Assembly (NCBI GenBank): GCA_038867615.1
Contig: JAWBYA010000010.1
Span: forward strand, 1-41,246
Length of the DNA: 41,246 nt
Direction of reading: 5' to 3'
Origin: Sulfolobales archaeon
Lineage (GTDB): Archaea; Thermoproteota; Thermoprotei_A; Sulfolobales; AG1
Below are positions 1 to 41,246 of the stretch, one piece after another (the stretch's first letter is position 1; each line of letters starts with the position of its first letter). The position numbers and the translations under genes were made by a program. The notes beneath the pieces were generated by a model. It did not search any database. It was not told the DNA's origin and saw only the letters and a program-made list of their open reading frames with translations.

Positions 1-122
1 AGAAGATCCCGAGGATCAAAGAGGATCCCGAGGATCTTTTATTTATAAATGAGGATCTTTAGGTGTGAAGATCTTGGTGCGGCGGCCGGGATTTGAACCC
101 GGGATTTCCGGCGTGGCAGGCC
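1..122 (+). repeat. Left att direct repeat (48 bp tRNA-Gly 3' part at 75..122 plus at least 74 bp of downstream flank)
   Basis: Identical to 41106..41227; identity ends after ...GTGGCAGGCC. Confidence 0.95.
75..122 (-). pseudogene. Partial tRNA-Gly (3' 48 nt) left by integration
   Basis: Anticodon loop to CCA only; 5' half replaced by element sequence. Confidence 0.9.
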
Positions 123-127
123 ACATT

Positions 128-221
128 GATATGAATGGTTGATGAATATCTGATATGAATGGGATCCAGAATCCATATCCATCTCCATACTGGCTTCTAT
201 ATCATGGCAGGCTGATATGAA
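128..221 (+). repeat. GATATGAA repeats inside the left att (putative arm-type sites)
   Basis: Copies at 128, 152 and 214. Confidence 0.5.
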
Positions 222-1154
222 AAACCCTTGGCATCGCTATTGCTGACCTCTCCCCATCCTCAGGTCGTCATTGATCGTCATTCCTTTCGGATGGTTCATT
301 GTTCCCCCCCCCCCATCTATTCGGGTTTACATCTGTCATCTGGGGGGCAGTCGGGGTGGCCAGAGATCCCCCATCTAAAAAAAAACATAACTAAAAAGCT
401 GATAAGCATTAAAAAGCGAGGCTTTCAGTTGTAATCATATATACCACTTTTAGGAATATATAGGCTTGTGATGATGCTATGCCCAAGAGCCCTTTTCAAA
501 ACAAAGCATCACAGGTAAAAGAACATCGATAACCATCGGGGATGAGCGGGTCAGGGAGAAGATCCTAAATATCCTGAAATCGGTTGGCTGGGCTAGGTGT
601 TGCAGGAACACGCCCTCGCTATTCTAGGCTGTTGCAGGACTGATGGTAAGTTTAAATATATGTGAATGCTTGGTGTGGCAAGCATATAAGCATCTAATCC
701 CTAGCCATATTTGATGATGAGGCTAGGAGCATTATTTGTAGCTTTAATGGTTGTGAGCTTAGCTACTTAAGCGGCTTGGTCAAGGCTTCTGCAAAGGTTG
801 GCGGCAATAGTGTTAGGATTAGTTTAGGGGCTTCGTCTTTGTACCTGGGCATGCCTCAAGATCTGAGGTGATCGCCTTTAATGCTGTTTATGAGCTCAGC
901 GATAAAGGTGAGAAGCTATACTTTGACAATTCTCTCGGAGAACCATGTGAAACTAATGGGGATGAAGCTATCAACGCTTTGCTGGATACACTAGATAAAA
1001 ACTTTATGCTTTGTGAAGGGAAAAGTTAAATGGTGAAAGCTTTTTAAGTTACGAGGCTGAGATTAGGGTTGTTAGCGAGAGAGATAAATAGTGAAGTTTT
1101 ATTAAGCTGTTAAGCTTATTATGTGCGACGATAATAAGTATATGGTGATAAGCT

Positions 1155-1664
1155 GTGCTCGGTGAAGAGGAGTTTATCTCAATTCTCTTTTATTTGGCTG
1201 GTGGTAGGATAAAGGGCTTGACGAGGATTCATAAGGTTGTGTTTCTAGTTGAAAAGATCCTGGGAATCAATGTTTTCAGGTTTGAGCCATGGAAGTTCGG
1301 CCCGTGGTCACGAGAGCTTGAAGAATCGCTTAAGAACTTAGAGAAGAAGGGGTTGCTGAGAATATATACTGAGGCTCCCGACATCGCCAGCAAACTTCTT
1401 GGTGAGGCTCCTGTAAAAGTTTGCAAAGCTTCTGCAGAACTCATTGCCGCTGGTGAAGAGGCGTATAAAAAGCTAGCAGATACCGATCCTATTAAAGCCT
1501 TGTACCTGAAAAAACTTGTTCTATCAGCTCTAAGCGTGCCTCTAACATACCTACTAGCATATATCTACTCAAGGTATCCAGAAATGATTATAAAAAGCAC
1601 TATACGAGACAAAGTTGAAGAGTGGAGGAATGTCTATGGACTTAGACTTAGCAAGCAAAGCTGA
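1155..1664 (+). CDS. Panacea/SocA (DUF4065)-like antitoxin-family protein
   Basis: TRIHKVVFL, FEPWKFGPWSREL and LLAYIYSRYPEM motifs. Confidence 0.65.
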   Translation: MLGEEEFISILFYLAGGRIKGLTRIHKVVFLVEKILGINVFRFEPWKFGPWSRELEESLKNLEKKGLLRIYTEAPDIASKLLGEAPVKVCKASAELIAAGEEAYKKLADTDPIKALYLKKLVLSALSVPLTYLLAYIYSRYPEMIIKSTIRDKVEEWRNVYGLRLSKQS

Positions 1665-2610
1665 AGAAGAGAGATCTCAAGCATCTGAAGCAGTGTCGCC
1701 ATTTAGTGAACTACTTAGTGAAATAGATGAGGAAGCTAAGAATGTTGAGAAAGTTCTTGGATGCCAGCTCATAGTCTTAGCGTTCCACGATTCTGCAGGT
1801 ATTGAGAGAAATGTTGTTGACGATTTTGAGTTTTACGTAATGGAAAGGAACTTAAATACTGAGTCAGATGTGTGTATATTGCTTCATACATTAGGAGGAG
1901 ATGCTGATGCAGCATATCATCTAGGCATAAGAATGCAGAACCTAACTAACCAGCAACTAATTATGGTTGTACCAAGGCTAGCAAAATCCGCAGGGACGCT
2001 CTTGGCATGTTCTGGTAATAAAATATTAGCGACGCCAATTACAGAGCTGGGTCCTGTAGATCCACAAGTACAGTTGCCAGGCACAGGGCGCTACGTTTCA
2101 GCTAAGACCATTAGAGACTCTCTTAAACAGGCAATTGAGACAATCAAAGAGACGGGAACTTCAGAAGAGCAGATAGTGGGGGCGGTGTTTTCCGGCATAC
2201 CTATAGCGGAAATGGGGCACTATGAAAGTCTTCTAAACCATGTGAAGAGCCTCTTAGAAGATATCTTAAGCAGAAGAATGAAGAAAGACAGAAAAGAGGT
2301 TTCAGAAATAGCGGTAAAGCTAACAAAAGGCTATGTATACCATGGCAAGGCTATACACGTAGAAGAGGCTAAAAAGGTAGGGCTCGAAATCGAGATTCTC
2401 ACTGGTGATAAATTGAAGGCTGTATACAATATATATCAAACGTTGAAGAGGCTTTTCGATGCCTTAAACGAACAGTTAGAGCCATTAATGTACGTCGCAA
2501 AGATTCCACTCCCAGTAAGACCGTACAAAATACAGCTTGGACTTATATATATGCCGTCCATAGAGGCTGGCTCGCCCGAGCTCTCCATATCTTCAAAACA
2601 AAGGGATTAA
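1636..2610 (+). CDS. SDH-family Clp-fold serine protease
   Basis: LHTLGGDADAA, AKSAGTLLA (catalytic Ser), ELGPVDPQ (Asp), HGKAI (His); GGAGG before ATG 1636; overlaps the upstream gene. Confidence 0.88.
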   Translation: MDLDLASKAEEERSQASEAVSPFSELLSEIDEEAKNVEKVLGCQLIVLAFHDSAGIERNVVDDFEFYVMERNLNTESDVCILLHTLGGDADAAYHLGIRMQNLTNQQLIMVVPRLAKSAGTLLACSGNKILATPITELGPVDPQVQLPGTGRYVSAKTIRDSLKQAIETIKETGTSEEQIVGAVFSGIPIAEMGHYESLLNHVKSLLEDILSRRMKKDRKEVSEIAVKLTKGYVYHGKAIHVEEAKKVGLEIEILTGDKLKAVYNIYQTLKRLFDALNEQLEPLMYVAKIPLPVRPYKIQLGLIYMPSIEAGSPELSISSKQRD

Positions 2611-3532
2611 AATAGATATAAGCGATAGGTTTCGAGAAACTTCTTAAGTTTTAAGAGCAGCAATTTCTTTCCTCACATTCACTACCATTAACATAATGGA
2701 CTTCAGGGCTTGGAGGGCTGATTAAACGAGTTTCGCAACCAACGCTTGCAGATGAACGTAGAGGTCTATATAGTACATGTTATAGCTATAAAGACCTTAT
2801 CGATGGTTGTGAGCAAAGTATTGGCAAGGGCTTAAAGCGCCCTTAGGATCCCAAATTTGGGCTCTTGGGAGAGTGGAGGCGGCTGCACCATCACACCACT
2901 TTTAATGTTATAGTGTAAAGTATAAAGCGTAAGTGAAAGGCAGAAGTGTAAAAACGTTGATGAACTGATTTTATACTCAGATTTTATAATTTGATTTTAT
3001 AGTAACAGCTTGAGTGAGTATCAGGATCTGGGTATATGTGGGGAGATGTCTTGTGAGCAAAACGGACCTTTGTCTTGGGGTCGAGACAGGGTTGCACTGC
3101 ATGCTTTAGGTCGCTTATGGGGGTGGGCCTTGCTCTGAACCCCAGATCTGGGGTTTAATTGATATGTGCCTTGTAACCATCTTGTATACAAGATAGGCCT
3201 AGCAGCTCCGAAGAGTTTGAATCACCTAGTCTATGTTATCGCATCTCTTCTAAGCTGCAAGACTTAGCGTTCAGCCTAGATTAGGCCCAATACTGTTGTA
3301 ATATTAAATAGTAAGGACAAGCCTCGTCTTTAAAGTATAGAGTAGAGAGGAGAGTAATGATCCGAGGCATAGAGACGATGCTAGATAACCTGGAATAGGA
3401 GAGAGAATGTAAGAGACTCTATCTAACTAAGCTCAATAGATATAGAAAAAGCTGTTAAAAGAGTATAAATAAAAGATCGGTATAAAAGATAGTTCCTATA
3501 AATAAAGGGTTCTGGTTCCAATAAACTAATGG

Positions 3533-4630
3533 CTAGGATGTTAAAGCCCTTTGAACAATCCTCTTGAACTCCTCAAGCCCAGGGCTTCCTGGTCTAACCC
3601 CCTCAACAACTATTACCCCTATGTGCTCAAGATCCCTCTTCAAGAGGGGATCAATGTTATAGGGTGAGACGAGCACATTCGTCTTGGGCTTATAGTTCTC
3701 CACATAATCCTTCATTTGTTGTAGGATCTTCTTTTCCCGCATCTCTTGGGGAGCAACCTTGCACTCAACTAGGAGGTCTGCTTCAGCTATATCATTTAGG
3801 GAGCTGTAATTCCCCCTAGCCACAATGATATCCGGTCTCACGTGGATTCTCGTCTTCGTGAATGCACCTGCTAGGTGAACCATTTCATGTATTTGGGGTT
3901 CGAAAAAGAATGTGTAATAGTTGTTATTTCTAGATCTGGCTACAAAGGCTGGGCTGGGCTTGCCCTGCTCTATCCACCATGTTGGCTTAGTCCTGTGCTC
4001 GTGTTTCAAGAACCCTTCGACCATTAAAGCCTTAGAAATTAGCACTATTACCCATAACTGGTAGATCCAGGAAACCAGCTTCCCTAAACATCTCATCCTC
4101 GCCTGATCGCTTTGAAGAACCATACACCTAATTATCCCCTCATCTACACTACCTAAGAATGTTGATGTTGTCTCGGCATGTCCAGGGAAGAAGATCTTAA
4201 AGTCCATTACACTACTGTAGCTCTTGATCTCATTGACGATTGAAGTATAGAACTCCTTAATATTCCTCACAAACTTCAACAACTTGGGATCTTCGATCTC
4301 AAATTCTAGGTTCATGAGCTCTTCAGACCTCACAGTCTGCAATAGTGTGTGATCAGGGATCCCTGGATACTTCGATCTGAGAAAAGCCTCAACAGAGCAC
4401 TTATGGAAGAGCAGATATCCATTATTGGTGAACCTGAACTCATAGATCTCCTTCCCCCTAATACTCTGAACTGGCACTAAGTATTCATACGTCGGCCCTC
4501 GCCTGCTCTTATACACCTCATTTTTAGAGATCGCATACTTATCGATCCTCTTAAGAATTACCCCCTCTCTAACGTAGTAATATCTACCTCCTCTACTACC
4601 CCTCCACTCCTCTTGAATAACTATGCTCAT
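3533..4630 (-). CDS. Protein with C-terminal PD-(D/E)xK restriction-endonuclease-like domain
   Basis: RPDIIV...DLLVECK motif; start reassigned to ATG 4630 after GGTGA. Confidence 0.7.
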   Translation of the reverse strand: MSIVIQEEWRGSRGGRYYYVREGVILKRIDKYAISKNEVYKSRRGPTYEYLVPVQSIRGKEIYEFRFTNNGYLLFHKCSVEAFLRSKYPGIPDHTLLQTVRSEELMNLEFEIEDPKLLKFVRNIKEFYTSIVNEIKSYSSVMDFKIFFPGHAETTSTFLGSVDEGIIRCMVLQSDQARMRCLGKLVSWIYQLWVIVLISKALMVEGFLKHEHRTKPTWWIEQGKPSPAFVARSRNNNYYTFFFEPQIHEMVHLAGAFTKTRIHVRPDIIVARGNYSSLNDIAEADLLVECKVAPQEMREKKILQQMKDYVENYKPKTNVLVSPYNIDPLLKRDLEHIGVIVVEGVRPGSPGLEEFKRIVQRALTS

Positions 4631-5115
4631 CAATCTCACCGCTAGTCGCCTAGGGCTTATTGCCCTACGGATCTTTGGAGCCAGAAGGATACCATAGAAT
4701 ATATAGGCCTCTAGGTTTATAAATTTGCTATAAATGATTATGAAAACTGAAACAGCTCCCAATATTCAGTTCTAACCCAAAATCCATAAGGTTACCTCGA
4801 TCCTGAGGTTTTTATATAACCTTATCTCCAAATTTTTACCTATGGTTAGAAATATCTAGATCTTGGGGTTTTGGTTCATCTCATTTCTTCCAAGCACTAA
4901 CGCTTGGCTTCTTGAACAAACGCAAGCGATAACCCTTCTATAGAATAAAAGGAGCGATGGCCAGCAGGATGATCTACTATAGAATTGAAGGTTGAACCAA
5001 GCAGCCCGCTCTTGAATTCTAGTCCAAACTTCCAGATCGGGTTTAGCTAGGGTTACTGCTTAAATACCGCTGGCTCCCTGGTTTTAAGCTCTTCCATGTT
5101 TCTGTGGGGGTTGGC

Positions 5116-7215
5116 ATGGAGGTCTTGGATCTTGCTTCTAGGCTTCTCGGCTTCTTCCTATGGCTTGGATGGGGCCTCGGGATAGCTGTTATGATCGCTG
5201 GGGGGATAGCATATGCCCTTGCAAGGCCCGGGCTTGCAAGGATCTTGATAGTCTCTGGCCTCGCATCTATCCTTGTATATGCCTATTTCCCGGGGCTCTA
5301 CGATGCAATAGCCTCTGGCCTTTTATCTAGCACAAAAGATCTTCTGTCTGCTTCGAGCACAGCGATCTATATTCTAGGGTTTTCAGCCATAGTTGCCGGG
5401 GGGATATATATTGCTCTGGGCAGCTGGGGCAGGGGTGTCCAGCTGCTTGGGGGCTCGCTGTTAATGGCTATACTGGCGATGGGGATCCCAGCCCTCTTCC
5501 AGATCTCATCAACAGGTTTTTCCCAGGGTCTTGATATAAGGCTCTCAGTGGATCCGCAGGTTATCCAGCCAGGGGGTTCTGTGAGGCTCTCGATAGGAGT
5601 CTCAGGGGGTTCTCCCCCGTATAGCGTTGAGATCGACTGGGGAGACGGCTCGGTGGATAGGATATCCTCCAACGGCTATTCAGAGGCCCTCCACAGCTAT
5701 TCAGGTGCTGACAAGGGCTACAGGATATATGTTAGGGCTTGGGATGGGAGGGGAGCATATGGATCTTCTGTCGCTAGCGTTGCAGTTGCAGCTGCACCCG
5801 CCATCCCATGGCCCTTCTCATTCATAGCTGATATGTTTCTAGGCGTTTCAAGGGTTTTCGTGGGCTTTATAGGGGCTCCGATAGGGTTGTTGATAACGAG
5901 CCCCTTGATACCTGTGGATGATAGCGACCCTCTTTTCAGGGCTTGGAGCCTTATCGCCACAGCAAGCCTAGCTGGCTTCGGATTGTTCCTGGCTTTCAAC
6001 ACGGCTTACAGGGCTTTCAGGGCTGAGGATATCGGTGGATCCCTTGCGGAGTCTCTGAAGGAGGGTGTTTTCGCAGCCGTGCTCATATTGATAGCTATCC
6101 CCCTCTACAACGCCACAGCCTCCCTCCTCAACTCGGTGGCATGGATGATCATTGAGCCCCACATGGCGAGCATAGGCTCCGGCTTCGCCCTTGTTGCTGG
6201 GCTCTTCGCCCTCAGCCTTGTAACGGGTTACTTCATACCCGCGTTGGCTAGTCTAGGGGCTTTCCTGGCGCTCTCAAGCATATTCCTAATAGCCATAGCC
6301 CTTGTGAGATATTACTTGATAGCAGCGCTTGTCGTTGGATCGCCACTGCTCATCATAGCCTGGCTACACCCAGGGCTGAGAGGTGCTGTCCAGGCTTTGC
6401 TGGGGGTTTTGGCAGCCCTGATGCTTATGGGGCCGATAGCCTCTATAGCCCTCTCAGCCCTCTTCTCAGGGGCTGGGAGCGCTGGTGGGGAGGCTGGTGC
6501 TGTTGCTGCATATCTAGCATCCCCCATAATACTTGCCCTCCTACCGCAGATCCTAGGCTCTCTCGGCCTATCCCTCCCAGGCGCGGGGTTTGTCTCCAGG
6601 ATAGCTTCTCTCATACCGAGCGCCAGGGGTTCTGGGCAGGCTACTGCTACAAGCACTTCTAGCACTGCGCAGCAGGGCTCTCCAAGCGGTGCCCGCATCG
6701 CCGTGGTTAGGGCGGCTCCTGTGATATCTAGGGAGGTTTTTGAGAGGGGGAGGAGGAGATCCCCTGAGAGGATCGAGATCCCCGCAGCCTCTGGAAAGCC
6801 CCTCGGCTATAGGGTTGAGGGGGTGAAGGTGGATGCCGAGGTGCTTGGAAAAGCCGATGAGGAGATCCTAGGGGTCAGGGGGGTTGAGAGGATTCCGGGA
6901 GAGAGAAAGGAGATCCTTGTGAAAGCCGAGGAGATAAGGGATATCGAGGAGAGGAGGAGAAAAACCCTGGAAGCCCTTGAAAGAGCAAGGAGAGGGGGAG
7001 ACCCAGTGGCAGAGATAGCCCTATCGAGAGAGGCAGAATACCTCGGCGAAAAGCTAAGAACCCTTGAAAAGGGGAGAGCAGTGCTGATAAAAACAGGGGC
7101 CAGAGAAGCCATAGACATAGCGAGAGAAGCAGCGAAACAGCTAGCAACAAACACAAAGACAATGGCAACAAAAATAGCGGAGGAGATAAAGAAACAAACA
7201 AAAACAAAACAATAA
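5116..7215 (+). CDS. VirB6/CedA-like polytopic membrane protein with PKD domain and charged C-terminal tail
   Basis: Many TM segments; PKD motif GGSPPYSVEIDWGDG...HSY; transfer-gene context. Confidence 0.65.
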   Translation: MEVLDLASRLLGFFLWLGWGLGIAVMIAGGIAYALARPGLARILIVSGLASILVYAYFPGLYDAIASGLLSSTKDLLSASSTAIYILGFSAIVAGGIYIALGSWGRGVQLLGGSLLMAILAMGIPALFQISSTGFSQGLDIRLSVDPQVIQPGGSVRLSIGVSGGSPPYSVEIDWGDGSVDRISSNGYSEALHSYSGADKGYRIYVRAWDGRGAYGSSVASVAVAAAPAIPWPFSFIADMFLGVSRVFVGFIGAPIGLLITSPLIPVDDSDPLFRAWSLIATASLAGFGLFLAFNTAYRAFRAEDIGGSLAESLKEGVFAAVLILIAIPLYNATASLLNSVAWMIIEPHMASIGSGFALVAGLFALSLVTGYFIPALASLGAFLALSSIFLIAIALVRYYLIAALVVGSPLLIIAWLHPGLRGAVQALLGVLAALMLMGPIASIALSALFSGAGSAGGEAGAVAAYLASPIILALLPQILGSLGLSLPGAGFVSRIASLIPSARGSGQATATSTSSTAQQGSPSGARIAVVRAAPVISREVFERGRRRSPERIEIPAASGKPLGYRVEGVKVDAEVLGKADEEILGVRGVERIPGERKEILVKAEEIRDIEERRRKTLEALERARRGGDPVAEIALSREAEYLGEKLRTLEKGRAVLIKTGAREAIDIAREAAKQLATNTKTMATKIAEEIKKQTKTKQ

Positions 7216-7385
7216 GAGAAAAACAAAGAACAAAGACGGTGGGTGTGGTGTTCTTGTGGTGTGGCAATATCCAAGCAATATCCGGGCAACAGGGCGCCAG
7301 AGATATATATCTCTATGGCACTGTGATAGCACAGCAATGGCATAGGCTGTTTATAAGCATATCCCCACCATCTGTTGGTGGGGAT

Positions 7386-7679
7386 ATGGGCTCGGAGCAC
7401 GAGGCAGCCCTGATCTTCATAAGGAGGAGACCCGACTACATGGCTGTGATCGAATGCATAGGCGAGGATGGGGCTACATGGGCGGAGGTGATTAGATGCA
7501 TGCTATCCAGGGGAGCAGTCTCAAGCATAGGGGGTGCGAGGCACAGGATAGCCCAGCTGGAGAGATACGGCGTGGTGGAGAGACATATATTCGGGAGAAA
7601 CGTTTTCCTAACCCTCAGCAGGGGCTTTCTAAGAACATGGAGGAGATCTAGTCAAGGGCATCGAGGGAGGAGACCCTGA
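7386..7679 (+). CDS. Winged-helix DNA-binding protein
   Basis: ATWAEVI...ARHRIAQLERYGVVER...FLTLS pattern; GGGGA before ATG 7386. Confidence 0.6.
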   Translation: MGSEHEAALIFIRRRPDYMAVIECIGEDGATWAEVIRCMLSRGAVSSIGGARHRIAQLERYGVVERHIFGRNVFLTLSRGFLRTWRRSSQGHRGRRP

Positions 7680-10482
7680 CAGGGATCCATGTGGTGTATC
7701 CCCTAGGCCTGCACTCAACAGAGCCGTTGGAAACCCTTGCAGAGCCTTCGGAGCAGATTCTGTCGAAGAGCTCAAGATCCCTCTGCGATTCGAAGGAAGC
7801 CCTGTACCTCCTCCCATCAACGGCTGTGAAGACCCTCTCACCAGCAGATCCAAGAAATGCCTGCACCGCTTTCCCCCTCTTCACAGGCTCGCCGGCGCTG
7901 AATATCCTCACCCTGCCCCTGTCTATCGAAGCAATCCCATAGATCTCCTCAAGCCTTTTGAAGCACCTACCCCACGTCCATGAATGGATCTCTGCGAAAT
8001 CCCTTGTGCTCTCCTTAACCCAGTTTCTAGAAACCTGGTCTGGGTGTGTCTCTACCTCGCTGCAGCTCTCAATTTCTATGGCAACTGCTTTCGAGTATAT
8101 AGGCCTCCAGGTAGATCTATCTACTGGGATGGCAACGAGATCGGGCCTCGACGGTAGACTGGGATCCTGCCTAGCCGGGGAGACAACATATCCCCTCCCA
8201 GCATACTTGATCAGAACCCTCCTGGCAAGCCTATAGCCATCATCGCTCGGAGCCACCCTCCTGAGATCCTTGAAGAGCCCCCTAACATATCTAGCAACCC
8301 TTCTATTCCCATCCCTCTGGATCTCTATAGACCCCCTCCCAGCCAGGGTGTTCAGGGCTTTCTCAAGCTCCTCCCTCCTAGCCCCGAGCCTGGCAGCTAG
8401 ATCTCCTATCCCGAGGCTCTTCTCCCTGTAGAGTGTGTATAGGGCCATGAACTCCAATGGCTTGATAGGGTCTATGTATTTGAGCACGGGGTTTAGAAGC
8501 ACCCTGAGATCCTCCTTAGCAGGCTCTCCAGGATCGTATTGCATGGTATATATCTCCCTCCTCCTCTCCTCATGCACAACATGGTCTAGGCTGACAACAA
8601 CTGGGGGAGGCTGCTGCTCCCCAGGCCTCGCTGTGAGCTTCACAACAGCCCTCCCGATGGTAAGCCCTGTCAAAGCCTTTGCAAGGGATTCCGCGAAGCC
8701 GGCGTCCATCGTTGAGAGCCTCTTAACATCCCCTCCCCCAACCTGGAAGGCTATCTTCACAGCGCAGTTGCTCATAACGCTCTGGAGAAGCCTCCCAGGT
8801 ATCTGGTCTGTATGCTGGTGCGCAACTATGAGGTGCAAACCATATTTCCTTGCCTCGGAGAGGATTGTATCTATTATGGGCAGGTCTGAGACGAAGTGGA
8901 ACTCGTCTATCACGAGGAAGACAGGTGTCCTCTCAACCCCCATCCTAGCCCTTGCAAGGACCTCGAACCATATTTTCATGACTATCGTTGATGCTATCAG
9001 CCTGGCCATGGCCTCGCCGAGATCTGCCTTCGGCACTGCGAAAATGGCTATGGATCCCGGTGATAGCATCTTCCCAAGCTCGATGGTTGTCCTGCTCGTA
9101 AGCCTTGCCAGGAGCCTGTCATGGGCATATGGCTCGAGCCTAGACAAAGCCGATATGAAGGTCTGATCCTGCATCCTCCTCAGAGCCTCCAGCTGGGCAT
9201 CCCATTCCGGGTCATCAACCTCTAGATCTAGCTCCCCCCTGTACAGGGCTAGGATTGCTCTGTAGAGCATCGAGAGCGTCGGGCTATCTGTCCTGCTGTA
9301 GAAAGCCCTTAGAAGGACCTGGAGCAGGTACTTGACGTTGACAGCCGTCTCCATGAGCCTCAGAACCTCCCTGAAGATCTCTATGAGGATGTCGATGGCG
9401 ACCGTCACAGCGAAATCCCTATCAACATGCCTCGGGAGATCCAGCGGGTTGAGTCCGAAGGGGCTTCTGAACGGGTGTAGATAGATCGACTCTGGGATCT
9501 CCTCCGCAAGCTCCTTGGACATATCGCCATGGGGATCTATAACTATTATCGCCGACCCCCCGGCTCTTCTGAGCATGTGGACGAGAAGCTTTAGAAGGCT
9601 TGTCTTCCCACTCCCAGTCTGGCCTATGATATAGACGTGCCTATAGAGATCCTCTACCGATAGCCTGTACTCCCTGCCATCGTCTAGAACACCTATTCTG
9701 AAACTCCTCTCCCCAGCCCTGTTGGGGGCTAGCATTGGCAGTGGGTATCCCCTGACAAAGCCTATTCTGTGTATGCTTGGGTCTGGAAAGCTCATCGAGG
9801 ATCTATAGCCCTGCTCGTCACTCACAAGCCTCCTCCTATCCCCGAAAAGCCTCTCCCAAAGCCCTATCCCCCTAGGCACAAGGATCTCCTCGAGATCCCC
9901 TGCCCTTCTAACCCTCCTAACGCTCCAGGAAAGCTCGACAGAGGATCCCGACTCCACAATCTCCACAGCTCTTTTCAGAGCATCTCTATCCCCTGCGAGG
10001 ATCCAGAGGCATGCTAGCAGAGCCTTCCCAGCCCTGCTGAGCATCTCCCTAGCCTCCATCCTCATATCCTGCCTCCCATATCTCAGGGCCCTCCTGGCTA
10101 GAGAGCCTGCCCTGGATCTGAATATAGCTGATAGCCCCGGATCCCTTGAGAACGATATGCATATAGCAGCCCTGCCCGGGAGATAACCAGCTATCCCCGG
10201 GAGGTCTGAGAGGGAGAAGCTAGACCACCAGAAGTCCCTAGATCTCTTCAGCCTAGCCTCGGCAACATAGACCTCTCCCCCGAAAACCTTTAGAATATCG
10301 TTTGGAGATGCTATGGAGACTCCGAAGAACCTTGAGAGGGTTTCGGGGCTAACGCTGCTCCTGATGAAAACCCTCAGCCCGCCATCTGTGTTTGCTATGC
10401 AGTATGTGAATCCGAGGCCCAGCACATCGACAGGGGGTTTAGAGCCTATCCTAGGGACTATCTCGGCCCAGAACAAGCCCAT
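7648..10482 (-). CDS. virD4: VirD4/TraG-like (HerA/FtsK superfamily) coupling ATPase with C-terminal wHTH and PD-(D/E)xK-like domain
   Basis: RHVYIIGQTGSGKT Walker A, VIDPHGD, VIDEFH Walker B, EARKYGL...AHQ; C-terminal RPDLVA...AIEIES. Confidence 0.85.
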   Translation of the reverse strand: MGLFWAEIVPRIGSKPPVDVLGLGFTYCIANTDGGLRVFIRSSVSPETLSRFFGVSIASPNDILKVFGGEVYVAEARLKRSRDFWWSSFSLSDLPGIAGYLPGRAAICISFSRDPGLSAIFRSRAGSLARRALRYGRQDMRMEAREMLSRAGKALLACLWILAGDRDALKRAVEIVESGSSVELSWSVRRVRRAGDLEEILVPRGIGLWERLFGDRRRLVSDEQGYRSSMSFPDPSIHRIGFVRGYPLPMLAPNRAGERSFRIGVLDDGREYRLSVEDLYRHVYIIGQTGSGKTSLLKLLVHMLRRAGGSAIIVIDPHGDMSKELAEEIPESIYLHPFRSPFGLNPLDLPRHVDRDFAVTVAIDILIEIFREVLRLMETAVNVKYLLQVLLRAFYSRTDSPTLSMLYRAILALYRGELDLEVDDPEWDAQLEALRRMQDQTFISALSRLEPYAHDRLLARLTSRTTIELGKMLSPGSIAIFAVPKADLGEAMARLIASTIVMKIWFEVLARARMGVERTPVFLVIDEFHFVSDLPIIDTILSEARKYGLHLIVAHQHTDQIPGRLLQSVMSNCAVKIAFQVGGGDVKRLSTMDAGFAESLAKALTGLTIGRAVVKLTARPGEQQPPPVVVSLDHVVHEERRREIYTMQYDPGEPAKEDLRVLLNPVLKYIDPIKPLEFMALYTLYREKSLGIGDLAARLGARREELEKALNTLAGRGSIEIQRDGNRRVARYVRGLFKDLRRVAPSDDGYRLARRVLIKYAGRGYVVSPARQDPSLPSRPDLVAIPVDRSTWRPIYSKAVAIEIESCSEVETHPDQVSRNWVKESTRDFAEIHSWTWGRCFKRLEEIYGIASIDRGRVRIFSAGEPVKRGKAVQAFLGSAGERVFTAVDGRRYRASFESQRDLELFDRICSEGSARVSNGSVECRPRGYTTWIPVRVSSLDALD

Positions 10483-10486
10483 CCAA

Positions 10487-10531
10487 TAGAAAGAGCTGGG
10501 GGTTTAAACACAGGATCCCCAGCCCTTTCTA
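10487..10531. promoter_or_regulatory. 15-bp inverted repeat flanking the TATA box of the virD4-like gene (putative operator)
   Basis: TAGAAAGAGCTGGGG-N15 (contains GTTTAAAC)-CCCCAGCCCTTTCTA, one mismatch. Confidence 0.55.
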
Positions 10532-10572
10532 GAGATAACAAGACCCCACCATGGAATATGGGGTTTCTATTG

Positions 10573-10844
10573 ATGGAGGCTGCTAGAAGGACTATAGAGG
10601 CTAGAATGGATTCTATAGAGAAGAGAATGGCAAGCCTCGAGGAGAGCCTAAAACATGGATGGAGACGCTTGAGAAGAGGATAGAAGACCTCAAAGGCTAC
10701 GTAGATAAAAGGCTCGAATCCCTAGAGAGGAGGGTTGAGCTAGTATATAACGAGGTGTCATCGATCAAAACGGATATCATAAAGATGATGAAGGAGTACA
10801 TGGAGAGGCTATACGGCGGGAAAAGTCGGAGAGATAGCTCGTGA
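10573..10844 (+). pseudogene. Frameshifted heptad-repeat coiled-coil protein
   Basis: MEAARRTIEARMDSIEKRMASLEESLK in one frame continues as METLEKRIEDLKGYVDKRLESLERRV in another. Confidence 0.5.
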
Positions 10845-10860
10845 TCTACTATAGCTGGAG

Positions 10861-10890
10861 ACCCCGCTCTCTAGGCGGGGAGGAGGTCAG
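10861..10890 (+). mobile_element. IS200/IS605-type right-end remnant
   Basis: Hairpin CCCCGC-TCTCTAG-GCGGGG followed by AGGAGGTCAG. Confidence 0.6.
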
Positions 10891-10924
10891 CGGATTTATA
10901 GGTTTTGATTAAAAAATTAATGGG

Positions 10925-12865
10925 ATGGCGAGTCAGGAGCAGAGGTTTTCTGTAGATCTTCTATACCTTCTTCACAGGAACTCCTATAGTAAGAGGAAGA
11001 TTAGGGAGGAGCTCTACAGAGTTGTTGAAGAGGTCTCGGGCGGCGCTAGGGTTGAGAGACTCTCAGATGCGATCAATGCTGTGGGGGATATATGCATAGA
11101 TCCGTCTAAGTGCCAAGAGCTTCGGAACCGCATAGTACATGTCTTGAAGAACCTAGGCGTAGATGCTATAAAGCAGCTGGATGAGATTGACAAGTTTAGA
11201 AGAGGTAGCGTTGAGGGGGGCAATGTGCTTGCGATGGTACATATGCTTGAGCCAGGCTATCCCAGGAGGCTGAGGCATGTAGATCCCCCAGCCCCAATCA
11301 TATTTGCTAGGACTCAGCATAGAGGTGGTGCGCCTCTAGATAATGCCAATTATATAAGGTGGATGCTCAGCGCAAGACCCCTAATAGCTGTGGTGGGCAC
11401 CAGGGATCCTTCTGAGGGTGGGTGTGAGGCTGCGAGGGAGATTGCTAAGTACATGGCTGGGCATGGCTTCTCAATGGTAACGGGGCTTGCTAATGGGATT
11501 GATGCCTGTGCTGCGGAGGGCTATCTAGAGAGGCTTCTAAAGTACAAACCTATAAGGTTCAAACCTGAACAACAAAAATATGGACAGGGCTCGGTGCTCA
11601 TAGGTGTTAGACCATATCTAGAGCCCTTCCCAGACTCGCTGCCACAGATGGCTAGGCAGGTTATAGATAGGTTTAGAAACGAGGGTATCCCCAACTGGAT
11701 CGTAATTTCTGAGAACGCCTCGATATACAATGAGGGTGGGTGGGTTAAGTCGCAGCTTTGCCTCAGGAACAGACTGATCTCCTCGCTAGCGGATGCCATA
11801 GTAGTGGTTGAGGCGAGGGCTGGGGAGGATGACGAGCTGGACATATGCGGTTCCACATCTATGGTTGAGCTGGGGCTTAGGAGAGGTAAGAGTGTGTATA
11901 TATGGAGGACAAAATCCAGGGACGAGGAGATCCTGAGGGGCTACAAGCTATATCTAGAGAACGGGGCTGTCGAATTCAGCGACTTCGAGGAGCTATACTG
12001 GTTACTCCTGAATAACAATGCTATAGCATATAAAATAGGAGATCAATATGTCATACCATACACACTCCCCCTGAGTAGTAGGAGGAAGATAGGGTTCAGA
12101 GTTATATGGGAGCAGAATCCTAAGGAGTATAATATACCTCGAAGGCTATTATGGCGATGGGGGGTTTATCAAAGCCCTAGAAAGGCATCGGAACTGGTCA
12201 TCCCTTTATCTAAAGGCATTCTAAGGGCTCCGAAGCTGCGACAGATCAGCGGTGTGAAAGTATATGCCCCGGGCATCTATGTACCTCGTTCTAAACCTTC
12301 TGTAACCGGGTATCAGTTAGAAACCATACTTAGTTCATTTGATCTGAGATCCCTAGTTGATTCCATTAAGGGGGATCCTAGTAATAGAATTGTTGATCCC
12401 GAGTCTATTGGGCTCGCCGGCTATCTATTAGCCCATGTGTTCCAGGTTGTGGAGCAGATTGAGGGGGAGGTGGATGCGATCACATATATCCCGTGCCATG
12501 AGAGTAACATGAGGATCACTCCTGACGGCTCCAAGATATGCCATGTTGAGGAGATTGCAAAAGCCCTTGCAGGATATGTTGGCAAACCTGTGATTAGGGT
12601 TGCGGAGAAGATAAAACACGAGGATCTAATTGGAATGGATAAGTGGAAGAGATGCGCCAAGGTTGAGGAGATGTATAAACCCGCTGATATGGTTGAGATC
12701 ATATATTCGCCCCCGGGGACTGAGGTAAATATCGACAAGATCAGGAGGCTGACCGTGATTGATGATGTGATAACTACAGGATGCACGCTCAAAGAGATTG
12801 TGAGGATTGCGAGGAGCAAGAACTATGTGGTTGCCTGGTGCTTAGTGGTGGCAATGACAGTCTAG
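10925..12865 (+). CDS. dprA: DprA/Smf domain fused to ComF-like phosphoribosyltransferase domain
   Basis: AVVGTR, VTGLANGIDACA, RNRLISSLADAIVVVEA (DprA); YIPCH...AKALA...VIDDVITTGCTL (PRTase). Confidence 0.88.
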   Translation: MASQEQRFSVDLLYLLHRNSYSKRKIREELYRVVEEVSGGARVERLSDAINAVGDICIDPSKCQELRNRIVHVLKNLGVDAIKQLDEIDKFRRGSVEGGNVLAMVHMLEPGYPRRLRHVDPPAPIIFARTQHRGGAPLDNANYIRWMLSARPLIAVVGTRDPSEGGCEAAREIAKYMAGHGFSMVTGLANGIDACAAEGYLERLLKYKPIRFKPEQQKYGQGSVLIGVRPYLEPFPDSLPQMARQVIDRFRNEGIPNWIVISENASIYNEGGWVKSQLCLRNRLISSLADAIVVVEARAGEDDELDICGSTSMVELGLRRGKSVYIWRTKSRDEEILRGYKLYLENGAVEFSDFEELYWLLLNNNAIAYKIGDQYVIPYTLPLSSRRKIGFRVIWEQNPKEYNIPRRLLWRWGVYQSPRKASELVIPLSKGILRAPKLRQISGVKVYAPGIYVPRSKPSVTGYQLETILSSFDLRSLVDSIKGDPSNRIVDPESIGLAGYLLAHVFQVVEQIEGEVDAITYIPCHESNMRITPDGSKICHVEEIAKALAGYVGKPVIRVAEKIKHEDLIGMDKWKRCAKVEEMYKPADMVEIIYSPPGTEVNIDKIRRLTVIDDVITTGCTLKEIVRIARSKNYVVAWCLVVAMTV

Positions 12866-12873
12866 AAATGAGA

Positions 12874-14949
12874 TTAGGAGGAGACATGGAAAGGGTTGCC
12901 CGGGAGGATAAACAGTGATCCGCTGGGGCATCCTGGGCATCTATAGCCTATCACATTGTCGAAGACCCTCTCGACGTGGAAGGCTATCCACCTAGGCCCC
13001 CAGATCCAGCCCCTAACCATCTCTATATAGCCCCTTGGGAAGGGCCTGACAGCCTCCCCCTCCCCAGGCGCGGAGTATATTGCGTATATTGATTGTTGGT
13101 GGGCGGCCTCGGAGACAACGGCTATCCCGAGCCTCTGGAGAACCAGCGATGGGATTTCATATGGGGATGAGCCTATAGCTATTAAGCCCACTATGGTTTC
13201 CCTCCACATAGCCCTCCAAGGATCTGGATATCCAGAGCCTGCCCTTGATGTGAAATACACTAGCCCCGGGCTGTGGTTTTGGAAGAGGCTGAAGGACAGG
13301 ATCATGATCGCCTGGATCGATAGCAGCGATGAGTTCCCCGAGCCCATGTAGAGAGCTTCGAGGGCGGGGGCCCGGCTATAGCTATAATCCGCCGAGGAGT
13401 TAAGGGCCATGTTGCCTGGGAGGGGTATCTGGGAGGCGATGGCGTGGATCTCCCACGCAAGGTATTCCGAGGATATCCCCAGGTCTTTAACAAAACCAAC
13501 TATCCTATCGTGGATCCATCTGTAGACGGAGTACTGGATCATCTCCTGGGCTGCGTTCACAGAGTATATCCCGTTGAGAACCCCAGGGTCTATCGAGACC
13601 CATTCAGGGGGCTCCAGGGGTGTGAGGGTTATAAAGCCCCTCGGGAGGATCTTGGCTGTGGATCCCCATCCAGGCAGCTCCCTGCTAGAAGGCTCCCAGA
13701 AGAGCTTTCCAACCACAACCCACGATCTGTTGGCAACATGCATCCTCCTGCCAAGGGCTATGCTGTCCCAAAGCACTAGGGATATGCTCTTCTCGCCCGA
13801 TATGTAGCTCCAACCGCTCTCAACAGCTATGGATCCCCTGAATATATCGCCGCTTCTAAGCCCCGTGGCGAGCACCTCAACATCGTCCCCAAAAAACATC
13901 AATGTGTTCTCAGTGCCGTTATATATCCCAGCCTCTATAGGAATCTGGAAAAGGGCTCTTGTGAATATCAATGTCCTCCCAAGCCCCCTGACAAGAGATA
14001 ACCTGGATCCCCTGTCGCAGTGTATGTATATATATGTTATGTTCCCCCTAACCTCTGAGCTGCTTGTGCAATCCTCATAGCCCTCTACATGGGCCTCAGC
14101 CCTTCCAAGAGGCCCCCAGCCCATGAAATAGCCTCCCTCAACGGCGTATATACCTCCCGAGCCCCCTGCGATCCCGTATGATGCTGAGACCCTCTCGGAG
14201 GAGCCCCCGAACACCGATCTATACCCAGCCACAGCTCCTATATATAGAACATAGCTGTGGATTGTTATCGATGTGCATGTAACCACGTAATAGCCATCGC
14301 ACCCCAGATCAACATGCTCCGAGCCCGTCTCAACAAGCCCCGCATCTATATCCTCCGCAAAACCCTCAACAGAAGCCTCACCAGCTATAGACGCTATATA
14401 TGGGTCTCCATGGGCTAGGGACATGCTTGGCGGGTAGCTATGGCTGTGGGGAGATGCGTATAGGCATCTTATCGATAGCACAAGCTCCCTAGAGGATATG
14501 TTTAGCCTGTCAAACCTGTCCGGGGGCAGTGGGTGGAGGCGATAGCTCCTAGAGCAGCTCCCCTCCGAGGGCTCTAGGGAGCCGGCTATGTTGAGAAGCT
14601 TCGCATACGCCTCAGGCCTGACAATAGATGCGTTCATCGAGAGACCCTCCAGGATTGATGATAACAGCCTGCCCCCTCTATCCTCGAAGAGCACAGGGGT
14701 ATCCGGCGACGGGTCTAGAAGGGATGAGTAGTTCAAAGCCACCTCGGCGTTCTCAACTATATCGATTATATCTTCAACGGACATGTTGAGAACAATCTTG
14801 GAGATCTCGGTGCCCTTGGGAAAGGCTATGGAGAAGGATCCAGGTATGCTCAGAGGCTGAAGGGGAGAGAGAATCGGTGTCAAGGCTGCGAGGATATATA
14901 GTGCTATAAGCAGCAACCCCATATAGGCAACTGATCTAGGGCCTGCCAA
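12874..14949 (-). CDS. Large membrane-anchored/exported protein of the transfer region
   Basis: 691 aa; N-terminal hydrophobic segment; overlaps the stop of the PrgI-like gene. Confidence 0.7.
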   Translation of the reverse strand: MAGPRSVAYMGLLLIALYILAALTPILSPLQPLSIPGSFSIAFPKGTEISKIVLNMSVEDIIDIVENAEVALNYSSLLDPSPDTPVLFEDRGGRLLSSILEGLSMNASIVRPEAYAKLLNIAGSLEPSEGSCSRSYRLHPLPPDRFDRLNISSRELVLSIRCLYASPHSHSYPPSMSLAHGDPYIASIAGEASVEGFAEDIDAGLVETGSEHVDLGCDGYYVVTCTSITIHSYVLYIGAVAGYRSVFGGSSERVSASYGIAGGSGGIYAVEGGYFMGWGPLGRAEAHVEGYEDCTSSSEVRGNITYIYIHCDRGSRLSLVRGLGRTLIFTRALFQIPIEAGIYNGTENTLMFFGDDVEVLATGLRSGDIFRGSIAVESGWSYISGEKSISLVLWDSIALGRRMHVANRSWVVVGKLFWEPSSRELPGWGSTAKILPRGFITLTPLEPPEWVSIDPGVLNGIYSVNAAQEMIQYSVYRWIHDRIVGFVKDLGISSEYLAWEIHAIASQIPLPGNMALNSSADYSYSRAPALEALYMGSGNSSLLSIQAIMILSFSLFQNHSPGLVYFTSRAGSGYPDPWRAMWRETIVGLIAIGSSPYEIPSLVLQRLGIAVVSEAAHQQSIYAIYSAPGEGEAVRPFPRGYIEMVRGWIWGPRWIAFHVERVFDNVIGYRCPGCPSGSLFILPGNPFHVSS

Positions 14950-15250
14950 CCCTCCTACCCCTCGTGCTTGGGAAGATCTTGTCCACTAGATATGATATCG
15001 ATGCCAGGATCTGCGCCTCCGGTGGGAAGCCCCTTGGAGGTATCAAAGCAAGCAGAGATGCAAGCCAAAGAGCTGTTGCGATGATAACAGCCCCGGGAGA
15101 ACCGGTTCTCCAGGCGTGGAAAGTTGCGAAGGAAGCTGGGAGGGCTGTTAGGAGGTGCTTCAACGCGAAAGGGCCGAAAACCCTCTCGCCCAGAACCCCT
15201 GGGCTGGCTATAGAGGCTATCCTCATAACCCTGAGCCTCAGCTCCCCCAA
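14936..15250 (-). CDS. PrgI/VirB3-like small membrane protein
   Basis: ERVFGPFALKHL and PPRGFPPE motifs around two hydrophobic segments. Confidence 0.6.
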   Translation of the reverse strand: MGELRLRVMRIASIASPGVLGERVFGPFALKHLLTALPASFATFHAWRTGSPGAVIIATALWLASLLALIPPRGFPPEAQILASISYLVDKIFPSTRGRRVGRP

Positions 15251-15445
15251 CCAGACCCCGTAGAAAAGGGGCCCGGGCTGAAAAAATGGGGGGAAGCTGG
15301 GAGACGTGGATCAGCTTCTCCAGGCATAGTGTTAATGGCTGACCGAAAAAAGATCTAAAAAAGAGTGCTCTCAACATCCTTGGAAAAGTATGACAGGAAG
15401 CCGAATCTTTTTAACCCCCTGAATCGATCCATATGGTGGGGTATC

Positions 15446-16177
15446 ATGGGGATAGCCTACACATCTGACAAGGTCTTCCCCTGGAGGGATCACTCTCCAA
15501 AGCCTGTCGAGGGTCTAGACGATGCCATGAGGGTTCTGGCGTTGATCGGGATAAACAGCTGGGATATCGGGAGGATGGTTGTTGCCGAGCTAAGGGCATG
15601 CGGCCTGGGAGTTGGAAGGGCGGAGGTTCTCGCCGCTGCTGTTCTCCTCGGAATGGTTGGGAAGGAGGATCTGTTTGAAAGGGGCCTGCTAAGGAGAACT
15701 GGTTTCGAGCATATGGGGGAGGGGCTTGTAACTACGAGGGAGTTCAACAACGCCCTCGAGATGCTGAGGCTATGCAGAGAAGCGATCAGAGCATCAAGCA
15801 CAGTTCTATGCCCGAGATGCCTTAGCCATAGGCTGAATAGATGGGGGTGCCTGAGGTATAGGTGCAAGGAGTGTGGAAGGGTGTTCAAGGCATCATCCCT
15901 CCCACCATTTGTGAGGGACAGGGGGTGGGCGATGCTATTCGCAAAAGCCCTCGTAATGGCCGAGGCTGAGAGGAAAAGGAGAAGGAGATCCGGGGGGCCC
16001 AGGGCAGGTGCAGAGATACCGGGGAGAGTCCTTGAGATGCTTGGCTCGAGGCCCGGTGTTAGGAGGGGGAGGCTCTCAACAAAGCAGATCTATAGATATA
16101 TGAGATACCTCAAAAAAGCTGTTCTGGTGAACAGGCTTGGCTTGGAAGCGATCCAGCTAACCCCCTGTAAGGGCTGA
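15446..16177 (+). CDS. Zinc-ribbon protein with C-terminal HTH-like segment, putative regulator
   Basis: CPRC-x13-CKECGRVF; LSTKQIYRYMRYL; TATA and GGTGGGG before ATG 15446. Confidence 0.6.
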   Translation: MGIAYTSDKVFPWRDHSPKPVEGLDDAMRVLALIGINSWDIGRMVVAELRACGLGVGRAEVLAAAVLLGMVGKEDLFERGLLRRTGFEHMGEGLVTTREFNNALEMLRLCREAIRASSTVLCPRCLSHRLNRWGCLRYRCKECGRVFKASSLPPFVRDRGWAMLFAKALVMAEAERKRRRRSGGPRAGAEIPGRVLEMLGSRPGVRRGRLSTKQIYRYMRYLKKAVLVNRLGLEAIQLTPCKG

Positions 16178-16657
16178 GACAATCGCTGGCCAGGCGGCGA
16201 ATATTATCGCCCCCACTATCCCCCCGCCAATCCACTTCTTAGCCCCCTCAACATCTCCAGTAGCATATTTGATCCCACCCACTATGAAGGCTGCTGCCAC
16301 AGCCACCAACAATCCCCAGTAGATCCAGCCTAGAAGCGTCATAACAGCCTGGGAAACCTTTGGAGGAGGCTGTGGGGTAACTGTTATCTGGGCCTCTGCC
16401 CTCGCAATCAGGGCTAGCGATAGGGCTGTTGCCAGGGCCTTCAACCCCCTCTTCATAGCAGCATCTATGAGATCCCTCACAACCGAGGAAACAGATCTCC
16501 TCCTCTTGGAGGCCACATCTCTGAGCCAAAGCAGCTGCGATGGTTGGAGCCTTATGGAGAGCCTGGCAGGGTATCTCCTCCTCCTAACAACTATCCTCGG
16601 CAGGGGCTCCCCAGCTTCGTCGAGCACCAAATCGATCTCCCCGCCATCATCCTCCAT
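16157..16657 (-). CDS. RHH (CopG-like) domain fused to signal peptide and VirB2/TrbC-like conjugative pilin
   Basis: RLSIRLQPSQLLWLRDVASKRRRSVSSVVRDLIDAAM (RHH); KRGLKALATALSLALIARAEA|Q; two hydrophobic helices with IVGGIKYATGD...AKKWI. Confidence 0.75.
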   Translation of the reverse strand: MEDDGGEIDLVLDEAGEPLPRIVVRRRRYPARLSIRLQPSQLLWLRDVASKRRRSVSSVVRDLIDAAMKRGLKALATALSLALIARAEAQITVTPQPPPKVSQAVMTLLGWIYWGLLVAVAAAFIVGGIKYATGDVEGAKKWIGGGIVGAIIFAAWPAIVSALTGG

Positions 16658-16769
16658 AACGATCCCAACATCTATGCGCCCAGATTTAAAAGGCTGAGAG
16701 CAGGGGAGAATGATCTGTATAGAGCCTTTGAAGCCCCCACAGAGAGGAAACTGGAAACTAGATTGTTTG

Positions 16770-17477
16770 CTATTTGATTTCGAGGAAGCCCCAGTTCCAC
16801 AGCAGGCAGATCATCCACCATATGATTGGGATCGCTGCCCCTAGATATCGGTTCTTCTCAAGCGCCTCTAAAACCCCCATATCCCTGGGCACTAGGTTCA
16901 GGGTTACAAGGCTCCCATAGATATAGCCTACTAAGTCACTGACATATCCATCGAGCTCCCCGCTAGCCACAGCATCTATGTACTCGACTAGGAGAGGCTC
17001 GTAGATAGCTACTGCAAACCTGCCCTCGCCACCCCTTCTTCTATATAGTGTGTGGAAGCCGTCATGCGTGTAGGTGCCAACAACCCTGATAAGATCCATG
17101 CTCGGGACTATCCTGGGGTTTCTGCTGAATATCTCTTCGATGTTCTCTGGGTCGTAGTATGGCTTCAAACCCCTCGCCCTCAGATCATCCATAACCCTTC
17201 TAACAGCCTGGACCTCCTCAAGGCTCCACGGCCCCCTACCATCTATAGTTGGTATTACCGCTGCCCACTCGAAGAACTCCACCTGCGGTATGAACCACCA
17301 AGGCCACGTATACGGCATATCAGGGAGATACCTCTTGGTCAGCCTTATAGCCTCTGCCTCGAGGGCTACCTCCCACTCCCTCCCGCCGAGATCAATGGCT
17401 CTCCGGGTCTCTCTCCTGATCTCAACGATCCTACTCTCTATCTCCTCCCTACCCCTCTTCCTCCTAAAGAATATCAC
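16770..17477 (-). CDS. Hypothetical protein with C-terminal TM helix
   Basis: GTG start after GGGGTG; coupled to upstream small genes. Confidence 0.7.
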   Translation of the reverse strand: MIFFRRKRGREEIESRIVEIRRETRRAIDLGGREWEVALEAEAIRLTKRYLPDMPYTWPWWFIPQVEFFEWAAVIPTIDGRGPWSLEEVQAVRRVMDDLRARGLKPYYDPENIEEIFSRNPRIVPSMDLIRVVGTYTHDGFHTLYRRRGGEGRFAVAIYEPLLVEYIDAVASGELDGYVSDLVGYIYGSLVTLNLVPRDMGVLEALEKNRYLGAAIPIIWWMICLLWNWGFLEIK

Positions 17478-17478
17478 T

Positions 17479-17667
17479 CTACCCACCCCGGTGACTATGA
17501 GCCTTACTATATATATCTATAGCTCTCCTATTCAGAAGAGGCCTCGCATTCCTGATGGTTCTCACTCCCATGCCCATCACTATCTTGTCCACGATTTTTA
17601 GCATCCCCTCGAACAAGGATCTCCTGAGCATTGCCCTTCTCAGTGCATCTAGATTAATCACTGCCAC
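17479..17667 (-). CDS. Small basic hypothetical protein
   Basis: Fills the gap between coupled minus-strand genes. Confidence 0.5.
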   Translation of the reverse strand: MAVINLDALRRAMLRRSLFEGMLKIVDKIVMGMGVRTIRNARPLLNRRAIDIYSKAHSHRGG

Positions 17668-17941
17668 CGCCCCCGAGGATCTTCCTCGCTGCCCTTGCCA
17701 TCTCGATTGCCTCCTGCTTCAGTCTATAGCCGACTCTCCTCGGGATGCCTGGGAGAGCCTCCGCCTCCACAACCCCCAGATCCTGCATAGCCCTTATATA
17801 TCTGCTCACAACGCTTCTATGGGTTTTGACCATGCCAGATATATCCCCTATTGTTGGTGCGGAGCCCCTCTCATTCATATCCAAGATCTTCACAAGGATC
17901 TCTAGGAACTGCCTTATAGTATCCCTAACCGTGTATCCCAT
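17654..17941 (-). CDS. Winged-helix transcription regulator
   Basis: PTIGDISGMVKTHRSVVSRYIRAMQDLGVVE; GGTGGTGA before ATG. Confidence 0.8.
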   Translation of the reverse strand: MGYTVRDTIRQFLEILVKILDMNERGSAPTIGDISGMVKTHRSVVSRYIRAMQDLGVVEAEALPGIPRRVGYRLKQEAIEMARAARKILGGGGSD

Positions 17942-18020
17942 ATCACCACCGATAATCTATATCCTAGAATGCTTATATAGTTTCACAGTGTCATAGCATT
18001 ATAGTGTCTTTGCTGCGTAG

Positions 18021-19877
18021 CTATATAGCTACAACAGGCTTTGTTGAGAATGCCTCTAGCTCCTCCGGCGATGCGTAGATCCTCATCGCTAGCCTGTGCC
18101 TCCCAGCCCTGAGAATAGCCTCACCCGTCTCCGCGTTTACAAGCCCCTCGATCTCTGTGTCGTCTAGCCTGTATATGCTCCTCATAACATCCCACGCGGT
18201 TCTCTCCTGCCTCATGAGAATTGTTGTTGCGCTCTGCTCCAGCAGCGCCCTCCCCTGCGGGCTTGAGGCTATGTCCTGCGGCCTCTGGGATATATATAGA
18301 AGCACTAGGCCCCTCTTCCTACCCCTCCTAGCTATGTTTTCAAGGAGATCCATTATGCTTGGGGTCTCGTTGAAGAGCCATGCCTCGTCCACGAGCATCA
18401 ATGCCCTCCCAGGTGTCTTGGCTATCAATGTGTTGTAGATATATGATGCTATCAACGCGGATGCGAGGATCTTGAGCCTCTTGCTCCTAACACCCTTCAG
18501 CCCGAAGAAAACACTCCCACCCAGATCCGGGGGTTCTCCCTCGAAGAGGTTTATATCGGGTGGAGCTATAGCCCCCTCCAGATATCTGGCCAGCTCCGGC
18601 CTCCTCCTCCCGAGCATCTCGACGAAGCCCCTCATATCCCCCGCATCGTCGCTGTGCATGAATAGCTCGTGCCTCAGAGATCCTGAGAGCTCTCTGGGCA
18701 CGCTGTATATGTCGCATAATATGTCGCTAGCCTGCGAAACATCTAGAAACCCCCTCTGGATCATCTTTATAGGGTCTAGACCAAGCCTCGTTCCATCGGA
18801 TATGATCACAGGCTCTCCTCCGAGGAGCCTGAGGGCCTTGGGATCCACATACTCGTTCTCAGGGTCTATCCCGACGACGAGGGATCCTGGGAATAGGTCT
18901 CTGAACCTCCTCACAAAGACCTTCGCCGTCATGCTCTTCCCAGAACCGCTCTCCCCGAGGATCACTATGTTGTAGTTATGCCTAGCATATGGGTTGATGA
19001 CAACGGGGGATCCGGAGCTCGACATCCCCAGGAATATCCCTGGACTCTCGACGAGCTCCTCAGATGCCAGTGGATATAGCAGCCTAGCCCCCCAGCTATC
19101 CATGTAGATCCTATCGACGCAGGCTTCGAAGAAGAGGGGCGATGATCTGCATGGCCTGAGCTGGTATAGAGGCAATTGCATGAGCCTGGGGGCCCTGGCC
19201 CTCACACCATAGCTGGCGAGCCATGTAACAAGGCTCCTCTCCCTATCCCCGAGGGCCTCTCTATCTCTTGCCACAACCGTGAATAGTATCACTGCTCTGA
19301 GTAGCTCCCTGCCAGCGCCGAGGCTCCTTGAGATCTCATCGAGATCCTCAAGCCATCTAGCCCCCTCTATAGATCCCCTAGCAGCTGCCCCAGCCTTCCT
19401 AGCCCTGGCCCTCTGCACAATCCCTACGGCCCTGTGCCTTGGGATAACATCCCATAGGAGTATGAACTCATCTGCGATGTCTAGGGATGCTGATGGGAGG
19501 GCCTCTGGGATCTCTGGGGGTAGCTCGTATACCATCAAAACCCTTGCAAGGCTTCCATCCTCTAGCACGACGTGGTCTGGCTTCTCAGCTACTGCCCTCG
19601 GCCTCAGAGCCTCCACATCCCCCTCGCCTATCTCCCTCGCGTTGAACAGCCCTAGATCCCCTCTAAGCCCCTCCGCCCTTAGGATGAATATCCTCCTCCT
19701 AACCTCTAGAGAGAATCCCGAGAAGCTCTCCACAGAAACAGAAGATCTAGCTATGATCGCCCCCCTAGGCACGAGGGATAGGAGGGATGAGAACTCCGAG
19801 AGGATCTGATCCCTCTCATCTGGGGATAGCACTGCGAAGGGGCTCCCACCAAGCTGGAACCACCTAGCCCTGGCCAT
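18021..19877 (-). CDS. virB4: VirB4/TrbE-like conjugative ATPase
   Basis: NYNIVILGESGSGKS, IDPENEY, LVDEAW, RRGRKRG...ISQ, GEAIL. Confidence 0.92.
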   Translation of the reverse strand: MARARWFQLGGSPFAVLSPDERDQILSEFSSLLSLVPRGAIIARSSVSVESFSGFSLEVRRRIFILRAEGLRGDLGLFNAREIGEGDVEALRPRAVAEKPDHVVLEDGSLARVLMVYELPPEIPEALPSASLDIADEFILLWDVIPRHRAVGIVQRARARKAGAAARGSIEGARWLEDLDEISRSLGAGRELLRAVILFTVVARDREALGDRERSLVTWLASYGVRARAPRLMQLPLYQLRPCRSSPLFFEACVDRIYMDSWGARLLYPLASEELVESPGIFLGMSSSGSPVVINPYARHNYNIVILGESGSGKSMTAKVFVRRFRDLFPGSLVVGIDPENEYVDPKALRLLGGEPVIISDGTRLGLDPIKMIQRGFLDVSQASDILCDIYSVPRELSGSLRHELFMHSDDAGDMRGFVEMLGRRRPELARYLEGAIAPPDINLFEGEPPDLGGSVFFGLKGVRSKRLKILASALIASYIYNTLIAKTPGRALMLVDEAWLFNETPSIMDLLENIARRGRKRGLVLLYISQRPQDIASSPQGRALLEQSATTILMRQERTAWDVMRSIYRLDDTEIEGLVNAETGEAILRAGRHRLAMRIYASPEELEAFSTKPVVAI

Positions 19878-19883
19878 GCCAGG

Positions 19884-20186
19884 CTACCTCGCATTGGCGT
19901 AGCTGTATAGGGCGACGCCGAGGATCCATATGCCTGCCAGAATAGCTATGGATGCTATTACAAGCCTTCTAAGCCCTGGGAAAAGGGCTCCGAGGATGAA
20001 TCCAAGGGAAAACACTATGATCATCGACAGCCCCTCGGAGGCAGGCAAGCCGAGAGATCCTAGAAAAGCTAGTGCCCTGGCAATCGATGCCCTGAGAGCC
20101 TCGTAGACCCACGCAACGATCCTCACCAGTATCTCCCCAACCACCCTGGCACCATCGCTAGAAACTATTGACATCCATATACCCAC
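19884..20186 (-). CDS. Small membrane protein upstream of virB4
   Basis: 2-3 hydrophobic segments; 6 bp from the virB4 start. Confidence 0.7.
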   Translation of the reverse strand: MGIWMSIVSSDGARVVGEILVRIVAWVYEALRASIARALAFLGSLGLPASEGLSMIIVFSLGFILGALFPGLRRLVIASIAILAGIWILGVALYSYANAR

Positions 20187-20266
20187 ATAGATCTGGCAAG
20201 GGCTTAAAACAGCATCCCAGCAGGGCGTAGATATTTAAAGACAGGGGAAATATGTTGGGAGACGCT

Positions 20267-20582
20267 ATGAGCGGGGATCAGGTGAAACGGATAGTGCCGA
20301 GACCAGAGGCGTGGAGAAGCAAGAGGCGCCGCATAGTCCCGCCGCCAGAGGCGTGGAGACACGGCCCGCTGAGAAAGAGAGAAGAGCCAAACACCAAGCC
20401 CCCGAACACAAGCAACCCGCCAGCACAGAGAACCCGCATTACGGGGGGATGAGGTCATCTATATAGTCGAGGCTGAGGAGCTGAGGGTCTCTAAGGCTTG
20501 GTATGAGGATCTTCTTAGCGAAGTTGATAAACACTATTCGAAATATTTGGAGAAGCTTCGTGCTGGGCTTGGAAGGGGCTAG
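20267..20582 (+). pseudogene. Small gene split by a frameshift, possibly at a G6 tract
   Basis: ORF with twice-repeated RIVPxPEAWR stops after GGGGGG; a start-less frame DEVIYIVEAEELRVSKAWYEDLL... continues to 20582. Confidence 0.4.
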
Positions 20583-20870
20583 CTGAGTAATATCATTGTA
20601 TCCTGCGGATCTGCAGCTATGCCGAAGCCCCTAACTAGTAGATCTGCTACTGGTGCTACTCTATTTAGCTTCTTTGCATTCTTTCCCTAGATTTATTAAA
20701 GCTAGTTATTCCATTCTATGAAGATTCAATATAAGCTAGATTAAATATCGCTTCTACCTAGATACATGTATAAGACTTTATATATATACATATATATCTA
20801 TAAAAAATATATACTTGCATAGATAAACTTATATATTTTTTTCTTTTAATAATGTTTGGGGTGATAGGCT

Positions 20871-21461
20871 ATGACCTCGATATCTAGATCGATATTTAGG
20901 CTAGAGACCATAGCCATGCTAGTGGTGGGTTTAATTGTTGGTGGTATAGTGGGGCTGCTTGTAGCGCCTTCCATAGCACAGCCCCCGCCTCCAGCTGGTT
21001 CTGTGAAGACTTTCTATGTTCTTGAAACTGAGTGGGCTTTCGCTCTATATGATAGTGGGTTTAAGAGGATAGATAAGATCGTGGTTAATAGAGGCGATAT
21101 AGTTCAACTAATATTTATACCAATGACGTTCATGCCTAAGGAGCTTTACGAGGAGTTGGAGCACGAATTTATAGAGAAGGCTATCAAGGCAGGGCTACTT
21201 AGTAGTAAGGATGAGTTTGAGAAGTATGAGGAGCAGGCTAAGGAGACCCTTGCCAAGGAGGCTTATGGCATAAAATACATACCCCACGGCCTAGCCATTA
21301 GGGGTTATGAGGATAAGGCTAATGTGGTCTCAGAGGGAAAGCCCATCATCATCACATTTACAGCTGATAGGGTTGGCGAGTTTGATATTTACTGCAGCTA
21401 TGTCTGCGGATGGGGCCATGGTATCATGAAGCTTGATAAAGCGTTCATTGTTAAAGGGTAG
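20871..21461 (+). CDS. Membrane-anchored CuA-type cupredoxin (cytochrome oxidase subunit II-like domain)
   Basis: N-terminal TM; IPHGL...GEFDIYCSYVCGWGHGIM copper ligands. Confidence 0.85.
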   Translation: MTSISRSIFRLETIAMLVVGLIVGGIVGLLVAPSIAQPPPPAGSVKTFYVLETEWAFALYDSGFKRIDKIVVNRGDIVQLIFIPMTFMPKELYEELEHEFIEKAIKAGLLSSKDEFEKYEEQAKETLAKEAYGIKYIPHGLAIRGYEDKANVVSEGKPIIITFTADRVGEFDIYCSYVCGWGHGIMKLDKAFIVKG

Positions 21462-21754
21462 GAATCGTAATACTACCCATACCTTTAGTATATCACTTTT
21501 TACAACTAAAAGCCTCTCCCTTTTAATGCTGGATGGTTTTATTAGCTTTCCCCGAATAGATGGGGGAACCAATGAACCACCCAAAGGAAACCCTCGCCCT
21601 TCATGTAGAGATGGAGGATACATAGCTTATAAATCTCCATCCTCGCCATAAATGACGAGACTTCCAGTTGTAACACCTCAAGAAGCCTCTCCCCTCGTAG
21701 AAAACTAGCCATATATTTATAGAAATCCTTGGGGAAACTCTATAGGGTGCCCTA

Positions 21755-21901
21755 ATGCCACTGCTATCAAGAACAAAGATTGGCAGGGACCTGAGAACAA
21801 CAGTCCCAAGAGAGGTTAGAAAGCTACTAGGCATAACCGAGGGTGACATAGTGGAGTGGGTCTACGAGGATGGGAAGATAATCGTTAGGAGGAGTGTATA
21901 A
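21755..21901 (+). CDS. AbrB/MazE/SpoVT-family DNA-binding protein (48 aa, not in the ORF track)
   Basis: MPLLSRTKIGRDLRTTVPREVRKLLGITEGDIVEWVYEDGKIIVRRSV. Confidence 0.85.
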   Translation: MPLLSRTKIGRDLRTTVPREVRKLLGITEGDIVEWVYEDGKIIVRRSV

Positions 21902-21912
21902 GGGGTAGTGCG

Positions 21913-24900
21913 ATGGCTCACCGTATTGCTGGAGAGGTTGATGTTGAGGATAGGATTAAGGAGGTTCTGGAGAGGTTTGTTGGTCAGAGGTTCAATGGTA
22001 TTACAATAACGGCTGTGAAGAGGCAGTATGATGTTGACGGTAGGCGGGCTGACATAGCTGTACTCAAGGACGACGGCCTGCCCATACTCCTGATAGAGAC
22101 TAAGAAGAAGTATGAGAGGGGCGGGTGGAGGGTTGAGAGACGCTTCATACCCACATCCGAGGATGTTGTAGGCCAGGCTGTAGCCTACGCAACCATACTG
22201 AAGCATAGGGGCATCTACGTGCCCTTCGTTGCCACAGCTAACGAGTCACAACTAGCCCTATTCACGATCCCGGAGAACATAGAACAACTCGTAGACTGGA
22301 GAGCCGTAGAGGAGAGAGACTACGGCAAGGTTCTAAAGAACTTCTACGAGTTCAGACACAAATACCTAGTCTTCCACAGACCCCATAGGTTCTCTGAGGA
22401 TTTCTTCAAAGAGCTCCTGGAAACAGTAACAGGAGTATATGCTAAGAGGTTTGGAGTTGAGGAGAGGAGGCAGGAGCTACACTGGGCTCTAATAGAGGAT
22501 TTCAGGGGCTTCGTGGACTTCCTAGCACCCTTCATCCAAGATGCTATAGCCCCTAGAGGCAGGTTTAGGGATGATATTGCTAGGCTTGTCGAAGAGCACT
22601 CTATGAGGACGGGCTACACCCCGACGCCCGAAGGGCTGGCTAGAGAGATGGCGTATGTGCTGTTGAACAAGATCGTGTTCTACAAGGTTCTTGAGCGCTA
22701 CTACAAGCTACCCAAGCTGGAACCCCTATACGAGAGTGAAAAAGCCCAGTCGTGCCACGCCTACCTAACCGGGCTGAGGGAGCTCTTCGATAAGGCTGTG
22801 GAGGTTTCAAGGGATTTCGAAACCATATTCAGAACAGGTATATACGATGCAGTTGATGTTACTGAAGGCGAGGAGGTCCTCAAAACCCTAGATTGGCTTG
22901 TAAGGCTCATAGACCACTACGAGATAGAGAGGCTTGGGGATATCATAGGGTTCATATACGAGGATCTAATACCGGGCGAGGAGAGGCACAGGCTCGGACA
23001 GTTCTACACCCCTAGGCCCGTAGCGGAGCTCATAGTAAAGTGGGCTGTCAGGAGCCCCGACGATAAAGTGCTGGATCCAGGCTGTGGTTCGGGGACATTC
23101 CTCGTAGAGGCTTACAAGAGGCTGGCTGAGCTCAAGCTTAGGAAGCCCTTCAGCGAGGTCAAGCATGTGCCAGGTGATGTTCACAGGCAGATTCTAAGAC
23201 AGCTCTACGCCATCGATATAAACGAGTTCCCAGCGCACCTAACAACAATGAACCTCGCTATGAAGAATGTTAGGGTTCCAAGTCCTGAGACCAACATATT
23301 CGTTAGAGATTACTTCACGACAGTACCTAGGCAGGAATTGCTAGCACCATACATTGTTAGAACACCTGGAGGTGAGAAGCCCGCCAGGGTGGTGTTTGCG
23401 GATTTCGACGCAATTGTAGGTAACCCACCTTACACTAGGTGGACTGAGATACCTGAGGGTACACGAAGCCAGATTAGGGCTAGGCTAGGGGATCTCATCT
23501 CAGCCTACAACCTCACACCTCAGGTTGAGAGGGGTGTCGAGCCCGGTATCTACGTCTACTGGATAATGCACTCAACAGAGTTCCTAAAGGAGGGTGGTAG
23601 GCTTGGCATGATTATAAGTGACTCATGGCTACAGACAGATTACGGTGTGAATTTCTTCAAGTTCTTGTTAGATCATTATAAAGTCCACGCTGTAATAGAT
23701 ATATCAGCAAGGGTCTTCCCCATACCGCTCATTGGGGCGTGCATAGTTCTTTTAGAGAGGAGCTCCAGCGAAAATGAAAGGGGAGGTAATAAAACTGTAT
23801 TTATGTATTTAGACGTATCCAAAGGAGGTATAGATGTTGATGAAATACTCAAGCTCATAGATGAGGTAAAGATCAAGACATCATCAGGACAAGCAATAGC
23901 AAAGGAACTACCATCAGGAGCTAAAGTATTGATTAAGGTATATACTCAAAGCGAACTCGTGAAGCATGAAGGAAAAATCGTCAATCTGATTTTCAGCATT
24001 AATGATGTACTTAACAGCCTAAAACAAAGTCCATTAATTGTTGAGCTCTCAAGATACTTTGAGCCTAGCTACGGTAATATACTCTATTTATACTTAACAT
24101 CTATTGGAAGGATTAGAGGAGTAAGAAACGTTGGTGGTGAGGAGTTCTTCTACCTCAACGAGGATAGAATCCGACAACTTGGTATTCCTAGAGAGTTCTT
24201 ATATCCGCTGTTGCCATCCTCTAAGCACTTAAGATTCTTTACATTCACACAACAAGATTGGGAGGAGCTTAAGGGAAGAGAGGTTGAATGCTATCTCTTT
24301 CTATGTCATAGACCTCGAAACGTGTTACCTTCACAAGTCTTAAGGTATATACAGCTTGGTGAGGGGCCGGACGCTCAGATTAGGCTTAGGAGGAGGCCTG
24401 GAGAGCCTGAGGGTAGGCCTGTAAGCGAATCCCAGGCATCTAGGACGAGAGCTGAGCATAGGAACATATTCGTAGACTGGTATGACCTTGGAGGTGTAGT
24501 GGAAGCACCGATATATGTAGCACGTGGTACACAGTACTGGATTAGATTTATATTAGCTAAGTTCCAAAGCGCTTTAGATGATCGGATTCTCGCTCTGATA
24601 CCTAGGCAAGGCATTCAATTTGATGAGATTGAGCTTAAGGCTCTACTAGCATATCTAAACTCCTCGTTTGCACAGCTTCAGGCTGAGGCTATGGGTAGAA
24701 GTACTGGCGGGGGTATGATAGAGCTTGATGTGAGGCCCCTCAGCTCACTCTTAATACTGGATGTTAGGAGGTTGCCTAGAGGGGATGTTGAGAGGCTAGC
24801 ACAGCTCTTCGATAAACTTGAGTCTGAGGCTAGGAGGCTTGGTGGTGCCGACTCGGCCGAGAACGTCTACGGCTCTGAGCTTGCCGGGGAGCTTACGGGT

Positions 24901-25182
24901 AGAACCGATGTTAGGCCCGGTATCCAGGGGCTCTTCAACACCGTGATAAGGGAGATTGACTACGAGGTTGCAAGGATACTAGGGCTGGAACACTTAATCG
25001 AGCCTATCAGAGCCCTAGTCCTAACCCTGGCTGGGAGGAGGCTGGCGAGAGCACAGGAGGCTAGGAGGGAGGCTATCGTAGGCGAGGAGAGGGAGGTGGA
25101 GCCTAGAGGGAGAAGGGCTAGAAGGAGGGCTGGAGGAGAGGGGGGTTCTAGGGTTGTAAGGAGGCTCGACGAGTTCCTCTAG
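21913..25182 (+). CDS. Type IIG fused restriction endonuclease / N6-adenine methyltransferase
   Basis: RADIAV...LIETKK nuclease; GQFYTP, LDPGCGSGTF, IDIN, GNPPY; C-terminal TRD-like region. Confidence 0.93.
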   Translation: MAHRIAGEVDVEDRIKEVLERFVGQRFNGITITAVKRQYDVDGRRADIAVLKDDGLPILLIETKKKYERGGWRVERRFIPTSEDVVGQAVAYATILKHRGIYVPFVATANESQLALFTIPENIEQLVDWRAVEERDYGKVLKNFYEFRHKYLVFHRPHRFSEDFFKELLETVTGVYAKRFGVEERRQELHWALIEDFRGFVDFLAPFIQDAIAPRGRFRDDIARLVEEHSMRTGYTPTPEGLAREMAYVLLNKIVFYKVLERYYKLPKLEPLYESEKAQSCHAYLTGLRELFDKAVEVSRDFETIFRTGIYDAVDVTEGEEVLKTLDWLVRLIDHYEIERLGDIIGFIYEDLIPGEERHRLGQFYTPRPVAELIVKWAVRSPDDKVLDPGCGSGTFLVEAYKRLAELKLRKPFSEVKHVPGDVHRQILRQLYAIDINEFPAHLTTMNLAMKNVRVPSPETNIFVRDYFTTVPRQELLAPYIVRTPGGEKPARVVFADFDAIVGNPPYTRWTEIPEGTRSQIRARLGDLISAYNLTPQVERGVEPGIYVYWIMHSTEFLKEGGRLGMIISDSWLQTDYGVNFFKFLLDHYKVHAVIDISARVFPIPLIGACIVLLERSSSENERGGNKTVFMYLDVSKGGIDVDEILKLIDEVKIKTSSGQAIAKELPSGAKVLIKVYTQSELVKHEGKIVNLIFSINDVLNSLKQSPLIVELSRYFEPSYGNILYLYLTSIGRIRGVRNVGGEEFFYLNEDRIRQLGIPREFLYPLLPSSKHLRFFTFTQQDWEELKGREVECYLFLCHRPRNVLPSQVLRYIQLGEGPDAQIRLRRRPGEPEGRPVSESQASRTRAEHRNIFVDWYDLGGVVEAPIYVARGTQYWIRFILAKFQSALDDRILALIPRQGIQFDEIELKALLAYLNSSFAQLQAEAMGRSTGGGMIELDVRPLSSLLILDVRRLPRGDVERLAQLFDKLESEARRLGGADSAENVYGSELAGELTGRTDVRPGIQGLFNTVIREIDYEVARILGLEHLIEPIRALVLTLAGRRLARAQEARREAIVGEEREVEPRGRRARRRAGGEGGSRVVRRLDEFL

Positions 25183-25709
25183 GCTGGATAATAGAGGGTG
25201 GCTTCTAATTCCTTAACACTCTTCCTCCCTAGATTTGGTAACGTTATTGTTACCTTAGCATAGCTGGGAACTCTAGAGGACTAATTAGACACCCTTAGCC
25301 CTCCTGTACAGCTCCAAAGCCTCCTTTATCAGGTCATCGTAGTATGTGTTCAGCTTCTCTAAGAGAGGAGACCTAGCCACTAGCATAGCGGAGCTCCTAC
25401 TACAACAGAGTTGTGGAGAAGAGGACGGTACTCAAACATCAGGACAGCAGGTTCCGGAGTGCCTGGGCTTTGGCTGGATGAACATCTTAGAAGGGTGTCT
25501 CGGCACACCCAGCTAGCCAAGCATCCCTTTCAACCTCGTTAAAAGGGTGTGGCCGTGCTAGGGCAATGAATACCCTTTAAAGGAATATCTCCGGAGCTTG
25601 TCCCCGATAAGCCTTATGCGTGGGGTTTGGGGCGGCTATGGGATCCTCTTAGGGCTTCTCAGAGCTTATCCCTAGGGCGTGCCCTCAGCCTGTGGGGTAT
25701 TTATAACTG

Positions 25710-25934
25710 AAAGCCCGCTCTAAAAGGGCGGGGATGGTTATGGCTTATAAGCTTTCTAATATTGGTTTTGAGCCAAGGATGATGGGCTCCTGAGTGGGTT
25801 CTGGCCCCATACTGCTCACAGATGATAGATATAGCCCCAAATAGATGGGGGTAGGCTGAAAGCAATATAATAGTAAGACCATAGACCCGCCTGCCACAGC
25901 GGGAAGGGTGGGAATTTAAAGGGGAGAAGGTCAG
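25710..25934 (+). mobile_element. Non-autonomous IS200/IS605-like remnant
   Basis: Left hairpin CCCGCTC-TAAAA-GGGCGGG; right end GGGGAGAAGGTCAG matches 10877..10890 at 13/14. Confidence 0.45.
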
Positions 25935-25988
25935 AGCCGTGTTGTCATATATTTATATTATTATTTATGTATATTTCTTAGGTGGGTT

Positions 25989-26240
25989 ATGATGAAAAAA
26001 GATATTGTTAGAAGAAGGATTCCGGTTACTGCTATCAGCTCTGACGATGTGGTTGGGTTGCTGCGTAGGCTAGATCTATATGATGATGTAGTCAAAGGGA
26101 AGATCACATGTCGCTTCTGTAGAATAAGAGTAACGCTGAAAAACATAGGCGGAATATCAGTGGTTAGTGGGAAGACTGTCTTGGTATGCGATAATCCCGG
26201 CTGTATAGCCAGAGCAGCAGTTCTATCTAAGGAGAGGTAG
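25989..26240 (+). CDS. Small zinc-finger protein
   Basis: CRFC...CDNPGC; GGTGG before ATG. Confidence 0.75.
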   Translation: MMKKDIVRRRIPVTAISSDDVVGLLRRLDLYDDVVKGKITCRFCRIRVTLKNIGGISVVSGKTVLVCDNPGCIARAAVLSKER

Positions 26241-26333
26241 CATGTAGCTGGATCTGATGAGGATGGGTAGGCCTCTCCACACTGAAGCTCGAGGCTTTCA
26301 GCTGTAAGTCTCTGACGCGAGGATGCATGGGGA

Positions 26334-27374
26334 ATGGGTGAAGTTATTGATTGGATAACGGAGCTTTGGAGATCTATATGGAGTTTTCTAGGGCCAATCG
26401 CTGCAGTCTTATTGATAATCCTTATACTTTATATTCGAGATCCTGAAGAATTTGACAGAATAGCTATACATATATCGTGGGCATTATCGCGGGCTAGTAG
26501 ACATTTTGAGAAGAGCGCCATTAGAAGGGAGGTCAAATATTTAATAGCAAGTGAATTCATCAGAAACTTTCCTGTAGAGGAGATTCCAGAAATAGTTGTT
26601 GAATGGGGAGATGAGGATAGAGCCTATAGAGATGCTAAAGCGGGTAAACTAGTCATAGTGCTGAAAAGTGGTAGTAGAAGCCGCTATGAAAACATTGCTA
26701 GAGCCTTGATAACATCTATACCAGATCTCTTGGCATCTGAGATGAAGGTTGTGTATGATGATAAGCTCATAACATGTCTATCAGCCCATGTGGCTAGGAG
26801 CATTGCTAAGGAAAACCAGCCTGTTGTTACAGCTATAAACGAGGCTATAGATTCCTTGACAAGGGATGACGAAAATCTCCGCAAATTAGCATCGAAATTG
26901 GTTGAGATAGACGATAGATCGCTGCTTTCTAGAGTATTAATTCCAGAAATGATTGAGATAGCTAAGCAAAGACACCCGCATCGAGATTCATCAATAGATG
27001 AGGAGGTTCTCGAGCTAATTAACGTGCTCTATCCACTTGCGAGAGGAGAAGTGATCGATGAACCCATGGTCTATGGTAAATATATTAGGATACTATTTGT
27101 CCTTGTGGCGCGTCCAGAGAAGATCAAGGCTAAGCTGGAACCCCATGTGCGCTATGTAAAACACGTATTAAGAAAGTACCAAGGAATTAATAGTATCTAT
27201 ATCCTTGCAGCTGGGAAGAAGAATGTAGTGGCTGCACAGGCCCTGAAGATGCTCCTAGAAAATGAGCTTAAATCAATGAATTTGAAGCCCACGCTAAGAG
27301 AGTATGAATATGAGGGCAGATATAGAGATGCCCCTAAAATGAAACTCTATCTATGCAAAATAAAAATATTATGA
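26334..27374 (+). CDS. Hypothetical protein with N-terminal TM anchor
   Basis: 346 aa; single hydrophobic helix at about residues 17-33. Confidence 0.8.
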   Translation: MGEVIDWITELWRSIWSFLGPIAAVLLIILILYIRDPEEFDRIAIHISWALSRASRHFEKSAIRREVKYLIASEFIRNFPVEEIPEIVVEWGDEDRAYRDAKAGKLVIVLKSGSRSRYENIARALITSIPDLLASEMKVVYDDKLITCLSAHVARSIAKENQPVVTAINEAIDSLTRDDENLRKLASKLVEIDDRSLLSRVLIPEMIEIAKQRHPHRDSSIDEEVLELINVLYPLARGEVIDEPMVYGKYIRILFVLVARPEKIKAKLEPHVRYVKHVLRKYQGINSIYILAAGKKNVVAAQALKMLLENELKSMNLKPTLREYEYEGRYRDAPKMKLYLCKIKIL

Positions 27375-27409
27375 GTTAAAACTAATAGACCGAGCCTGGA
27401 CGAAGATCT

Positions 27410-27755
27410 GTTTTGCAGAGGCTCTCAACATCCTCCCTATGAGGGTTGGGTATGTTAGGTTTGGGAAGCCTATGTATGCCCTGCCATCAGCTATGTAGAT
27501 CTTTGCATATAGAAACCCTCATCAAAGGCCCTTACCTCTGCATCTGGGCATCTTAGGAGCCCCTCGAAGGTATCTGCAGAGACTTTGTCAGAAACCAGGG
27601 CCTTAATGAGACGTCCCTCTTACATGCCCTTACAAGAAGTTCAGAACCGCAGCTGTCTAAGAACGCTGTTGCAACCCATATACTCTGGGAAGAGCCCTCA
27701 AGGATCCTCATAAGAATATCGGGAACCCCTCTCAAAACAAGCTATAGAAGCATCA
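27410..27755 (-). pseudogene. PLD-family (HKD) nuclease pseudogene
   Basis: Three frames join as SQSIWVATAFLD / VSDKVSADTFEGLL...EVR / LYAKIYIADGRAYIGFPNLT (degenerate HxKxxxxD...GSxN). Confidence 0.7.
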
Positions 27756-27848
27756 CCAAACATTATTAAAACTATATATGTTTCCTCTTTCCCATCTTTC
27801 GGGAAAAGCCGTTGGCTTTATAGGGATCCTTTTTCCCAATATACATAG

Positions 27849-28421
27849 ATGGCTATGAAAAGGGGAAGCCTCAAACTCCTAGATGTCCCTCCATACCAAG
27901 CCCTTTTAGATGCTGTTTCGAGGTGTTGGAGGGATGTTCAGAGGGGCAGATACATGCTAAGGGATCTAGCCCTGGTTTCTATCCTTGTCTTCACGGGGTG
28001 CAGGATTGGAGAGGCTATGAGGATCTCCAAATCAGATCTCGATTTCAAGGGGAGGGCTGTTAGGATAAACCAGCTCAAGAAGAGAGAATCATTTACAAGG
28101 GTTGTTCCAGTCCCAAGCAACCTGTTTTGGGATATTGTCAGGGGCTACACGGAGAGGATAGCTGGTGAGAGGCTATTCAAGATCACCATCAGACATGGGA
28201 GGAACATAGTATATGGCTTCTCGGAGAGATATCTGGGGATGAGGATAAGGCCCCACGCTATTAGGCATAGCTATGCAATAGCGGTTCTAAAGACAACAAA
28301 GAACCTGGAGGCTGTTAGAAGGCTGTTGGGGCATAGGGACTACACAACGATAAAGACATATCTAGACATGACGCAGGAGGACCTCGAGGAGGAGCTTTCA
28401 AAGCTATTCAGAGGCTTGTAA
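27849..28421 (+). CDS. Small tyrosine recombinase (catalytic domain only)
   Basis: TGCRIGE, QLKK, HAIRHSYA, LLGH, TIKTY. Confidence 0.92.
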   Translation: MAMKRGSLKLLDVPPYQALLDAVSRCWRDVQRGRYMLRDLALVSILVFTGCRIGEAMRISKSDLDFKGRAVRINQLKKRESFTRVVPVPSNLFWDIVRGYTERIAGERLFKITIRHGRNIVYGFSERYLGMRIRPHAIRHSYAIAVLKTTKNLEAVRRLLGHRDYTTIKTYLDMTQEDLEEELSKLFRGL

Positions 28422-28429
28422 ATATCTGC

Positions 28430-29375
28430 AAACCTGCTCTCCGACTATGCATGGGCAGAAATCCAAAGCCCCCCTTTTCAGCGTGCAGGATTCTTTTTCT
28501 AGAAGAGGTGTTACTGGTTAAAAAACGCCGTGGATTTTGGCAGAATCCCTAAGATTCTAAAAGGGATAACGCCGTGGCTATATTGACTATCCATAAACCA
28601 TCTCTACCCTGGCTCTGCGTGGAAATCCAACGCCCCTTTCAATGTCTGTAGGCAGGCATCTCCAGCCGAGGCTGTTGGTGTCCGCTGGCTATGAATTGGC
28701 CAGAATCCCTTAGAATCTAGTCTAGAAGGGATAACGCTGGATTCTGGCAAAGCCATTTCAATGACCGCAAACCGCTGTGCTGGCTGTGTGTTGTGTAGGA
28801 TTCCTAAGGAGTATTGCCGGCGTTGAAAGCATCCAGAGCCCTTTTCAATGTCTGGAAAACGCCGTGGCTTTCGGGCTATCCCGATGCATAACCCCCCTTC
28901 AACCCAGCTGAAACTGCTTGGAAGGGATTCGAAGAGGCTGTGGACTTGCAAGCCCTATCTTTTTTATCAATTCATCATATTTCTATTGATTTAAAGGAGT
29001 ATTGGGGCACAGCTGTTAAAAGGAGAGGCCTTTTCAGCGGAGGTCATCGGCTAGATTGGCTAAGTCCATGTTCTTGCATCTACAGCGTGGCAGAGCCGCC
29101 CCTTTTCAATCAAGGGCTCTCGTTGAAAGGGCAATGATGATCAGTGTTTCCAAGCAAAGCACAGCCGTTAAATGGCAGCCCTTTCAAAGCAACCGCGCCT
29201 CTGCCACCTAGAAGATCTAGCAAGGCTTTCGAGCAAGGACACCCTTTCCAAGCAATGGGCTCCGCGTTAGAGGCTCTAGACAATATATCTTGGGGATATC
29301 GAGCGCCGTTAAAAGGGTATAGCGATGCTAGCCAGTTCTCCAAGCAAAGGGCAACCCGTTAAAAGGGCAGAATGC
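28430..29375. repeat. Non-coding array of degenerate CCCTTT(T)CAA / GTTAAAAGGG and AACGCCGTGG motifs (candidate oriT/ori/res)
   Basis: More than 10 copies in both orientations, several forming imperfect hairpins; no convincing ORF. Confidence 0.6.
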
Positions 29376-29423
29376 CAGCCTTCCAACCCTTATAAGGGGC
29401 TGGGCATATATTTCGGGGGTTCG

Positions 29424-29651
29424 ATGGCTCTGAAACAGATCCAGCAGCAGCCTCAGAAGCCTAGGAGGAAGCCTGATCTTGATGAGGAGCTCGTTGGCAG
29501 ATCTGTTGAGATAGTTGTTGTCATCCCTAACCAAGGTTCTCAGATTATAAGGGGTAGGGTGATCAACTTCTCAACATACTTCCTAAAGATAGACGCTGGA
29601 AACGCAACATACTACGTGAACAAACCATTCATAGCATATATAAAGACATAG
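29424..29651 (+). CDS. Hfq/Sm-like fold protein
   Basis: IIRGRVINFSTYFLKI...YYVNKPFIAYI parallels Hfq Sm1/Sm2 motifs; GGGGGT before ATG. Confidence 0.65.
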   Translation: MALKQIQQQPQKPRRKPDLDEELVGRSVEIVVVIPNQGSQIIRGRVINFSTYFLKIDAGNATYYVNKPFIAYIKT

Positions 29652-30053
29652 CCAAGATCTCTGAGTACCCAGAAACGGTCAAGCAAGTGTTCTTAGGAGC
29701 AAAGCGCATCACTATCAAGAGGAACTATAGATCTAGAAAGGGCGGGGTTATGGCCAAGGTGTATCATAATAACAGGACTACCAGGCTTAGGAGGCTATGT
29801 AGAGGATGTTTAACAGCGCGGATTAATGGCTTTTCAAAGCCCCAAAGCTGTAGAGAGAAGAGGTTCAGAATAATCCTGCTCAAGGTAGAGGGGGCTTCAG
29901 CGATAGAGGATATGTGAGATGTGGGCTTGAAATTTGAGATCTTTTTATTTATTATAGTCAAACTGCCCGAGAAGATAGGGTTCGACCTTGATTTTAATCT
30001 CGATTTAAAATATCTAACCGCTTGCAACAGAAGTCTGATCATGATTCTGCTTC

Positions 30054-30695
30054 TTAAGGTTGAGGAGATTGGGAGCTCCTTCTTTGTCTCCATTTATAAG
30101 CTACATGTAAATCAATATACTTCTTTGCCGTATCGTCTCGGAGCCATTCGAGATATGCTTCTATCAATAACTCCTTCTTTTTTTCTCTGAGTTTCTTAAG
30201 TTTCTCAGCTCTTCTCTTAGCCTCAGTCATCTCAGCCTCTTTTTCTTCATCTATATCCACATCATCTAGGTTTTGGATGCCTAAAACGAACTTAATACTT
30301 AAAACCGAATTCGAAACCTCGCCTATGATATAATATGTATCAGGTCGAGCGGGTAAAAGCCCTACTATATCGTAAAAATTATCTAATCGATCGATATATT
30401 TTAGCGTTAATGTTTCACTATCTACATAGTATCCTAAGTCAATCGTAGCCTTAATAGCCTTAGACATCATGCCAAATTTGTAATTTCTAGGATCGTCTGG
30501 ATTAATAATTAGGGGATATGCTTCAAACTGATCCCCGTAGCGTACGATTAACCACGCCATTACCGGCATCATATATATTATTTTGAAGCTTTTCTCCTCT
30601 AGTTCGCATAATTCTTTAGAATCTTCACCATATTTTCCATAATACTCCCTCTCAACTATTTCGAGGCATTCTTTTCGAAATTTAATTAGGTTCAT
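30054..30695 (-). CDS. AT-rich hypothetical protein
   Basis: 213 aa; GGTGA before ATG; A/T-ending codons unlike neighbours. Confidence 0.75.
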   Translation of the reverse strand: MNLIKFRKECLEIVEREYYGKYGEDSKELCELEEKSFKIIYMMPVMAWLIVRYGDQFEAYPLIINPDDPRNYKFGMMSKAIKATIDLGYYVDSETLTLKYIDRLDNFYDIVGLLPARPDTYYIIGEVSNSVLSIKFVLGIQNLDDVDIDEEKEAEMTEAKRRAEKLKKLREKKKELLIEAYLEWLRDDTAKKYIDLHVAYKWRQRRSSQSPQP

Positions 30696-31058
30696 ACTAT
30701 ATCACCAATATATTAATTATCTGCAAGGGTGTTAAAAGCTTAGCTATGTCTCCTCTGAGCTATATACGCTTTAGTGGGCTCTAAGCTAATCCAAATAACT
30801 AAATAACTGGTTAACTATGTATTATTCGATAACATACCCTTATGATGTCCTTAAGAATATTGCTATACACATTTCTAACATACTTGGAGTTGATCGATTC
30901 AGGTTGCATCGCATCAATAACACATAATTTCTGGATATTTCCATAGATGTCTACCAGAACCTGTGTCATTACTAGCAGGGCTTCTTCATTATAATATATC
31001 GCACTTGTGCCAAATAGCTAGAGTTATTTTTAAACCCCGGCCCTTTTCTGTGGAGACC

Positions 31059-32084
31059 ATGATATTCTTCAGGAGGAAGGGTGATAGGGAGAAGGATGTT
31101 GCTAAGGCCCGGCCGAGGTATCTTGGCGAGGATCCAATAATAATTGGGGTTTTCAGTAGCGAGATAGGGGCAGGCGTTTCTAGCATAGCCTCCAGCCTCT
31201 GCCTTCTCTTCTCGTGTCTGGGCTATGGGTGTGTGTTCATCGACATGGATGTCTTCGGGGCTGTCTCTTCAAGGATGATCTTCCACAGGGGTTTGGCAAG
31301 CAAGGCAGATTCCCTATATGCTGAGGATGCTGCTAGGAACAACGCATCGCTATTACATATAATAGCCAGGGGTGGGAAAGCAGTCTCCCTCCTAGATCCA
31401 GGTGTTAGCGGGGTATCGCTGAGGGGCGGGAGAACTTTGCCGTCGCAGAGGCTCTATGTCCTCCCAGGCAGGCTCCTAACAGAGGATCTTAGGCTCTTCA
31501 CCCCACCGGATAGATGTGATAGTGAGACCCACAAGATCCTCCTGAGATCTGTGGTCGACGTGGATAGGGCATTCAGCGAGAGGGTCTATGGAGAGGCTGT
31601 CAGGCTAGCTGTGATGGGGGCGAGGGAGGCTGCGTTGAGGGAGGGGGTTAGATACATAGTAATAGATTCGATTCCGATGCCCAGGGGCGAGGAGTATTTC
31701 TGCGGGCATAGAGAAATGATCTCAGCAGCGATAGAATCCGTTGATAGGGCGCTCCTAGCATCTAGCTTCGACACCGGGGCCCGGGGCTTGGATGATGTGC
31801 TAAGGCTCGTCAGAAAGAGATATAGGGCTATGATGAGGAAGATAGATGCCCTGATAATAAACAAAGCATTCGACGACGAGGAGAAGGAGAAGATCATAGA
31901 AACGGCTAGGAGAAACGGGGTTGAGAGGATATACTTCATCAGATATGATCCTGACTGGTCGTCAACAACAACAGTACCCATAGCCAGAGCTGTTTCAGGG
32001 GCTTCAGAGGATCTGATCGGGATAGCCCTCTCCCTCGGATACATATCCAAGAAGGATCTAGAGGCTCTGGATGCAGAGCTATGA
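31059..32084 (+). CDS. MinD/ParA/TadZ-like protein with degenerate Walker A
   Basis: IIGVFSSEIGAGVSS...VFIDMD, YIVIDS, LIINK, IRYDP; TATA before ATG 31059. Confidence 0.75.
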   Translation: MIFFRRKGDREKDVAKARPRYLGEDPIIIGVFSSEIGAGVSSIASSLCLLFSCLGYGCVFIDMDVFGAVSSRMIFHRGLASKADSLYAEDAARNNASLLHIIARGGKAVSLLDPGVSGVSLRGGRTLPSQRLYVLPGRLLTEDLRLFTPPDRCDSETHKILLRSVVDVDRAFSERVYGEAVRLAVMGAREAALREGVRYIVIDSIPMPRGEEYFCGHREMISAAIESVDRALLASSFDTGARGLDDVLRLVRKRYRAMMRKIDALIINKAFDDEEKEKIIETARRNGVERIYFIRYDPDWSSTTTVPIARAVSGASEDLIGIALSLGYISKKDLEALDAEL

Positions 32085-32635
32085 AGGCATCTAGCCAGAT
32101 TGTTGCTGCTTTGATGCTTGCCCTTGTTGCTGTTGGTGCTGTTTCGATATATTTCTCTCTGATCCAGCCGATGGTAAGGGCTCCGAGGGGTGCTGTAGCC
32201 CTATCCATTACAAGGGATCCAGAGCTTGCTGATGTCAGCAGTAACCAAATAGCTATAAGGGTTGAGGTTAAGATCTACAACCCACTCACAGAAAGCATAA
32301 GGGTTACAGCCGCAGAGGTTACATTCCTATTCAGAGGCCCCAGCACCCCCACCCTCTACGGGCAGAACTGTAATGTTGGGCTAGGAGGTGTTCTAGTGCC
32401 TGCAGGCTCTATCACCCACACATATATAGCGTGCTATTTCAATTCGGGCACTCCACCATACAACCATCTGCTGGTGGCAGCATGTGGGAGCACATACTGC
32501 CAGCTAACCCCACAGCTGCTTGCATCCGCCATGAAGAACCTAGAGATAGCCTCGATAGTATATTACTTTACAACCGCTGGCGGGGAGGGGGTATGCGTCT
32601 CCAGCGGGGATATCGAGAGATGCTACACAGGCTGA
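32081..32635 (+). CDS. Archaeal type IV pilin-like protein
   Basis: MKA|SSQIVAALMLALVAVGAVSIYF class III signal-like N-terminus; beta-rich Cys-containing body; ATGA overlap. Confidence 0.65.
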   Translation: MKASSQIVAALMLALVAVGAVSIYFSLIQPMVRAPRGAVALSITRDPELADVSSNQIAIRVEVKIYNPLTESIRVTAAEVTFLFRGPSTPTLYGQNCNVGLGGVLVPAGSITHTYIACYFNSGTPPYNHLLVAACGSTYCQLTPQLLASAMKNLEIASIVYYFTTAGGEGVCVSSGDIERCYTG

Positions 32636-32693
32636 GCGAGCTGTGAGAACTTAGAAGCAGATCAGCATAGATCATAGCTGAAAGCTTCACCCC

Positions 32694-33581
32694 TCAGGGT
32701 GAGGCCCGCCCCATCATCTGATCCTCTATCCATTTGACCTTTAGTTGGGATCCCATGTATTTCTGATACATTTCGATGAGGATATCTATGTCGTCTCTCA
32801 GCTCTTTGCTCAGGTTCTTGGATGCATTATATAGATCTGTTATCATCGGCTCCAGATGCTTCGCATAGAACCACATGGCATCAGCATGCTCCTCAAATTT
32901 AGGTAGCGTTTTAACACCACCCTTTTTGTTGGGCATAACTATTATCGGTATGGGTGTCTTCGCTATTCTCCTTGCATAGTCCTCAGCCTCACGATCCCTA
33001 AGATTCCTAGCCCTATGCATGATGCTTGCTAGCCTCGAACCTATCTTGCTATATGCATAAGCCCTAGCAGATAGTGATGAATCAAACTTACCCAGAAACT
33101 TGTATTTCCTCCACTCCCTCCCCCTCTTAATCGTGATAACTGTAACTGAATAATCAAAAGAGTCTCTATGATCTACCATATCCATATAGCTGTGATCCAT
33201 GCTCACAACAAGATCATGAGTCCTCGTAGCGATATCAACCATAGAGGCGATATCACCCTCTGAAGCCTCTCCATAGCTTCTAATCTCTGTGATGAAGATG
33301 TTGCCACGGACATCCAAAACCCTGAGATCCCAAGCATCTATTATGATGACAGAGCCTCTCTCGATCTTTTTGTAGATCTCGTCAAAGGGTCTTATCGAGG
33401 TGGGGTCTCCGCGGGGGTTGTTGATAAGCATTACAGGGCTCGAAAAAGATCTATTATCATCAACAATGATGCCATACAAACAATACATCTTCCGATTATA
33501 TCTCGTGATCTTGACTCTAGAGTCAAATATGTAAACCTTACCCCTGCTCATCATAGTGAACCTCACCCACGATCCATACAA
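32694..33581 (-). CDS. Hypothetical protein, last gene of the replication operon
   Basis: 295 aa ORF overlapping the primase stop. Confidence 0.7.
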   Translation of the reverse strand: MYGSWVRFTMMSRGKVYIFDSRVKITRYNRKMYCLYGIIVDDNRSFSSPVMLINNPRGDPTSIRPFDEIYKKIERGSVIIIDAWDLRVLDVRGNIFITEIRSYGEASEGDIASMVDIATRTHDLVVSMDHSYMDMVDHRDSFDYSVTVITIKRGREWRKYKFLGKFDSSLSARAYAYSKIGSRLASIMHRARNLRDREAEDYARRIAKTPIPIIVMPNKKGGVKTLPKFEEHADAMWFYAKHLEPMITDLYNASKNLSKELRDDIDILIEMYQKYMGSQLKVKWIEDQMMGRASP

Positions 33582-34705
33582 AACCTCTCGAACATTTCAG
33601 GGTTTTTCTCCCTGTATGTCCTGCATATTATGTCGAGGATCTCCCTATCCATTTTTCCAATGCTCTTTGGGAGGATGACCGCTGGCTCTCCATCTTCATC
33701 AACCCTCTCCGCCTTTCTAGCTAGCCTTGCAAGGTCGTTCCTAACCCATCCCTCCCCGATCTTATCACACCTCTTATAGTTTCTACAGGAGTTTTCGAGG
33801 AAGGTTCTGGCGAGCTCTAGGCAGGCTTCTACATCCAGTTTCCTGACGTTGATGCAGTAGGGGTTGAGAGCGGAGAGGATGAATCGTTTCCTTCCATCGG
33901 GAAGCCCGATGCTAATGATAGCCTCTATCCATGTGATAGTCCCAGGGCCCCTTCTAACCCTGATCCTCGGCCTGGGCATTTCGATCCTGACTACTGTGAT
34001 CTCTATCTTCAGGGGGTCGAGAGGCTCTAGGCGATCCCATGTGAACTCATTTCTAAGCTTGATCCTGGGCTCCAGAAACAATGTCTCCCTTCTAACACCT
34101 CTTTTGTTGTAATAGCTAGTCGGGATCCTGTGGAGTGAGTTGAACCTAGTCGGGCTCATATCAACCATTCCCCTGTACCCCTCCGGCACGTGAGAGGCTA
34201 CGTGGCTGTGAAGGGGCTGATAATAGTCATAACCTATCCTCCGTTTCAATGGGGTGAAGACGTGGCAGCCCTTTCTACCTGATCTCACAATGGCTGCGTC
34301 GCACCCATATAAGTCCTTTAAGATCCTCGCGAGCCTGTATGCTCCCTGGCAAGCAACGCTCCAGTCATCCTCGCAGTCAAAGTCTATGAAGATGCGGTCG
34401 TAGAGCATGACATCCTCGGCGGGCTTCAAAGCAACATCCCCCCAGAAGCCGTTCCCCATGAAAAGATTAGCCTCTCTGAAGAACCTCCCACCCCTGAGAT
34501 ATCTCCTCCAGATAAGCTCCTCAAAGCCTAGGAAGCTGGCCTGCTCCCTTATGAATTTGCATCCCCACCTGGGCATCCCCTGCGTCTCTTGACAGACATC
34601 CATATCGCCTATATGCAGAGCCCACTCCCTCGCAGAAGATAAATCTATCCTCGTGGGCCCGGCAAACCAGACCTCGACAAACTCTAGAAAATCATCGTAG
34701 GGCAA
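33563..34705 (-). CDS. Archaeo-eukaryotic primase (PriS-like) fused to PriX-like domain
   Basis: IFIDFD, SGRKGCH, VD...RIP; C-terminal WIEAII...DGRKRFIL...YCINVRK...KIGEGWV. Confidence 0.85.
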   Translation of the reverse strand: MPYDDFLEFVEVWFAGPTRIDLSSAREWALHIGDMDVCQETQGMPRWGCKFIREQASFLGFEELIWRRYLRGGRFFREANLFMGNGFWGDVALKPAEDVMLYDRIFIDFDCEDDWSVACQGAYRLARILKDLYGCDAAIVRSGRKGCHVFTPLKRRIGYDYYQPLHSHVASHVPEGYRGMVDMSPTRFNSLHRIPTSYYNKRGVRRETLFLEPRIKLRNEFTWDRLEPLDPLKIEITVVRIEMPRPRIRVRRGPGTITWIEAIISIGLPDGRKRFILSALNPYCINVRKLDVEACLELARTFLENSCRNYKRCDKIGEGWVRNDLARLARKAERVDEDGEPAVILPKSIGKMDREILDIICRTYREKNPEMFERFCMDRG

Positions 34706-34711
34706 AATAGA

Positions 34712-35008
34712 TCACCCCCTGGCCAGCCTATCCATGATATCCAGGATCTGCTCCCTAACAATTCTCCCCCTGAGCTCTTTGGAGAGGTTATAGCATCTGC
34801 CTGGGACATGCTCTACATAGCCCTTTTCAACGAGGGATTTGAATACCTTGGCTGCATCGCCATATTCTATTCCGTGTTTCATCAGCTCTTTGAAGGCTAC
34901 TATCTCCCCCACGCTGACCTCTCTGAGGATGTATAGCAATACCCTCAGCTCGACTGGGGATAGCTCTCTCAACATCCTAAAGACAATCACCTTTGCCTTT
35001 GCGCTCAC
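34712..35008 (-). CDS. Winged-helix protein
   Basis: LSPVELRVLLYI...AAKVFKSLVEKGYVE. Confidence 0.75.
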   Translation of the reverse strand: MSAKAKVIVFRMLRELSPVELRVLLYILREVSVGEIVAFKELMKHGIEYGDAAKVFKSLVEKGYVEHVPGRCYNLSKELRGRIVREQILDIMDRLARG

Positions 35009-37686
35009 CCCTCAACACCTAAACATATCTTTTTATCCTTAGCGACCCCGAGTTTACCAACAACAACATCGTAGAGCTCTCCGAGTTTTTGCCTCAGCTC
35101 ATCCTCAGAATAGCAGCCGGGCTCTATCTTCTCAACAACCCCTTTCAGAGCCTCGAAACCGCTAACCCCACCCCCACTATTGCTAGGCGTTATCTGCAGC
35201 TGCTGCCCAGCCGCCTTTATAGGCCCGGGCGGCGGGGAACGCGGAGAAAGCGGAGAAACATTGATCGCTGTATCGCTTTTCAAAGATTTTGAATGATCAT
35301 CCAGATCGTTACTCTGCGATTGTTGAAGATCTTTAGAAGCCCCAGCTGTATCTATTGCTTCTCCGCTTTCTCCGCGTTCTCCACCGGTTTCCCCTATATT
35401 AGTGTTGATGCTGCTGCTCTGGTCCTCGGTTTCTTCTTTCGCTGATGCCCTACCTATAAATATCTCGATTAATTTTGATAGAGGTATTTTATAGCCTTTG
35501 AATTTCGTGCCCCCATCGCTGTAGCCTCCCTCGGGGGAGTCAAGGAACCGCCTAGGCGCTCCAGGACATAGGGGTCCCCTTGCCCTTATAACAACATGTG
35601 TATAGCCTGCTTCATAGTAGTCCCTAAGCTTTTTGTCCAGAGAATATAGCTCATTTTTAACATTCCGTGTAGATCCGCATAGTGGGTGGTAATCCTGTGG
35701 ATCCGGGTTTCCAACAGCCTTGCACATTATTCCCCTAAGCCTCAGGATCTCGTTGAGCTCCTCACCATCGCTCTTGCTATATGTGAATTTGATCCCATAT
35801 ACATTCGGGTTTTCAATGATCGATTCAAGCAGTCTTAGAGCTGTTATGTTCGTGTCTCCTAACAACCTTCTTGAGACTTCCAGAGCCCTCTCAACTAGAA
35901 GATCCTCGTCTGTTTTCAAAAATGTTTTTTCCCCGCTCCTCCAAATCTCCCACACATACTTCACAGCTTCTCTATATACCTTTAGATCTACATTATAGTC
36001 CTTCTCAAGCAGATCCAATAGCTTTAGCGTGAGCTCAATAATATTGCTTGTTTTAAGCAGTTCTTCTTTATGTCTCTTCCACACAGCATCGAGAATACCC
36101 AGTATCGACTTTATCCTTGGCAGATCCTCGAAAGCCGCTGGGTTTATCTTCTCCCAGATCCATTCGAGCTCGATAACCCTACGAGCTATTGCGTAGTCGC
36201 TTACCTCTTTATCAACTTCCCTCATAAACCTTGAGAAATGAACATTTGTAAATATTATCACACCCCGATAACTCCTAAACGTGTAGCCTATACCGCCGCC
36301 GTACCTAGCTGCGTGAACACCTATTATACCGCTCCCCACAGCAGCGCTCATGATAATATCAATATTGCTAATAAGAGCACTTTTCGTTTGCTCGTCAAGG
36401 ATCAATGGCATTCTGTTTAGCGATATCAAGTTACGTGCTTGCTCCGGTGTCCTCACAGCCCCTCTGATATAGACGAAGAGTTTGTTGTTGATATCATCGT
36501 TGATCCCCAGTAACGGTAGCAATATATATACAACTAGTGAGCTTTTTCCTTCCCCGCCCCGCCCAACATTCCAGATAAAGTTATCAACGAACGTTTTGTT
36601 GGTCATCCTCACGCTTGGGCTCAGAACCTTGGCCATAGCGAATGCGACATTAGCTAGGGCTAATCTCCTGTTATGCTCTGATTGATATGCCTTTTCAATC
36701 CACCTGGCGATATCCACAAGGGTATTAACACGCTCCGGATGCTCCCCAAGGTCTAGACCTACCCCCCTCGGATCTACTATACCTTCTGGCGTTATACCAG
36801 CATCTACATATCCATCTTCAACCTCGACGATCCTGCTGAGGATTTTCTGAAAATACGAGGTTGAGTACATGTTGAGGGGCACTACATATCGAACAGCTTC
36901 TCGATCCGCCAAGAGCTCAAGAAGTCCTCGGAGAGTTAAAGAGACCTCTATCACCTTCCCACCATCAAAAGCAGCAAATAAATATCCCGAGGGGTCTCGA
37001 ACCTTTTTTATGTGGGGCAGCACCGCGATCTCACCCCCTAACTTCACCCCCTTGGCATAGCTGAACATATATATCCTCAGAAGATCTCCTTCATCCTCTA
37101 TCACCGCCTCTTTCACACACCTCTCCTCCTCCCCGCTCCACACTGCGGTAAGACATATTCTTCTCCTCCCCTCCTCGGTCTTCTCCTCCTGCTCCTCCCT
37201 GTTCCTCTCCCTCATCTTCTCATTAAGATCATCGACATATCGATCCCAGTTCGCAGCCGCATTAACGATAAGCGTGGTGAAAACCTCTCTCCCACTCACA
37301 AATTTTCCATCGATATATACGTCCTTCCCAACGATCCCTTCGAAAACACTGCCCATCCCCTCGAAACACTTTTCGATCTTCTTGGATAGATCCTCATCCT
37401 TCTTCACCAAGCATATCACGGGTTTTGCAGTCTCCTCTATTAGATCCTTGAGCGCAAAGCCTGGGATGAGCTTGGCCTTTACAACCGTTATCTCCTCTCC
37501 GTTCTTCCCCTCTTTCCTTTCCCTCGACACCCAAATCTCAGCCAACGTCTCCCCACCCCTCGATATCTCGAAATAGATTCTCTTCCCATCACCGCTGATC
37601 CTCGGCGAGATCTTTATCGAAGCAGGCTTAGGTATTTCATCCGCTTTATTCTCCTCCACAGAGCCCTTCTTAACCTCGTCACCCAT
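35005..37686 (-). CDS. Putative replicative helicase, Cch/DUF927-like AAA+ ATPase
   Basis: GRGGEGKS Walker A, MPLILDE Walker B, IIFTN sensor, IARRVIEL Arg finger; primase operon. Confidence 0.7.
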   Translation of the reverse strand: MGDEVKKGSVEENKADEIPKPASIKISPRISGDGKRIYFEISRGGETLAEIWVSRERKEGKNGEEITVVKAKLIPGFALKDLIEETAKPVICLVKKDEDLSKKIEKCFEGMGSVFEGIVGKDVYIDGKFVSGREVFTTLIVNAAANWDRYVDDLNEKMRERNREEQEEKTEEGRRRICLTAVWSGEEERCVKEAVIEDEGDLLRIYMFSYAKGVKLGGEIAVLPHIKKVRDPSGYLFAAFDGGKVIEVSLTLRGLLELLADREAVRYVVPLNMYSTSYFQKILSRIVEVEDGYVDAGITPEGIVDPRGVGLDLGEHPERVNTLVDIARWIEKAYQSEHNRRLALANVAFAMAKVLSPSVRMTNKTFVDNFIWNVGRGGEGKSSLVVYILLPLLGINDDINNKLFVYIRGAVRTPEQARNLISLNRMPLILDEQTKSALISNIDIIMSAAVGSGIIGVHAARYGGGIGYTFRSYRGVIIFTNVHFSRFMREVDKEVSDYAIARRVIELEWIWEKINPAAFEDLPRIKSILGILDAVWKRHKEELLKTSNIIELTLKLLDLLEKDYNVDLKVYREAVKYVWEIWRSGEKTFLKTDEDLLVERALEVSRRLLGDTNITALRLLESIIENPNVYGIKFTYSKSDGEELNEILRLRGIMCKAVGNPDPQDYHPLCGSTRNVKNELYSLDKKLRDYYEAGYTHVVIRARGPLCPGAPRRFLDSPEGGYSDGGTKFKGYKIPLSKLIEIFIGRASAKEETEDQSSSINTNIGETGGERGESGEAIDTAGASKDLQQSQSNDLDDHSKSLKSDTAINVSPLSPRSPPPGPIKAAGQQLQITPSNSGGGVSGFEALKGVVEKIEPGCYSEDELRQKLGELYDVVVGKLGVAKDKKICLGVEG

Positions 37687-38014
37687 CTAGATCACCCCCG
37701 CGCTCTTGATCGATCAGAAGTACAAGATATCTCCTCGATCTACACGGATCCCAGTAATAGTATATAGCAGATCTGCAGTTTATCACCACCTCGTCCCCGA
37801 TCTCCGACCTTGACAAAGATTCATGCTCAACAGATACACCATGGATAACCAGGGAATCGCAGTCGTTCTCACCCCTGCATAGTAAGGCATTATAAACAGA
37901 GCCGATTCTCTTTAGATATACATATTTATAGATGATCTTCGAGATGTTGTTAAAGCTTATAAATCCCCTAGCGTTATCATTATTCGAAGATCTGATCCCA
38001 GCGGTGCCCGCCAT
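37679..38014 (-). CDS. Hypothetical protein
   Basis: Coupled to the helicase start. Confidence 0.6.
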   Translation of the reverse strand: MAGTAGIRSSNNDNARGFISFNNISKIIYKYVYLKRIGSVYNALLCRGENDCDSLVIHGVSVEHESLSRSEIGDEVVINCRSAIYYYWDPCRSRRYLVLLIDQERGGDLDG

Positions 38015-38026
38015 TTTTGATCGCCT

Positions 38027-38368
38027 CTAGTTCCTTTCCCGATCTTGATCTAGCAGAGGGGCTATCCATACATCCAAAGATCCGCAGTCTTTAATACTCC
38101 AAGCCATAGATCTGAATCTAGTCGGGATCTTGATCCTGTAGCTGCTCCCACCGATCCTCGTGAGTGTTGCTCTGAACACCGCTGTCGAACCATGGTAATT
38201 CTTGTCGACACAGCCACTAGCATCAACCCTAATCACAACCCTGACCCTGCGAAGGCCAGGATCCACGAGCTTCTTTGGAACATGGAAGTAGAATTCCAAA
38301 CCACTGTTTCTAACCTTATATTTTCCAAGATAGATTGCGGATAGAATTGCTGAGAACGTAGACACCAT
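38027..38368 (-). CDS. Possible tandem AbrB-like regulator heading the replication operon
   Basis: Two swapped-hairpin-like motifs, KVRNSGLEFYFHVPKK and TRIGGSSYRIKIPTR. Confidence 0.5.
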   Translation of the reverse strand: MVSTFSAILSAIYLGKYKVRNSGLEFYFHVPKKLVDPGLRRVRVVIRVDASGCVDKNYHGSTAVFRATLTRIGGSSYRIKIPTRFRSMAWSIKDCGSLDVWIAPLLDQDRERN

Positions 38369-38551
38369 CCTATCCCTCCTCTATATTCACTATAATACTG
38401 CGTTTGCTGGAATTTAAGCTCTACTTTCTTCTATTTTTTTCCAATTTTTTCTTAGATCTGTTATGGGGAAAGGAGATCTGTTCTGGACATAGGTTGAGCA
38501 AGTGTTCAAACATATAAACTTCCTAGCAGCAATAGTGTTGGGGTTGAGGGT

Positions 38552-39643
38552 ATGCCTGTGATCAAGTGCCGTGAGGAGGATGTGTTAGAGGTTCTGAGGA
38601 GATCCCTTAGAGAGGGCAGGACCATAACTAAGGACGAGCTTGTCAAGGAGCTGGTTAAGCGCTGCGGATACAGGGATGTGAGCGGTGCGTACAAGCTAAT
38701 CAAGAGGCTTGAGAAGAAAGGCATCCTGAAACACGCCCCAGGCTATGGATATACCGTCCCCTCAGAGGAGGAGAGTGGTCACGATAGGTTAATCATGCAG
38801 ACCCTAGCAATGCTTCTGGACATGGCTTGGGACATGGATTTCAACATCAATGCAAAGAAGAAGAGCTTGAAGGATTACTATGGTGAGAGAATACCGATCC
38901 TCGCTGTGAAAGAGCTCATGGGAAACGCCCTGCTTCACATCGCAACCAGCAGAGAGGATCTTGCTAAGGAGTTGAAAGAGATAGCCAGGCTCGGGCTCCT
39001 GGAGAAGTATGAGGATCTCCTCAAGAGGTGGAGGAAACTCCTGAGCGAGGTAGAGGATCTTGGAAGAAGTGTTTCGGAAGATGAGCACTTTTTCCTAGGC
39101 GAATTTATAGATGAGGCAGCGAAGATCCTCGAACTAGAGGAAGAGGCGGATGCCCGTCGCTACTATGAGATGGTGAAAAAACTGATAAAGAGTGTCGGCG
39201 GGAAGAGTAGGGTCAAGGAGGAATGTTACAGGGAGGTCGAGCGCTTCGAGGACAGGGAGATCCTCAAGCGACTCTGCGACAAGATAGATAAGCTAGATGA
39301 AATAGCCCCAAAACTCTCAGATATGGTGAAATTAGAACAGCTAGCCGTGGAGAGGGACAGGATAGAGAAAGAGCTTGAGGAGATAGCTGGCGTTCTGGGC
39401 AGGTTCTACAGAGTGCTGGTGGGTGGGATGAGGAGTTTCTACATAGATGCGATGGCTACGGGGCACACTAAAGGCTGGTGCAGAATCTGCGGGGGAGGGA
39501 TAGACCAAGAGCTATCACACTCAATAGAGAGCCTAATCAATTGGCTGGAGAACCGAGAGCCAGAGGAGATATCATATATGCTGGAGAAGTGGGATCCTAA
39601 GGGATATCAAAGGTCGCTGGAAGAGAAGCTAATGGTTTACTAA
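38552..39643 (+). CDS. N-terminal wHTH plus coiled-coil protein, putative regulator
   Basis: ITKDELVKEL...SGAYKLIKRLEKKGIL; long charged helices; CRIC. Confidence 0.7.
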   Translation: MPVIKCREEDVLEVLRRSLREGRTITKDELVKELVKRCGYRDVSGAYKLIKRLEKKGILKHAPGYGYTVPSEEESGHDRLIMQTLAMLLDMAWDMDFNINAKKKSLKDYYGERIPILAVKELMGNALLHIATSREDLAKELKEIARLGLLEKYEDLLKRWRKLLSEVEDLGRSVSEDEHFFLGEFIDEAAKILELEEEADARRYYEMVKKLIKSVGGKSRVKEECYREVERFEDREILKRLCDKIDKLDEIAPKLSDMVKLEQLAVERDRIEKELEEIAGVLGRFYRVLVGGMRSFYIDAMATGHTKGWCRICGGGIDQELSHSIESLINWLENREPEEISYMLEKWDPKGYQRSLEEKLMVY

Positions 39644-39700
39644 ATCATAGCCCCCTCTAAGGCATACCCTATAACCTCTTTTCTCTGCTCCACACCAGCA

Positions 39701-40981
39701 CTAGCCCAGCACCGATAGCCCAGCCCTGTCATATATATCTCTAAGCTCTTTAACGCCTATCGCTAGGTAGTGCCTAGCTAGTATCTGGAACTCCCTGGGG
39801 GGAACCCTGCCCTGGAGGAGATCTATTATCTGTCCTGGAACTCCCTTGATGCTTAGATAGCTTGCGAAGAAAGCCCTGAGATCGTATAGCCTGAATCTCT
39901 TGCCAAGGGTCTTCTCCATAGCATCGTATATAGATGCCCTCAGGGCAGAGTCCTTGAATGGGAATAGAAGGGATCTCCACTCAGAGACATCCCTAAGCAG
40001 GTTCCTAACCCTGGGCTCAACACTTTTAACGAATTCCTCTCTATATGGGAGGTAATGCTTTTCGAGATAGCTTTTCAGCCCCTCTGAGAAGAAGGCTATA
40101 TAGGATCTCTTTGTGTTGCCTATCCTCATTATCCTCAGCATCCTCTCACCAAGATCGAGATCCCCTAGCCTTGCATTCAAAACCTCCCCAGGCCTGAGCC
40201 CCGTCTCTGCTAGGAGTGCGTAGTAAGCCTTTGCAGGGATCCAATCTATAGCCTTTGCAACAGCTCTAACCGTTTCCAGGGTCAGGGGCTCGGAGGCCAT
40301 TTCATGCCCGCTTCTAGGGATTTTGAAGGCTGAATATAGATTTGGATCCCTCAGCACGTGCTTTATGAAAAGCTTTAGAGTTGATGCGACGTGCCTGGCG
40401 ACGTTGGGGCTCTCATCCCCAAGCTCTTCTATATATTCCCCGAGCCTCTCTGGGGATAGCTCCCAACCGAGGTCGTTGAGAGCCTTTCTAAGATATCTAT
40501 TCCTATCATTCCTCGTCTTCGGAGCCCTTGACATCAGGATCTTATCGAAGGCATCCAAATGATCCTTGGTGATTGCCACGCTATATCCCCTCCTACCGAG
40601 GAGACCCAACACCCTCTGAATAGCCACGCCAGACAGCTGTGGATATCTATTGACAAGGGCCTCCAAACCCATCAAAAGCTGGTCAAGCATGGAGAGAGCC
40701 TCAGAAAGATCCCTAGGCTCCCAGGAAAGCCTCTGGATAGACCGATCCAAAGCCTGTGAACCGCTTACAAGCGATGCGAACTCATCCAGGGAGAGCATTC
40801 TGAGCATCCTCTCAAGCAGGGCATCAGATACCCTCGCCCTCCTATTCCTAACCTTATTAGCATATGTAGGATCTATACCCAGGTCAGAGCTCCTAACACC
40901 CCTCTCCCAGAGATAGTCAAAGATCCTATACCTAGCATCGTCGCCAACACCCCTGAGATCGACAAGGTTCGGATCTACCAA
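39701..40981 (-). CDS. int: pNOB8-type tyrosine integrase
   Basis: ETGLRPGE, YDLRAFFASY (YxxR), LLQGR, ARHY; N-terminal HTH; adjacent to att; TTG 40981 after GGTGG. Confidence 0.93.
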   Translation of the reverse strand: MVDPNLVDLRGVGDDARYRIFDYLWERGVRSSDLGIDPTYANKVRNRRARVSDALLERMLRMLSLDEFASLVSGSQALDRSIQRLSWEPRDLSEALSMLDQLLMGLEALVNRYPQLSGVAIQRVLGLLGRRGYSVAITKDHLDAFDKILMSRAPKTRNDRNRYLRKALNDLGWELSPERLGEYIEELGDESPNVARHVASTLKLFIKHVLRDPNLYSAFKIPRSGHEMASEPLTLETVRAVAKAIDWIPAKAYYALLAETGLRPGEVLNARLGDLDLGERMLRIMRIGNTKRSYIAFFSEGLKSYLEKHYLPYREEFVKSVEPRVRNLLRDVSEWRSLLFPFKDSALRASIYDAMEKTLGKRFRLYDLRAFFASYLSIKGVPGQIIDLLQGRVPPREFQILARHYLAIGVKELRDIYDRAGLSVLG

Positions 40982-41021
40982 ACAAACCACCAGAAATAAT
41001 ATACAAGCAGGTTTATAAGCC

Positions 41022-41078
41022 GATATGAAAGCCGATATGAAAATTTGATATGAATGCTGATATGAAAACCGATATGGA
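41022..41078 (+). repeat. Five tandem GATATG(A/G)A repeats, 12-13 bp period, between int and att
   Basis: Copies at 41022, 41034, 41047, 41059, 41071. Confidence 0.75.
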
Positions 41079-41105
41079 ATCTGGATCAAAGGGATCGGAT
41101 CTTTA

Positions 41106-41227
41106 AGAAGATCCCGAGGATCAAAGAGGATCCCGAGGATCTTTTATTTATAAATGAGGATCTTTAGGTGTGAAGATCTTGGTGCGGCGGCCGGGATTTG
41201 AACCCGGGATTTCCGGCGTGGCAGGCC
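41106..41227 (+). repeat. Right att direct repeat
   Basis: Identical to 1..122. Confidence 0.95.
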
Positions 41228-41246
41228 GGCGTCCTAGACCAGGCTA
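41180..41246 (-). tRNA. tRNA-Gly: tRNA-Gly(GCC), 5' end cut off by the window edge, CCA encoded
   Basis: Reverse complement TAGCCTGGTCTAGGACGCCGGC-CT-GCC-AC-GCCGGAAATCCCGGGTTCAAATCCCGGCCGCCGCACCA shows D arm, anticodon stem CCGGC/GCCGG, GTTCAAATC T loop and CCA. Confidence 0.95.

What the first reader, a model, noticed from the sequence alone, without database searches (positions are those of the whole stretch)
16157..16657. RHH transcription-factor domain fused in frame to a conjugative pilin precursor
Seen: one ORF with an RHH-like N-terminus, then a basic n-region, hydrophobic h-region and AEA|Q signal-peptidase-like site, then a two-helix VirB2/TrbC-like pilin. There is no SD-like motif close to the internal Met (16456), while the upstream ATG has a TATA box. 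Known: VirB2-type pilins, including crenarchaeal CedA1/TedC, are small proteins without DNA-binding domains. Inference: pilin maturation could leave a membrane-tethered or released RHH that couples pilus production to tra transcription or DNA tethering.
Basis: partly seen in the sequence, partly recalled or inferred. Interest (0 to 1): 0.78.

Follow-up and report, generated by a model that had tools for sequence, protein, structure and literature searches.

The report
Regulator-like domain fused to conjugation pilin
On a mobile element of a hot-spring archaeon, the gene for the conjugation-pilus subunit is made as one protein with a small, very basic, probably DNA-binding domain in front of its export signal, an unusual arrangement whose function is untested.

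Summary
ORF 16157-16657 (-) encodes 166 aa: an acidic tail (1-19), a very basic beta-alpha-alpha domain (about 28-70), then with no linker a signal peptide (M68-A89, AEA|Q) and a two-helix T4SS-type pilin (Q90-G166). It is not an assembly error: six DNA copies from different assemblies (95-97% nt identity) and RNA-library contigs from three runs keep the frame with no indel. The N-terminal extension shows mostly synonymous changes (10 of 13 variable sites). The window's only CTTTTAAR box lies 28-35 nt upstream of the first ATG, and in two of three RNA libraries contigs stop 5-20 nt inside that ATG with none over the promoter gap.

RHH identity is probable, not proven. For it: a PHROG Arc-like hit (E 8e-4), language-model neighbours, an AF2 beta-alpha-alpha model and a predicted symmetric ribbon dimer. 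Against it: no Pfam RHH hit and no Foldseek hit.

All other relatives (20 of 21 phmmer hits, 17 of 18 profile hits) are pilins of 66-150 aa with no such domain, and no split RHH+pilin pair was found. The fusion is confined to one Desulfurococcales lineage of conjugative elements. Cleavage, DNA binding and regulation remain inference. It is a new variant of a known kind, of moderate interest.

The parts
16157..16657 (-). Whole ORF, 166 aa plus stop: RHH-like domain, signal peptide and pilin in one frame
   Evidence: ORF; six copies, no stop or indel. RNA-library contigs with 0 gaps across the junction.
16685..16692 (-). TATA box CTTTTAAA, 28-35 nt upstream of the ATG. It predicts a leaderless or near-leaderless mRNA.
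   Evidence: the only match in the window. C(C/G)TTTTAA(A/G) kept in all 6 copies, although sequence further upstream is unrelated in L021/L026.
16601..16657 (-). Acidic N-terminal tail, aa 1-19 (8 D/E, no K/R). It holds 2 of the 3 non-synonymous differences seen among the six DNA copies in the N-terminal extension, and 4 of 5 once the two RNA-contig variants are counted.
   Evidence: composition. (D4G, G6R). (variants at 16627 and 16644, read by me as V11M and G5D).
16448..16576 (-). Basic beta-alpha-alpha (RHH-like) core, aa 28-70: strand 32-36/37, helix 39-51, loop RRRS, helix 56-70. aa 20-71 has pI 12.
   Evidence: AF2; dimer contacts; PHROG Arc-like; Atlas; in-register hhalign, weak; charge.
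16391..16456 (-). Signal peptide, aa 68-89 (MKRGLK / ALATALSLALIA / RAEA). It starts at the internal Met and overlaps the end of helix 2.
   Evidence: aligns with the 20-30 aa signal peptides of stand-alone relatives; hydrophobic 74-85. Cleavage itself is inferred.
16160..16390 (-). Predicted mature pilin, aa 90-166: QITVTPQPPP, two hydrophobic helices and the loop GDVEGAKKW
   Evidence: Pfam T4SS_pilin, weak; helices 101-132, 136-154 and 156-163 (a break at residue 155), block-mean pLDDT 86-96 over aa 101-160; relatives.
16109..16134 (-). Terminator-like hairpin plus T-run, 23 nt after the stop codon
   Evidence: It is a consensus match only.
18021..19877 (-). VirB4/TrbE/CedB-like ATPase, 618 aa (context)
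   Evidence: AAA_10 33.8 bits (cut-off 27.5), DUF87 31.0 bits.
7648..10482 (-). Type IV coupling-protein-like ATPase, 944 aa (context)
   Evidence: TrwB_AAD_bind 46.9 bits, TraG-D_C 32.2 bits, T4SS-DNA_transf 26.8 bits, all above their cut-offs.

Best explanation
The gene is a genuine single ORF on an archaeal integrative/conjugative element. It is transcribed from its own TATA box as a leaderless or near-leaderless mRNA and translated from the ATG at 16657.

The product is a bipartite precursor:
- a cytoplasmic, strongly basic domain (aa about 28-70) that folds like a ribbon-helix-helix and dimerises;
- directly after it, the signal peptide of a VirB2/CedA1-type conjugative pilin.

The hydrophobic core (74-85) inserts N-in/C-out. 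Signal peptidase I then cuts after AEA89. This yields the 77-aa pilin and, in equal amounts, an 89-aa RHH fragment with a short hydrophobic tail that stays at the membrane or is released from it.

Most likely this fragment binds DNA. It would act either as a built-in autorepressor that ties pilin output to transcription of the transfer genes, or as a tether that brings element DNA to the transfer machine.

Shown: the fusion, its conservation, selection on the frame, the promoter position, and RNA-library contigs across the junction.
Predicted: the fold and the dimer.
Inferred: cleavage, DNA binding, and any regulatory or tethering role.
For: 1. The fusion is real. The full-length in-frame ORF occurs in G000, twice in G094 and in 3 metagenome loci (a 4th is cut by a contig end). 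P0001 (98%, 166 aa) is in two protein libraries. RNA-library contigs from runs X15, X16 and X17 bridge the junction at 16456 with 0 gaps, and no indel in the ORF is listed.

2. Selection. Among 6 copies, codons 1-67 have 13 variable sites, 9 at third positions and 10 synonymous (binomial p 0.009). Codons 68-166 have 22 variable sites, 18 synonymous. In the core, aa 20-67, the only replacement is K51R.

3. Start. The unique CTTTTAAA lies at -35..-28 and is kept in all copies, even where upstream DNA is unrelated. In X15 the contigs reach 16637 and in X16 they reach 16652, with no contig over the promoter gap (16638-16882 in X15, 16653-16764 in X16).

4. Fold.
- AF2 on aa 1-72 gives beta 32-36, alpha 39-51, alpha 56-70; pLDDT 81.5, pTM 0.63.
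- ESMFold2 on two copies of aa 1-72 scores 0.54 against a best control of 0.00. The runs agree in at least 93% of contacts, and partner pLDDT is at least 66. That mark was reached by 21 of 30 solved homo-pairs and 0 of 23 single chains.
- The contacts (34:34, 34:33/35, 36:32/33, 63:63, 60:60, 41/44/45:64/68) describe an antiparallel inter-subunit ribbon with helix-2 packing, which is the RHH dimer plan. The pass may reflect likeness to solved RHH dimers.
- PHROG Arc-like, E 7.9e-4.
- 12 of 30 Atlas neighbours carry RHH-type families.

5. Charge and topology. aa 20-71 has pI 12 with 15 K/R. The h-region is only 12 residues, like a cleavable signal. The relatives' signal peptides align to M68-A89.

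6. It is the only pilin homologue found in G000. It sits with VirB4-like and coupling-protein-like genes.

7. The cassette is 95-97% identical in nucleotides between elements whose neighbouring 238-aa gene is only 60-74% identical in protein.
Against: - No Pfam RHH family matches at E <= 10.
- PF01402 finds 6 RHH genes in this genome but not this ORF.
- phmmer against PDB gives only noise.
- Foldseek of the N-domain model finds no match at E <= 0.001 and no RHH protein in the list.
- hhalign to an alignment of the distinct sequences among 30 local RHH_1 domains is in register but weak: probability 9%, P 0.0036, and 1 of 30 shuffles scored higher.
- AF2 of the whole protein drew aa 39-87 as one long helix instead of a helix-turn-helix.
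- The codon pattern cannot by itself choose between this frame and the wobble-matched antisense frame 16467-16697 (+), which is equally conserved.
- RNA evidence comes from assembled contigs, which cannot prove a 5' end or a strand. Run X17 does cover the promoter gap at low depth. The raw-read run X22 laid no reads.
- Nothing tests cleavage or DNA binding.
- Making one regulator per pilin is odd stoichiometry for a repressor.
Confidence: 0.5

Rival explanations
1. The first 67 residues are simply an unusually long, basic leader (pro-region) of the prepilin, as in relatives and in bacterial conjugative prepilins. It would help or time membrane insertion and be degraded after cleavage. The RHH likeness is incidental and there is no DNA-related role.
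For: Relatives carry basic N-terminal extensions of about 20-60 aa before the hydrophobic core (P0003, P0016, P0017; P0023, P0026, P0029, P0035). Pfam RHH models, the PDB sequence search and Foldseek are all negative. From memory, long leaders are normal in F TraA, VirB2 and RP4 TrbC.
Against: Those extensions show no similarity to this one: all phmmer and profile hits other than P0001 align only from residue 57 onward. This one is predicted with fair confidence from a single sequence to be a folded beta-alpha-alpha domain and a symmetric ribbon dimer. It hits Arc-like PHROGs. It is as well conserved as the pilin itself.
Confidence: 0.25
2. Two products come from one frame. Most pilin is translated from the internal Met68, giving an ordinary 99-aa prepilin. 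The full-length form is a minor product, or serves only to make the RHH part.
For: Met68 aligns exactly with the start of stand-alone relatives such as P0002, 100 aa. Pilins are needed in far larger numbers than regulators.
Against: There is no TATA box near 16456 and no purine-rich SD-like run in the 15 nt before it. RNA-library contigs run on to 16637-16652. Any ribosome starting at 16657 must read through into the pilin because there is no stop. Internal initiation was not tested.
Confidence: 0.12
3. Codons 1-67 are not translated. They are a 5' untranslated region, or the shadow of a small antisense gene (16467-16697, +), and the open frame is fortuitous.
For: The antisense frame shares wobble positions and is equally conserved. 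The N-part has no sequence relatives in 1.84 billion representatives, among proteins of 30-90 aa, or in 201 genomes of the order.
Against: An ATG sits at leaderless distance from the only TATA box. From memory, long 5' UTRs are unusual in crenarchaea. The antisense ORF has no TATA box. It runs into the non-homologous region, and its end changes in L021/L026. The sense product is predicted to fold with pLDDT 81.5 from a single sequence and resembles RHH families.
Confidence: 0.05
4. Assembly or sequencing error removed a stop codon or shifted the frame between two genes.
For: None found.
Against: The same frame is present in six DNA copies from different assemblies and in contigs of three RNA libraries, with no indel.
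Confidence: 0.01

Closest known systems
Archaeal conjugation-type pilins CedA1 (Aeropyrum/Sulfolobales) and TedC (Pyrobaculum)
   Same: A small two-helix membrane hairpin in a crenarchaeote, next to VirB4-like genes. Like TedC it has a predicted signal peptidase I site: AVA|QA in TedC (PMC9905601, passages read) and AEA|Q here. As that paper reports for CedA versus CedA1, relatives of this pilin lie about 4 kb from open frames of 540-576 aa that carry a weak pilin-like stretch.
   Different: A profile of this family finds no solved CedA1, TedC or VirB2 chain at E <= 1, so direct homology to those two proteins was not shown. The paper says CedA1 is unprocessed. Neither protein is described there with an N-terminal folded domain. 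This gene lies on an element with a coupling-protein-like ATPase, integrases and a primase-polymerase, not in a domesticated chromosomal import system.
Bacterial conjugative prepilins with long leaders (F TraA, Agrobacterium VirB2, RP4 TrbC)
   Same: A long N-terminal leader is followed by a hydrophobic core, a signal-peptidase site and a two-helix pilin. Weak Pfam T4SS_pilin and TrbC hits. The leader lengths of these three are recalled, not checked here.
   Different: As far as I recall, those leaders of about 36-51 aa are not folded domains. Here the leader is 89 aa and contains a predicted dimeric beta-alpha-alpha domain.
Ribbon-helix-helix regulators (Arc/Mnt, CopG, and conjugation accessory proteins such as TraY)
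   Same: The beta-alpha-alpha order and lengths match. The strand R32-L-S-I-R-L37 alternates polar and hydrophobic residues. There is an S-x-S-S motif at the start of helix 2 and a basic arm before the strand. A symmetric ribbon dimer is predicted. Arc-like PHROG hit.
   Different: It fails the Pfam RHH models. Helix 2 runs straight into a signal peptide, so the domain would be membrane-tethered at least transiently. Known RHH proteins are, as far as I recall, soluble or fused to soluble domains.
Signal-peptidase-processed polyproteins (the general logic, recalled; for example a nucleic-acid-binding protein left on an internal signal sequence and later freed by an intramembrane protease)
   Same: It works like one. 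A cytoplasmic nucleic-acid-binding module sits upstream of an internal signal sequence, and cleavage of that sequence separates the module from a membrane protein.
   Different: This is an analogy of mechanism only. There is no homology, and neither cleavage nor release was tested.

Membership tests
VirB2/TrbC/T4SS pilin (including CedA1/TedC-type) | Match to the family HMM above the curated cut-off | tested here: not met
   PF18895: 20.1 bits against a 26.6-bit cut-off, E 6.6e-4. 7 of 18 relatives hit it at E <= 0.01, all below the cut-off. One hits PF04956 at 0.0081.
VirB2/TrbC/T4SS pilin (including CedA1/TedC-type) | Small protein with two hydrophobic helices joined by a short charged loop | tested here: met
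   AF2 helices 101-132, 136-154 and 156-163 (a break at residue 155), block-mean pLDDT 86-96 over aa 101-160. Hydrophobic 108-130 and 142-163.
VirB2/TrbC/T4SS pilin (including CedA1/TedC-type) | N-terminal leader with a signal peptidase I site | tested here: inconclusive
   n/h/c regions and A-x-A|Q are present and align with the relatives' signal peptides. No signal-peptide predictor was available, and cleavage is untested.
VirB2/TrbC/T4SS pilin (including CedA1/TedC-type) | Encoded with VirB4-type ATPase and other T4SS genes | tested here: met
   VirB4-like gene 1.4 kb away and a coupling-protein-like gene in the window. One relative's locus (G186) holds VirB11-like and coupling-protein-like genes, and another (G183) a VirB11-like gene.
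VirB2/TrbC/T4SS pilin (including CedA1/TedC-type) | Structural or sequence match to solved pilins (T-pilus, CedA1, TedC) | tested here: inconclusive
   Foldseek: no match at E <= 0.001, with T-pilus chains only at ranks 36 and 45 (E 6.9 and 7.8). The profile search of PDB found none at E <= 1.
VirB2/TrbC/T4SS pilin (including CedA1/TedC-type) | Polymerises with lipid into an extracellular pilus | not testable with these tools
   Needs purification of pili and cryo-EM.
Ribbon-helix-helix (CopG/Arc/MetJ) superfamily | Match to curated RHH HMMs | tested here: not met
   No Pfam family at E <= 10. PF01402 finds 6 other loci in G000 but not this one. Only PHROG Arc-like families match, at E 7.9e-4 and 0.18.
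Ribbon-helix-helix (CopG/Arc/MetJ) superfamily | Beta-strand, helix, turn, helix within about 40-45 residues | tested here: met
   AF2 on aa 1-72: E32-36, H39-51, H56-70, pLDDT 81.5. However, the whole-protein model drew 39-87 as one helix.
Ribbon-helix-helix (CopG/Arc/MetJ) superfamily | Homodimer through an antiparallel two-stranded ribbon | tested here: met
   This is a prediction only. Score 0.54 against a best control of 0.00; runs agree in at least 93% of contacts; pLDDT at least 66. The mark was reached by 21 of 30 solved homo-pairs and 0 of 23 single chains. Contacts 34:34, 34:33/35 and 36:32/33. It may reflect memory of solved RHH dimers.
Ribbon-helix-helix (CopG/Arc/MetJ) superfamily | Profile-profile or fold match to known RHH proteins | tested here: inconclusive
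   hhalign to local RHH_1 domains is in register (33-68 on 9-45), but P is 0.0036, probability 9%, and 1 of 30 shuffles scored higher. Foldseek shows no RHH protein.
Ribbon-helix-helix (CopG/Arc/MetJ) superfamily | Sequence-specific DNA binding through the ribbon | not testable with these tools
   Only the charge (pI 12) and the outward R32/S34/R36 pattern speak for it. No conserved operator repeat was found (the repeats there are not kept in L021/L026).

The most novel reading that the evidence does not exclude
The pilin precursor works as a two-in-one 'polyprotein'. Each pilin subunit exported leaves behind one membrane-proximal RHH dimer half. The cell thereby counts its pilin output and feeds that back on the transfer-gene promoters. 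Alternatively, the fragment uses its DNA-binding face to bring element DNA to the transfer pore. That would supply a missing DNA-recruitment step in archaeal conjugation, for which no relaxase is known (PMC9905601, passages).
Probability: 0.3. Interest if true: 0.8.

Novelty: new variant of a known kind. Interest (0 to 1): 0.55.

Why it matters
Archaeal conjugation is poorly understood. The 2023 cryo-EM paper (PMC9905601; passages read) states that no relaxase or pilus protein had been recognised on archaeal conjugative plasmids.

This element carries a recognisable pilin together with VirB4-like and coupling-protein-like genes. Its pilin is physically joined to a probable DNA-binding module.

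If the module is active, it would be a simple, testable link between pilus production and either gene control or DNA recruitment. It would also be a rare case of a useful protein domain carried inside a cleaved export leader.

If it is inert, it still shows how much cargo a prepilin leader tolerates.

I found no report of such a fusion in three full-text searches. One search listed 15 of 143 papers and none was relevant by title or abstract. One search found 0 papers. One search listed 10 of 270 and none was relevant.

Tried and rejected
- Pfam on the N-part: nothing at E <= 10.
- NCBIfam: only one chance-level hit.
- phmmer against PDB: noise, best E 0.09, a carboxysome protein.
- Search for short stand-alone relatives of aa 1-75: none.
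- Search of 201 genomes of the order with the N-part: only the same-genus copies; everything else was at E > 0.002 per genome and scattered.
- Foldseek of both AF2 models against PDB: no match at E <= 0.001.
- Profile of the pilin family against PDB sequences: only unrelated membrane hairpins, E >= 0.22.
- Local RHH_1 HMM, built from the distinct sequences among 30 loci, against all ORFs of at least 35 aa in 29 pilin loci: no hit better than E 0.72. So no RHH gene was found next to the unfused pilins with this query, but this HMM also misses our own N-domain.
- Operator repeats around the promoter: two imperfect inverted repeats, but their upstream arms lie in DNA that is replaced in L021/L026, so they are not counted.
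- Viral-contig scans with the protein and with P0002: nothing useful.
- Raw-read RNA run X22: no reads laid, so no test.
- A second apparent fusion in G096 (L017, 213-aa ORF) is rejected as a parallel case. In-frame TTG codons at 1492 and 1501 give an ordinary prepilin like P0012, and the upstream part has no PHROG hit.
- The codon-position test as proof of the sense frame is downgraded, because the antisense frame shares wobble positions.
- Supplementary figures of PMC9905601 (SignalP plot, CedA/CedA1 comparison) could not be seen.
Full report
WHAT IS THERE. The minus strand holds one ORF, 16157..16657, of 166 aa with an ATG start. Reading the translation directly, it has four parts:
- an acidic tail, aa 1-19 (8 D/E, no K/R);
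- a very basic stretch, aa 20-71 (15 K/R, pI 12);
- a signal-peptide-like stretch, M68-KRGLK-ALATALSLALIA-RAEA89;
- then Q90-ITVTPQPPP, two long hydrophobic segments (108-130 and 142-163) and the loop GDVEGAKKW.

A cut after AEA would give an 89-aa N-fragment and a 77-aa pilin.

THE PILIN HALF. Pfam gives T4SS_pilin (PF18895) at E 6.6e-4, 20.1 bits, below the 26.6-bit cut-off, on aa 107-163. Of 18 aligned family members, 7 hit the same family at E <= 0.01 and one hits TrbC/VirB2. AF2 with the family alignment models aa 101-163 as a helical hairpin (helices 101-132, 136-154, 156-163; block-mean pLDDT 86-96 over aa 101-160).

The gene lies 1.4 kb from a VirB4-like ATPase (AAA_10 above its cut-off). 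It is on the same contig as a 944-aa coupling-protein-like ATPase (TrwB_AAD_bind, TraG-D_C and T4SS-DNA_transf, all above their cut-offs), a DprA-like protein, a methyltransferase, two integrase-family genes and a primase-polymerase. The contig is therefore largely an integrative/conjugative element.

Relatives of the pilin occur in 24 of 201 genomes sampled from the order. In one of the two relatives' loci that I annotated (G186) the pilin sits with VirB11-like and coupling-protein-like genes, and in the other (G183) with a VirB11-like gene. About 4 kb away in four genomes lie open frames of 540-576 aa that carry a weak pilin-like stretch. This is the pattern that PMC9905601 describes for CedA against CedA1 (passages read).

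Direct homology to solved CedA1, TedC or VirB2 was not shown. The profile search of PDB found none at E <= 1. Foldseek placed T-pilus chains only at E about 7.

IS THE FUSION REAL? Yes.
- The same 166-codon frame occurs twice in a second genome of the genus (G094) and in three metagenome loci (a fourth is cut by its contig end).
- It is also present as P0001 in two protein libraries.
- The DNA copies differ at 35 sites in the ORF, so they are independent sequences, and none has a stop or an indel.
- Contigs assembled from three metatranscriptome libraries bridge the junction at 16456 with no gap: X15 16056-16513, X16 15900-16652, X17 16161-16505. No indel inside the ORF is listed.

IS THE N-TERMINAL PART CODING, AND FROM WHICH START? 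Among six copies, codons 1-67 have 13 variable sites. Nine are at third positions and ten are synonymous (binomial p 0.009 against one third). Codons 68-166 have 22 variable sites, 18 of them synonymous. The replacements among the DNA copies are D4G, G6R and K51R. Two further variants in RNA contigs fall, by my reading, at residues 5 and 11. So the core, aa 20-67, is nearly invariant.

There is a caveat. The plus-strand ORF 16467-16697 shares wobble positions with this frame and is equally conserved. This test therefore shows that one of the two frames is coding, not which one. Four things point to the sense frame:
- It continues into the pilin.
- It starts with an ATG that lies 28-35 nt downstream of the only CTTTTAAR in the 41-kb window.
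- That box and the 27 nt between it and the ATG are kept in all six copies, although in L021/L026 everything upstream of the box is unrelated.
- The antisense ORF has no such box, and its end changes in those copies.

The spacing fits a leaderless mRNA; the usual crenarchaeal TATA-to-start distance is recalled, not tested here. In line with this, contigs in RNA libraries X15 and X16 end at 16637 and 16652, and none covers the promoter gap (16638-16882 and 16653-16764). X17 covers the gap at low depth (7.7), and the raw-read run X22 laid nothing. Contigs cannot prove an RNA end or strand, so this is suggestive only.

IS THE N-DOMAIN A RIBBON-HELIX-HELIX? Probably. For it:
- PHROG 'Arc-like repressor' phrog_3431 at E 7.9e-4 on aa 32-69, and a second Arc-like family at E 0.18.
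- 12 of 30 language-model neighbours of aa 1-72 are clusters carrying RHH_1, RHH_5, Arc or DUF6290, at 0.93-0.95. The tool warns that these figures were not calibrated for parts of proteins.
- AF2 from the single sequence gives strand 32-36, helix 39-51 and helix 56-70, with pLDDT 81.5 and pTM 0.63, preceded by a hairpin at 7-25.
- ESMFold2 on two copies of aa 1-72 scores 0.54 against a best control of 0.00. The runs agree in at least 93% of contacts and pLDDT is at least 66. That mark was reached by 21 of 30 solved homo-pairs and 0 of 23 single chains.
- The closest contacts (34:34, 34:33/35, 36:32/33, 63:63, 60:60, 41/44/45 with 64/68) describe an antiparallel inter-subunit ribbon with helix-2 packing. 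Because RHH dimers are solved, the pass may show likeness only.

Against it:
- No Pfam hit at E <= 10.
- The RHH_1 model finds six other loci in this genome but not this one.
- hhalign to local RHH_1 domains is in the right register but weak: P 0.0036, probability 9%, and 1 of 30 shuffles scored higher.
- Foldseek finds no RHH protein.
- The whole-protein AF2 model fuses helices 1 and 2 and the signal peptide into one helix, 39-87.

HOW WIDE IS THE FUSION? It is narrow.
- phmmer over 1.84 billion representatives gave 21 hits. Only P0001 (98%) is full-length. The other 20 align from residue 57 or later and are 66-138 aa long.
- A profile search of the 5.8-billion library gave 18 hits. Again only P0001 carries the domain, and the rest are 106-150 aa.
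- In 201 genomes of the order, full-length matches occur only in G000 and G094.
- The N-part alone has no relative outside those copies.
- I found no RHH gene beside the unfused pilins, within about 1.5 kb, using a local RHH_1 HMM that is admittedly too weak to see our own domain.

Many relatives do have basic extensions of 20-60 aa ahead of the hydrophobic core, so a long cytoplasmic leader is a family habit. The cassette is 95-97% identical in nucleotides between elements whose adjacent 238-aa gene is only 60-74% identical in protein. The fusion has therefore either outlasted much divergence or been exchanged as a unit.

If it is unrelated, the theme recurs.

MECHANISM. The topology is coherent. 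The basic domain is made first and stays in the cytoplasm. The 12-residue hydrophobic core is of signal-peptide length rather than anchor length. A-x-A|Q then faces outside, at the position where relatives with ordinary signal peptides are presumably cut.

I therefore expect signal peptidase I to separate a 77-aa pilin from an 89-aa RHH fragment carrying a short hydrophobic tail. The two would be produced one-to-one. The fragment most plausibly binds DNA, given the outward R32/S34/R36 on the strand, the basic arms and pI 12. It would act as an autorepressor or as a DNA tether at the transfer machine. All of this paragraph is inference.

The main rival is an inert long leader. A second is that most pilin is made from Met68. 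The report sections give their odds and tests.

VERDICT. This is a new domain arrangement of a known kind of protein. It is real and kept by selection, it is taxonomically narrow, and its function is untested.

Noticed in passing
window 7648-10482 (-): The 944-aa coupling-protein-like ATPase has a weak MarR-type winged-helix hit near its C-terminus (aa 673-728, E about 1e-3, below the cut-off). If real, a second T4SS component of this element carries a fused DNA-binding module.
   Followed up: no
window 10925-12865 (+): A 646-aa protein with a DprA (DNA_processg_A) domain, 68 bits, sits between the coupling-protein-like gene and a 691-aa ORF with no significant Pfam match. It is a candidate single-strand-DNA handler on an archaeal conjugative element.
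   Followed up: no
window 16640-16800 and loci L021/L026: Homology between element variants breaks exactly at the TATA box of the pilin gene. In L021/L026 the upstream gene ends right at the box. The adjacent 238-aa gene is only 60-74% identical in protein, whereas the pilin ORF is 95-97% identical in nucleotides. The structure is mosaic or cassette-like.
   Followed up: partly
window 16467-16697 (+): A 76-aa antisense ORF shares wobble positions with the N-terminal extension and is equally conserved. It is read as a shadow of the sense gene. It is Ser/Leu/Thr-rich by eye.
   Followed up: partly
L017 1171-1812 (+) (G096): A pilin relative lies in a 213-aa open frame with a 110-residue extension. 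In-frame TTG codons at 1492 and 1501 would give an ordinary prepilin like P0012, and the extension has no PHROG hit. The pilin itself looks degenerate (W to R, altered loop).
   Followed up: partly
L072 and L073 (G186, G183): Unfused pilin relatives sit with VirB11-like (T2SSE) genes and a 497-548-aa gene without a Pfam match; the G186 locus also holds a coupling-protein-like gene. In G183 the cluster is next to RuBisCO, so it may be chromosomal. In G183 the gene just upstream of the pilin encodes a 130-aa protein with a hydrophobic N-terminus, not an RHH.
   Followed up: partly
window 27849-28421 (+), 39701-41089 (-), 33563-34705 (-): Two integrase-family genes and a primase-polymerase with a PriX domain are on the same contig. 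The contig has no terminal overlap. G+C is 0.51-0.56 in the 2-kb windows from 6 to 20 kb, against 0.42-0.49 elsewhere.
   Followed up: no
window 1615-2610 (+): A ClpP-like SDH-type serine protease / NfeD-like protein. Whether it could process signal-peptide remnants was not examined.
   Followed up: no
proteins P0023, P0026, P0029, P0035, P0016, P0017: Several pilins of this family carry basic, probably helical N-terminal extensions of 20-60 aa before the hydrophobic core. One family member (P0031) is labelled as a Sulfolobus acidocaldarius hypothetical protein. Whether it is CedA1 was not determined.
   Followed up: no
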